From assembly GCA_977030845.1 (NCBI GenBank), contig OZ365115.1:18972001-19036000 (forward strand): DNA of 64,000 nucleotides, in the 5' to 3' direction. The translations under genes were made by a program, and so were the position numbers. Below the pieces are notes generated by a model that was not told where the DNA came from, did no database searches, and saw nothing but the letters and a program-made list of their open reading frames with translations. This stretch comes from Fimbriosthenelais zetlandica (lineage: Eukaryota). Below are positions 1-64,000 of this stretch, piece after piece (position 1 is the stretch's first letter; each line of letters begins with the position of its first letter).

Positions 1-189
1 AAATCATTTGAGGGCAAATGTCAGGACCTTATCGTTGCATGACATACATCACAGTGGCCACTGGGAGCAATGACCTGAAGGGTGTGGTTATGTCAGTGAG
101 AATGTATGTTACATAGTATGTACATGATGCATGCAGACAACCGGCCATCCACCTCCTACAAAGAGAGCCACACCTTGATGCCAGCCTTA

Positions 190-402
190 AGCCAGGAACA
201 CACTAATCCGATTCTTCAATCCGTCGCCATCCGATAACCCATTTCTAATGGCATCAAAAGATTGAAATTTTGTCAGTGGTTAGCCTTACCCAGGTGTAAA
301 GGACTATTCAAATTACAAGCATTTGGTGTGAATGGAAATATAGTTTTGGACAGCTATATCGGATGGCGCCGCATAGAGAATCGGATTAGTGTGTTCCAGG
401 CT
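190..402. mobile_element. PIF/Harbinger (Tourist-like) MITE
   Basis: About 45-bp imperfect terminal inverted repeats (agccaggaacacactaatccgattc... / ...gaatcggattagtgtgttccaggct), flanked on both sides by TTA (187-189, 403-405). No coding capacity. Confidence 0.75.
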
Positions 403-953
403 TTATAATATTATAAAGACCACACACTGGTATAATTGAAGTTTGACGAAGGGGGAGTGAAGTTCAGGGCAATTGCATGCCTCAAATAATCTTTGGATGC
501 ATTCTTGGATCATTTATAGAAAAGGATTTTCCTTTTCAAATTTGTACTGCAGTTTCTTTTCTGAGTTTCAGAATGTCAAGTGAACTTTGATGGCTTTTGA
601 CTGAATTATTGTGGGCAGGTTGGGACTTGTGATATTATATCAATGCATGGGCCTTCCTCACCAGGAAATGACTGTCCATACAATGAAGAATAACATATTA
701 CTGCCTGATTAAAAGTTGTCATATACGAACAGAGAAAATCAAAATCCTCTGCATACTTCAACACTCTTGGCTGATGTGCACAAAGTGTGAAACCTAATTT
801 TTAACCACTATAGCTGCCAAAAGTAATGTACTTTAAACAGACGTCCCCTCATCAAACACGCCCAATGCAGGTCTCCCAATGCTTAAAGGATGCAAGGTTC
901 CAAGACCCCTGCATGCCCTCGTGGTTCTCCTAGCTCTCCTGCTCGCCATCAGG

Positions 954-1208
954 CAGGGGCAGATCCAGGAATTTGAAAAGGGGGGTACGAATTTGGGAGC
1001 ACCTATGCGACGAAATGAAGAAAGAAATCCCATATAGATAGGGCCGTTCAGTTATCTGTACTGAACCTACATAGAATATGATAGATTCAAACTGTCCCAC
1101 CGACTTTGTTTGGTCATATTTTTCTCCAGATTTTTTTATTTTTTCCTCTTTTTTTTCAAAAAAGGGGGGTTTGATCGAACCCCTGACCCCCCACTGGATC
1201 CGCCCCTG
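954..1208. mobile_element. Non-autonomous DNA transposon (MITE) with CAGGGGC(A/G)GATCCAG termini
   Basis: 15-bp TIR caggggcagatccag / ctggatccgcccctg (1 mismatch) and an exact 6-bp target-site duplication atcagg at 948-953 and 1209-1214. Confidence 0.8.
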
Positions 1209-1682
1209 ATCAGGAGATGAGCCTAGCGGCGGAGATAAGGAACACGTGCGTATCATTACATGCATTTCACACCTTACACCACGTGATTTGTGTCTCGTCC
1301 CACGTGATCTACGAGTTGCACAATTGTCATGACTTTATATTCTCAGCGTAGGAGTTGGGGAATCTTCAAAGCCGCGTCAGGTTCTCAGGGCTGAGAAATG
1401 CACCTGTGGCTAATAAACTTTGCTCTCTTGGCTTTATACGCATTACCACCCAATAGTTCTTACTGTGATGATTTTCTCTGGGCCCCGACCCTATAGCTAT
1501 ACCGCACACCCGACAACAGCCTTTCCCTTCACCCTTTGGATTGGCAATCCACGCATGCAGTGAGCATGCATTTTTTCAACATCTGCCCTCTCTTTTATAA
1601 TATTCCTGCAGTTCTCTCCTTCTCCCTCCGTCGCTCTCTCTCTCTCTAGCTCTCTCCCTCACTCTCTTTCGTCTTGCCCCCC

Positions 1683-1686
<4 letters not shown>

Positions 1687-1733
<47 letters not shown>
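1687..1733. repeat. (CT)n microsatellite
   Basis: Uninterrupted CT dinucleotide run inside a longer pyrimidine tract starting near 1610. Confidence 0.95.
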
Positions 1734-1735
<2 letters not shown>

Positions 1736-4700
1736 CCCCACTCCCTTGTTTTTCAATCTGTCGTTCTCACCTGGCTCCCATCCTAACCGGAAGTGACATC
1801 AATCACATCCGGCAGAGATTTTATTTTATTTGAAGTCGCTGCAGCGCTGACAAGGCTGCGGACGGACGTCTGAGGAGTTTTGATAAATGTATCCCGTGGA
1901 AGAGTCCGACTCTTCTGGGGCGATAGCTGCCAAAGTTGACCAAATCCATTGTCATTCAAGCAACATTCCTCTGCAACCCTAGGACGAAAACAACTTCCAA
2001 GAATGCTGGCTCCTCCTCATTGGCTAACAGAGCACACGTGATGCTGCGCAGGGAGATCACAAAGTCATGATCACGGGGGGACTAGCCACAGGTCACATAG
2101 CAGAAGCTTTCTTGAAGTGAAGGTCTCATTTAATAGGCGAACCGTTACACCGGATACCTATATGTTACAATAAGTCCCAGACTAGCTCATAAAGCCTTGC
2201 CTTTTTCCAGAAGCAAGAGATAACGGACCTCCCCTAAGAAATAACCATTGCTTTTAGAGTATAGTAAATGCACAGCGTCTGAGTGGAAGTCAGTTAGTTT
2301 TTAACATAAATTTGGAGAGTGATTTCATACTATAGTAGCAAAAGCAAAAGAATATTAGTCATAATATTAAAATGGATAGAATATGTCTTCCAAATTTAAT
2401 GCTTGTCTCAAGCACGCTCAGTGTCTACAGCTTATCTCCTACTAATGTTTTATGTCCAAACCAAATCATATTTTTTATCGATATATGTCAGAAAGTTATC
2501 TCATAACGGTAGCATGCTCGGAGATCACAATTCTCTAGGCAATAGATATCTGCCCGTTAGCCAAACAAAAATATCATGGTTCATAAATTGCTGTATGATA
2601 TACTGAATTCGTTAGAATCATCCTCAGGGCATTGTTATAAATATAAATTTCTTTTGACCAACTACCAGGTGTGTGAGGTTTCAGGAAAACCATTATATAT
2701 ATCAAAGTATTCAAGTCTCTGGGACTTTCAGCATTTCCTGGGGAAAGGATAATTCCGCAGGAAGTGACATTTTAAGCGAAGTTATTTCTGAACACATCAG
2801 ACACTCATATATGACCCCTGCCATTGTTAATTACAAACCCATCAGTGAATAATAGGCCATTAGTTCCCATGTCTATCATACTTAGCCCCGCCCACCAACA
2901 ATAATGGGCGTGGCCAGTATAATAAAAGTGAGGGTAGGAATAGAGACATCAAAAGCTAAGTTTCCTCAGGCTAGAAATGTATTGTATCAACTGAAGGAAG
3001 GGCATTTATTACCTGGAACTAAATATATTCAAATAATCGGGTTGCTTCAATCAGGGCGGACAAAATAGTACACAAGGCCGCATAATTATAGACAATGAAG
3101 GCCATAATCTTTAAGGACAATTGGAACAAGGTTGGATGGCATCAAAATAGCCCCATTGTGACAGTATGATGATAATAATTAATACTCTATATGCATGTAT
3201 ACATATGTGTACTTGATGAAATCAATTCATTAAGTAACAATTAATCTGATTTGGGGTCCCCTGACTTTTGAAAGACGATCATAATCTCTAATACCTATAT
3301 CTACAATTTATCAACCAGACAGATAGAGTTAATTGGTCGCACAAAATGCGCCACAATTATATCTCACAACAATAATAAGACTGATTATCGAACAATTTAA
3401 TTCTAAGATACTTTAATCGGGCATTTCAGTTATCAGATGTCATGACAATAAGACTATGTCAATTGTAATAGCAGCTAGATGCATTATCATAATGCATGGC
3501 ATTTGTGCTCAGAGCTTTGTTTGCATATATCACGATTTTCCAAAATTAGGATATATTTTGTGACATATATATATTCATTAAGGAAATTCAATGCAATTCG
3601 AACCTTTAACAATAGTTTGAATATCAAAATTCCCTTCAATATAATAATATAATATAATATGATTTTTTTTTTTATTGATTTTTTTTTTTTTGGGGGGGGG
3701 GGGGCGGGGGTTGTAGTCAGTGTAGTACTATTGGTGAGTGTCAACTTTATATGCCTGGATCGTCTTTCTCACCTATGACAATGTTTGTTTAAGCAAAAAC
3801 TACCCATGATCATATCCATATGGCCAGATGCCAGATGCATATATTTATTGTACACATGCATACCCCCCACACCCACCCCCACCCACCCACCCCCGCCACC
3901 CCCAACAGCATACACACCCCACACATCAACCTCCCGGTGCATGCATGATATGGGAATCTGTCAGAGTGGGCATGAGAAGATTCAGCAGGTGCAAGCAGCT
4001 CTCAGGGCTCGCGATCACCTGGCTGCTGCCACCGGACCAGGTAATAAGATCGAGCATAGTCTCACTTCTTAACAAAAGTTAACCACCATCTATCATCGCC
4101 CAGTCTTATACTGTGTCTCCCTCAACACTCCACTCCCTCCTCCACCAGCCACCCTCCACCAGACCTGCCTATCTTATCTCACCCCAGCCCCAGCCTAGCT
4201 TCATATCCATGCTCGCTGCAGGAGTCGGAAGAAGAAGACATTTCCCCCTCTTTTTATGTTTCTCTAATCCATTTCCAAACCTACATAAGCAGCGACAGAT
4301 ATGGCAGATCCCATCCGAAAACATGAGGAATGACTATCAAAGAAAGGGGACTTAAAACAGAAGGTTTGTTTTGTGTGGCAATGAATGGATTTTGATAATT
4401 CTGATAAATAATGAAAATATTTTTTGAACGATGATCCGTTCATGGGACCCTTCCTATAATCCAACACTATCTGATACAAGGGATGCCCAAAATTCAATTC
4501 CTTATCAAAATGAGATAAGTTGAAGTTGAGAATATTAGATTTTCCCTTTCAAGTATTTAGGGTTATAGGAACAAAGTGACCCATATCATTTTATATCGGC
4601 GTTTGGAAAGTGTTATCTGGGCAAGGAAATGGTTGATTGATTGCTTACACGTCGAGCCGAAGCAGGGTATAAATACATGCTGTATGATGTGATCGTTCAT

Positions 4701-6647
4701 AAATCAGAATTATGCTCACTCTCTCTCTATGCTTCTTATCTGCTTTACCGTGTTCTCCTTGAGCACACCCTAAGGCCCCACAATGTATTATCCCACGACC
4801 AGGGTTGTGATGTATGAATTCAGGGCATTTCCCTAACTTTATGGTTATCCTCATATGAAATGTTCCTAATCTGATTAGTTATACCTTTCTCGTCTGCTCG
4901 ACTGGGAGAAGAATGAGATTATGTGAAGCATTTGCCAAAAGATGTCATCTAGGTGTTGGAAGGATCACTTTTATATCTGCCCTCCTCCTCCTCTTCCGGC
5001 TATCTCAAAAAATGTGCTGCCAATTTATACATCCAGACGTGTTTTATGTATTGAAGTATAAATGATTTCACTGACTCCGGTCATATCAGTAATGGTAGAT
5101 TAAGAGGGGATATGTCTTTTGAAATTGACACTGTTTCCGGTGCCGAAGATCATAACTGCATGTTGCACCATGTCTATACATTCAAGTTTTCCCATAAATT
5201 TCTTGTATAATTTTGACAGAGTGAAGTTCGTAAGTTCGAAAGTTAACAGCAACTTTGCATAGAAGTAAGGAAGCTGACCAGTACTTCCAAACAATACGTT
5301 TGTTACGTCACAGCCATTGTCAGGTGATTAGAGGGTAATGACAATGAAGCTGTCAGTCAAATGACAGCAGAAAGGACAGGTCAACTCCCCTTAATTGACT
5401 ACTAAGACATCTGTAGCACAATAGGATTTATAATGACCAAATGCTGATAAGGTCCAGCCAAGGGCGGAGTTCGAGAAGCTATTGTGATGTTCTCAAGAAG
5501 GCGTTGCAACAGATTGATACGAACACTATATATAGCAAATGACACTTTCATTTCGCTGTATTCAAATGAGGGAACGTGGGGCATCTTGTCATTGTAATTT
5601 TCGTCTTGTTTAAATTTCCATTTACATTCAAACTTATATCGTATCATATTTTGGCTTGTGACGGGAATGATGAATAGACCCAGGAAAATGAAAGTTGTTA
5701 TGTCTATTTCGATTGTGTATCGTTCTTAATAGGAACATCTGTTTTGGAAACAGAATGGACATACGGATCCATGCATGGTCCCGATATGCGGAAAAGGGAA
5801 AAGCCCGGAGGCTATATAGGGATGTTATAGGACTGTCAAGTGGGAAGTATAGCTAGAACAACACAGGCCCCAGGCAACCATCAACATCAATTTACTGGAC
5901 TCAGAGACCACTAATGAGACAGTCTTAGTAAGTGTTATTTTTTCCTGCCATCCTAAGTGGACTATTCATCCACCCCGACACTATATTAGGATTATCCGTT
6001 TCAAGGTCCATTTCTAATATCTTCTAATTAGAACGTATCCTATCTGAGTAATCGGAAGTGCAAATCTCAGCTCAAGCGAGGTTCCTCGAGTTTTAGCCTC
6101 ATCACAAAATTTAAAATAAAAAGTTGATTCCTGTTGAATGATTCATTCAGATTTTGGTAGAATCTGGTCTGCGAATAAATCTGGAAACGAAAAACGTATA
6201 GAAATAGAATTTGGCGAAGGTAATGACCGGAAAATCAATCTTTTTGTATAGACATGAGCAATCATCACTTACGACTGATCACGGGTTTTTAAATTATGTC
6301 ATTAGTAACGCTACCATGAAGGGTAGTATCACTTCTTCTGTAAAGATATTCTATTCACTTTTCCCGTTTCCTGGCTCAGCAGATTAGATTTCATATCTAT
6401 GTGTGGGTTCCTGGTAAAACGGAGAATCAGGTGCCATGAGAGTTAGCCTACGTCTTTTTGAGAGGAGTTTCAAGGACATTCGCTGGTAACACTGAAACTC
6501 AATATACACCATAATTACAACCAGTGACAAGCGTAAGAGATTATTGAGTGTTTTCTCCATTCTTCCGGACACACAAAACTCTATGATACAGGTTTCTTGG
6601 CGCAGGCTCATGAAGCTGGGAGTCTTTTCACGCCACTACAGACTTAC

Positions 6648-6789
6648 CTACAGCGTCTAAATGGCGGCTGCGCTGGCTTTGATCTCATGCAAGGATCCTA
6701 TCACTAACCCTGGGTCGTGATCCCCGTTGCTATAGGACTATATGTCCATCCCCATGGCAACAGCAGCTTCCAAACGTTCCTATGGCAAC
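6648..6789 (-). promoter_or_regulatory. Putative promoter and first exon of an unidentified minus-strand gene (RFX X-boxes, YY1-like motif, consensus donor)
   Basis: Perfect donor TAG|GTAAGT on the minus strand (exon end 6648); GCCGCCATTT YY1-like motif near 6660-6669; X-box GTTCCTATGGCAAC at 6776-6789 plus two partial X-boxes. No downstream coding exons identified. Confidence 0.35.
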
Positions 6790-7297
6790 CAAGGAAAAGA
6801 TCATCAATGGTCTTGGAAAATTTCTCCTGTCGAGATGGGCCAAATGGTAAGAATGCTGTCAATGCTGTCGAGATAGGCGTTATCTGCCAGTACTATGATG
6901 AGTGAGGGGTATTAAGTAAAGGATCCACAGGGGGCAGTATCCACCTTCATCATTTAATCCGCCGGCCGTTTAGAACTGCATATTCTTGTCCGTGATCTAG
7001 TCATCTAGATAATTTGTAGCTCTATTTGTTTCCCGCTAAAGAGGCTTCATTCTTCATCGTCGTATAAAACTAGGATGTGAAGATCTTCTTCTTGGAGTGA
7101 GAGAGAGATGCACAAGTTGTTACGTAACCAACGTTCGGGATCGTATTAAATAGAAGCATCACTTGAGCAGCCACGACATGCATTGCTCCACAATGAGCAG
7201 CGATTGGAACGTCAGCGAGGAAGAATGGGCCAACTGACGATCTTCGATCAGATGGAATAATGGAAAATCACAACAATGGAGCGGGATAATGACAAAT

Positions 7298-7456
7298 TCA
7301 GGCGGCCGTCTCGTGCACGTCGCCCGGATTCTTTACCGGGCGGCGCCCGTCTTTGTCCTCTTGCTCGATGCTTGCCTGGTCCTCCACAATGGCGGCCAGT
7401 GAAATGCCTTCAATGGTAGATTTATCAGGGGTGGCAACAATGGCATTGTCTGCCTG
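7298..7456 (-). CDS. Candidate terminal coding exon of an unidentified gene (ADNAIVATPDKSTIEGISLAAIVEDQ...DVHETAA*)
   Basis: GC-rich island with an open frame from a possible CAG acceptor to TGA at 7298-7300; the long antisense ORF 7353-7682 behaves like its shadow. No family recognised. Confidence 0.3.
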   Translation of the reverse strand, partial: QADNAIVATPDKSTIEGISLAAIVEDQASIEQEDKDGRRPVKNPGDVHETAA

Positions 7457-10400
7457 TCTTGGAATGTATCAAGGGACTAATAACTGGCGACCATGTGCAC
7501 ATAATTTGCTATCTCCACAGAAAAGCCTGACCGCACAAGTCAGGGAAAATCCTTCTTCCTTTTCACAAGGGTGTAATCAAGCTTTAAATTTTTTCCATCT
7601 CGGTATTGGACGGGAAGGGCAAAATGAAGCAGCCCCTGCGGGGACCTGCATCATGAGGAATATTCCTAAAGGGTCAATATAGAGTGAAGGAAGGGGATTC
7701 TATCATGGATATTGTGCCCCTTTGGATCTGCAATGAAAGGTGTCATCCGAGGTGGCCGACACTGTCATTTGAAAGCTGCAATAATTAATGAATGGACAGC
7801 TGGACTCTTTCAAAATTCATCTATGGGAAATAAATACGAGATAATGTTTAATTTCCGTTGATATTTTCCATAATAGGAAAAAATATCGGTTAAAATGAAC
7901 CTAAATCAATTAATAAAAGAAATGAGAACAAATCATTTGATATAATCTTTCAATCCCCAAATGACACGAATTCACTTCGATCATCGTCAACATAGCTGAA
8001 AACCAAGATAGTCATATTCTTTCATCGAAAAGGCAAAAATATGAAATAGTGTTCAGCCATCCTTGTCATTCAAAACCTGGCATTCAATAAATGAGGAAAC
8101 CAAAACATAAATCAAGGCACACTCCTCAACCATCCATTATCACCCCGTCCCAACTGTGGTAGGTCATCATCATCCCTTCCCATTTTCCTTATTTTTGCAT
8201 AGACTTGTTTTTTTATTATTATGATAATTCCAATGGTATATATTCCAACCCAGAAGGTCATTCCTGTATTCATTTAAAATGAGCCAGAAAATATTTGACA
8301 GAATAATTCTAACAGAGTTAACAACTGTACCAAATGATATTTTGTCTACAAACTTTCAGCAGCTTTAAAATGTGAAATACGAATTGTAAAGTGCAAGCAT
8401 GTAGAATTATATTTCCCCAAGATAATGCATGAAGATGAGGATAAGAATCGCTCAGCAGGACCCAATGCATGTCTAATGTTGGCAGGCTAATGATAACTTA
8501 CCTGCAGATTAACAAACCAATTCCATGTTACCACCTGCATCCGGGCGTTGTCCACGAATAGCAGGATAAGTATTGGTAGGAGTGAGAACAGGTGTAACCC
8601 TTCTTCTTTCCTCCAAGATATTCATCTAATGCACTCACATATATATATATACGGAGGGGCAAACTAAATATATAATAATAACCTCCCACAATGATATCCA
8701 CCTCTGCTCCTGTGAACAACACTTGGGCGTATATATATATAATGAAGGCGAGGCGAGCGTGAACGAACATGGGGTAAAAACTATATATGAAGGACAATCA
8801 GGCATTAATTCGCGACATGATAATATGTGTGTTACTTTTCAAGATGCACCAGAGCATGGCAACAATTAAACTGGCATTTTAATGAAAGATCAAATGAGTA
8901 CATGTGATTAGTATATATTACAGCACATGACGACAAAAGGACATCTGCATATCAGGGAGGATTAGGAATGCAATAATGTTTTAGCTGCGAGATTCAGAGA
9001 TTTCAAGCATTGCACAGAACAAATTGCGTTTTGTATAATATGTATTTTGGGGTCATCACTTTTACAGTTAAGTACTTGCATGCCTTTGACAGGTATCTTC
9101 ACCATTGCACTTAAATGTATATGAGAACATGTAGGGCAGGATCAAGGGTCAGAAATAAAACATCCACTCTGATATTTTCCCCTTCTGTCACCTTCAACTC
9201 GCAATGAAAGGACTCAAAGGACTTTCTTTGCCAAATCTATTGGGAGCTGTTATGTAGGGATGTATTTTGTATCTATGTAAAATGCCCTCTATATGCCTGG
9301 CTGGGTTGGTATTTCAAAACGGGTCCAACTTAATGCCCTTCAACACTCAAACAAAGGTAGAATAATAGTCTGTGTCTGATAATGGTGGAGCATCATACCT
9401 CGGGCGATAATAGGCCAACTCACCTGGAAAGGTTCCATTTTTTTATGGATAATCTATCAAATATTTGACATGGCATGGAGTGTTCGGTTTCAGGCTCTTT
9501 ATCGTTAGTGTGAAACTGGATCGCATCCATGTCATCAAAACATATGTGGACTTGGACCTGAAATTCCATGCTTAACAATTTCAAGCACTCTGGCATTTGC
9601 CTATAATATGCACAGGTTGAAGGTCGAATAAAAGTTGAACTATAGGCGTGTTAATGTTAAATACCATCTACTTTCAAACCTATGTGTACCAACAGAAGCT
9701 CAATAAACAAAAAAAACAGGATTTGTCGAGATTGCAACAATCATATTAACAGGGCTTCAGGTCAGGAGAATGTTGATATGTCAAAATAAACCAACATGTT
9801 ATTCTTCTTAAATGACAAATCCTTAAAATATTCATTTTTAATAAATGGAATGAATAAGCATTGCATGAGTATGCCCTTTCTCATCTCCGAGCGAAGAAGG
9901 CCTACTGAAATGGGTGGGTGGATGTAGCGAAAAAAAAGAGTAGAATATTGGAGGCGATTGCATAAATCGCTTGTTGATTTCACCAACCCTGCCCACCTTT
10001 CACCCGGCCCCCTAGAAAGGATACCTATATCGTTGTCATTTTTTCTGACGCAAAGGGGCACCAGGGAGCAATTAATTCCCACCTCCTGTGTGGGCTGGGA
10101 GTGCATGCAGGCACTCTTTTTGAATTGATAAATTCTGATGATCACCAGTGGAGCTAGGAGGATATATATATATATTCTTTATCATTGAAACAGTGAGATT
10201 GTGCTAACCTATAAAATCAGGGCAAACTCAGATGCAAGGAAGAGATGTAAGACAGCCAGTGAACATTGGATGCTTTTTCACTATTATATAGGAGAATGTC
10301 TATGTGAAAGGATGACGCCCTTGAATTGCAAGAATCTAGCTAATCTGTGAATTCCTGACATGCAGTGTGTTACCAACATGATTGCTTGACCCCAACTATG

Positions 10401-13400
10401 CACAAGACCCTCGGAAATGTTCAAAGTATCCTCTGGGTTTCAATGCCTTGTAAATATGCAATGAATCGGTTGTGAACAGGACATTCTTCACGCAGCCATC
10501 CGTTGTGGTTGGGAGTTATACCGCCATGGGATCTCGATATAAACAGAAAAACCCACATTTATTTATTATATACCACACATTATAGGAAACATAGGCAAGC
10601 TTTTCTCTTCTCCATGAAATAGCCTTTGTGGACTTATCACATTACTGTTGTCATTAAGAATAATAAAGTGATCTGATTTATCCCTCACGTGGCAGGCTTA
10701 TTGCCACACCTGTTGTCAATGTGAAAGCGAGGCTGGACTTTGAATAATATTCGGGATGAAAAGTCTAACTAGGTAATTGATTAATCACTAACAGGCTGTT
10801 AGAAAAACTCTCCCATGCATCTAACCCCGCCCCCCCCCCGCCCCCCGCCCCCTCACTCACTCCCTTCCTCAAGTTGTATTATAGCCCAGTTGAACACCTG
10901 GCTTTTATGAATTATGCAAGTGTGGGAGATGCAGCTATGGGACTGCAATGGAACATGGAGAATAATCCAAGGCATTTGCCTGGCTTATCAGATCAAAGCA
11001 TTGTCAGAGGTGAGAACTGATAAGAGCAATCACACCTTTGCCCATTGTATGAGTTCTTGGAAAATTGGCAAAGCAAAACCTGATGCACTTATTTCAGATT
11101 TTGACAGTTTATTCATGCCAATGTTGATGGTGAATTGCCTATACACACTCTGCAGGGATGGGTCTGGGATTTCTTCTCAGGGAAATCCGGGCCATCAATT
11201 TATAATCTTGCCCATAGTGACGTGTATGGAATCTTTCTATACTCGTTAGCCATTCCCAAGATCTGTCAAGCAATACTGTGCACAGAGCCATACAACTATA
11301 TTTTTTTCACTTGTATTCTCTCTTGTGAATTGCGCTACATAGGTCAAATCGTATGTAGGTTTTCTCAGAGAAATTTTCAGTGATTGTATTGAAGAAAAGA
11401 AGAGTTTCCGGAAGATTTAGCAAATAAACATGTTTTTTCAAAAAGATTCAAGCAGCCATTAGATTTTCATATCAAGCAATATTATCTAGACGGGTTCTAT
11501 AGCTTCTAATCTTTTATATCAGCAATAAAAGCACTGGACTTATCACATCATTCTTGAGAAAAACAAACGTCATACTTATATATTATTCTTTTCATGAATA
11601 ATAACCTAACTCAATATATAAGATATCTCAGAATTTAGCACACCTGCATATCCGAGCACTGAGTGTATACAAATTACAAGCAGCTCACTTGACGTATCTG
11701 ACGGATAAAAGTGAGGGACAATGATTGAAAAGTTTCATGCCGAGTCTTCTGATAATCTTATATCAGGTTCTGGCGGTTTCAAGCACAATATAAATAAAAG
11801 AGGATACACGTGTTGAGAGATAACAGAACTATCCGGAATGGTGGAGGAAAATGCCCCGTCAAAACAACTCAACATATTATAAATGATAAATAGTGGTTAT
11901 GCTTCCATAAATTGTAATTTTCAAATGCAAAAATGTGTGTTTATAGGAGCTGATGCATAACTTGTACATGTATATGCAACCTTTTTAATATTTTATACAG
12001 TTTAATATGCATCTATTATTGTTTGATAATGGCATTGTTTAGCTGAAGAAAATCACCTGCTTGCAGTGTACTTTTGGGTTGTAAGCACAGAGCCATAAGT
12101 CGCTGGCATTGCACATGCCGTGTGTGTGTGGGACAGTGGCTTCTGACGCGAGATTTGGTTGGGGTGAGAGGTTAAGAGGCTACAACTAGTAGCATGTGGA
12201 CCTATTTTGTGAGGAAGGAGAAGGCAGTGGATGATTTATTACAGCCAAAAGTGAGTTGTGTTTGTTGAAGAACTGATTCTTAGCCGGTATGCAATGCTGG
12301 GGTGCACAATGGTGGAGCGATGGGGAAGCAGGTGGAAAAAGTAGCAGAGAAAATGGACGAATCTAACGTGCGGAATAGGGAATAAGCGAATAGATTTGGT
12401 TTGTTCCCCTCGCCCTTCGGACAGTCGTTGCCTGTCGTTTATTAGCATATGTATGAATATAAATGCAATCATAAAGGGGAATGTTGATGGATACGATGGT
12501 TGTTGCACATAGAGGCTATAGTGGCCAGCAAACAAAACATGTCTCTTTATTCCAATTTGGTCGCCCGATAACATTATCAAGACGCTGAGGTCAGGAGAGG
12601 GCGCCACCAACTTCCTCCATCCATCAATGATTTGGCAAGCGATCTGCGCATGCTTGGTTACATTAAGGCTTGATGGGTGCAAGACCAACCTATGAATCAA
12701 GGTCCATTAAAAACACCATTCATAGCAAAAATGAATAGCTCTAAATGGTCCAAGAAACACAGCCTTTCTCTTGTACACAAAGTGACAGAGCAAAAAGCAA
12801 TTCACTTTATCTCCTATAAAGAAATGCCTTTCGTTTTATAATGAGAATTACACACTGATATATATATATCTGAAACAGCACTGATGTAATGGTATAAAAT
12901 GGAAAGCCCCTTCCCTTAATTCCATCTTTCGCACAAGACTTGTGCAGTTCTTCATAATGTTTGCAACTTTTAGATGGAAACAGTGGGAATGACAATAAGG
13001 CCCGTTCCAGGAGAATTGATCCTACCCAAGGGAGAGGGATCGCGGAAGGGTTCTGGCCTTATTTCGGCCCCATTTCATTTCTATAAAGCCACATTAGTCG
13101 GGCAGTCTCCAAGGACGGGTAAAGAACATTAGTCACAGAGTGGGACTGGCTGGCAGGAGATGTGTTAATAACATTCGCCACAAAACTAATGGTGCCATGG
13201 CAACCAGTGGGAGCCATTGGTCAGAGACGGGCACTATCTCTGATTTCATATTTCCCTGTCCAGGGGAATGGCACAGATTTGTTCATGGACCTCCACTGGG
13301 GTAAGACCGAGGGTGGATTATTATAGTGAAGGCCGGTAAGGGATTGGACGATGAAGGCATGCAAGAAGGGCGAATTATTGAAAACATTGGTCTTCATGAT

Positions 13401-14372
13401 AATATAACCAGGATTAATCATTATAGTAATTACGGTAATTATAAAAGTGACAATTCACAAAATCAGAAGGTTATGGGATATACACTCGCCTAGCAATAGT
13501 TTAGACCGATTTCATGCATGGAAAACGGTCTAAACTTTTGGTAGGTGAGATAAGTATAATATTATTCTTAAAAAGTATATAATAAATGATCATTCATTTC
13601 TTCCCTCTAGTCTTAAAACACGTCACTGTTATAATTTGCTATTGAATTCTTAAACGGAAAAAAAATAACAGGAAGAAATAATAAGGACGAAAAATTCCAA
13701 TGTTTTCAGTGTTTCTTTCTTCAGGGATATTCTCAATGAAGGGAGATCCTTGAATCAGACATCTGCACAATGACAAACTGTAATTGGCAAAGCAATTAGC
13801 CATTTGTAGAAGTGATAAAATAAGTTCAAGTACATAATGAGTGGAAGCATACAATAATATAAATGTTCCTCATTAATCTAGTTAATTTTCGTCGCACCAC
13901 ATTTAGTGCCTGTTATTTCATTCCAAGTGGCTTAACACATATTTGCAACTTTCATGACAGACATAGAGCTACAATGTATTCTGATCATTTTCTGATGAAT
14001 ATCAACATGCCAATACTGGTCAATGAAAAGGCAATAACAATTTTTAATCACAAAATTGAATCAAGAATGCTCCAGTATAAGTTTCCTCTGATTTCAAAAT
14101 AACTTTTCAGTGTCTTGACAACAATCCAACTCGGTCGCGACACCTAGGAAGAGAAATCCACACTAATCCCTGTATCCAACCCGCTCATCTCGCATGGGGA
14201 GAGAGGTTGGGATGTCATCAAGATTAATTATGGTTCTGTAGCAGGGAAGACTTTAAACGTAATTGCTTATTTTTCTAACATTAAACATGATGCAGAGAAT
14301 GTTCATGAACAAGAACGATGAAGCCTCCCAAATCAACACAGGTGGAAATTTAAAGTGGAATAAATTAACAGA

Positions 14373-14483
14373 ATGGTCAGGCAACAGCCAAATTCAGTCA
14401 ATATCATGATCAGGCAACAGCCAAATTCAGTCAATACCATGGTCAGGCAACAGCCAAATTCGGTCAACACCATTTTCAGGCAA
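14373..14483. repeat. 33-bp tandem repeat, about 3.3 copies
   Basis: Unit atggtcaggcaacagccaaattcagtcaatatc at 14373, 14406 and 14439, with a partial copy at 14472. Confidence 0.9.
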
Positions 14484-17400
14484 GAGAATCGCCTCTGTTA
14501 TTATCACCAAGAACAAAAAAAAATCAAAGCATCAGACTTAACACATGTGTTCAGAAAAGAATCCAATGTCTGACGCAAAAAAAAACTGTTGCATATTCGA
14601 CCGACAAAGCAAGGAATTGACAGTATACTACAGAGAGATAGAGACACATCATCGGGGGTTATCACTTATATAGTAAATGATGGATATTATCCCAATGCTG
14701 ATGCACTTTTGTCGGAGCATGGCCCCCTCCACGGTAAGGAAATGATGAAGTGTGGGGTTAACAGGGGCCAGTAGATACCCCTCGCTGCTGCTGGCTATTT
14801 TATGGCCCATCCACGAACCCTACAAAAGAGTCAACCAACATCCCTCCACTGTTATCACTGCCAATAATATTATAAAGTGGGTTCCCACATTATAAAAACG
14901 TGCGCCCATTGCAGCTGCCTTCGAATATATGGGATGGCTTATTTTGAAAGTTCTATTTATTAACAAGTTGTTCAAGTTGGCATCGAATTTAACTCCATAT
15001 TTGATAATTATTATAATTTATTATTCTGCGAACATTGCGGCCCTATAGATGGGTGAATCTTGCATTTCCATGTATATACGTCATGTACGTAAAGTAGTTA
15101 ATCCTTGTTTGATTTAAAGTCTAACCCCTTCATTTACATGAACGTTCACATTTTTACAAGGAAGCACCATTCACAGATCTTTTCTTTGATCTCTCGCACT
15201 TTGCCCTCCGTTATTTCCAATTTCGGAATTAAACTTTCCCTTCACCCTCTCTTATTAGTTCTTGTCAAACATACATTAAGAAATATGTTCAAATTGGTAG
15301 GGGTGGGATGGCTTGATCTATGGCTCCGGCAACCTCAGAGATCCCATCGTGCGCTTTCTATCCGCAAAGAGACAAGAAAGTGATGCGATTGTAAGACCTC
15401 CTTGCAGCACGTTTAGGGCCGGATGGAAGGGCTCCCTGCTTTGTACTTATGAGGCGCAATCTTTGCAAAAAGCCAAAACATATGGCTTCAAGAAGCGTGT
15501 GTTAGTTTCGCCCTGATCGCTGCGATCCTCTTCGGATTATGTCCTCAGCTCTGAAAAGCCAAGTCCTGGGCTATTGACATATGTTGATGGAATGGGGATT
15601 AAAATTACATTGCTTTTGATTGGAATTTATGTAGTGACAGCAAGAGAACTAAACCCTCTGTTAGCCGCATTGAAATCGGGCACTTTAGAGGCTGGAAAGC
15701 TATCCCCGTATGACAAGATGACTTATCGCCCTTCACTTTACAGGGAATTACTGTCCGATCGAGTAGTTTGAAAAGCATCGATCACTCAGCCTGGAAAAAA
15801 GTCCAGCTTTTGTGTCACAATGGCCATTTCTTTTCTTGTAGGCCGCGGACACTTTTCAGGCATATTAGGCTTGTATGTGCCTCAAAATTACCAGGAAAAC
15901 AACTGTGAGAGTCATGACATTAAAAGTCTTGATTTGCTGGACAAAATAAATTCATGTAACCTGGCCATATGATCTTTTTTTCTTTTTATCTAATGCAGAT
16001 GTCCCCGATATTGTTTAAAGGGAGAACCTTTTCTCGGAAAATAGAGATTGTACGGAAAGAAAAAACAGTCAAAGATTCTGAGTGGGAATGACCACAAGAG
16101 ATAAGGATCCCGGCAGAGAAGAAGTGTTCAGCATCCCTAGAGGAGGAAGGAGATCGAACTTGTCAGATGTGATTCAAAGATAGGATATGCAAATTGTAAA
16201 TCCCTGCCCTGAAAGAAATCTCCTGGGTGCCCTTACTGGAATAGCCTACCCTTCTCTCATCCTAAACTCCTGTCTTACTCACTTGTCCAATATGCCTTGT
16301 TCAATGTGATAGGTGTAAGGAAGAAGGTTTTTATCCCCAGGGTAGAGATTTTAACATTTCTTATTGGTACCATGTTCACAAACAGTAACACGAAACATGA
16401 TACCTTATGGATTTCTTTAACATCGTATTCAAATATTCATAATGTCTCAATAAATCCATCAATGCCCATTAAAATTGAAATCAGAATATTGTTTTTTATA
16501 CCTCAACGTCAACCGGACAAGTACGAATCATCAACATTGGTCTGATTCTAACTGCTTGAAGAAAGATCAGCCAATCTGAGAGCAATCCTCATATTCAAAG
16601 TTTTAAAAATAAGACTAGTTTTAAATTTTTAAAATCTGAGTGATGTACTGACATCAAAAGGTTCTTTAATCTGCCCTAGAGAAAAAAATCTTTGCCAAGT
16701 AACTCGGGTTTGAGTTACAGCTGATATATACACACAAGCCCATGTCAGCAATAGGAAGAGACGCACCTACAACAGTGCTGCCCCCTAGCCAAGAAAGCTG
16801 GAAGCGCAATCAACCTCACATGAAACCCATACATGACAAGATGTCATGGATCAGCTATAACGACGATTCGCTGATGTAGCTTTAATCGTTTCTTCAAAGC
16901 ACCCATACCGTCCGATCTTCACCAGCATTTTCTTAATAAAATGCACAACAGCAGTACATAACATGAATGTAACCATAGAAACCAACACTCTAAGGGCAAC
17001 ATGAGAGGCCACGGGTGGTCCGATTGGTCACGTGTTTGAAAAGAGTTAAGGAATATCAAGTGAAAAGATTGCCACTGACAAGAGGTTTTTTCTCTATATT
17101 TCCGGGGTATTTATGGATTTAATTTGTCCCATCTGGATTTTATACATCTGGTAGCTACATTGACCCGACTATAAAGGCAGCATGTGATAAATTGGCTCCA
17201 TGATATTTTTTTTTCTCTTCCTCTAATCATTTACACCTTCCACTGGCCTTAGGCCTGTAATGCATCGCTTTGTATCTTCACGATGCACCCACGCATCCCC
17301 CATTGCAACAAACATATATTCATTGGATCTGACTGATATTGATAAATAAAAAATTAGCGTGGCAAAATATGGCTGGATGATAAATGACGTGAGAAATTAG

Positions 17401-18212
17401 TTGTGGGGTTTGTAAGGAGGGAAAAAAATGAAGGAATGTTATAGAAACTTGTCAAAACTGCCTGGTCATATTTTTTCCTGATGCGTCTTGTACAAGATAT
17501 TAGGGAATGGGTGAGTTTTTGTATAAATGTTTAACTGGTGAATTCTTTGTTTAGATAAAAGATAGTTCTTTAATGAGCAAATATTGTGTGTGTTTTTTTA
17601 CTTTTGTTATATCTTTCTATAAACATATGATTTTAGCTTACTCCAGGCAGTTTTTAAAATAGTTTTTCAGAAAGCCGAGAGAATACCGGGTCTCGCCCCG
17701 ACTCGGTTAGCGGTCTTATTGTACATGTATTATTGACACCTTCTGTTTAAATATAGATTAATAAAATATATATATATATATTTTAAAAAATATATATAAA
17801 AAAATATATAAACTGTACATGTATATATTTTTTTTAATAGTAGCCTAATAGTGGCATATGAATCCATCCTCAACACATTTCTCCATTACTTTAAGACAAA
17901 AAAATAATCATCAGATACTTGTACAACAAATACAAGATCATCAAAGCAGGGAAGGCAACATGCATGATGCAACAAAGGAAGCAGCGACTATTCACATCAC
18001 GTTATGGGCATGGCAATAAAGCCAGTCCCTTCTGTCCCCGGCCTAAACTCTAAATCCCCAAGTGAATTCATCTTCGAGGACAACTTCCATAAGAATAGTG
18101 TACTTGGGCTATTTAGTATCAGCCGGGATTTGGCCTGAGGGCCTATTGGTGCTATGAGACATTGTCCTTATAGGTCTTTGTCACTTCAGCCACTATGATT
18201 AATGTGCTGTAT

Positions 18213-18536
18213 TAGTAACCCCAGCATATGAAAATAATCATGATGTAGCATAGAAAACCAATACATTATAACAGGCGGGGGGGGGGGCCTTCAACAGAGA
18301 ATTCAGAAATAATGAGGTAATTTGAAAAAATCCACAAAATTCCTATTATGACGACCAGAATGATCAGAGTAATTAGGCCCATTATTATTGTTATAGTAAC
18401 CCCAGCATATGAAAATCATCATGCAGCATAGAGAACCAATAACGGGACTGATGGGGCCTTGAACAGAGAATTAAGAAAAAAATTCAGAAAAAAATTCATA
18501 AATGAAGACCAGAATGATCAGAATAATTAATCCCAT
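18213..18536. repeat. Diverged tandem duplication, about 181-bp period
   Basis: tagtaaccccagcatatgaaaa at 18213 and 18394; gaccagaatgatcaga...taatta...cccatt closes both units. Confidence 0.85.
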
Positions 18537-20471
18537 TTTATCGAAAGGTCATTTTTGCTCAATATTTAAAGATGATAGAAATGATTCCTTGAACATCACA
18601 TGCAGCATAAGATTTTTCAGTGTTGGAATGCAGGACATGACAAATCCATGACAGCCTTCTCTACACATGCTAAACGTGCGTAAGCATCAAACAAAGTACT
18701 CCATATTCACCACCCCAGCCTCCTCCATCCCTCACCCCCACGGCTCTATCAGCGGATCTACCCCCGACCATTTCAATATGAAACTGCTCCCGTTTACTGG
18801 TGCCCCCACTGAAGAGGTCAGAGTGGGGGGCCAGACGTGATGCCCTAATCTAAGCCTAATCCCTCCCTCGCCTCGCCAAGGACAGTGTCTTACAGCTGAG
18901 CTTCTGCCCCATAAACAGCCATAGCTGCGAAGAATGGGTGATGATGAGATGTGTTCCCACACTCGCTATCTCTCTCTTTCTCAATGAACTGGCCCTCCTG
19001 ATAGGGACAAGAAAAATGGCTACTAAAGTACTTCCATGGGACTGGGTATCATACTGCAATACGGAATATCAGCTTTTTTTTAGTTAGAAGTTTTATAGAA
19101 TGTTATGGGTTATGGGTGAAGGCAGCTCACACTCTTGAGTAGCACTTGAAGTTTTACGTATGATTTTCAGCTGGGGGCAATTTATCATGTGTTTTCAAAA
19201 TCAGATGTCAAGTAGTTCATCCTTGACATTCAATAATTCCAAATGCTAATATAAATAACACATAAGTCTGGGGTCGGGTCGAGGGGGGGGGGGGGGGTAT
19301 TCAATTTCATAATAGTCAACAGCGTGAGCAATAACCTGAGTAGTATAAGAAATAGAGGAAATATCAAGGCACCGAAATTCTCAGGAAGAGTGAATGCTTC
19401 TGTAAGTGGGAAATATTAATATCAATTGAATTGCACAAAGAAACCTTCAAAAACATATGAAAAGTAAATAAAGAAGGAGACAAAACAAGTTCTCATTCTT
19501 CTGAGACCTTTAAACATGACGTGTTGGCACAAAAAGGCGATGGAGTGAGCGGCAATCCCCTCCAATCATTGTAATGCATTGTTATCGCCTAACAATCGCG
19601 TAATCCATCACAATTCGCGATGTAATCTCGCCAGCAAAAATGGGATTGCTGGTTCACGTGAAGTCACGTGAGAGTGACGAGAAGACCCATTCTTTATCAT
19701 AGCGACTGATGCGAGCCCCCGGCATTGACACAAGCGTTGACAAATAGGGGGTGAAACAAAAAAGGCGCGACCTCGAGTGATCCTGGCGAAAATAATGTAA
19801 TTGCCGGTGTAATTGGCTCTGCCTTTTTGTAGCATTTTACAAGCGATAAAACTCGAAGGCAATGATCTTTTGTTCATTACTCATCAATATTGCCTTTTGT
19901 GGGACATGATGTTTTCAGGTGCACGGGGACCATTGAAGAACACTAAATTTGGTCAGACTCTTCATTTTGCTGTTTTCATTCCTCATTCTGTTTCTCTGGA
20001 GGTCATATTCTTCAGCGACCTTTCGTACTTTTCAGTCTGGTACGTCTGGGCTAATTTCCAAAGCATCATTCAAAGCTAGGCTTAGACTTATGTCTATCTT
20101 AGTCAAAGGCTGAAAGCCATATTCCAGGTATCTTTTCTATTTTGTGGCAGAAACTGACAACAGTTGGATTAGTATTTCAGAGAAAACTCCGCTAAGGAAT
20201 TGAATGAATGATGTATGTACAGTACTGTCGCATTAATTAATCACTGTGTTGATGGAACAGGAGAGTGTGGCGAGGGTGTATGGGACAAACAAGTGAGTCC
20301 ACTTCACTCCACTTTCACTATACGACATTATAAAACATTCTGGAAGTCTCAAATAAAAATTTTATCACTGAGAAGCCAGAACATGGCCTTGTGAAAAGTC
20401 ACTTTATACGCCATTTCGCATGAAACATTGCCTAAAGCGAGTCCCTAACACTAGCTCATTTCCGGGTATTA

Positions 20472-20564
20472 TGCGCATGCGTCATAAAGAGACGTATCTA
20501 ATCCCTCACGTGGTCCGTACACGTAATGAATGGATGCTTGGTAGAGCTAGCAAAGCTGACGTCA
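20472..20564. promoter_or_regulatory. Promoter/enhancer-like motif cluster (NRF1, E-box, CRE, TAATCC)
   Basis: TGCGCATGCG 20472-20481, TAATCC 20499-20504, CACGTG 20507-20512, TGACGTCA 20557-20564. Motif match only. Confidence 0.35.
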
Positions 20565-21316
20565 TATTGTGAAGAGACGCCTGAATGTTTCCGGTGTGTC
20601 TGGGAAGGCACCTTCTGTCACGTTGCTGCTTAGAAAAGCCTAATCCTAATGGCACATTCATGTCGCTATATATTCACACTTGCCTCGTTTGGCTTTGTCT
20701 TTGGCGACGTTATCCATTTTATAGTCCAGCGCATCCAGTCAGTCTTCATGGGACTTTTATTTAGACTTGTCCAAACGTTGTTTGGGAGGCAATCCTCTAC
20801 TGACATAGGTTCTGTTTTGCCTGCTTCTTGCGCCTAATCCCTCGCATTCATTGTCAACCCTCTACAGCCTCCTGATGAAATTCTTAAATCTCATTCGCCA
20901 TTAATCACTCGGTGCGGGTCCTCTTGGTGGCAAATCCCGGGCAGAAAGCATTTCATTTATCACAGAATAGGATTCAATTAATATTCTCTGGAATAGGCAT
21001 TGATCTACTCCTATTCTTTACAAGTATAAAACTCATCCCAAAGGAAGCAACTCAATGTTTTTCAATCACGCAAACATATAAAAAGTGCTAGTCTGGGAAT
21101 CCCTTGGTTGGAACTTGGACAGAGTTGTAGGTCTATAGGTCTACATCATTTAGTGAACTAAACGCTCTTAATTCCCTTAGTAAGAGTCAACAGTTTCAAA
21201 ACTGGGCTAACTAAGATAAGTTTAAAGCAAATCAAGACAATGAGAAAATAAGGGAAAAGAAAGTAGGCCCTAAGACAAAGGCCTGGGAATGCAGCACAAG
21301 TGATGGAAATACTAAT

Positions 21317-21760
21317 TATTGTCAAAATACCAGGCAAAATATTTGAAGGCTTTATACAACAATAACATAGTACTTCATCTGTTTTTGATTGGTACTTTGT
21401 CAATAGACGTTAATAGCCTTATATACCCAAAGAACTGTGGAAAAATATTCTGCAAAATACTTATTGTCAAGGTACTGGTGAATCAGAATCCTTGATACAA
21501 TAACATGTTACCCAGTTAGTACTGCATTCTGATTGGTACTTTATCAATAGCTTACGGTACCCAAGAACTTTGGCAGCAACCTCTGCAAAAGTCTTATTGT
21601 CAAAGTACCGTGCAAAAACAATACTTTGTCAATTATAGCCCTTGATATTCTTGTACCCAAAGTATTTATGAAAAGTCTTGTTGTCAAAGTACCAGTTAGA
21701 ATCACTGATACAAAGCAGGTGACCAAGTTTACTCTATTCTGATTGGTAGGCCTACTTTGT
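21317..21760. repeat. Degenerate array of alternating inverted ~15-bp motifs
   Basis: ggtactttgtcaata and its near reverse complement tattgtcaaagtacc alternate about 8 times. Confidence 0.65.
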
Positions 21761-22289
21761 GAATGGCCTTTGCCAGTCCTACTATGGCATTAGCCATGGC
21801 CAAAACAATTAGCGTTTCTCCAGGGTTACAGTATATATGATTGACAATAAAATCATAAAAACACAAAACATGTTTTTGGCATTTGAGACAAAGACAAAAG
21901 AAAGGACAGGGTTAAGGGATTTCGTTTTCCCAACGAGTGTGAGTTTTCCGTTTATTTCTTAACATACATAATTATGAAAACTGATATTAGCTATAATTTA
22001 CATTAGTCTAGGATTATACACTTTTTTAATTTTGACCCATGTATGACATTATGAAAAGAAAAGAGCAAGGCCCCAACCTCCCACCTCACTCGACCCCCCA
22101 CCGCCCATGCACCCACACCTTCAAAAACATTCTTCTCAGTTTTGCGCTGATCTCAGGAATGACCATGGCGACAAAAAAAACCGGGTTCTTGGATTTGCCC
22201 TGAAGATTCTCATGCCTGAGTATCCCAGCAAATTGTTACATAACCATAGGCGCTTCTCGCCACTTTATACAAGTATGATCCACGAAAAC

Positions 22290-24155
22290 TTATTTGCAAT
22301 AGCAGTAAAGCCTTTTAATAGGATCTTTCACACATATTGAACTGCTGCCATATCTATTCGTTCTAGCTATACCCCCTTGAATTTCTAACCTGGGCTGTTC
22401 AGAGTTCCCAAACGATATGTTCTCTCCATCATTGGTAATATCCATGATGGTGCCTTCAAAAGATGCTTTTCCTGGGACTGTTGTCACTGCCACCCTGTAA
22501 TATACAATCTTTGTCAGATTTTTAGGTTCTCCTTCATATCCAACCATTTTTGACATGGAATTGATTTTGCTCAGATATAACTTAAAACATATCTTTGTAT
22601 CATTCTTCAGAATATTATTAATTTCTGTAACCAGATAATTGGCAATTGTACTTGATGAAGCATGGGAAATGTCCTCTTCCTTGTGACACAGACAGTATTG
22701 CAATTCAATCCCAGCTGCTTTGCATGACCTATATTTTGTTATTTCAGAAAATATACTTTTTCCAATTTTTCCCCTTGCAACACCAGTGACACCAAGTATA
22801 TCTTGAAGTGTTTTGTGAATATCAAATGGCGTAACCAATCGACGAGTATTTATTTTAACATTCTGCATGGCTTGTGGATACAAATCACGGAATTTCTGTG
22901 GAAAGGCTATGAACATAGCAGGCAGTCTGTCTTCGTTTCGCCCAATTTCTGTCTCCATGATCCCTCCAATCCTAAATCCATGATCTGCATAAAATAACAA
23001 AATAGTGTTATTCCAAATTTCCAATTTCTCAAGTTTCTCAAACAGGTCCATGTATTCCTGGTCCAGATAGCGCAGATCATGTGGACTGTCATGAGACAAA
23101 CCAACGCTAAATGACGAAAAGAAGAACTTCTGACTATGGAATTTTCTGATTAGTTCCGGTAAATAATCAAAGAGGAATCTAGTTTGGAGAAGCTTTCTGT
23201 CACATTTGGTCAGCTTCATGTGTTTCTCCCTCTCAACTGCTAGCATTCCAGGTCGAATGTAATAGTCAAAATATGGTTTACGAAATCCTTTCTTCCAGTA
23301 ATTGAACAACCCCAACCATGGACAGTCTTCACCATAATAAGTGATGTAGCCTGCATTGGAATACTCCTTGAACACCATGTGTAAATTATCATACGGTCCT
23401 CTAGAGGATTTTATTATTTCCTTGACTGGGTACCCAGTGAAAAAGGGGATCATATTTGGGAAAGTGTTTAACCCAACTTTAGTGTAACCCTGAAAGTCAA
23501 AGGCTTTCAGATCCTCTCGTAGATATTTAATTGTTTTGGGAATGTACCTCAGTGCTGCAGATCTTGACATAGAATCCGTCCCAAGAAGTAACACATTCCA
23601 ATGTGATCCATTGCTAACAGAAGGATTAACCTTACTGGCTACTTTATTTTCCAAAACCGCCGAGTGGTAATTTCGATAAACCATTTTCTTACCCTTGTAA
23701 CATGTGATACGAACAAATTCAAATTCCATCTTAAATCCTTTACTTGGATCAATGGGTTCTTGATCACCAAAGACCAAAGCAGTGTCATTGCCCTCCTTAT
23801 TTCTGACTTCTTGATATAGACAATTGATATATCCTTTCCCGCTCATCTTTGTAAGGAGATCTCCTCGGAATTTTATCCAATCATTTTCTCGGTATGTTAG
23901 CTTTAATGACGGTTTGCAGAAGGCCACTTTTCTCCTAGTCACATGCCAATAAAGAGTAGGGTCCCAGGGATCCATGACAGGAATCTTGCATGTCACACTG
24001 TTCAAAACATACGGTCCGTTCGACAATTTACGTCCGGATGAAAACATGGCTGATAATGGAGCTGGCATTGTGGGATATCCTTTTGCTGTTATCCATCGCA
24101 AAAACAGTAAGAACAGTAGGACCGTGATGCTGTAGATAACATACTTGGTGTTCAA
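22290..24155 (-). CDS. DUF229-family protein, copy 1 (intact), large coding exon; predicted type II membrane protein
   Basis: 622 uninterrupted codons after the acceptor ttgtattttacatctttcag|TTG. N-terminal hydrophobic anchor (YVIYSITVLLFLLFL). Family motifs NVLLLGTDSMSR, GYTKVGLNTFPN, ADHGFR, RLVTPFDIHKTL, RSCKAAGI..YCLC recognised from memory. Confidence 0.85.
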   Translation of the reverse strand: MNTKYVIYSITVLLFLLFLRWITAKGYPTMPAPLSAMFSSGRKLSNGPYVLNSVTCKIPVMDPWDPTLYWHVTRRKVAFCKPSLKLTYRENDWIKFRGDLLTKMSGKGYINCLYQEVRNKEGNDTALVFGDQEPIDPSKGFKMEFEFVRITCYKGKKMVYRNYHSAVLENKVASKVNPSVSNGSHWNVLLLGTDSMSRSAALRYIPKTIKYLREDLKAFDFQGYTKVGLNTFPNMIPFFTGYPVKEIIKSSRGPYDNLHMVFKEYSNAGYITYYGEDCPWLGLFNYWKKGFRKPYFDYYIRPGMLAVEREKHMKLTKCDRKLLQTRFLFDYLPELIRKFHSQKFFFSSFSVGLSHDSPHDLRYLDQEYMDLFEKLEKLEIWNNTILLFYADHGFRIGGIMETEIGRNEDRLPAMFIAFPQKFRDLYPQAMQNVKINTRRLVTPFDIHKTLQDILGVTGVARGKIGKSIFSEITKYRSCKAAGIELQYCLCHKEEDISHASSSTIANYLVTEINNILKNDTKICFKLYLSKINSMSKMVGYEGEPKNLTKIVYYRVAVTTVPGKASFEGTIMDITNDGENISFGNSEQPRLEIQGGIARTNRYGSSSICVKDPIKRLYCYCK

Positions 24156-24916
24156 CTGAAAGATGTAAAATACAATGTATAACATGTGCCGTAAGGGTTT
24201 TGCAGTGGAAACTTGCACAACACTCCCATCACTATAATGGTCACCTTGCTTGACGGTCATGTTATGTCAATTTCATACAATTTCCTTTTTTTGGTATTTC
24301 AATGTTTAAACAGTATACATTGTCATTGACAATATGGCTATATGAGGAGACAGTTCTGTGTTGTTTTGGCCATCTGCTTGTAGTACAGTAGCCTACTTGT
24401 GACATTATGACGGGCATTTGGAAATAAATATAATACATGCACCTCTTCTAGAGATTCTTTGTCATAATCAAGCAGGTAGTTTAGAGTTTAAGAAATATAG
24501 ATTAAATTGATATAGCACTGAGTTTCAAACGAACCTCATTATCATGTTATCTATATTAGATATATACGGTTTAGATGAGAAGTAAAATTTGATGCGCTTA
24601 AGTGTATATTTAATAGACGATCCCAGTTTACATTAGCCTATACAACATAAAATAAACATGTTCGGGAGAAGTTCACTGAAGCCAAAACTACCTGGTTGGA
24701 AGCAGGTTGTCAGGAAAGTGTCAGGCAAGTAAATCTGACCACGAGTTTCAGTATTGGTATGGTTAATACAAATGATGCATTGTATTTGCATTTATAAATG
24801 CGCCCATAAGTAGTTTTTAGTTACTAATTTTCAGTAGTAGGCCTATCATACAGGGTAAATCAACTCAAACTTTGAATCAGTGTGTGACAGACAATGATGA
24901 AGTTAACTTCACTCAC

Positions 24917-24925
24917 ACGAATCAT
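24917..24925 (-). CDS. Probable start-codon exon end of DUF229 copy 1 (M-I-R)
   Basis: ATG ATT CGT|GTGAGT, phase 0, joins in frame to the acceptor at 24155 (761-nt intron). Confidence 0.5.
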
Positions 24926-26147
24926 GATTCCATCCAAAGCTGCATCCAAAGTGATGGACTGATTTCTCTTTATGATACCGTGTTAAAACCGTCGTATCAA
25001 CCTTGTAGACAGTGCGGACAGTGATAGCCTATTGCTTAGCTATGATAATCAGAAAGACAATGAGCTACTGTAACAGGTGAACCATGTAGGCCTATTACCT
25101 AGGCATAAGGCAAAAGAAATTGTTTAGCGTCACCAGCACCTTGCCAAAACACCCTGCTTACAGCAATAAATGGTACCGCGTGGTATCATAATCAAAGATG
25201 GCGGAAGGTGGCTCTTGATTCAATTATATTATCGAGGATTACTCCTATTTACAGGCTATATGGTTCCAGATTATGGTCAATTTAAGTAGATTTTATCTTA
25301 TTTGTGCCGGACGTACGTTATGCCACTTGAATATTTGCTAGAAACTCGAAGTTGCGGTGACGGTATTTGGGGGGATCTTTTAAGGATTTTTTTTCACCCA
25401 TTTCATGTAGGTTTAATGTTTTGCCATCCTTTGGCTTCACAATTATTATAATGTAGAGAGATAAAGACCCATATTACGGAGATATGTGTCATTTTAGTTA
25501 TTTCCATCGAGGAATAACAAAAAATAGAATTTCTGGACTCAAGACTGCGCCAATAATCTAGATTAATTTCAACCTAAATGACGTAGGTTTGAGTCAGAAT
25601 GACCTAAATTTGAATAAGTGACGCACAAGGTTAAAATTGACGCGCACAGTAACAAGCTAAACAAAACGTTGAAATCCTGTGGCCTAATATACGAACTTGC
25701 TTAACCCGAATTAGCCTACTATAGTTGCTTTATATTACCTTAAAAGGTATGTATTAATTAGCTAATTAGACAACTATATGAGGGTTGTTACCGCCGAGTT
25801 GAAGACTCTACCACGCATGAATGGTGTAAATTACCCTCATACAACAAGATGCCACAAACCGAGTTATTTCTGTCTTTATATCACGATACCTAAAATTGTC
25901 TTTTTCTTTTGAATCCTCACAAAAGTTGGTTGCTACCAGCCAACTTCGTTCTGATTCTAAAGCTATAATTTAAACTGATTCTGATTGGCCAGATCTTACT
26001 TTAACTAGGCATTTTTAGCGGATCTCTTCCCTCCGAAATGTTGCAGAGAGCTGCTTTTAGTTACGTTTTTGAGTGATCGGGATAGGGGAGGGCCACGTGG
26101 TAAAAATAAGAGCCCCTGACAAAGCATCATTAATTAGTGTATCCTAA

Positions 26148-26333
26148 AGCGGGGGCTCCACTGCTGCGATTTGACTTGCGACACTCCTGCGACAAAGGTG
26201 ATGCTCAATGAAACATTTATCAATGGAGTACGGCCTTAAGGCCTTGGAAATTAGGATCACAATTTATAAATTTAATTCCTACACAAGCATCACCTTTATC
26301 GCAAGTAAAATCGCAGCAGTGGAGTACAGGCGT
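26148..26333. mobile_element. Degenerate MITE (Harbinger-like)
   Basis: Inverted arms ctccactgctgcgatttgacttgcga / tcgcaagtaaaatcgcagcagtggag plus inner aaaggtgatgct / agcatcaccttt. Outer ends decayed. Confidence 0.6.
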
Positions 26334-27270
26334 TAGAGACAACGTTACAGTCGCGGCAGCAGGCACATGGGGAGCAGGCTATAATTATCATTCCAACGTA
26401 TAGCCTATTCCTTATTAGTTGTGGATAGCCTACTTATCGCAGGTATATAGCCAGCACGCTTTGATCTTGTCAACTTCCTGTTTCCATGATTGAAACCTCC
26501 ATAGAATAACAGAATAACTACAACATCACCTCGTAGGCCTATTTTTTTCTTGCTGTGTTAGCTTTAGTATTGAGGTGAATTGAATCACAAAGTTGAAAAA
26601 AAATCAAAAAAAATCCGAAAAACATCCATAATAGGAGATTGCGACAAGACTCAAGACTAATGTAAGAGAGTTTTACTCATATGATAGCAACATGTAACAC
26701 GGAGTAATAATTATGGCCTGCACAAGTATATTTTACAAGATAATATTTAGATAATAATCCATACCAAAATCGCCTAGTGGTAAATGCAGGAACTACAAAA
26801 TATAGTTGGAAATGTTGGGACCCATTGGGCTTCATTTTATTTCTTAACCAACAGATGAAAATTGATCAGATACAAATTTACATCAATCTATGATTACAGA
26901 TAATTATCCACTGTGATCCATGTATGGCAATGTGAAATAAAAACAAAAACAGCAAGGCCCCAAGTTCCCACCTCACTCGACCCCCCACTGCACCCACACC
27001 TTCAAGTTCAAAAACATTTCTCATCAGATTTACGTTGATATCAGGAATGACCCTGGCGACCTTAAAAAGTGGTTTTCCGTATTTGCTCTGAAGATTCTCA
27101 TGCCTGAGTATCTCATCAGATGACGGATTACATCTATATAATCTTATATAAGAGCGCACCAGTTATATTCTCACCATTAGACGTAAGTTCTCTGTAGTCT
27201 AACTATACATGTATACATGTAGGCCTATAATACATAGGCCTACATGTATGCATATACATGTATGTATGAT

Positions 27271-29184
27271 CTACGACAATTTCTTCGTTTTGCAATGGCA
27301 GTAAAGCCTTTTAGTAGGATTTTTCACACATATTGAACTGCTGCCATATCTATTCCTTCTAGCTATACCCCCTTGAATTTCTAACCTCGGCTGTTCCGAG
27401 TTCTCAAATGAATTGTTCTCCCCATCATTGGTAATATTCATGATGGTGCCTTCAAAAGATCCCTTTCCCGGATCTGTTGTCACTGACACTCTGTAATAAT
27501 CAATCTTTGTCAGATTTTTAGGTTCTCCTTCATATCCAACCATTTTTGATATGGAATTAATTTTGCTCAGATGTAACTTAAAACATATCTTTGTATCATT
27601 CTTCAGAATATTATTAATTTCTGTAACCAGATAATTGGCAATTGTACTTGATGAAGCATGGGAAATGTCAACTTTCTCTTTCTTGTGACACAGACAGTAT
27701 TGCAATTCAATCCCAGCTGCTTTGCATGACCTATATTTTGTTATCTCAGCAAATATACCTTTTCCAATCTTTCCCCTTGCAACACCAGTGAAGCTAATTA
27801 TATCTTGAAGTGTTTTGTGAATATCAAATGGTGTAACCAATCGACGAGTATTGGTTTTAACATTCTGCATGGCTTGTGGATACAAATCACGGAACTTCTG
27901 TGGAAAAGCAATGAACATAGCAGGCAGTCTGTCTTCCTTTCGCCCAATTTCTGTCTCCATGATCCCACCCCACCTAAAGCCATGATCTGCATAAAATAAC
28001 AAAATAGTGTTATTCCAAATTTCAAATTTCTCAAGTTTCTCAAACAGGTCCATGTATTCCTGGTCCAGATAGCGCAGATCATGCGGATAATCATGAGACA
28101 ATCCAACGCTAAAAGACGAAAAAAAGAACTTCTGACTATTGAATTTTCTGATTAGTTCCAATAAATAATCTAAGAGGAACCTAGTTTGGAGAAGCTTTCT
28201 TTCACATTTGGTCCGCGTCATGTTTTTCTCCCTCTCAACTGCTAGAATGCCAGGTCGAAGGTAATAGTCAAAATATGGTTTACGAAATCCTTTCGCCAAA
28301 TAATTGAACAACCCCATCCATGGACGGTCTTCACCATAATAAGTGATGTAGCCTGCCTTGGAATACTCCTTGAACACCATGGGTAAATAATCTTACGGTT
28401 CCTTCTTAGATTTTGTTATTTCCTTGGATGGGTACCCAGTGTAAAAGGGGATCATATTTGGGTAAGTGTTTAAACCAACTTTAGTGTAACCCTGAAAGTC
28501 AAAGGCTTTCAGCTCCTCTCGTATATATTTAATTGTTTTGGGAATGTACCTCAGTGCTGCAGATCTTGACATAGAATCCGTTCCAAGAAGTAACACATTC
28601 CAATGTGATCCATTGCTAACAGAAGAATTAACCTTACTGGCTACTTTATTTTCCAAAACGGCTGAGTGGTAATTTCGATAAACTATTTTCTTACCCTTGT
28701 AACATGTGACACGAACAAATTCAAACTTCATCTTAAATCCTTCACTTGGATCAATGAGTTGTTGATAGCCAAAGATCAGAGCATTGTCATTGCCCTTCTT
28801 ATTTTTGACTTCTTGATATAGACAGCTGATATTTCCTGTCCCGCTCATCTTTGTAAGGAGATCTTCTCTGAATTTTATCCAATCATTTTCTCGGTATGTT
28901 AGTTTTAATAACGGTTTGCAGAAGGTTACTGTTTTCCTAGTCAGATGCTTAGAAAGAATAGGGTCCCAGGGATCCATGACAGGAATCTTGCATGTCACAC
29001 TGTTCAAAACATATGTCTTATCATCTTGTCCGTCCATAGATGGTCCATTCGACAATTTATGTCTGGATGGAAACATGGTTGATAATGGAGCTGGCATTGT
29101 GGGATATCCTTTTGCTGTTATCCATCGCAAAAACAGTAAGAACAGAAGGACCGTGATGCTGTAGATAACATACTTGGTGTTCAA
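27271..29184 (-). pseudogene. DUF229-family copy 2, full-length frame interrupted by one in-frame stop
   Basis: 638 codons in one frame; TAA at 28393-28395 where copy 3 has TAT (Tyr). Own start exon AAG ATG|GTGAGT at 29833-29835. Confidence 0.75.
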
Positions 29185-29832
29185 CTGAAAGATGTAAAAT
29201 ACAATGTATAACATGTGCACGAAGGGGTTCAAATCAACGATTTGCAGTGGAACGTCGCCCGCCAGTCCCATCATTATATTTATACCGGTATAATATATTC
29301 GGTAACTTTGCTTGACAACATATATATTTGCCAGCTAACAAGAGTAGGCCTCATACATTGTCATGTATCTATGTTCACAGTGACTAATACGGTCACCTCG
29401 CATAACAGCCAGTAAAGTTGGCTAACCAGGTATTGTTCCATGGTATTAGTATGTACATGTATGGTATATATAAAATATACATTAGAAAAAGACATCCTCC
29501 AGCCGAATGTGAACAACATGCCTGTAGGCCTACTGGCCTACATGTAGGCCTACACATATGAGTATTTAGTGATCATTGCGGTATTTTGGGAACATAGGCC
29601 TAATTAATCTTAAGAAATCGCTTCTCCAGGGTGGGTTAAAGATGAGCGCTCCTTTTTTCTCATGTCACCATAGGTAGGACTATAATATATATATCACTAT
29701 ATATATGCCTCATCACCACACCTCAATTCTCGTCACAATGTACATCGGCCTAATTATGCCAAAAACACAGGAATTTCAACCACGAAGTTCTAGGAATAGG
29801 CAATATGAAGGCCTACATTAAAGGGTACTCAC

Positions 29833-29906
29833 CATCTTTGATAGGAAATAGCAGAAATCAAGGCAGAATCCTTCATAGAAAATCGGTTCAAAGGATTGTA
29901 ATGTTC
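29833..29906 (-). CDS. Start-codon exon of DUF229 copy 2 (only the terminal ATG 29833-29835 is coding)
   Basis: Acceptor ctcgttttag|G, donor ATG|GTGAGT (phase 0); paralogous to the exon ending at 33395. Confidence 0.6.
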
Positions 29907-30430
29907 CTAAAACGAGCCACGTGTATAATGGATCTACGGGCGTTTTAGGAGTGAAAGGTAGAACTTGTGTTGAGTCTTCATTGACATCCTTGACGAGCAA
30001 GCTTATCTTAGATAAGGTGACACGGATATTAAAACTGGTCAAATGGGTGTAGGCCTACTGGTAGTGATAAGTCTACAGTGACCACGGATAAGATGCGAAT
30101 AAGAGTAGGCGTAGTAACTAGAACAATGTGATTCCAGACCAAACCCGCAGCATATTTATTTCGGAGAATGTAATTGGCCCATTAAACCATCGGCTCACAA
30201 TTGATTAGGAAATGCGCCCTGCAGGACTATCTCCTCTATGCTTTAGTATAAGCTGGACAGATATTCCGCCTTATAATACTCAAGTTCTCCACTATTTTTG
30301 CTCAGGAGCACAGCAGTTCTAAAATATTATTAGGCCTAGATATGTTTTGTTTAGTTAGAATTTTTATAGAACCATATTATTGATGATTCAAGTTTTACGT
30401 ATGGGGGCTCTTTATCTACGTGCACATCTA

Positions 30431-30510
30431 CAGTCTGTTCACTCTAAGTTGATCCGAAACTCCCATACATGTGTACTGTGGTTTCGGATCAACTTAGAGT
30501 GAACAGACTG
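30431..30510. mobile_element. 80-bp Tc1/mariner-type mini-MITE forming a perfect hairpin
   Basis: Perfect 30-bp TIR (cagtctgttcactctaagttgatccgaaac), 20-nt spacer, TA on both sides. Confidence 0.8.
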
Positions 30511-30614
30511 TATATGTACATTGCCTTCTGTGCAATGGATAATTCTAGGTGCATGTGCTCTAGAACGTATGTACAACCACCAACACCCTAAGGAGGGAGG
30601 CATTGGAAATGCCT

Positions 30615-30706
30615 TGGACAGCTCGGGGTATCGAACCGCCGACCCTTCGATCATTGGTCAATCACACTGTATGAGCTGGTGCTCTAACCAACTGAGCTAA
30701 CTCCCC
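30615..30706 (-). pseudogene. tRNA-derived SINE head or tRNA pseudogene
   Basis: GGGGAGTTAGCTCAGTTGGTTAGAGC (A box, intact D arm) and GGTTCGATACC (B box), but acceptor, anticodon and T stems pair poorly and there is a ~18-nt insertion after CTCATA. Confidence 0.65.
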
Positions 30707-31077
30707 TCTTACCAAACAAATGCAAATTGATAAACTATAAATTTACATCTAAGATATCAAGTTTGATCTATTTATGAGATTATAACATTCACAAAGTGGA
30801 GCTAAGACCCCCAACCTTCCACCCTCCATCCACCCCCATCCCACACCTTCAAAAACGTTTCTCATAGATTTGCATTGATATCAGGAACGGCCCTGACGAC
30901 CTAGAAAATGGTTTTCCGTGATTGTCTTAACGATTCTCATGCCTGAATATCCCATCAGGGGACAGATTGTATCATCCATGATCAGTTCGGGCACTCCAGC
31001 TTGTTTCTTCCCATTAGATGTAACTCTGTAAAGTCTATGTATTCATGTAGGCCTATCATATATATGTATGATCAGAT

Positions 31078-32985
31078 CTACGACAATTTATTCGTTTTGC
31101 AAAAGCAGTAAAGCCTTTTAGTAGGATTTTTCACACATATTGAACTGCTGCCATATCTATTCCTTCTAGCTATACCCCCTTGAATTTCTAACCTCGGCTG
31201 TTCCGAGTTGCCAAATAAATTGTTCTCCCCATCATTGGTAATATTCAAGATGGTGCCTTCAAAAGATCCCTTTCCTGGATCTGTTGTCACTGACACTCTG
31301 TAATAATCAATCTTTGTCAGATTTTTAGGTTCTCCTTCATATCCAACCATTTTTGATATAGAATTAATTTTGCTCAGATGTAACTTAAAACATATCTTTG
31401 TATCATTCTTCAGAATGTTATTAATTTCTGTAACCAGATAATTGGCAACTGTACTTGATGAAGCATGTGAAATGTCAAGTTCCTCTTTCTTGTGACACAG
31501 ACAGTATTGCAATTCAATCCCAGCTGCTTTGCATGACCTATATTTTGTTATTTCAGAAAATATACTTTTTCCAATGTTTCCCTTTGCAACACCAGTGAAG
31601 CTAATTATATCTTGAAGTGTTTTTGTGAATATCAAATGGCGTAACCAATCGACGAGTATTTGTTTTAACATTTTGCATGGCTTGTGGATACAAATCACGG
31701 AACTTCTGTGGAAAAGCTATGAACATAGCAGGCAGCCTGTCTTCGTTTCGCCCAATTTCTGTCTTTACGATCCCACCCCACCTAAAGCCATGATCTGCAT
31801 AAAATAACAAAATAGTGTTATTCCAAATTTCCAATTTCTCAAGTTTCTCAAACAGGTCCATGTATTCCTGGTCCAGATAGCGCAGATCATGTGGACTGTC
31901 ATGAGACAAACCAACGCTAAATGACGAAAAAAAGAACTTCTGACTATGGAATTTTCTGATTAGTTCCGGAACCTCGTTTGGAGAAGCTTTTTTTCACATC
32001 CGGTCTGCTTCATGTGTTTCTCTCTCTCAACTGCTAGCATTCCAGGTCGAATGTAATAGTCAAAATATGGTTTACGAAATCCTTTCCTCATGTAATTGAA
32101 CAACCCCAACCTAGGACGGTCTTCGCCGTAATAAGTGATGTAGCCTGCCTTGGAATACTCCTTGAACACCATGGGTAAATAATCATACGGTTCCTTCTTA
32201 GATTTTGTTATTTCCTTGGCTGGGTACCCAGTGTAAAAGGGGATCATATTTGGGAAAGTGCTTAAACCAACTTTAGTGTAACCCTGAAAGTCAAAGGCTT
32301 TCAGCTCCTCTCGTAGATATTTAATTGTTTTGGGAATGTACCTCAGTGCTGCAGATCTTGACATAGAATCCGTTCCAAGAAGTAACACATTCCAATGTGA
32401 TCCGTTGCTAACAGACGAATTAACCATATTGGTTACTTTATTTTCCAAAACGGCCGAGTGGTAATTTCGATAAACCATTTTCTTACCCTTGTAACATGTG
32501 ATACGAACAAATTCAAATTTCATCTTAAATCCATTCCTTGCATTCCTTGGATCAATGGGTTCTTGATCACTAAAGACCAAAGCAGTGTCATTGCCCTCTT
32601 TATTTCTGACTTCTTGATATAGACAGCTGATATTTCCTGTCCTGCTCATCTTTGTAAGGAGATCTCCTCTGAATTTTATCCAATCATTTTCTCGGTATGT
32701 TAGTTTTAATGACGGTTTGCAGAAGGCTACTGTTTTCCTAGTCACATGCTTAGAAAGAATAGGGGCCCAGGGATCCATGACAGGAATCTTGCATGTCACA
32801 CTGTTCAAAACATATGTCTTATCATCTTGTCCGTCCATAGATGGTCCGTTCGACAATTTATGTCTGGATGGAAACATGGTTGATAATGGAGCTGGCATTG
32901 TGGGATATCCTTTAGCTGTTATCCATCGCAAAAACAGTAAGAACAGTAGGACCATGATGCTGTAGATAACATATTTGGTGTTCAA
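31078..32985 (-). pseudogene. DUF229-family copy 3, two frameshifts
   Basis: 16-bp deletion at 31969/31970 relative to copies 1 and 2, and an extra T in the run 31620-31624. Own start exon AAG ATG|GTGAGT at 33395-33397. Confidence 0.8.
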
Positions 32986-35084
32986 CTGAAAGATGTAAAA
33001 TACAATGTACAACATGCACTGTAAGACGTTTGGACGATTTACAGTGGAATGTCGCCCGACAGTCCTATCAATATAATAACTAGTAACTTTGCTTGACGGC
33101 CATCTTACGCCTGCTACTATACGCTACAATAAAATTTATGTATAGTTACAGTGACTAAAGCGGTCAGTTACAATAAAAGCCAGGCAGTGTAGGTACATGT
33201 ATAACCAAAGTTATTGTCTTTTTTTATCTTCCATGGTATTTACATGTGTAAATTAGAAGAAGATATCCTCCTAATGTGGAGTGGGCCTACATGCCTGTAT
33301 GCCTCCATATAGTAATACATAGGCTACAGTACATGCCTCATAACTACACCTCAATTTTCTAGGAATAGAAAACATGAAGGCTTACAGTACTCACCATCTT
33401 CGTTCGAGAAATCAAGACAGAATCCTTCATAGAAATTCGGTTCAAGTATATTGTAATATATTCTTATTATATGTAGGCCCTACTCCGAAAACGAGTCACT
33501 TGCGGGTCACTTGTTGTAATCTGCATGCGTTTCAGGGGTGAAAGATCAATGAGTGATTTTTAGGCATTATCTAATTTAACGCCTAGATAATTGAAATATG
33601 TAATAAAATGGTATTACTTAACCATTAAAGAAGTCATAAAATCTTTATCCCACAAGCTATACCAAATAAAGCTCATTTTGCATGATCGGGTCAGATCTGA
33701 CCTGGCTGATCACATCTGCACTATACAGATCGATGAGAGCCGGATCTGTGTTAAAGTATAGCATCTGTTTGGTTAAAATTCTTCAGAATAATTATTCGAC
33801 GAACTTTCAATTAGTAGGCCTTGTGTGTTATTTTCATTCTTAGACAGCATTATATTATTCAGTACGTCAGAAAGTTTTCATTTATAAATTATTTATTTAC
33901 GGGGATGACAGTCGGCCAAGGGGAAAAAAACTGAAAATATGTGGAGGACCCAAACCAGCATGTAACAAGATATCAACATTTTTGCGCATTTCAGGATGTA
34001 ACAGTTCTATTGCAATTCAAAATAATAATAAACAAACTAGTATAAGTAGGCCCTAACCTCCATCATTTATGGCACTTTTACCCACCTTTTGATTTGAATG
34101 GCCTTCAGATCTTGGTCAGATCAAGCCGATCATGATCTGATCTTCATACACATTATACTGATTTTGATCAGATCGATGAAATTGGTGTATTGTTGAATGC
34201 GCTTTAGCTTTGTCAGGAAGTTGCGTTCATACCCATAAATAAATAAATATAATTATAAATCCAAGGTTAGGCCTACGCCATATGCCTACTTTGACTATGG
34301 CGACTTTCTTTACCATGAGACCAAACGGGTCAAAATTCACTTAGCAAATTGCAAAGATTAGGCCTATTATGTAGGCCTAGATGCATAATCTGTTTAATGC
34401 TCGACCCCCGCACTCCCATAGAACTTCACAAAGCTGCTAATATTGGTCCTTAAAGGGATGCTAAACACTAAGTTTGTGTAAAGTAATTTTCCCAGGTAGC
34501 CTAATTCTGACCTTAGATAGGCCTATTTGATTTTCCTTGGAGGTTTTTTAGGAGGACGGGTGTGATTAGACTCTCTCTGGGATCATTATTTATACCGGTA
34601 TGCCCATTACTAGGCAAATAAACATGGTTGCTAGGCAACAGATTCATTTAATAAAGAAAGGAAGTATGGGCATAGGCCTACACCAAACTCCTTGGAGGAA
34701 CTTAAATTTAAGGGGTTTAGAGTGATTATAGGCCTATTCTCCCTGGGCCAATTCATTTTTGAGACATCATTAATAATGCCCATTTTTGAAGTTGTATGAC
34801 CTTGTCATGAACTTGACCTTGGGGTCAAAGGTCAAATGAATGGAACATTTTAGTTGCCATAAGTGCACCTGCAAGTAAAGTTTTTATTCTAGGTAAAATG
34901 CTAAAAACATGAGATAGCCTAGGTAGGTAAATGTAGGCCAATCATAACAAGTTGAGGGCTCTTTTCCACACAAATGTGTGTCCATGGATAGGCCTACCGG
35001 TATTCCTGAAAACCTTGTAGGCTATAGGCCTAGGCCTACCCGGTCATAAATTAACACGATATTCCTGTAGGCCTATTCAGTACG

Positions 35085-35180
35085 GTATTCTGATTAGTGT
35101 AGGCTGCCGCTACGCCTAACGTAGGCCTATTCAGTATTCTGATTAGTGTAGGCTGCCGCTACGCCTAACGTAGGCCTATT
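35085..35180. repeat. 49-bp perfect tandem duplication
   Basis: gtattctgattagtgtaggctgccgctacgcctaacgtaggcctatt at 35085 and 35134. Confidence 0.9.
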
Positions 35181-35851
35181 AGGTCTCGCTCTAGGCCCCT
35201 ATTTAGTTCATTTAGCCGAGGCCTAGGCCCTAGGCCTACATTGCCATTAATCAAACTTATAGCCTAATGCATGCACATGCAGTCTTACTCTTAGGCCTAG
35301 GCCTACCTGGTCCTGGAATCTTCAGCACGGAAGCACTAGCTCTGACAGTCATGTTCTTTCTTCTTTCGGCTTATCTCATTTAGCATCCTAGTCCTAGGCC
35401 TATAAAACCATGAATAATCCCTTTCGTTTCTTTTCAATTGACTTTAAATCACCTCATGCAGTCTCTAGGATGTTCTGGAGTAGGCCTAGATGCAAGTGAT
35501 TTTTTTTATCCGTAGGCTTATTGATGGAATTAGGAAGAACTGGAAGAAATTTGGAAATCTGTAGGCCTAGGCCTTAGGCTTAGTGTAAGCCTCTAGAGTC
35601 ATAGGCCCTACCTGCAAAAAAGTGAGAAAAATGTTCGTCATGCTTGACTTAGGCCCAACAATAACAACATTGCATGCCACATGGGTCACGTGTGTGTACG
35701 GTAGAGAAACTAAAAGTGACAAAAAAAGCCTTTTGTACATCTTACAACTTTGAAATAACTGTCGGCCAAGTATCTCTACAAGTTAATTATGGCCCCTGTT
35801 TAACCCCGGGTTTTTAAGTCAAGTAAAATGCCTTCAATTTCAGAAAAAATC

Positions 35852-35951
35852 AGCTTACCATGTCACTGTTAGCATGTTGTGCCGCACCGACTTCCCACGA
35901 GATGGCGCTGCGGCAGATCTACAATCCAAGATGGCCGCCTCCATGCTCAAG
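35852..35951. promoter_or_regulatory. Compact head-to-head promoter region: BCAT exon 1 (+) and a minus-strand first exon
   Basis: Minus-strand donor ATG|GTAAGC (exon end 35859) about 70 bp from the BCAT ATG (35931); two YY1-like AGATGGC motifs; locally GC-rich. Confidence 0.55.
35931..35951 (+). CDS. BCAT: BCAT exon 1 (MAASMLK)
   Basis: Strong context CAAG ATG G, donor AAG|GTTTGT, phase 0 matching exon 2. Confidence 0.65.
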
Positions 35952-38900
35952 GTTTGTTTATTGTCCTTATGTTTTGAACCTTATCGCCATTTAGAGGTCA
36001 GATTTGCTCCATATAAAGGTATGTCAGACAAGATAAGGAGGGAGTGGTATAGGTGGTATTAGAATAGGATTGTGTAAGGGTGAGTGGCATTCTTGAGACG
36101 TGATTTTGGTTCACATGTGTGCCTCTTCACGGTCTTGCGGACAGTGACACGGGAAGGGAAGGTGTGTTCTCAATGATGAAATGCCATTGGTCGCCATCGA
36201 CCTCCAAATGAGGGCTTGGCTCCATCGATTATTTCTTCCTTTCATTCATGAAGTACTACGCCTGGTCATAATATGTACAAGAAAATGACCATGTCGCCTT
36301 ATAGACAGTAGTGTACATCATAAACCCTAACAAATTGCACAGGCAATGCCCATGACATGAGCATTGCCAAGCCCCATGGCATTGGCATTAGGCCTATACA
36401 GATACTCACAGGTAACTAAGTCAGGCATTGCAAGTCTTGGTAAGGTAGGAAATAGATAGAACTGAACTACACCCCCACTTTTCCCTTTCCTTTAATCACT
36501 GGTAAAAAGAATTACTACCTGTGGATAGTTTTTGCCCTGATAAAACAAGTTGAGTTTTTTTTTTACTTCAAATTTACTTTTTATTATATTACTTGGATCT
36601 CTACTAGATCTATACCTTTTACCGTACATGATGATGATATGTTTTCTATGCGAGTAAGGATATTTCCCTTGAGCTTGAGCTCATTCTTTTTATTCCTTGT
36701 ATGTACATGTATACAAAAAATGTGCAGTAAAGCAATTTAAGTATCCAGAAATAGCATTATAGCCAGACTGTGACAACGTTACAGTCTAATAATATATGCT
36801 ATGTCTGGCGAAGTTAAAATGATGCAATACCAATGGCAATGGCATGTACCGGTACGTCTTTTAAGTAATTAAATATTTCTTGTAGCCTTGGGCCTATATA
36901 TTAATTATAACGTATATTCTCAGAATAAGCCAGTCCCATCATCAACTCCACCCCCGACTGCCTCATAATACTGAAGCAACATTAAATGATTAAATACGTA
37001 ATAAAGCATCTAAGGACAAAGGTCTGTGATATGCTGACGTCATATGTAATTTGGGGAATTTTCATATTTTGAGATAAATACACGGAAGTTGAAGGTGTAG
37101 GCCTAACAATAATAACATGACTGTCATTGCATCATCTATATGCATACAGTACTGTTAGTCATCCAGTCTTCAGTGATATGCATACACTGTAGAATTATAT
37201 ACTTATCTGTTAAGAACCTCCAACTTTCCCAGCAAACCGGTACCATATATAATTGGGTGAACCAATCCCAGCTAGATATAACGGTATTAATCGCGCTTCT
37301 ACGAAGTAGAATAACATTTTATAAGTAGACTCTCACGTGTGATGTAAATTCCTTATTAAGGTGCTCAGAGCGCTTAAACCATATTATTAGTTCGTGACTG
37401 AGGAGTTCACTACCTTGTAGTTAAAAGTTCACCACACAAGATCATTTGTTTTGTCAAGTACCAGTCACTATAATCGGTTTAAACCTGTGTCCTGCAATAT
37501 TTGGATCTTGCGGTACCTACTATCAATTGCACCTCAATTGCAAGTAAGTGGATTGAGTAATCGATTTATATATTTTTTGTTATCAACTGATATGGTATCA
37601 ATATGCAAGGTTCCCTCGTGGCATTAAAGAGTCTTAAATTGGTGGTGGGAAATTCAAGGCCTTAATAAGTCTTAAATTTCGGCCTTTTAGGTCCAAATGG
37701 TCTTTAAAAAAAAATCTTAAATTTGTTGACGTCATTACCGACGATATTATTAACTATTTTTTCGATGATTTAACTGGCGGTTCTGTCGACTATCTATTGT
37801 AAGAAAGTATCTATTTTAGGTATTATTCTCTTTAAAATGAAGATCATCGGTCTTAAAAAGTCTTTTAAAAGTCTTAAATTTTACCATCGAACTGCAGGGA
37901 ACCTGATATGGTTGGTATGAATATGGTTGTTGATTGGTCCGATGGAGCTGTCATTCAATTAATAATTATACATATTAGTTCGTGGATCAAATTTAAGGTC
38001 TGGGTTGAATTTAACTGGTTTGGGCTACAGTGGGTTGGTATGTAACGTTTTCACACCCCTCCCTTATACATCAGATATTAATGCATTGTGCATGGATCGA
38101 GCCATGAATTATGTGATGTTTTTGAGCTCTTGACAAGGGCCTGCTTTAGTGAGCAAAAGCGGGAGAACCCATCGACATGAGGACCAACTCGTGGGCCTTA
38201 TCTCTTCCCCGGCCCAGGGGCCGCATGTTTCAGTCCCTACATAATTACTAAATTTTTATCCCCAGCCCTCTGTCTGTGGAGAGAGAGCAGTGTCGAAGCC
38301 ATGAATGATCAAACCGAAGGCTTTAAAAGGCTATCGGCGACATGACACAGCCAGCGAATTTGCATGTATATGGATGCGGCTTTATCCGCGCCTATTGTGA
38401 TGAATAGCCCCACTATAAAGGAAACCCCTCCTCATCTGCATTTATATACATTGTACGGTAAAGACTTGATAAAACCCCACGCTTCCAATTTTCATTTATA
38501 TACAATGTTTTGTAATGGGCGCCATAACATAAAGGGCCCAGGCATTTACATTTATATACATTGTATCAAGGCCAACACTGACAAGCTAGATAATGGCAGG
38601 CTTGGATTGATCACTGCAGGGCGTCAATCATTCTATCGAATCCTGAAAATGAGACTGGGCAAGCGACAAAGTCGAACATGCGCAGAGGATGGGGGAGGAG
38701 GAGGAGGAGGAGGGGAGAGGAAGCCCTGTTGTTGTTGGGGGCAGTATAATGAGACCATAGACCATAGAGGGCCTATCAGGATGAGGGGGCACAATTGGAT
38801 GGCATTGCCACCAGATGGGATTTGATTTGGATGGGAGTGTCCAGTTGGACACTGAAAATAAGGTGAACTAAGGTATATGGGTTATTTTCTAGGTTTTTTC

Positions 38901-41900
38901 CACTGATCACTTGTTGATGTCACTGTTCTTATGAGATCGGATTTCGGGTGGGAGTAGCAGGAGCGGGAAGTGTGGTATGTAGATTATGAACACCTGATCT
39001 AGGGGGTCCTACATTTCTAAACCTTTGAATGGATAAATCATGAAGAATATGTCAAAATGAGATAAAGAATTACAAAACCGATCACGTATCATTAACTTTG
39101 ATAATCCGCACCTATATTTTATGTTTCATCTTCATTTGATCAATCTTCTGTAATAGATCAAAGCAATGTATAGTGTTTCATTTCCTATGTCTGTTTTGGT
39201 CTAATAATGTTCTATAACATAATGGTTTATGGTTTTTCCAAGAGCGGGAATAACTGCGTCCTAAAATATATGATTGTATGTGTCAAATTAAGAAATTCAA
39301 CTGATTGTATACGTTAATACAATCAGTATATGCTTGGAATATTCTATAGCCTTTATGTGGTAACTTCTGTCCAATCGCACTTCTGTTAAATCGCAAATCG
39401 CACTTTTGTTCCTTATCTTTAAACCATACAGTTAGTTTAATACCTCCCAATACGTGGCTAAATCTTTGACCTGATTTCAACCCAAATTAAGTCAATCCAA
39501 TTACATGAATACTTTTGTCATATATACATGTATGTGCATAATGCATATTCCTAAATGGAAGAGTGCAAACAAAGTGCAAAAAAATTGTCCTTTGTTCCTA
39601 ATCTTTCAACCATACTGTTAGTTTAATACGCCCCAATACTTGACTAAACCTCTGATCTAGTTTCAACCCAAATTAAGTAAATCCAATTACATGTACTATA
39701 CTCTTATCATTATGTTAATACATCCCAATACAGTCAGACCTCGTTAATCCGGACGCATTGGTTCCCAGCAAATTCCGTCCGGATGTCGAAACATCCGGAT
39801 TGATGAATAACCTATTATCGTCCAATTAAAATTGACTAAGAAAAAAGTATTCTACTGGAACCTTACAATTAAGACATTAAGAGTAGCGAAAATTATTTGC
39901 CTCAAAAGAAACCTATTTAAACACACAGGTTTAATCCGGATTTAAATTGAGTAAGACTAATGTCATTTAAAGCTAAGACCAGAGTTTTGTGAGATGAAAA
40001 TATAGTTTTAATATGAATTCACAGTTTGTGCCGCCATAGCTTTATTTCCGCCCCACCCCGTCCGCACGCTACACCTTCCAGCCAAGGAAGCCAGTCCCCT
40101 ACACCTCCTGCTACACACCAGGTCCTTTGAAGTCAAACCGACTGGTCTCAACACCCACCCACCCACCCCCGCCGCCCAAGGAACAAAAACAAAGACAAGA
40201 TTCCCGTGTGTCATTAAAAAGTCCTTAAAAGTTTTGAATTTGTTCTGAAAAATTTAAGGCCTTACAAAAGTATTAAATTTCGGCCTTTTAAAGGTTTTTA
40301 AAAGGTCTTAAATTTATTGACGTCATTGCCGACGATTCTACTGAAGATTTTCTGATCATTTTTATCTGCGATTTTGCCAACTATTCATTGTCAGAAAATC
40401 TCTACAAAAAGTTTCAAATTCTAGCATCTCAGAACAGCAGGAATCCGGAACGATTCCCATTGTTTTCCTTCCCAAACATTACTCCCCATAACAAAGCTTA
40501 ATACAGTCAGACTTGACAGGTCTAACTCAAAGGTGGTGTTAGTAGAAATGTGTGAAATGAAGCCAGACTGAAAAAAGCTTCTGAACTACCAGCTGGCTCT
40601 GTCCAGATTAATGAGACATTTTCAATGCTAAATAGTAGATTTGTCCCCCATTTGGGCTGTCCGGATCCGGAAACCGAAAATCCGGATTCAAGTATACAAA
40701 ATGAGTTGATTAATTCCGTTCCCAAGGAAAACCGTCCGGATGTCGAGTAATCCGGACTAATGAGGTCCGGATTCACGAGGTCTGACTGTACTTGACTAAA
40801 TCTCTGATCTATGGTTGGGCATTATCCAGGACATTTGGTCATGATCGATGATTTCTAATGCATGAAAAGCGTTGTCATTCCTCTATTATTCCACCTTGCT
40901 TTGTATGATCTTGCTGCGCCATCGTTTCCATGGAAGGAAATGTCTACATAGATACAGCGAGTTGTTAATTGCCTGAGACTGGAAGTACTTAATATCATTT
41001 GCGATACCGACTTCACATCTTAATCTTCTGCATTTTCTTTTCAGAAGACGAACACAATGTTCACGTTCGGACGATTAGTTTCTCGTGTGGCCAGCCAGCC
41101 ATTGAGAGTGACGCGGCCTATGTCATCAGCCAGTACATCATTCAAGGTAAGAGTACATCATGCTGGGCTAATTCTAGCCACAAATTTCTTTTAGGAAAAA
41201 GTGCTAAAGACACCAAATTTATTTTAGCAATTTGCGGTCAGGTTTAGCAGATGTCAATTTGAAGGAAACATTGCTAGTTGGATTTTTCCTTCAACTCTGA
41301 TATTTGTGTGATTTTGCGGTGGTTAGGTGTGATTTTTATTTCGCAAAATTAGCGAATAACAGTCATTTTCTTTTAGCAAAGTAGCATTTTTATTCGCAAA
41401 TTGCGACAGTGCGATCAGGTAGAGCGAGCCCAGACATCATTTCAACAACTGAGAAAGTTGTATTACTATTTATAGCAGGGTTCGCAGGCTCCTGGAAATT
41501 CGTGGAATGTGTTGTCCACTACATGTCCTGCAATTTCCTGGAACTCAGACTCCTGGAGACGCCTGGAGAAAGCTGAAAATGCTGAGGCATTTATATATGC
41601 CTCAGCTATGGCCATATAAGATTTGGTATTTTAGAGTTTTAGTATTTTACAGTATTTTAATCCTCTGTGGATCAGTCGTGTCGATTTTGGACCCAGGTGC
41701 ATGAATTCTGCAACAGTTCAGTCTTTTTCTTTTCCGTACATAAAATATTGAGAAAACCTAATAATATCGGCAATATTTCAAGTCCTTGAAAAGTCCAATT
41801 TTATCCTGAAAAACTCCTGGAATTTTGGTTTCCTCTAAGTCTACGAACCCTTATTAGGAATGCTCATCCTAAAAATCTAGCTACGCAAGGACAAACTATC

Positions 41901-44900
41901 GCAGTGTTCTTTGCGGATTGGGTTTTGTATATCATCGTGAGTCGCATCATATATAGATCAATGTACAAAGTATGCCATATCCAATAATTCATTAATTGAT
42001 TATTGTTCACAATTGATTATTTAATTTATTTCATAGAAAATCATCGTAAAATTTAAGATAAAGATATGTTGTAACTTTGTCTTCGGTCATAATAGAAGGT
42101 GCGCCACCTCATCTTGTGCGCAAGCTACATTTCCTAAAATGTTATCAGTGATACACAAGTTGGTACACAAGAAATTGTTTGCTATATTGAGGTCTGATTT
42201 AGGCGGCCACACCCCTGGAAGCGACAATTTTGGGGAGGCCTAGTACTTAATGGCAGTATCACAGGTGTTAAATCCTGTTTTCAGACATAATTTCAAAAGG
42301 AGAGGTTCCTCTGATCACAGGGTTTAATTTGGTTGCTCTGCAACTTTTGCTCTGCAAGTTCATTTTGCATTGCAATCAGGATCCAAATCAAGCGATTTTG
42401 CATCGCAATTTTTCTTTTGCCACCTGAAGAATGCAGATAACATGCAATTTGATTTTGTATCGCTAATACATCCAATTACGTCGCAAAAAGCGATGCGATG
42501 TAAATTATACCTTGTGATCCAGGGAAGAATATTTTTGTACAAAAAGTTCATGTAAGCTTCTGTATTCAGCCTGTCATGTAGGGTTACAACTACAGAACTG
42601 GCCACTTCAGGACAGGACAGGCAACTTCTGGCTATAAGATACCAGATTATGCCAAGAACCATCATTTTTCAGCGATAATTGTATTTGTGAAAACTTCCGA
42701 TCATTTTTCCGGTGTTTTTGTGAAAATTAATTATTGTAGGGAATGTGTTCCATCTTAATTTCCATCTTAAAATATTATACAATTACATAATTTGGAGTAG
42801 TTTGTCTGAATTACCAAGGGTTTTAGCTGTGTTTTAGTCAACAAATTGACTTTTAAATAGAACTCGTGATTTAGATATGCACAAGATAAAGTGGCGCATA
42901 CTGTACTTTTTATCAGTAGGTTCTTCCAATAATTTCTATTAGATGACTCATTAAAAGCAATCGAATTAGACATAAAGTTATTAAAGAAAATACTTAATCA
43001 TATAATTTTGTTTTAATGGATAGATCATATTATAATTCCAGTTCATAAATATGTCTTGTGACATGTTTTCTGTACCACTCCAACGATTTTTTTTTTAATT
43101 TATTGTCAATTGATTGCTTTAGTGCAAATATGAAATTATCAATAGTCCCAGTCCCATTGAGAATTGGAGATCCATAAAAGTGTCTATAATCATTCTATGA
43201 TTACAACAGTATATATAGATTGACATTTTGTTTGTGGAAGTTGTGACAATGGTTTATAAGATAATTTACCATTGCCAGATGATAAACAATACCGTGTGAC
43301 TGTGAGCAGTGAGTCATGTTATTGGAGGACTGTACTATCTATGTCCATTATCACACACTCATTATAATAGACTCAATCAATATGCCATCACCCATCATCA
43401 CTTGTTATTGTGACACAAACTTTTGTATTGGAAAATTAAGTACAGATGGGCAATTATGAAATATCTCCAACTTTTATGTGAAAAAACACACAAAAAACAA
43501 AGTACAATGCTAGGGACTTTTGAAACAAGTTCCAACAAGAATGTTATTCATATGATATTCCAAGTAAATGTAAAAGTAAAAGAAAAAAGGCTAGATCTTT
43601 CGAAAAAAGGTTAGTTGTTCTATATTCAGGCCCATTTTACCTGGGAATTTTCCTAACAATATGTTAATTTTTGAAAGGAACCTATAAAATGAATATAGAA
43701 AATGTTTTTTTTATCACATCTCTAGACAATATATGACCGATCGATACCAATACACCTGTTTAGGTGACTGGGTGCATCTTCTTGATCAGATATAAAGAAA
43801 GTAAGTCAAAATCTGTCAGTGATATCCTGAAATAGGATAATCTGCAAACGGCATGACATGTCTGTTATCGTCCGTCCCCCCCGGGATGACAAATATAATA
43901 TCTTAAATCTATGGAAATTTTTATAGATGTCAAGGCCGACTCTCATGAGTCAAAAGAAAAATTAGAGAATGACAAGTACCGTATTTACCGGCGTATTTAC
44001 GTTCCCAACTATAAACCGCACCCCCTGGCCGCTCAGGTTAAAATCCATATATAAACCACTGCTTTATATAGAAATGTACATAAAAATCGCTTCGTTGTAT
44101 TAACCGCAGGCCGCGATTTTTTGTCGCGGCTTATAAATACACCAGCGAATAGGGCATCTTCTTAAAATCGAGAAGTTTAATATAAATCTAGTCCTATATT
44201 ATGTGCTAAATTATTCAGGCCGAACTATGCATCATAAAGTATGAACTCGTAACTATATTTTGACTGCATGATTATATAATGCAATTTCCATTGAGCTTTT
44301 TTCGGTCGTAGGCTACAACACCTGGTTCTTTTTTAAAAATACAAACTACAAATCATTGTTGAAAAAGTTACAATTGATATCGAGGCGGATATCGATTATT
44401 GAATGTGTGTCTGTATTTATAGTGGTGCTTTTCTCTTAATGACAAATGATTCATAGCCTATAAATTATTATGGTAGTCATAATGTTAAAGGCACTCATAT
44501 ACAAACTGCCTTTATCCTGAACTACATTAATTACTGAGAAAGGACAATAAAATAATTGAATGATGAAATTTCCGGGTCAAGAGGCAGGTGCAGGAAGGAT
44601 CGAAGATAAAAATAAGATAAAGACAATTATCTGATAACATTACGCTGACGGATGGGGGAGGTGGGGGAGGAGCCTATAGCTCGAGTGGCAAGGAAAGTTT
44701 GTGCCTTGATGCATGTCATTTACGTATCTTTACGTATTTTTATATTCACAGACATGTAAATAAGAGATATGTTTAGTGCTGCAGAAAAGCTCAACATGCA
44801 TATGAAGATTGTTTTATGAGGAAATATGCATAGATACGCTAAACAAAAAAAAACAGATTTACCTGTTTTACCAATTAGAATTAGCACACAGTCTTCCAAG

Positions 44901-47900
44901 GTTCATTTGGGAATAAAATTGATATCTTTTGAAAGGTTCCTTCCTAAAATAGATTTAACAGTTTTAGACCATAGTTCTATGATAAGACATCCAGCTCTGA
45001 TAATAGAATTATACCAGACGCACTGCCTCTCCATCTTCTGCAAAAAAGAGTCGGCTTACCTGGAATATTTTCCTTGATGATATTTTTCTTTTTTTAGCAG
45101 AATGGTGAGATGCAAACAGGGTACTCCTCCGTTGTTAAGAGTTCTCAGCTTTTTAAACCAGAAGTAATGATCCAATGTCAATGGTGGTAGTTGCCGAAGT
45201 ACCGACCAAGTGTTTTCAGATTTCTGTCTGTAATTGTCTGATTACTATGGGGACGGTGCTTACTCACCTAAACAATTCATCTAAATATTAATCTCTTTAC
45301 TTCAATGAAGCTTTTGTCACCCACAGGAAGTCAGAAATGAAAGGTCCCCACATGTTGCTTTCATACGATTAAGCATTAATAGAAAATCTGTGATAAACCA
45401 GATGAAAGGGGAATGTATCACATCAAGAATGAGAAAGACAGTCCTTATCAAGTCCAGTCAAATGAGTTAGATGACTAAGAATCACTTTTCTGTCTTGATC
45501 TGGTCGTGAGAATTGTTTAATCTCCGTCTTTTATGTGGGTCTGATCGTGCAGGATTGTCCAACGCTCCGGAGCCTGTGTTGGGTGAGTTGGGTGTGTGCT
45601 GGATATGTGTATATATGCCTGTTGTCAGGTAGGATAAAGAGAGATTGAATTGAATCTTATCAGCTCAAGTCACTATAGATGGAAGACCCATATATTACAG
45701 ATTATCCACCATGGCCAGATGTTTCGATACATTTGACAGATATACAGATAAAGAATATGATTTAAAAAAATCGATTTTTTATCCACTTTTTTGTATGATC
45801 TTCTCCTATCCTTTTTGATCCCAGTTATTTATGGTATTCCGAATTAGCAAGGTCGCATCCGGTGGGCCGACTGAGTGGCATTTGTTTTAATCTTGAGAAA
45901 AATTGAGATGATGAACTGAATTGAAGGAAATGGTGGTTAATTATAGCTTTAAAAAATCAAGTCAGTCTTTGTCTGAAATATCATTGATAGCCCAACTGAT
46001 AACAATGTCTCGTCATTGTTTGTCGTGCTTGTTTTTTTTGGGCTGATATGTTTTGTTTTATCTTCTATATCAGACTCAATAGTTACGCCTGAATAGCGGC
46101 AGGACAAACGGATCAACAAAGGAGTGCTATAGCCTTGGTTATTTTTTTCTCTCACTTGCACTATGTTTTAACATGAAATGAGTCAAAACTGATGTATTAA
46201 TCTTCCTTTGAAAAACTCAAATTTTGTTTTTCTTCTCCGCCAGTTCAGGTGTCATCCCTTTGGGTAATGAAGAAAGAAAATGGATATTTAAAAAAATTGT
46301 ATCCATAATGTTGGAACGCATCTAAAAACTATAGTAGCAATTTCTCACCGATATATGAAAATATAAGTGGCTGAGAAAGGACAAGTTCCGGGCAACGTGC
46401 ATATTTATCCTTACTTTGTATTAAAAAAAAAAAAAAAAAAAATTACTAAGTCAAGTGGTCTCTGGCTTAGGTCGTCATTTTGCTTCCCGCCAGTAGGAAG
46501 TACTCTGACCCTTTACTTCATGATTACTCACACAATGGAGCACACTACTACAATAGCCAGGCTGTATCGTGCAGGTGAGATAAGACCGCGTGCAAACAAT
46601 AGGCTGGTATGTTATCTCCCTTAACTCAAGCACAAGTGTTTGGTCTGTGTTGGATGGAGGGAGAAGGCGCACAAACAACATAAAAAGTTATAGATAGGGA
46701 TGGATCATAATGTTCTTTAGGTATGCTTTTCACCGCCATGATCAGGGGGTAATGTCCTTCTGAGTTTGATAAGGGGATAATACATGTAGGAATATTTAAA
46801 ATCTTCCTGTTGGTCATCTTGCAATTGTTTCATATTTTCTGTCACTGAATGACTGATATCATATTCGGTGATCCTTTAATTTATTTGTTGATGGATTGCC
46901 GATGATATTCCTGGTGATTTTTCCGATGCATTTCGACTATTTAATTTTCGGAAATCCTCTCATTTAATATTCATTCTACTTCTTGATATATTTATATGGA
47001 ATACAACGAGACGTTGATCTGTGTAAGAAGATGGGTCGGTCAAGTGGTGGAAACATGAACCCATATATGCTCGAGCAGATCAATGTCGAGTTGTATTCCA
47101 TATTTATATCACAACTTCTACCTCAAAGCTTTATGGAATATGTCCATTAATCTTCCCTCGTTTCACTAACGGGTTACTTTTGAAAAATGCAGATTTCACG
47201 TGTGATTTTCGTCAAGAAAACGCAGTGGACATATCAACATGTTGGGAGTGTAATAATGGATATAATGTGAGTTGGCAAAATTCCTCTGAGGCAATTCTCA
47301 TTGCTATGCAGATGGACATTGGTTTCCAATTGCCTGCCTTTGTCTTTGCCTGGTATTGTTAACCAAGGTTCAGTGGGTTGATCCCTTGTAGTAACAGACA
47401 GGGTTATCACCCCTGGTTGGTGATCAGAAGTCCTGCACTGATTTCCCCTGTCTGGGCTCGCTCTACATGATAGCATTGCCGCAAATTGCGAAAAAATACT
47501 ACTCTGCTAAAAGAAAATTACCGTTACTCACTAAGTTTGCGAAATAAAAATTAACGCCTAACCACCGCAACATCACACAGATATCGGTTGAAGGAAAATC
47601 TAACTAGCAATGTTTCCTCCAAATTGACATCAGCTAACGCCAACTGCGAATTGCTAAGAGAAATTTGGTGTCTTCAGCACTTATTGCAAAATAAAATTTG
47701 TAGCTAGGGTTTTTTTTTTAAATATACATTTAGGTTGTTTATACAGCGAGTTATAAGGGTCACGGGACACAATGTATGTGGCTATTCCATGGTAAATTCT
47801 GCCTATTGCTGTTTTTCTATGTGCAGACTAATTGGGAGGTGTGTAGAGTGGGTTAGTAGAAAGATTGAGGTTGTAAGTATATAAGGGACGTCACATGAAA

Positions 47901-50900
47901 AAGAATCTCAATGCGGTAAATCATAACTATAGAGACAAACTTCTGTTGTATGTTGAGGACGACAGACTCGATCAGGGATGGCTGGCGTAAGCTTTAGGGA
48001 TTTAGCTGGGAATTGTGCTGGCAATAGCCTTCTATGAGGCGGATCAAGTCAATGTCAGACGGATGGTAGTGGAGGCCCTATTATCTCAGCTACAATGGGT
48101 CGTCACTCACTACAAACAACACAGGAGGCTCGGGCCAGCTGCCTGATTTCAGGGCTCAGCGAGCTTTTATACTTTAATGCCATACAAAGTGGTTCTGACA
48201 GTTTGATTGTGTTGATACCACTTTGTATGATAAGGAGGTTTAAAGAGGACATTAGGAGTATAATTCCAGATGAGATTGGAGAGATTAAGTCAGCCAGCTC
48301 TTGGAGGCAAGAGTTTGATGAAGTGAGGGATAAAAAATGGCACTGGCAGAAAAATGAGGTCTGAGCATATTGTATGTGGCGTAACCTATAGGTAATTGTT
48401 GTTTCCATTATAGCTGAAGCAATTGCATGCCAGGCTTGGGTACTTTTTTATTCTGGGTAACGTCATATTTATGCTCAGGATAGGAATTGATGTACTTTGT
48501 TTTGGAGTATATATATAGATCGAAAAAGATATTCTCCGTTTTAACTGAAGATTCAAGAAACCTTTTTGGATTTCCTATATATATTCAAGTGGGAAGATCA
48601 AGTTACTGGCTGGAGACTCGGATGATTTCCTTTGAGCACGGCACGCTGTTGTCTGTGATTCCTTCTCTTGGGAAATTGGGAATGGAAAGGAAAGAGGTCG
48701 CCTTGACAAACCGGCTAGTAAATTGTCATGGTGATGTACCTGTCAATAAAAGAGTGTGAGACAATCAGAGCAATGGGCTGAGATAGGTCTAAATATTGGT
48801 GTGCCGGGGGTATTGGTCGCTGGCCAGTGTTAGCCTGGCTTGACAACTGATTAGATCAAACTGATTGTCCGGGCGAAAAGAACAGACAGATCAGACTTCA
48901 TCACTGATAAGGGACGGCTGGACAGTCACATGGACTGATAAAACAAATGGACAATTTGCTAGTAACAATACATTACTCTTGATTTTACTGTGCAGTCGGT
49001 TTGTCATTTGGGGGAAGTAATAATATATAGTTTCAGTCTTCTGAGTCTTCAATTGTTAAAATTGTTACCAAGAGTGTGAGCTGGTATTCACCCATAACAG
49101 GCTCTATAAAAATTCTAAAAAAAAAAAGAAAAAAGAATTTGATCCTTTTATTTCTTGTGAATATATTTTTGTTATCAGGATAAATGAAATTTTGATTATG
49201 GGTACGTGAATAACGACTTTATTCTTTATTAGCTAAGAGTACTTGTTTATAAGAAATTTAACAGGAAGGAATTAAAGAAACCTCATTTTAATAGAAGACC
49301 TAGAACAGAACAAGTTTGTTTATAAAAATACGCATTATTTGTTTGTCGGGGAAATGATCATTAAGTGGCATGATCGTAAGTCATGCCCTCTATCAAATCC
49401 AGAATGATTACTTTCTGATTCCAGCATCCTTCCTGCCCACTATTGAAGATAAATGTTATCAGAGGCCAGTGTTACTGAACATGTACCATCCTTGTCTCAT
49501 ACTCTCCATCCAAATGGAATTGACCAATCAGGAGACAAGCCTTGGTCATGTGACATAAGCTTGGCCTAATCGGAAGCATTTCTAGTTGTGAATTGCTGCT
49601 TGGCCACCACTTGAGCTTATGGTGTGGTCAGCCTGGTGGCCAAGTGTAATTAAGTTATAATTAAAAGCCAGTTGTAACAACTATCTAGTCTTTTCAGTCA
49701 TAAATAATACCTCGGAAAGCGATGTTGTTTGCTGCCTTCGGCCTCATACACTATGGAAATGATGTGGTGGCAACCTGTATGACATTGGCGGCCTGGTGTT
49801 TTGATAGATTCATATAATGTATGTGCTTTTAGATGTGGGCTAGTAATGGAATGGCACTGTTCTCTGCCTATCATGATGGCACTTTGTGGGCAACTGGGCC
49901 TGGTTGTAATGGACACTAAGTCCCTCTTAGAATTGGTGTATTTAGCATTGATGACCACTGATAACGATTGGTATTTGTTGCTGACTCCTGGCTCTGCAAA
50001 AAATGGTGGCCATCCCACTTAATAAAGCTGGCAGTGTTGTTATCTTTGATGGACACCATTACATGGTATATGCTAATGCAGTGGATTTGTCTGTTATCAT
50101 TGCGTATGTTGATTACTCGATCTTTGACCTAAGGGCGCTGATTGTTGCATATTTGTGGGAAAAGTTACAGGTTCTAATTACACGTTGGAGATTTTATTGG
50201 CATGCTCAGGTCTTTAGTTTACAGTCGGATTTGGCTTAACCTGATTTTGTGCTGAAGACTTTTTNNNNNNNNNNNNNNNNNNNNNNNNNNNNNNNNNNNN
50301 NNNNNNNNNNNNNNNNNNNNNNNNNNNNNNNNNNNNNNNNNNNNNNNNNNNNNNNNNNNNNNNNNNNNNNNNNNNNNNNNNNNNNNNNNNNNNNNNNNNN
50401 NNNNCGCTGCTAAGGCTATATTCATGTTTGATATATAGGCCTTATTTCATTGGATAGTATGTTGGTGTTGGATATCACAAAATATTGGGTTTTACAAAAT
50501 ATATTTATAACATAATTTACGTTTGTTTGGTGCGTGAATGATTTGTAGCTATCATGGTTCATTTTTTTCCTCTTTTCTCTTTTATTCAGTTTACTGACTT
50601 GCAAATAGAGACAGTGAAGAACCCTAAGCCCCTTCCTGACATGAACAAGCTGGCCTTTGGGGCAGAGTTCTCCGAACATATGTTTGAAGTCGACTGGACC
50701 GATGCAAATGGCTGGGGCACACCTGCAATCAAACCTATGACAGAATTCCACATACATCCGGCTGCTAAAGTATTCCATTATGCCGTTGAAGTAAGTATTC
50801 ATTGGATGATTCGGTCCATTATGCTTTATTTTCAGTAAAATCTGAAAGTATTTGGGCAAAATTATTATGTTTACATTAATCCGAAATCATAGAACTATTT

Positions 50901-53900
50901 TAGTATACATGTGTGTAACATTTCATAGAAATATATGAAAACGCATCAGGGATCCCATTTACTCTATTTAATTTGCCCATCCTTGACTATATTATATATC
51001 TATGATTTACCTAGCAGTTTATACTTTGGTTACATTATGATGCATTTCACTCAATACGTTTATATATATGGAAAATTCCTATCTGAAAAAATTCCGATAT
51101 GACTATACTTTAGACTTGTATGAAGGTCCTTTGAGGCGACAGTGCTGAGACCTAGTGTTCACAACAGGATTCATCCGAGTGTCATTTTCGCTTGAAAATA
51201 CTCCTACAGTTCTATGAAAATACTACCCTGATTCAGACACCAGTAGATCTATGTATACTATTGACAGTTGAATAATGTCTAAATCTGACCGTCACTAAAT
51301 TGGCGTCTCTCCCCATTTAATATTTTTTGTTATGCCCCAGCTGAGTTATGAATTGTTTTTTTTATTTCGGATCAAGTTTCTGCTTACTGATTTTATGCAG
51401 AATGATGTTTTATTAGTTTGCTCGTGTTTGATAGTTCATTGAGTTCACAGTTATCTTTTCCTTAGTTGTATGAAGGCCTCAAAGCTTATTATGGGGTTGA
51501 TGGAAAGATACGACTGTTCCGTCCGACATTGAATATGAAGCGGATGAAGATAACAGCGGAACGTGCAACTTTGCCATATGTGAGTCCCTGTCACCTTTAC
51601 CATGCCTGAAACTAAAAGTCAAGGCATGTGAATGTGACCTATGAAAGGACTGTTGCAGGGTATAATTTACCTGGTATCGCATCGCATTTTGCGACGCAAT
51701 TTGATGTATTTACGATATAAAATCAAATTGTCATCGCAATTTTTGCGATACATGTTTTCTGCATTCTTCAGGTGGTAAAAGAGAAATTGCGATGCAAAAT
51801 CGCTTGATTGGATTCTGACTGCTATGCAAAATTTTTTCAAACCAAAATTATACCCTGTATTTTACTACCACATATGTATATATGACGCTATGGCAGGGAC
51901 ACGGGCAAGACCGCTTAATATTGAATACCACCAAAGATAATATGAGAGCCATCTGACGAGCTTTGCCATGAATGTTTGCATGGCTAATGTATGGTTGAAG
52001 GATGCAATCCTGTCCATTATGCATGATTACAAAGTGGTTCTTTGGACATGCTTAATCTTTTCTGGCTCAAATGCTTCTCTGATCATTAATTTCCTACTTT
52101 TTGTAAAAGGTTGTATTCCCACGTCGAGGGAACTATACTTTTGCCAATACTAAAACTTTACTATACTAAAATTACAATAAGTTGACAAAAAAAACTTAAT
52201 GGTTGAGAGAAATCTGAAAGGAACACAATATGGTAAAGAGGACAATTTTCACGTGTCCATACGTGTGTATAGCTTGCATGATATCACTCCGCTAACGAGA
52301 AGCATGTCATTATGTTTTGCCAATTAAACTGTGCAATAATATGATTGCAACAGGAACGGTTTAATAAATGCTTCACTAATCCTAAGTTGTATTTCCAGAA
52401 GGATTTCTATACTATGAAAGAACTTCTACCAAGTCTACATCAGGAAGCCAATCCTACACCCAACTATCAGTCCGCTGAACGATTCATATATGGCCCAACG
52501 CTCAATTATTGAAAGCCAATTAATATTCTCTCTGCCCTTTGGTTCTCTTTTTCTCTCTTATGAACATAATAGCTATTTGAAGGGATGAAGGCCTACCATG
52601 GAGTGGATGGTGCTATCCGGCTTTTCCGTCCAGATCTCAACATGGTTCGCATGCGAAGCTCAGCTCAGCGTGCATCACTACCTGTGAGTTTTCATAGCAA
52701 ATAGGAAATGTACAAATAATCTAGTAGTGTGCGCATGTCATCTTTCTACTGGTGATACCCTTATTGTGTTCTATTAGATGTTATTTTTGTATTAGAGCCT
52801 GGTGTTGTTTTTTAGATGTTATGCTTGCAGCTTAGATGTTATTTCTTATTTGCTATAATTATGTTAGTTGTTTTTTAGATGTTATGTTTAGATGTTATTT
52901 TTTACTTGATGTAATTATGTTAGTTGAATTTATTTCGTTTATTATCATAAGAGTACAGTTTAATGTGCAGTTCTGCAAGCATTTCATACATTTCTGTTCT
53001 TACAATGCATTATTTTTATATCATTTTCAAAATAAAGTTGTTTTGAAAGTGATATAATGAAACCATATATTTGGATTGTCCCAAGTAAAGGAACAGATTC
53101 CGTTCTCTCGTCATTCTTGGAACATGAAACTATAAACTGTGATATTCTTCTGGAATTTCATCTTCAAATGTGCATATATATGGTGTCTTAATTTATTCAT
53201 AAGATTCCTTGTCTACACACCCACTTGCATTATTGCATGATTTGTTAAGTAGTCTATAGTATGTAGTTACTTAACTTATTGAACTTCTTGGTCGACTTCT
53301 GTCCGAGAAGTGGTATTGGAGGGGGTATGCCCCGAGAGTGAATGGGAGGTGGACCCGAGGGCTTTAGCCCGAGGGTTTCCCCCGTGCCATTCACCCGAGG
53401 TGCAGACAAGCACCAATACGACTTTGAGTTCAATTCTCTATTAATGCTATCCATTCCAAAATGTCATAGAAATTATAGGAATTACTTAAGTTGACATCAG
53501 AACCACGCAAATCAGAGAACAGAAAATTAGGGCAAAATGTATCAAGCAGGCAGGTGATATCATATGATGGTATCACCCACCTTAATCATATCAAGGCCCA
53601 ATTCTAATCTTATGGGCAACACATTTTAAGGAGATCACAAATAAGATGTTTCAACATATATGTCAATTACTCTTCATAATTTGAGCCTTTTGGCTTTATG
53701 TCCTACTCATGTAAATAATAGTCTGGCTTTATGTATATGATTCTTTGCAGGGTCTTGATTCCTTATAAATAATGCTGATTCTATTGTAAATTTTCTTTGA
53801 ATCTCGTCTTCTGTAGACTGTATAATATTTAGCCTATTCTATGTTTATTCAGTTTGGACCTGTTGAGGATAGTGTGTTCATCGGGTGGTGGGTGCTATGC

Positions 53901-56900
53901 TATGCATTAGATGGCTTCTCTACTACTATCATTTGATTGTATAAATATGTTCATCAGGAATTTTATTATAATTCGAAGAAATTATGATTGATTAAATGAA
54001 AAAGACCATTTAACTACTGACAATAGTATTGTTATAATAGAAAATAAAGTGAAAGTATCTCTAGGGTTCAAGATTTTCATAAATTAATGCTGCTGTTTCA
54101 CTGATGATTTCTGACTAATAATGATTAATAACTCTCCATCGTTTATTTCTATGCTTTAGGACTTTGATTCTACAGAGCTGATTAGCTGTATGAAGAAGTT
54201 GGTCAGTATTGACAAGCGGTTTGTACCCCAATCCACAGAAGCCTCTCTCTACATACGCCCCTGTTTAATAGGGACTGAGGTAAATATCTCTCAGATAACG
54301 TTATATATAAGCAAAGCCATATTAGTTTTCCTTCAATTTAGGGTTCCCAGCGACTCTGGAAAACCTGGAAAATGAGTTTCAATGTTTTCCTTACAGGGAA
54401 AAATCCGGGAATTTGAGGAAAACTAGAAAAATCAGGGGAAACTCGGGAATTTGAACACTAACTAAGAATGATAATCTTTCGGAGGTTGACGAGTACCATT
54501 CCATGCCCGCCACTTAAGTTTAGAGTGCTTCATATAACTAAAATATCTTCTGGAATTTAAGGGCTTACTCAGGGAAAACTCGGGGAATTCTGTTTTAATT
54601 ATGTAACACGTGATATAGAAAGGGAGTTGATGTGTTCGTCTTATTCAGAAGTACAAATACTTTGAGGATGTATTGATGATTCGTTGTATTTTTCCTGGTT
54701 TTCTGTGAATTCTTAAGAATACTTTATGATATATGATTAGGTGACGAGGGTTTAATCCTAGGGGTCCAAATTTAAAAAAATGTTCCTTCAGTACTATTTT
54801 ACCGCCGGTATAATGAAAAAAGAATTTAAAAATGTCTTTATATATGTTGGTTATATGGATTCCTATATATGTTGCAGCCAACTCTAGGTGTGACAAAAAC
54901 CAATGACGCCAAATTATTCATTATTACCGGGCCTGTGGGGCCATACTACCCTACTGGTTTCAAACCCGTTACTCTTCTTGCTGACCCTCAATATGTCCGA
55001 GCATTTGAGGGAGGATGTGGACGTTACAAAATGGGCGCGTAAGTAATAAAATATTTAGATCGACTGCATGGATTCAAATTTCACAAATAAAAATAGCAAT
55101 GATGAATAAAAATGAGTTTATTAAAAGACAAATGAAAAAAAGCTACCGTATTTGCCGGTGTATATGCCGCACCTTTTTACCCTAGAAATGACCCAAATCG
55201 CGGCCTGCGGCTTATACAACGGTGCCGTTTATATTATGCATTTTTCTCCCTTCGGTCTAAGTTTGGTGGATGACTAAAAATGAGTTTGTTAAATGACAAA
55301 TGGAAAAATACCGGTACACGTTCGGAACCTTACTGTAGGCCTATTTATGAAATTGGGTTTAATTCGTGAGAGTTTTTTTTTTCAGAAACTATGCCCCCAC
55401 AATCTACATTCAGATTGAAGCACTTAAGAAGCACAACTGCCAGCAGGTGCTTTGGTTGTACGGCCCTGATCAGAAAATTACTGAGGTGGGAACCATGAAC
55501 TTCTTCATGTACTGGAAAAATGAACGAGGAGGTATGTACTATGTAGATTCCTTGATAGATCTGTCTCAGTTTGTCAGCGACTCTGACAATCAGGGAAAAC
55601 CAGGAAAATGAGTTTCACTTTTTTCAGACAGGGAAAACTCAGGGAATTTGAGAAAAACTGGAAAAATCAGGGAAAACACAGGCAAACTTCAACACTGACT
55701 CAGAACGGTAATCTTTCGGAGGTTGACTTATACAATCGCATGCCCGCCACTGAAGTTCAGAGTGCTTCATTAGATTAAAATATCTCCTGGAATTTAAGGG
55801 TTTACTCAGGGAAAAATCAGGGAATTCTGTTTTCATGAACTGCTGGGAACCCTGATAGATTTTTCTCAGTTCATGGTTAATTTATAATGTGACTTTGTAA
55901 AATGATCTAATCACCGAAATTTGTTGACCTATCCAGAGAAGGAATTAGTCACTCCTCCCCTTGACTCGGGAACTATTCTCCCAGGAATTACGCGAAGAAG
56001 TCTACTAGACATGGCCAGAGAATGGGTAGGCCCTTAAAGTTTAAATTTTATCCATTATTTTCATCTCATTATTAATTGTCAAAGAGAAGACTACATTGCT
56101 GTTTCACTGAATCCGCTTTTATATTTTCAGAACGACTTTAAAGTGTCAGAACGTGAGATAACCATGGCAGAATTAATACAAGGCGTTCAGGAAAAGAGAG
56201 TGAGTAATCGTTGACTCTCGAAATTCTGGTTAATTCTAGTTAATACCTTTTCTTGATTGTCATCAATTACTGCTTGAAACAGCTAAAAATTGAGTCATAT
56301 CACAGAGTTCCCAGTGACTCTGGAAATTAGGGAAAACCTGGAAAATTAGCTTCACCTTTTCCAGACAGGGAAAACTCAGGAAATTTGAGAAAAACTGAAA
56401 AAAAAATACTCGGGGCATTTCAACGCTGACTCAGAAGGATAATCTTTTGGAGGTTGACCCGAACAATCCCATGCCCGCCACTGAAGTTTAGAGGGCTTCA
56501 TATCACTATAATATCTCCTGGTATTTAAGGGCTTACTCAGGGAATTCTGTTTTCATGAACTTCTGGGAAGCCTGTATTATATATTTTCGTACTTTTCTAG
56601 GTACTCGAGCTATTCGGTGCTGGCACAGCTTGCGTTGTTTCCGCCATTGAAAAGATTATCTACCAAGGCAAGCCAGTACACATACCCACCATGGAGGAGG
56701 GTGCTCCTCTCACCAACCGATTCCTCAAGGAACTCACCGACATTCAGGTAAAGTGTTATCACTTGTCAAGACACGCCTACATCTCTGTTATTTTGGGGGA
56801 AGTGGGAAAAACACTAGTATCACTACAGGGTTCCCAGCGACTCTAGAAATCAAGAAAAACCTGGAAAATGATTTTCACTTTTTCCAGACAGGGAAAACTC

Positions 56901-57274
56901 AGGGAATTTGAGAAAAACTGAAAACAAAATCAGGGAAAACTCAGGGAATTTCAATACTGACTCAAATGGATTGACGCGTACAAGGACTAAAATATCTCCT
57001 TGTTGAATTTAAGGGAAATCTCAAGGAATTCTGTTTTCGTGAACTGCTGGGAACCCTGCTGTGACAAATATTCTATATTTTTTAACCAAATGTATTTCAG
57101 GATAAATAATTCCATTTTTCTTCTTATAAAACCCTAAATGATATCAATAAAAAATGTCCTAAAACTAAAAAAAATGATTTCTTTCCGTTAATGTACATTT
57201 TAGGAATCTCAATGATTTTGTTTTTCTTCCAGTATGGACGCAAGCCCAGCCCCTGGGTGGTGACCGTGGAATAA
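35931..57274 (+). CDS. BCAT: Branched-chain amino-acid aminotransferase (fold type IV PLP enzyme), 11 coding exons with duplicated exon 4; 402 aa (4b) or 403 aa (4a)
   Basis: Exons 35931-35951, 41045-41146, 50590-50790, [51466-51579 or 52573-52683], 54160-54279, 54878-55038, 55386-55531, 55937-56025, 56131-56199, 56601-56747, 57233-57274. All GT-AG with consistent phases. Motifs HYAVE-LFEG-KAY, SLYIRP, YKMGANY (PLP lysine), [26 protein letters not shown]. Confidence 0.97.
37606..37905. mobile_element. MITE in BCAT intron 1 (second family member at about 40196-40420)
   Basis: Termini caaggttccc / gggaacctg; direct repeat atatg at 37601-37605 and 37906-37910; internal sequence shared with 40196-40420. 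Confidence 0.7.
39731..40788. mobile_element. Non-autonomous Tc1/mariner (pogo/Tigger-like) element with a nested MITE
   Basis: 24-bp TIR cagtcagacctcgt(t/g)aatccggac, TA duplication (39729-39730, 40789-40790), subterminal atccgga repeats, no transposase ORF. Confidence 0.8.
41045..41146 (+). CDS. BCAT: BCAT exon 2 (mitochondrial presequence-like, [34 protein letters not shown])
   Basis: Strong acceptor ttttctttttcag, donor AAG|GTAAGA; Arg/Ser-rich, no acidic residues, ends in FK like other BCATs. Confidence 0.9.
41174..41436. repeat. Interspersed repeat, copy A (inverted partner at 47449-47707)
   Basis: About 260 bp alignable by eye to the reverse complement of 47449-47707 (e.g. gtagagcgagcccagaca / tgtctgggctcgctctac). 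Confidence 0.8.
41476..41852. mobile_element. MITE with CAGGGTT...AACCCT termini
   Basis: cagggttcg ... cgaaccct ends and internal cctggaaa repeats, similar in style to the 54-57 kb family. Confidence 0.55.
42318..42514. mobile_element. MITE, copy A (inverted partner at 51656-51857)
   Basis: Termini cagggtttaatt / aattataccttg; interior is the reverse complement of 51656-51857. Confidence 0.75.
43979..44153. mobile_element. Degenerate TA-CCGTATT-type Tc1/pogo MITE (relative at about 55146-55315)
   Basis: Left end taccgtatttaccggcgtattta with a decayed inverted copy near 44135-44155; similar start at 55144. Confidence 0.45.
47449..47707. repeat. Interspersed repeat, copy B (inverted relative to 41174-41436)
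   Basis: See copy A. Confidence 0.8.
50265..50404. other. Assembly gap (140 N) in BCAT intron 2
   Basis: Run of N. Confidence 1.
50590..50790 (+). CDS. BCAT: BCAT exon 3
   Basis: FTDLQIETV...[10 protein letters not shown]...[11 protein letters not shown]; 201 nt, phase 0-0. Confidence 0.97.
51466..51579 (+). CDS. BCAT: BCAT exon 4a ([38 protein letters not shown])
   Basis: Acceptor ttatcttttccttag, donor TAT|GTGAGT, 114 nt, no stops, phase 0-0. Confidence 0.9.
51656..51857. mobile_element. MITE, copy B, between exons 4a and 4b
   Basis: Termini cagggtataatt / aattataccctg; inverted copy of 42318-42514. Confidence 0.8.
52573..52683 (+). CDS. BCAT: BCAT exon 4b ([37 protein letters not shown])
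   Basis: Long pyrimidine tract then ataatag acceptor, donor CCT|GTGAGT, 111 nt, no stops, phase 0-0. Confidence 0.92.
54160..54279 (+). CDS. BCAT: BCAT exon 5
   Basis: [10 protein letters not shown]...[13 protein letters not shown]; 120 nt. Confidence 0.97.
54878..55038 (+). CDS. BCAT: BCAT exon 6 (contains the PLP lysine, YKMG)
   Basis: PTLGVTK...GPVGPYY...[15 protein letters not shown]; 161 nt, phase 0-2. Confidence 0.97.
55386..55531 (+). CDS. BCAT: BCAT exon 7
   Basis: NYAPT...QQVLWLYG...EVGTMNFF; 146 nt, phase 2-1. Confidence 0.97.
55937..56025 (+). CDS. BCAT: BCAT exon 8
   Basis: [28 protein letters not shown]; 89 nt, phase 1-0. Confidence 0.97.
56131..56199 (+). CDS. BCAT: BCAT exon 9
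   Basis: [23 protein letters not shown]; 69 nt. Confidence 0.96.
56601..56747 (+). CDS. BCAT: BCAT exon 10
   Basis: [16 protein letters not shown]...IPTMEEG...LTDIQ; 147 nt. Confidence 0.97.
57233..57274 (+). CDS. BCAT: BCAT exon 11 (terminal)
   Basis: [13 protein letters not shown] after the acceptor tttttcttccag. Confidence 0.95.
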   Translation, partial: YGRKPSPWVVTVE

Positions 57275-60200
57275 AGACCTCTTTAATTTTCTAACATCTG
57301 TGATGATCCATCAAGTTCAGCAGGCAGAGGCTAAGCTACAACTAAATCTGAATAAGCAATGTACTGAACGAGTACAATACATAATTTAACATATGACTTA
57401 ATACATACTAGCCTACCATTTATTCAATGAAATTAAGGATGAATCGTTGGTCATGGAAAAGTGTTTTCAAGAAGTGTTTTTTTTGGGGAAATCAAAACTT
57501 AGGGATTGGGTTCATGACTCCCATGTCCCTTCGTATGACCTTTAGTTGGGTTTAAATGAATATTTTATGTAAATAATTGAATTTAGGGTATTTATTCCTA
57601 AATATCGCTACTGCGCTAAATTAAGACAAGTATAGGCCATGCATGTTAGCCTTTTTACTGACTTGTTGCAGGCTTGAGAGGAAAAGAAATACTCCAGAAA
57701 ATATCATGAACCAATTTTTGGGCGCATAACTTTATTGCAATGCTGAGCAAAAACTTGACAATAGAAAATCTCCACAACTAGAGTATGTGAGTGCGACATG
57801 GAAGTACTTATCTTTAGTATGCACTTTATATTTTATACTTGTGATGCAAACTTGGTAGTTTAGGGATCAAGGAAGGAAGCATCAGGACCACTGTGGTATT
57901 GTATAGATGTATAGTCAATGACCAAGATTGCAGGGTATAAGAATCTCATAAAGCTCTTAAGAAATAGTCATTATTGTTATTTAATATTAAATAATATAAG
58001 GCATAGTCCTGTTAAGAGATTGGATAAGAGAAAAAATATCTGAGAAAGAAAACTTGAGGATGAAGGATCATGTATAGGGTTTAGGGAGTGACTGGTCCTA
58101 TTTGTTGAATGGTTGTTTTGCTGTCCAGTAGATAGATGTTGGACTGCTTTAGTTGGGTTTGAGTGCGTAGCACGGACAGAATAATATAAGCTTACCAACG
58201 TTATCAGAGGACCATCGCCTCTCACGTAATAAATTTCTATAAATTATAACATTGTTTATGAGCCTGCTGTATGTGACCCGGTAAGTGTATTGTGAAAAAA
58301 TTTACACATTAAAATTTACATATGTCAGAATTATAAGTAAGCTATTGTTTAAAAATGGAATTGTTGATGTAATTTGTGTTTCTAGTTATGGAGTCATGTA
58401 TATTTAACCTACCGGTAATTAATTTGGCACGGCTGTGATTTAAGTCCTTTTTTTTTTTATAATCTACACCAAATTATTATTTTGAAAGTTCTGGGATTCA
58501 AACTGAAATGGCTTTTCAACAGCAAATTTTATTTCATCTTTTCCTTTGTGTTAATGAAGGTTATTATTTATTCATGCTGGACTTTTTGGCGCATGTATAT
58601 CTATTCAGTTAAGTTTGTGATTTTAAGTTATAACATTCAGCCACATGCAACTGGTTGTTGTCCATAATATTATATTGATCTTCCCCATGCTACTCAGATT
58701 CATCAAACATATCAACCGTTAAAATATACTGTTGTTTTCTATTACGGACCGATACTTAGACTTTTGCAAGGTTGTCCATTTAGCATGTCAAATGATAAGA
58801 TAGCCAACGTGACAATATAATTATACTGTAAAGACCCTGCAAAATTATCATGAAATAATTTAGTATTATTGACGAAATTAATCTGATGGTATTAAAAAAT
58901 ACTTGCCACATTTATATTCGATAGGTTTCCTAAAAGAAGTTCTTGTTTATTCCCTAGAGAAAGTATTACTAACTTAGATGCAAGTGGTTGTATCTTTCCC
59001 AATAATTTCATATTTCCCTTCGTCCATTTTTGGTACATTGCTTCCCAAGAACCAAATCCAAACATTATTTCGTAAGCAATACGTTTAGCAATAAGAAACG
59101 CATGTCTGAAATGAGAGAATTTTGTAGCTTTCATGAAGTCCAATTGAACTTTGAGGTCCAAGTTATGAAAGAATCTTTCGTACTTTGAATTGATGAATCA
59201 AGTGAAAAATTGGTCAAATTGGAAGTTTCCTCTCAGTATGAATTATAATGCTTATACATGTACATACATGCATAATGGAATAACCAGAAAGTATTACATG
59301 TATATCACTAACCTTCTCACCCCGGTGTGATATATAGTTTGAAAATCAACGTCCTGTCTTTCAGGGTTTTCCCGAAAGACATTTACCCGGTATTGAATCA
59401 TTTTTTTGGGATATTTTGAGGATAAATCAAAACTAATTATAGAAGGCAAGATATAGTTGTGGGAGATGCATTGTTGTTTCTGTAAATGTAGGGTATTAAG
59501 ATCTGACCATGCCAACCGTTTCTATACATTTGTGTTGAACTCCTTAGCAGTTGTGATTTCACATCGTGGACTTAATGTACTAGTGAATTTACTTATATAT
59601 CTTTACTTATGTTTTATGCCAAGCAAACAACGTGTAACTTTATTGCCACTCACACTGATCAAAGGCTAGTAATGTTGCATTTACTTCGCAAGCTATCGTT
59701 TGAATTTAATACTGCTATGTTACTGCAAGAGTTTTGCCACTATAATCACGCATAATAATGTATAACACTAATAAAATTTAATCACGAATATTCTAAGTTA
59801 TCAGTTTTGATTATAAATCTTGCTGAAATGACATTACGAGACAGACGATTCGATACCTTTTTATATATTGTAATACTTCAGCTTTATTGAAAAGATTTGT
59901 CGACAGCAAGTTCCCACCATCCATCTCATCTCTTACATAAATAAATTACTCTTTATATTGAGAAATATTCATTCATATCATAAAGAAAACCTAGAAGCAA
60001 TATCTTACTATTCCTCAAAAATGATTTTATGGATTCCCAACTAGGTTTTCTTTCCTGTAAGACTGTTAGCAATCAATTTAATATTAATAAAACACATTTA
60101 ATATTAATAAAACACAATTCCAAATTGGATGAATCTAAAGCCGAAACAATATCCAGGATAAAGAGATACCAGGAATACAACATATCTAATTTAAGCCCTA

Positions 60201-61038
60201 ATAAATCTGTATGACTGTACATATTCCACTGCCATAATAATATTGGGAAATCTTAGTGGTGATCAAGACTAGATGGTGACCGTATGCAAATGCGAATAGA
60301 CCTTTAGAACGTATTCCCTCCAAGAACGAGGGAACAATTCTTTATGCACTTACAAATTCAGGCCTCTTTTACGAAAACCGACTATCCAAATAGAAAATAT
60401 TAAAACAGTCGTTTTCATTAGAGACCAATGTATTTGAATCCTAATTCAGCATACATAGCAATAGGAATGTTACATTCTATACATATAAACCATCCTTAAC
60501 ACCACCCTGAAATATATACAATCAAATTGACGGCTTATAATGTGTTTTTTTTTCACTGTAAAATTCCCCCATTTTCTAAATAAATATACTACATCTGGCA
60601 ACAAGACATCGAAGCAAAACCCACCACATTATTTACAAGCAAGCCACTAGTATTATGATTTTGTAGTACAGTGGCAAAAATCACAAGAATGAGTTGTTTA
60701 TATATATATTATATATAAAAACGTTTGTAACTAAGATACAAGACATATCTTCACATCCAGGGACCAGGGGACAATTTTTCAAACACGAGGAACAAACTTG
60801 CAACAGGTCATATGAGGGAAGTACATGGATATGGTCAGCGCACAATGCTTGACCAGGAAAACATAATGTACAAATTTGTTTCGTCAAAACTAAATGAATG
60901 TTTGTTCTAGAGGGAGAAAATGTCTACTGGTAATCATATCGAAAATACAGGGTACCATTTTTATGAAACGTACAAATAACAAGTGCTTATTTTCAGACAG
61001 CTTAATCAGATGGTTCTTGTTCAGCTCGTTCAGATGAC

Positions 61039-62863
<1,825 letters not shown>

Positions 62864-63194
62864 GGCCTAAATATGGAAATAAAGGGAAAATTTCCACACG
62901 ATCTATATCAACTGATCTCAACTCCGTCTGTTTAGAGTGGAAACGTGTACACCTCCAATGCGCATGCGTGCAGATGACTCATTTGTAAATCAGTTTCGTA
63001 TAAAATTTGCTTGTGGAAAATAAAATAAGTTAAGTGCCTTTCTAGGTAAATAGACAGATACACTCGTGCGTACATTGTTTGTAAAAGACATACAAGGATG
63101 ATTTAATCATTTACTTTCTTCTAGAAGTGGAAAATAAATTATACTAAACTACTCTCCGAATGCTAACTCCGTTGCATACGCTACACCAAACAAG
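62864..63194. promoter_or_regulatory. Bidirectional promoter between ARL1 and the SR gene
   Basis: Start codons diverge 331 bp apart; NRF1-type palindrome TGCGCATGCG at 62959-62968. Confidence 0.7.
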
Positions 63195-63318
63195 ATGTCT
63201 AGACGTTCAGGATCAGGGAAACTATTTATTGGCCGATTAAGCAAACGAGCCAATAGCAGAGATCTGGAGGAAGTATTTGAACATTATGGCAGACTTGCTA
63301 GATGCGATATAAAGTATG
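63195..63318 (+). CDS. Serine/arginine-rich splicing factor-like RRM protein, exon 1 (gene continues beyond the window)
   Basis: CAAG ATG; MSRRSGSGKLFIGRLSKRANSRDLEEVFEHYGRLARCDIKY with RNP2-like LFIGRL; donor G|GTAAGT. Exact subfamily not assignable. Confidence 0.85.
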
Positions 63319-63908
63319 GTAAGTGGCGATCGTCTCGTTAATTTAGAGATTTTCGTACTCCCGTCAGGCCGAGCTCCCTCCTCCTGCCACCACCCACTTT
63401 GCCTTTGGCAGCCATCTTGGACTTGGCCTAGATCAGTAGATGAGGGACAGAAAAAATTATGGCCCTATCATGTCCGCTAAAACAAGAATACGGGGGTCAT
63501 TATCGCTTATTATTACATGTGGAAATGTGTTTCCTTTACAGTAAATTTAACATTAGAGACTCTTAGACTTAGTCTAGTCTCCAGTCCAGAGTTTAATGTG
63601 TTATTGTTAACACCCCCCGCCATCGGGGCCAGACTACTGTCTGACTAGCCTCTAGGCCCTAGTAAGGCCTGGATCTATGACTACTGATTTTTAAATCATG
63701 TACATGGGCCTTGTCAACTCTAAGTTAGTGTTGACAATAATTGTTTTATTGTGTCGTTAAAATTAAATGTTTTAGTGGCAAAAGTTTAGTTTGACAATTC
63801 CAGTTATAGTTATAGTATACGATACTTATAGTTATATTATACGGTACCTGGTACGTAGATCTATTAAAGTTAAGGACTGTTTTAAAATGTGTTTTTTTGT
63901 GCTTGCAG

Positions 63909-63920
63909 GTGCAGAGATGG
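63909..63920 (+). CDS. Probable 12-nt microexon (G-A-E-M) of the SR-like gene
   Basis: Acceptor ttttttgtgcttgcag, GT GCA GAG ATG G, donor GTGCGT; phase 1-1; yields DIKYGAEM just before the expected RNP1. Confidence 0.6.
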
Positions 63921-64000
63921 GTGCGTATACCACCATACGTTATGTTAATTATTATGATCCAAGGTTATACCGTAATCGAAATTATATATCTGTAGATATT

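What the first reader, a model, noticed from the sequence alone, without database searches (positions are those of the whole stretch)
51466..52683. Tandemly duplicated, probably mutually exclusive exon 4 in BCAT
Seen: two homologous exons (4a 114 nt, 4b 111 nt), 26/37 residues identical, both stop-free, phase 0-0, with canonical AG and GTGAGT sites, 993 nt apart, between single-copy exons 3 and 5. The flanking introns are unrelated, and many differences in conserved codons are synonymous, implying an old duplication with both copies under selection. Including both would duplicate core secondary structure and skipping both would delete catalytic residues, so one-of-two splicing is the sensible reading (inference). 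Both are multiples of 3 and far apart, so neither NMD nor steric hindrance explains exclusivity; another mechanism is needed. As I recall the human proteins, 4a resembles BCAT1 (EGLK, KIRLF, RATLP) and 4b resembles BCAT2 (LFEGMKA), suggesting isozyme diversity by splicing instead of gene duplication. I know of no described mutually exclusive exons in BCAT but could not search the literature.
Basis: partly seen in the sequence, partly recalled or inferred. Interest (0 to 1): 0.9.

Follow-up and report, generated by a model that had tools for sequence, protein, structure and literature searches.

The report
Alternative exon pair in worm BCAT
An annelid gene for the enzyme that starts branched-chain amino-acid breakdown has two side-by-side, selectively kept versions of one exon, differing at a substrate-pocket residue; they are probably used one at a time, but no RNA data could be obtained.

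Summary
Two homologous exons (4a 51466-51579, 114 nt; 4b 52573-52683, 111 nt) lie 993 nt apart between single-copy exons 3 and 5 of a BCAT gene. Both are stop-free, phase 0-0, with AG acceptors and GTGAGT donors. They share 26/37 residues, and 18 of those 26 use different codons.

The annelid Paralvinella palmiformis has the same tandem pair, intact. A contig from a third species carries a 4a-type exon just after exon 3. All three upstream copies begin LYEGLK. Tyr replaces a Phe found in about 99% of 413 BCAT exon-4 sequences. This Phe is Phe75 of the human mitochondrial BCAT side-chain pocket.

Five annelid or annelid-like genomes and one unplaced invertebrate contig have a single exon 4. Mollusc RefSeq isoforms differ only at the termini.

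Both exons are therefore old and under selection. One-of-two splicing is the best reading (about 0.65), but it is inferred. No sequencing run was listed for this genome and no transcript of this species was found. NMD, steric hindrance and U2/U12 incompatibility cannot enforce exclusivity, and no convincing RNA structure appeared.

The BCAT1/BCAT2 resemblance is not supported. No paper linking mutually exclusive exons to BCAT was found. The scan noted similar exon pairs in other genes of this genome, but not this one. This is a new member of a known kind.

The parts
50590..50790 (+). BCAT exon 3 (constitutive, 201 nt, phase 0-0), donor gtaagt
   Evidence: tblastn of BCAT homologues
50791..51465 (+). 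intron between exon 3 and exon 4a (675 nt)
   Evidence: no similarity to the Paralvinella intron
51466..51579 (+). exon 4a (114 nt). Upstream, derived copy starting LYEGLK. It puts Tyr at the position of human BCATm Phe75 and has one extra Tyr codon at its 3' end.
51580..52572 (+). intron between 4a and 4b (993 nt), with U2-type GTGAGT...AG ends
52573..52683 (+). exon 4b (111 nt). Downstream, canonical-type copy starting LFEGMK. Its polypyrimidine tract sits about 13 nt upstream of the AG.
52684..54159 (+). intron between 4b and exon 5 (1476 nt)
54160..54279 (+). BCAT exon 5 (constitutive, 120 nt, phase 0-0)
54878..57274 (+). BCAT exons 6-11: 54878-55038, 55386-55531, 55937-56025, 56131-56199, 56601-56747 and 57233-57274 with the stop codon. 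Exon 6 holds the Schiff-base lysine motif [12 protein letters not shown].

Best explanation
[quoted passage not shown] Both copies have been kept as coding exons. Exon 4 encodes residues 74-110 in human mitochondrial BCAT numbering, at the start of the class IV aminotransferase domain. This includes side-chain-pocket residue Phe75 and, from my memory of the human enzyme, the PLP-phosphate ligand Arg99.

The most likely use is one copy per mRNA. Exon 3 joins either 4a or 4b, which then joins exon 5. This would give two enzymes of 362 and 361 modelled residues that differ at 11 positions plus one inserted Tyr. Exon 4b keeps the near-universal LFEGMK start. Exon 4a carries LYEGLK, putting a Tyr hydroxyl into the hydrophobic side-chain pocket. 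That could shift substrate preference or kinetics.

Shown here: the homology, the intact splice signals, purifying selection on both copies, their presence in other annelids, and the position of the Phe/Tyr switch. Inferred: mutually exclusive inclusion, any tissue or stage regulation, and any functional difference. The mechanism of exclusivity is unknown. By elimination it would rest on trans-acting splicing regulators or on RNA structure that I could not detect. Alternatively, exclusivity may be only approximate, with double-inclusion and double-skip products being non-functional.
For: The anatomy and statistics of the pair come. The spliced model is 60-67% identical over about 361 residues to annelid and mollusc BCATs that carry PF01063. 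The exon 3/4/5 boundaries are shared with other animals.

Paralvinella palmiformis (L001) has two intact copies at 9460-9570 and 10999-11109, each with AG and GTGAGT. Logan contig L086 has exon 3 followed 140 nt later by a 4a-type exon starting LYEGLKCYYG with AG/GTGAGT. In an exon tree it groups with window 4a at 98/92 support.

For all copy pairs dS is saturated, while dN is 0.26-0.30 for 4a against 4b, Paralvinella copy 1 or L086. A neutral relic could not stay open and spliceable over that divergence.

Tyr at exon position 2 occurs in 5 of 413 BCAT exon-4 sequences collected here. The Tyr+Leu combination occurs in only one of them, Paralvinella copy 1, so the LYEGLK start shared by all three upstream copies is rare. 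Exon 4 aligns to residues 74-110 of human BCATm chains. Phe75 is listed among the side-chain-pocket residues in PMC6957111. The transcripts nearest the window in the tree (P0240, P0251, P0254) carry the canonical 4b-type start LFEGMK.
Against: There is no RNA evidence at all. Both sequencing-run searches listed nothing, and no protein of this species was returned by two profile searches.

No full-length transcript with a 4a-type exon (LYEGLK) was recovered from any annelid. Cluster members of seven annelid-like transcript clusters showed only one exon-4 version each.

No known mechanism of exclusivity applies, and no significant or conserved RNA pairing was found. The only published gene model covering such a pair, Paralvinella LSH36_275g09029, includes both copies in series.

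Window 4a has a one-codon extension not seen in any other species.
Confidence: 0.65

Rival explanations
1. Exon 4b is the only exon really used, and 4a is an unused or nearly unused leftover of the duplication (a pseudo-exon).
For: Exon 4b has the canonical LFEGMK start shared by about 84% of BCATs. The nearest transcripts all carry the canonical 4b-type start. No 4a-type full-length transcript was found. Exon 4a has an odd extra codon.
Against: Exon 4a is stop-free, with a better polypyrimidine tract than 4b and a GTGAGT donor. Synonymous sites between 4a and its counterparts in Paralvinella and L086 are saturated, yet 26-27 of 37 residues are kept. The same rare LYEGLK start is held in three distant species. 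A neutral relic would have decayed.
Confidence: 0.1
2. Splicing is not strictly exclusive. Exon 4a is an optional or noisy cassette, and mRNAs with both exons or with neither are common. The in-frame products are simply non-functional or have some other role.
For: Both-in (+225 nt) and both-out products stay in frame, so NMD would not remove them. None of the known enforcing mechanisms applies, and no competing RNA structure was detected.
Against: Exon 4 encodes core elements of the class IV fold, including Phe75 and the Arg matching human Arg99. Doubling or deleting them should wreck the enzyme. Long-term selection on both copies implies that each is read in a productive mRNA.
Confidence: 0.15
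3. Both exons are constitutively included in series, as in the Paralvinella gene model, giving a BCAT with an internally duplicated 37-residue segment.
For: The NCBI model LSH36_275g09029 (P0205) contains both copies. The reading frame allows it.
Against: It was the only one of 2881 hits in the region search to score far above single-copy level (194 bits against 83 or less), and one of only two proteins carrying the motif twice, the other being a 1024-residue double BCAT. It looks like an automatic prediction. No transcript-derived protein has a doubled segment. The duplicated part is buried in the active-site core.
Confidence: 0.05

Closest known systems
Mutually exclusive exons derived from tandem exon duplication, for example pyruvate kinase PKM exons 9/10 and the sets surveyed in PMC5740500, PMC9741552 and PMC9013439
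   Same: There are two adjacent homologous exons of near-equal length and the same phase between constitutive exons. Both are under purifying selection and conserved across species. They replace a structural segment next to the active site of a metabolic enzyme. The PKM comparison is from my own knowledge.
   Different: Exclusive use is not demonstrated here. The gene (BCAT) and the lineage (some annelids) are not among described cases, and three literature searches found no paper linking the two. No enforcing mechanism could be identified.
Vertebrate BCAT1 (cytosolic) and BCAT2 (mitochondrial) gene pair
   Same: Both give two BCAT isozymes in one organism that differ in the residue 74-110 segment, for example Leu versus Met at the fifth residue of the segment.
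   Different: The vertebrate pair are whole-gene paralogues that differ throughout and in targeting. Here only 37-38 residues would differ. Exons 4a and 4b are about equally similar to BCAT1 (26 versus 25 of 37). Both vertebrate isozymes keep Phe at position 75. There is no orthology.
Docking-site/selector RNA-structure systems, such as Dscam exon 6, 14-3-3zeta and other clusters (PMC6071210)
   Same: These are clusters of tandem homologous exons in which steric, NMD and spliceosome-type mechanisms do not apply.
   Different: No complementary docking/selector pair stands out. The inverted repeats are 14-27 nt, AT-rich and 70-94% complementary. Whole-intron duplex energies lie within shuffled controls (z of -0.2 and -1.8). 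No intronic sequence is conserved with Paralvinella.

Membership tests
Tandem-duplication-derived mutually exclusive exon (MXE) pair | Adjacent exons are homologous to each other | tested here: met
   26/37 residues identical, reciprocal tblastn E about 1e-14, and no other copy in the window
Tandem-duplication-derived mutually exclusive exon (MXE) pair | Same phase and near-equal length, each with its own usable splice sites | tested here: met
   114 and 111 nt, phase 0-0, AG acceptors and GTGAGT donors
Tandem-duplication-derived mutually exclusive exon (MXE) pair | Both copies are conserved and under purifying selection in other species | tested here: met
   Two intact copies in Paralvinella. 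A 4a-type exon in L086. dS saturated with dN 0.26-0.30.
Tandem-duplication-derived mutually exclusive exon (MXE) pair | Each mature mRNA contains exactly one of the two exons | not testable with these tools
   No sequencing run was listed in either search. No transcript-derived protein of this species is in the protein collections.
Tandem-duplication-derived mutually exclusive exon (MXE) pair | A known enforcing mechanism: steric hindrance, U2/U12 incompatibility, frame-shift with NMD, or competing RNA structures | tested here: inconclusive
   The first three are excluded by the sequence: a 993-nt intron, U2-type sites, and both exons multiples of 3. RNA structure has no significant or conserved candidate, but single-sequence prediction cannot exclude one.
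Branched-chain amino-acid aminotransferase (fold type IV, Pfam PF01063) | Full-length similarity to characterised BCATs | tested here: met
   The spliced model is 60-67% identical over about 361 residues to animal BCATs carrying PF01063. Exon 4 matches human BCAT1 and BCAT2 PDB chains at residues 74-110. Single exons give sub-threshold PF01063 matches.
Branched-chain amino-acid aminotransferase (fold type IV, Pfam PF01063) | Catalytic Lys motif and PLP/substrate residues present | tested here: met
   [12 protein letters not shown] and TEVGTMN are present. The Arg aligning with human Arg99 is kept in both 4a and 4b. The residue roles come from my knowledge of human BCATm and from PMC6957111.
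Branched-chain amino-acid aminotransferase (fold type IV, Pfam PF01063) | Complete coding sequence with a start codon | tested here: not met
   The exons upstream of exon 3 were not located. An N gap (50265-50404) lies 186 nt upstream of exon 3.

The most novel reading that the evidence does not exclude
The two exons make enzymes with different substrate preference or kinetics through a splice-controlled Phe75/Tyr75 (plus Met/Leu78) switch in the side-chain pocket of a core metabolic enzyme. The switch has either been kept since before the split of distant annelid lineages or has arisen twice with the same rare Tyr/Leu signature in the upstream copy.
Probability: 0.25. Interest if true: 0.65.

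Novelty: new member of a known kind. Interest (0 to 1): 0.45.

Why it matters
If the two exons are used alternatively, one annelid gene yields two BCAT enzymes that differ exactly where the amino-acid side chain is bound. The result would resemble vertebrates' two BCAT genes, or PKM's exon 9/10 switch, but in an enzyme where no such switch has been reported. It offers a compact natural experiment, 11 substitutions plus one insertion, on what sets BCAT substrate specificity. Other notes of this scan report similar exon pairs in this genome, so annelids may rely heavily on tandem exon duplication for protein diversity. On a practical level, it flags a probable annotation error in the Paralvinella genome, where both copies are included in one model.

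Tried and rejected
1. RNA evidence. The look-up of sequencing runs on 50554-56100 (kind rna) and on exon 3 alone (kind any) both listed no run, so read laying could not be used.

2. This species' own proteins. Two profile searches that included the window's exon peptides returned no protein of the window. The first was dominated by nematodes because its seed, P0067, is from Globodera.

3. Isoform pairs inside 90% clusters. Twenty clusters were read. The annelid-like transcript clusters hold one exon-4 version each. Mollusc, Limulus and Dimorphilus isoforms differ only at the N or C termini.

4. P0271 and P0272 looked like a 4b/4a pair. They are 84% identical orthologues from two species, and the genome of the P0272 species has a single exon 4 fused to exon 5.

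5. The metagenome contig scan returned only intronless or transcript matches and bacterial genes, with no genomic exon pairs.

6. Exon-3 ORF fragments were used as handles to reach relatives' genomes. L085 and L087 are too short. L088 and L089 have introns longer than 10 kb. The contig carrying P0002 could not be served.

7. A region search with the doubled Paralvinella segment found no second gene model with both copies.

8. Exon phylogeny on 37 columns does not settle whether the Paralvinella and window duplications are one event. A 4a-type clade is allowed (AU p 0.43), and within-species clades are not rejected (p 0.13-0.18).

Full report
**Observation.** The region was read directly and both exons were translated.
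- Exon 4a (51466-51579, 114 nt) and exon 4b (52573-52683, 111 nt) are stop-free and phase 0-0.
- Both follow an AG and precede GTGAGT. They lie 993 nt apart.
- They share 26 of 37 residues and 67 of 111 bases. Of the 26 identical residues, 18 use different codons.
- tblastn of either peptide against the whole window finds only the two exons (E about 1e-14 for the cross-match, next best E 0.12). The similarity is therefore far beyond chance and there is no third copy.
- The flanking introns share only short two-copy matches.

**Gene model.** Stop-free stretches and tblastn with BCAT homologues give these exons on the + strand:
- exon 3: 50590-50790
- exon 4a and exon 4b, as above
- exon 5: 54160-54279
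- exon 6: 54878-55038
- exon 7: 55386-55531
- exon 8: 55937-56025
- exon 9: 56131-56199
- exon 10: 56601-56747
- exon 11: 57233-57274, ending in the stop codon

The exons upstream of exon 3 were not found. An N gap (50265-50404) lies just upstream and was left alone. With either exon 4, the spliced product is 60-67% identical over about 361 residues to annelid and mollusc BCATs carrying PF01063. It contains the lysine motif [12 protein letters not shown]. In a BCAT tree the window falls, with weak support, among annelid sequences. This agrees with earlier notes calling this genome probably annelid.

**Relatives.**
- The Paralvinella palmiformis gene model P0205 aligned to the window protein with a 38-residue insertion. 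The insertion is a second exon 4.
- In its genomic locus L001 the two copies lie at 9460-9570 ([20 protein letters not shown]...) and 10999-11109 (AFEGMKAYRGPDKKVRLFRP...). They sit between exon 3 (ending about 8290) and exon 5 (about 16350). Each has AG and GTGAGT.
- Logan contig L086, from a third species whose exon 3 is 56% identical to the window's, has exon 3 followed 140 nt later by LYEGLKCYYGVDNRLRIFRP... with AG and GTGAGT. The contig ends 600 nt further on.
- A single exon 4 is present in Capitella teleta (L002), Lamellibrachia satsuma (L003), Owenia fusiformis (L004), a siboglinid-like contig (L090), the compact gene of the P0272 species (L094) and L091.
- RefSeq isoforms of Mytilus, Littorina, Ruditapes, Babylonia, Biomphalaria and Limulus, and the Dimorphilus gene models, differ only at the termini.

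**Selection and age.** For every pair of exon-4 copies, Nei-Gojobori dS is saturated or undefined. dN is 0.26 for 4a against 4b, 0.26 for 4a against Paralvinella copy 1, and 0.30 for 4a against L086. A sequence free of selection could not keep an open frame, both splice sites and about 70% residue identity at that divergence. Both copies are therefore functional coding exons.

**The upstream copy is the derived one.** Among 413 exon-4 sequences in the proteins gathered here, position 2 is Phe in about 99% and Tyr in five. The Tyr plus Leu-5 combination occurs in only one of these proteins, Paralvinella copy 1. The window's 4a and the L086 exon add two more cases, and all three are upstream copies. 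Exon 4b and Paralvinella copy 2 keep Phe-2 and Met-5 and share Ser-Ser-Ala at positions 29-31.

**One duplication or two?** In a 37-column exon tree, 4a and the L086 exon pair at 98/92 support, with 4b as their sister at 85/82. The Paralvinella copies fall elsewhere. AU tests reject neither a single 4a-type clade (p 0.43) nor within-species clades (p 0.13-0.18). The duplication predates the split between the window species and the L086 species. Whether Paralvinella's pair comes from the same event or a parallel one is open. The rarity of the shared signature favours one event or strong convergence.

**What the exon encodes.** Exon 4 aligns end to end with residues 74-110 of human mitochondrial BCAT chains, and with the matching segment of BCAT1. 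It corresponds to the first 30 positions of the Pfam Aminotran_4 profile. Position 2 is Phe75, which PMC6957111 lists among the residues of the hydrophobic side-chain-binding pocket. The Arg aligning with human Arg99 is kept in both copies. From my own knowledge, human Arg99 is a PLP-phosphate ligand. Exon 4a therefore places a Tyr hydroxyl in the pocket. That it changes specificity is inference.

**Splicing.** No run was listed for a 5.5-kb stretch (kind rna) or for exon 3 alone (kind any). No protein of this species appeared in two profile searches. Annelid-like transcript clusters hold a single exon-4 version each, of the canonical type. One-of-two splicing therefore rests on inference. Each copy is selected as coding sequence, while including both or neither would duplicate or delete a core active-site segment.

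For RNA structure I found only short AT-rich inverted repeats. Intron-intron duplex energies lie within shuffled controls (which was cut off by time). No intronic sequence is conserved with Paralvinella or L086. In both species the downstream copy has the weaker polypyrimidine tract. That is compatible with regulated use but proves nothing.

**Comparison with what is known.** The arrangement matches the known class of mutually exclusive exons derived from tandem exon duplication (PMC5740500, PMC9741552, PMC9013439). Full-text searches joining mutually exclusive exons or tandem exon duplication with BCAT terms found no paper holding both. Exons 4a and 4b share 26 and 25 of 37 residues with human BCAT1. 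Exon 4b is only 1-4 residues closer to vertebrate mitochondrial BCATs.

**Verdict.** This is a real, old exon pair maintained by selection in some annelid BCAT genes. It is very probably a splice switch at the substrate pocket, but that is unproven at the RNA level. It is a new member of a known kind and of moderate interest.

Noticed in passing
window 54333-54599, 55560-55854, 56297-56574, 56820-57058: A roughly 250-300 nt interspersed repeat sits in the same orientation in four different BCAT introns (introns 5, 7, 9 and 10). The copies are 65-89% identical. It is probably a SINE- or MITE-like element.
   Followed up: partly
window 56601-56747 (exon 10): The redox-sensitive CXXC motif of animal BCATs (TACVVC in the annelid relatives of alignment A3) reads TACVVS here. 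The second cysteine is replaced by serine.
   Followed up: no
window 51577-51579: Exon 4a carries one extra codon (TAT, Tyr) before its donor. It is 114 nt, whereas every other exon-4 copy examined in seven other species is 111 nt.
   Followed up: partly
L001 9460-11109 (Paralvinella palmiformis, GCA_025642065.1): Gene model LSH36_275g09029 strings both exon-4 copies into one 404-residue protein. This is probably an annotation artefact of an alternative exon pair.
   Followed up: partly
window 52540-52572 and L001 10970-10998: In both species the downstream exon-4 copy has the poorer 3' splice region. In the window the polypyrimidine tract is displaced about 13 nt from the AG. In Paralvinella the tract is weak.
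   Followed up: no
window 61250-62311 (- strand) and 63195-63341 (+ strand): There are ORF pieces of an ARF/ARL-type small GTPase on the minus strand and of an RRM-type RNA-binding protein (KLFIGRL...) downstream of BCAT.
   Followed up: no
window 50265-50404: A 140-N gap lies 186 nt upstream of exon 3. The 5' exons of the BCAT gene were not located, so the N-terminus (targeting signal or not) is unknown.
   Followed up: no

What the first reader, a model, noticed from the sequence alone, without database searches (positions are those of the whole stretch)
51466..51480. Exon 4a puts Tyr at the canonical Phe of the substrate pocket: a splice-controlled specificity switch?
Seen: YAVE-LYEGLK (4a) versus YAVE-LFEGMK (4b). 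Known: this is the fold-IV specificity motif YxxxxFEGxK/R (Y70, F75, G77, K79 in human BCAT2; Y31, F36, G38, R40 in E. coli IlvE). F75 lines the branched-chain side-chain pocket, whereas D-amino-acid transaminases and (R)-amine transaminases carry Tyr there. The exon also contains the PLP-phosphate-binding Arg (R99 equivalent, NMxRM), kept in both. Exon 4a adds one residue (LPY) at the junction. Inference: the 4a isoform has altered substrate range or kinetics while remaining catalytically competent.
Basis: partly seen in the sequence, partly recalled or inferred. Interest (0 to 1): 0.75.

Follow-up and report, generated by a model that had tools for sequence, protein, structure and literature searches.

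The report
Tyr-for-Phe alternative exon in worm BCAT
The only branched-chain aminotransferase gene of this (probably annelid) animal has two tandem copies of one exon; one copy puts tyrosine where nearly all such enzymes have phenylalanine beside the cofactor, and that tyrosine is kept in every related worm copy found, but whether it changes the enzyme is untested.

Summary
51466-51480 reads TTG TAT GAA GGC CTC (LYEGL) at the start of a 114-nt exon, 4a (51466-51579). A 111-nt twin, 4b (52573-52683), reads LFEGM. Both have AG/GT splice sites and phase 0, and both align to human BCAT residues 74-110. So the Tyr sits at Phe75, and Glu76, Gly77, Lys79 and Arg99 are kept in both.

- **Real, selected exon:** a Y-type copy is present in seven other genomic or protein fragments, including the annelid Paralvinella palmiformis, where it also precedes an F-type twin. 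All eight have Tyr, form one clade (95/93 support), and show dN 0.04-0.3 with saturated synonymous sites.
- **Restricted range:** Capitella, Lamellibrachia, Owenia, Helobdella, Lineus and Lingula have one F-type exon.
- **Rarity:** Phe stands at 121 of 122 motifs in the 125 proteins of the two searches, which had returned animal BCATs closest to the query; the one Tyr is Paralvinella's 4a.
- **Other determinants:** all other BCAT residues checked are intact, so a D-amino-acid or (R)-amine switch is unlikely.
- **Not shown:** no RNA run was listed, so alternative and mutually exclusive use is inferred. The effect of the Tyr is unmeasured.

The scan noted the exon pair on this window before (s1-184600).

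The parts
50590..50790 (+). BCAT exon 3 (constitutive). It ends ...[12 protein letters not shown] and carries the Tyr70 equivalent.
   Evidence: Acceptor and donor sites and translation. Aligns to human BCAT residues 8-72. Single copy in the genome.
51466..51579 (+). Exon 4a, 114 nt, phase 0: [38 protein letters not shown]. It has Tyr at the Phe75 position and one extra C-terminal residue.
   Evidence: Orthologous Y-type exons in other species.
51469..51471 (+). TAT codon, the Tyr replacing Phe75 (E. coli F36) on the betaX strand.
   Evidence: The codon is TAT or TAC in all six Y-type exons for which DNA was available, while neighbouring synonymous sites vary.
52573..52683 (+). Exon 4b, 111 nt, phase 0: [37 protein letters not shown]. 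This is the canonical Phe form.
54160..54279 (+). Exon 5 (DFDSTEL...[12 protein letters not shown]). It carries the Tyr141 and Arg143 equivalents.
54878..55038 (+). Exon 6. It carries the O-pocket loop Leu153 and Val155 and the catalytic Lys202 equivalents.
55386..55531 (+). Exon 7. It carries the Tyr207, Glu237 and Thr240 equivalents.
55937..56025 (+). Exon 8 ([30 protein letters not shown]).
56131..56199 (+). Exon 9 ([23 protein letters not shown]).
56601..56747 (+). Exon 10. It carries the beta-turn Gly312-Thr313-Ala314-Cys315. The second Cys of the mammalian CXXC motif is Ser here.
57233..57274 (+). Last coding exon ([13 protein letters not shown] plus stop).

Best explanation
Exons 4a and 4b are an old tandem duplication inside the animal's only BCAT gene. 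Most likely they are used one at a time, giving two isozymes that differ in residues 74-110 (the end of the betaX strand through the PLP-phosphate Arg99 helix).

The 4a form keeps every catalytic and L-amino-acid-orienting residue. It replaces the betaX-strand Phe (hBCATm F75, E. coli F36) with Tyr. That Phe lines the side-chain (O) pocket and, with Tyr207, flanks the PLP phenolic oxygen. The 4a enzyme therefore has two tyrosines at the PLP O3' / O-pocket floor: the alpha-helix Tyr typical of BCATs plus the betaX Tyr typical of DAAT and R-TA.

The likeliest outcome is an L-specific BCAT with a more polar, slightly smaller O-pocket and a changed cofactor environment. That would show as shifted Km/kcat among Leu, Ile, Val and Glu/2-oxoglutarate, or a shifted pH profile.

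**Shown:** exon anatomy, homology, single origin, an invariant Tyr, purifying selection, and intact BCAT determinants.
**Inferred:** mutually exclusive splicing, catalytic competence, and any kinetic effect.
For: - **Anatomy and homology:**
- **One gene, two exon copies:**
- **Orthologous Y-type exons:**
  - L001: 34/37 aa identical, 79% nt identity, introns unalignable.
  - Paralvinella palmiformis: a Y exon followed by an F exon in the same order.
  - L011: the Y exon lies directly after exon 3. L012 and L013 also carry a Y exon.
  - Protein fragments P0007 and P0009.
- **Tyr invariant:** 8 of 8 exons; the codon is TAT or TAC while neighbouring synonymous sites vary.
- **Selection:** dN is 0.04-0.30 with synonymous sites saturated.
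- **Single origin:** the Y exons form one clade, 95/93 support.
- **Outgroups:** the six annelid, nemertean and brachiopod loci checked each have a single F exon.
- **Rarity:** Phe in 121/122 and 28/28 of the motifs checked.
- **Other BCAT residues conserved:** Y70, G77, K79, R99, Y141, R143, L153, V155, K202, Y207, E237, T240, G312-T313-A314.
- **Role of the position:** side-chain pocket of hBCATm (PMC6957111). Subfamily-specific position coupled with the PLP-coordinating Tyr (PMC8320979). In DAAT the Tyr at this place contacts PLP O3' through water and helps bind the carboxylate (PMC8401098).
Against: - No RNA evidence. No sequencing run was listed for this genome, so read laying could not be used.
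- No full-length spliced protein with E|LYEGLK from this clade turned up. Two degenerate junction scans of metagenome contigs gave nothing relevant.
- Both exons are multiples of 3, so the reading frame does not enforce exclusivity. The only annotated model (Paralvinella P0165) strings both together.
- Phe-to-Tyr is conservative. Tyr occurs in other eukaryotic BCAT-like fragments (P0006, P0082, P0097, P0046), so the kinetic effect may be small.
- In the bacterial BCAT-like TaTT, every variant carrying F39Y lost activity. It was tested only in combination with other changes. Full competence of 4a is therefore not guaranteed.
Confidence: 0.6

Rival explanations
1. The exon switch is real, but the Tyr tunes the cofactor or the protein rather than the substrate range. 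Examples: PLP O3' protonation, pH or temperature optimum, stability, dimer contacts, or regulation. Other 4a-specific residues (Leu78, Thr at exon position 30, the extra C-terminal Tyr) would matter as much as Tyr75.
For: The position is listed under 'PLP coordination of the phenyl group' together with Y164. In DAAT the equivalent Tyr reaches PLP O3' through water. Leu at exon position 5 and Thr at position 30 are also invariant in all eight Y-type exons. Exon 4 also encodes Arg99 and about 30 non-pocket residues that differ between the copies.
Against: Phe75 is explicitly part of the hydrophobic side-chain pocket. A hydroxyl there should be felt by the substrate. The two readings do not exclude each other.
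Confidence: 0.2
2. The 4a isoform is catalytically weak or inactive. It would act as a regulatory or heterodimer partner, or in a non-transaminase role.
For: Every TaTT variant containing F39Y lost detectable activity. [quoted passage not shown]
Against: F39Y was never tested alone. Exon 4a keeps Glu76, Gly77, Lys79, Arg99 and the other BCAT-invariant positions under strong purifying selection in eight lineages. That pattern is what an active site in use would show. Natural BCAT-like sequences with YEG exist.
Confidence: 0.08
3. The 4a isoform has acquired D-amino-acid or (R)-amine transaminase activity. This is the strong form of the reader's analogy.
For: Tyr at this betaX position is the DAAT and R-TA state.
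Against: The other determinants are BCAT-type: Gly77 (not Val), Lys79, Y141/R143 and the GTA turn that hold the alpha-carboxylate in the P-pocket, and an O-pocket loop with Leu153/Val155 and no Arg/His carboxylate trap. Grafting R-TA residues onto a BCAT scaffold, F39Y among them, destroyed rather than created activity.
Confidence: 0.03
4. Both exons are always spliced in together, as in the Paralvinella gene model, or 4a is an unused relic.
For: 114 + 111 nt stays in frame. P0165 contains both copies in series. There is no RNA evidence either way.
Against: A 37-residue tandem repeat of the betaX strand through the Arg99 segment could place only one copy in the active site, yet both copies keep all active-site residues in two distant species. 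A relic would not keep an open frame, intact splice sites and dN far below dS across species whose introns no longer align.
Confidence: 0.05

Closest known systems
Human BCATm/BCATc (BCAT2/BCAT1; PDB 1EKF, 2ABJ) and E. coli IlvE
   Same: Same fold-type-IV BCAT. Exon-by-exon alignment covers residues 8-353. Y70, G77, K79, R99, Y141, R143, L153, V155, K202, Y207, E237, T240 and the G312-T313-A314 turn are all conserved. Exon 4b has the canonical Phe75.
   Different: Exon 4a has Tyr at Phe75. Vertebrates get two isozymes from two genes; here a single gene carries two copies of one exon. The second Cys of the mammalian redox CXXC motif is Ser.
Bacillus D-amino-acid transaminase (Tyr31) and Aspergillus (R)-amine transaminase (Tyr58)
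   Same: Tyr at the same betaX-strand position next to the PLP phenolic oxygen.
   Different: Those enzymes pair the Tyr with Val at the Gly77 position, an Arg/His carboxylate trap or Arg126, and (in R-TA) Trp instead of the alpha-helix Tyr. None of these is present here.
Thermobaculum terrenum TaTT F39Y variants (PMC8320979)
   Same: The only experimental Phe-to-Tyr change at this position in a BCAT-type scaffold that I found.
   Different: It was engineered, always combined with other substitutions, and inactive. 4a is a natural, selected Tyr in an otherwise canonical animal BCAT.
Tandem mutually exclusive exon pairs elsewhere in this genome, noted earlier in this scan (TCF, AP-2, nAChR, Vsx)
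   Same: Same architecture: two adjacent homologous exons of equal phase, both under selection, in a probably annelid genome.
   Different: Here the pair sits in a metabolic enzyme and swaps a subfamily-specific active-site residue.

Membership tests
Branched-chain aminotransferase (PLP fold type IV, Pfam PF01063) | Overall homology to solved BCATs along the whole protein | tested here: met
   Exons 3, 4a/4b, 5, 6, 7 and 10 each hit human BCAT1/2 chains (E 1e-9 to 8e-17) in collinear order. The closest full-length relatives (63-67% identity) carry PF01063. Single exons alone stay below Pfam's cut-off.
Branched-chain aminotransferase (PLP fold type IV, Pfam PF01063) | BetaX motif Y-x4-F-E-G-x-K/R (Y70, F75, G77, K79) | tested here: inconclusive
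   Fully met with exon 4b (YAVELFEGMK). With exon 4a, Y70, E76, G77 and K79 are met but F75 is Tyr.
Branched-chain aminotransferase (PLP fold type IV, Pfam PF01063) | Catalytic Lys202, PLP contacts Arg99, Tyr207, Glu237, Thr240, and the alpha-carboxylate site Tyr141/Arg143 with the G312-T313-A314 turn | tested here: met
   All are present at the aligned positions.
D-amino-acid transaminase | Carboxylate trap Tyr31 + Arg98* + His100* in the O-pocket loop, with Val and Lys in the betaX motif | tested here: not met
   Only the Tyr is present. The O-pocket loop is BCAT-type (PTLGV, Leu153/Val155) and Gly77 is kept. Feature definition from PMC8401098.
(R)-selective amine transaminase | His/Arg53, Tyr58 and Val60 with no Arg40 equivalent; Trp183 in place of the alpha-helix Tyr; Arg126* | tested here: not met
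   Tyr only. Gly77, Lys79 and Tyr207 are kept. Feature list from PMC8320979, Table 2.
Mutually exclusive tandem exon pair | Adjacent homologous exons of the same phase and near-equal length, each with its own splice sites, both conserved | tested here: met
   114 and 111 nt, phase 0, AG/GT sites, 26/37 aa identical. Conserved in Paralvinella in the same order.
Mutually exclusive tandem exon pair | Exactly one of the two exons in each mature mRNA | not testable with these tools
   No sequencing run was listed for this genome. No spliced 4a transcript was found in the protein or metagenome searches.

The most novel reading that the evidence does not exclude
By choosing exon 4a, one gene makes a BCAT with a 'hybrid' active-site floor: the alpha-helix Tyr that marks BCATs plus the betaX Tyr that marks DAAT and R-TA. 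This isoform would have a truly different substrate or reaction profile, for example a preference for polar or acidic side chains, or changed handling of keto acids. That would make it a natural, splice-controlled specificity switch at a subfamily-determining position, kept since the common ancestor of this worm and Paralvinella.
Probability: 0.2. Interest if true: 0.7.

Novelty: new variant of a known kind. Interest (0 to 1): 0.45.

Why it matters
The betaX-strand Phe/Tyr position is one of the few residues used to sort fold-type-IV transaminases into BCAT, DAAT and (R)-amine classes. Engineering it has mostly destroyed activity. Here nature has kept a Tyr at that place in an otherwise canonical animal BCAT, in an exon that can be swapped for the Phe form within a single gene.

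If the two isoforms differ, they give a ready-made matched pair for learning what this residue does. They would also show that some annelids diversify branched-chain amino-acid metabolism by exon choice, where vertebrates use two genes. If they do not differ, the case shows that the 'specificity motif' tolerates Tyr in BCATs.

Tried and rejected
- **RNA evidence.** Two sequencing-run searches listed no run: exon 4a alone and the whole gene. Three earlier attempts hit a busy server. Read laying therefore could not be used.
- **Spliced 4a transcripts.** A region-restricted protein search on Paralvinella's 4a segment returned only F-type proteins, and only 30 candidates. Two degenerate scans of metagenome contigs for an exon 3|4a junction gave nothing, or unrelated chance hits such as a transposase.
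- **Profile built from separate exons aligned to a nematode BCAT (A1).** It was badly aligned and gave only 12 hits. It served only to obtain protein ids.
- **RNA pairing that might control 4a.** Intron 3 holds an 11-nt copy and a 9-nt reverse complement of the start of 4a, and these pair in the MFE fold. However, 83 of 300 shuffles do as well, the fold z-score is +0.74, and the related species has no counterpart. I treat it as chance. The inverted-repeat scan of the introns gave only AT-rich weak pairs.
- **N-terminal exons.** They could not be found by homology.
- **Taxon of the other YEG-bearing fragments.** It could not be determined.
- **Structure model of the spliced isoform.** I did not fold it. 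It has no reference id and I did not type it in.
- **Pfam on single exons.** All stayed below the cut-off, as expected for pieces.

Full report
**What is there.** The + strand of the window from 50590 to 57274 carries a typical animal branched-chain aminotransferase (BCAT) gene. I rebuilt exons 3 to 11 from splice sites and reading frames. Each of the six exons tested aligns collinearly to solved human BCAT1/BCAT2 chains.
- Exon 3 ends ...FHYAVE|gtaagt at 50790.
- Two exon-like segments follow. Exon 4a is 51466-51579: 114 nt, ttttccttag|TTGTAT...CCATAT|gtgagt, peptide [38 protein letters not shown].
- Exon 4b is 52573-52683: 111 nt, peptide [37 protein letters not shown].
- Both are phase 0 and join cleanly to exon 5 (DFDSTEL...).
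- The finding's 15 bases are TTG TAT GAA GGC CTC = LYEGL.

**Residue assignment.** Both exons align without gaps to residues 74-110 of human BCATm in 1EKF numbering.
- Exon residue 2 is Phe75 (Tyr in 4a). Residues 3, 4 and 6 are Glu76, Gly77 and Lys79. Residue 26 (NMxRM) is Arg99.
- The constitutive exons supply the rest of the active site: Tyr70, Tyr141 and Arg143, Leu153, Val155 and Lys202, Tyr207, Glu237 and Thr240, and the Gly312-Thr313-Ala314 turn.
- Apart from Phe75, the 4a isoform is therefore a complete BCAT.

**Is 4a a real, used exon?** RNA could not be consulted, because no sequencing run was listed for this genome. The evolutionary evidence is strong.

Searching 1.84 billion representative proteins with the 4a peptide found several open frames in genomic contigs that begin ...Q|LYEGLK and end ...LP(Y)|VS. 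These are Y-type exons with their intron flanks.
- The closest, P0003/L001, shares 34/37 residues with 4a but only 79% of its bases. Nothing outside the exon aligns.
- The annelid Paralvinella palmiformis has a Y-type exon ([14 protein letters not shown]...) followed about 1.4 kb later by an F-type exon (AFEGMKAYRGPDKK...). That is the same order as here. Its annotated protein strings both together.
- In L011 the Y-type exon lies 145 nt after exon 3. L012 and L013 add two more species. P0007 and P0009 add two more peptides.

Across these copies:
- All eight Y-type exons have Tyr. In the six exons for which DNA was available the codon is TAT in five and TAC in one, while the neighbouring Leu and Gly codons vary freely.
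- Between copies, dN is 0.04-0.30 while synonymous sites are saturated.
- In a tree of 24 exon-4 peptides the eight Y-type exons form one clade with 95/93 support. With 37 columns this is indicative, not proof.

Capitella, Lamellibrachia, Owenia, Helobdella, the nemertean Lineus and the brachiopod Lingula each have a single F-type exon across the whole gene span. The duplication and the Phe-to-Tyr change thus arose once, in a sub-lineage of annelids that includes Paralvinella and this animal, and the Tyr has been held since.

The genome has only one BCAT gene and only these two copies of the exon.

**Is Tyr unusual?** Yes, among the BCAT proteins these searches returned.
- I checked the 125 proteins of the two searches. 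One search's 120 listed hits were the closest to the Paralvinella enzyme and were mainly animal. They held 122 motifs. Of these, 121 have Phe; the one Tyr is Paralvinella's own 4a.
- A second set of 28 full-length proteins, 24 of them eukaryotic and four bacterial, has 28 Phe.
- In the search seeded with 4a itself, and therefore biased towards Tyr, 15 of 137 motif-bearing representatives have Tyr. Six of the 15 are the genomic Y-type exons of this clade (P0003, P0007, P0009, P0017, P0025, P0037). The other nine are P0046 (QLYEGLK, most similar to fish BCATs) and eight YEGMK fragments of unknown organisms (HYAQELYEGMK, HYAQEIYEGMK, HYAPELYEGMK), some clearly from spliced or intron-free sequence.

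Tyr is therefore rare, but it is not incompatible with a BCAT scaffold.

**What the residue does, from the literature.**
- Phe75 is listed among the residues forming the hydrophobic side-chain pocket of hBCATm (PMC6957111).
- In the fold-IV comparison of PMC8320979, E. coli F36, A. fumigatus R-TA Y58 and TaTT F39 are one subfamily-specific position on the O-pocket floor. The position is also listed, with Y164/W183/Y166, as coordinating the PLP phenolic group. The authors call the Tyr-Phe couple essential.
- In Bacillus DAAT the Tyr at this betaX position (Y31) belongs to the carboxylate trap and reaches the PLP phenolic oxygen through water. A Phe there is described as the BCAT state (PMC8401098).

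The only experimental Phe-to-Tyr change I found in a BCAT-type scaffold (TaTT F39Y) was always combined with other mutations, and every such variant was inactive. The position is sensitive.

**Most likely mechanism.** One gene makes two isozymes by choosing 4a or 4b.
- I infer exclusivity because both copies keep all active-site residues in distant species. That would be pointless if both were always present, since only one betaX strand can sit in the active site.
- The 4a enzyme stays an L-specific BCAT, because the alpha-carboxylate site and the BCAT-type O-pocket loop are unchanged.
- It has a hydroxyl added on the O-pocket floor next to PLP O3' and Tyr207.
- I expect shifted kinetics or preference among its usual substrates and/or a changed cofactor environment.
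- A move to D-amino acids or (R)-amines is very unlikely, because the other determinants of those classes are absent.
- Leu78 and a Thr at exon position 30 are also invariant in the Y-type exons and may contribute.

**What remains open.**
- Whether 4a is used, where and when.
- Whether the two exons are strictly exclusive. Both lengths are multiples of three, so the reading frame does not enforce it.
- Whether the Tyr has any measurable effect.
- I found no convincing RNA structure that could enforce the choice.

**Verdict.** This is a selectively maintained variant of a well-known enzyme, made by a tandem exon pair whose use one at a time is inferred, not shown. I found no description of it: a single full-text search found no paper pairing mutually exclusive exons with BCAT. 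It is of moderate interest until expression and enzymology are done.

Noticed in passing
window 51116-51137 (intron 3): An exact 11-nt copy of the first 11 nt of exon 4a (TTGTATGAAGG), followed two bases later by CTTTGAGGC, the reverse complement of exon 4a nt 11-19. They pair in the predicted fold, but the match is at chance level by shuffling and has no counterpart in the related species L001.
   Followed up: yes
L004 4460-4570 and 5999-6109 (Paralvinella palmiformis, GCA_025642065.1): The public gene model LSH36_275g09029 (P0165) includes both exon-4 copies in series, giving a 37-residue internal repeat. This is probably an annotation artefact of an alternative exon pair. Its F-type copy is the more divergent one (AFEGMK, NARRL instead of NMxRM).
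   Followed up: partly
window 56601-56747 (exon 10): The mammalian redox-sensing CXXC motif (Cys315/Cys318) reads C-V-V-S here, so only the first Cys is present.
   Followed up: no
window about 54391-54513, 55590-55685, 56263-56418, 56850-56954: A short repeated element lies in several BCAT introns. In the ORF list it shows up as similar peptides (…FPEFSL…, …GKPGK…) on both strands. It is probably a small interspersed repeat.
   Followed up: no
window 61250-62311 (- strand) and 63195-63341 (+ strand): Downstream neighbours: exons of an ARF/ARL-like small GTPase ([13 protein letters not shown]..., ...VVFANKQD...) on the minus strand, and the start of an RRM-type RNA-binding protein (KLFIGRLSKRANSRDLEEVFEHYG) on the plus strand.
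   Followed up: no
window about 50264-50405: A run of N in the intron upstream of exon 3. The exons upstream of exon 3 could not be located by homology.
   Followed up: no
proteins P0006, P0008, P0042, P0050, P0056, P0051, P0082, P0097, P0046: Other eukaryotic BCAT-like fragments of unknown origin carry Tyr at the same position (HYAQELYEGMK, HYAQEIYEGMK, HYAPELYEGMK, QYAIQLYEGLK). In at least two of them the intron lies five codons upstream of the annelid position, which points to independent lineages.
   Followed up: partly
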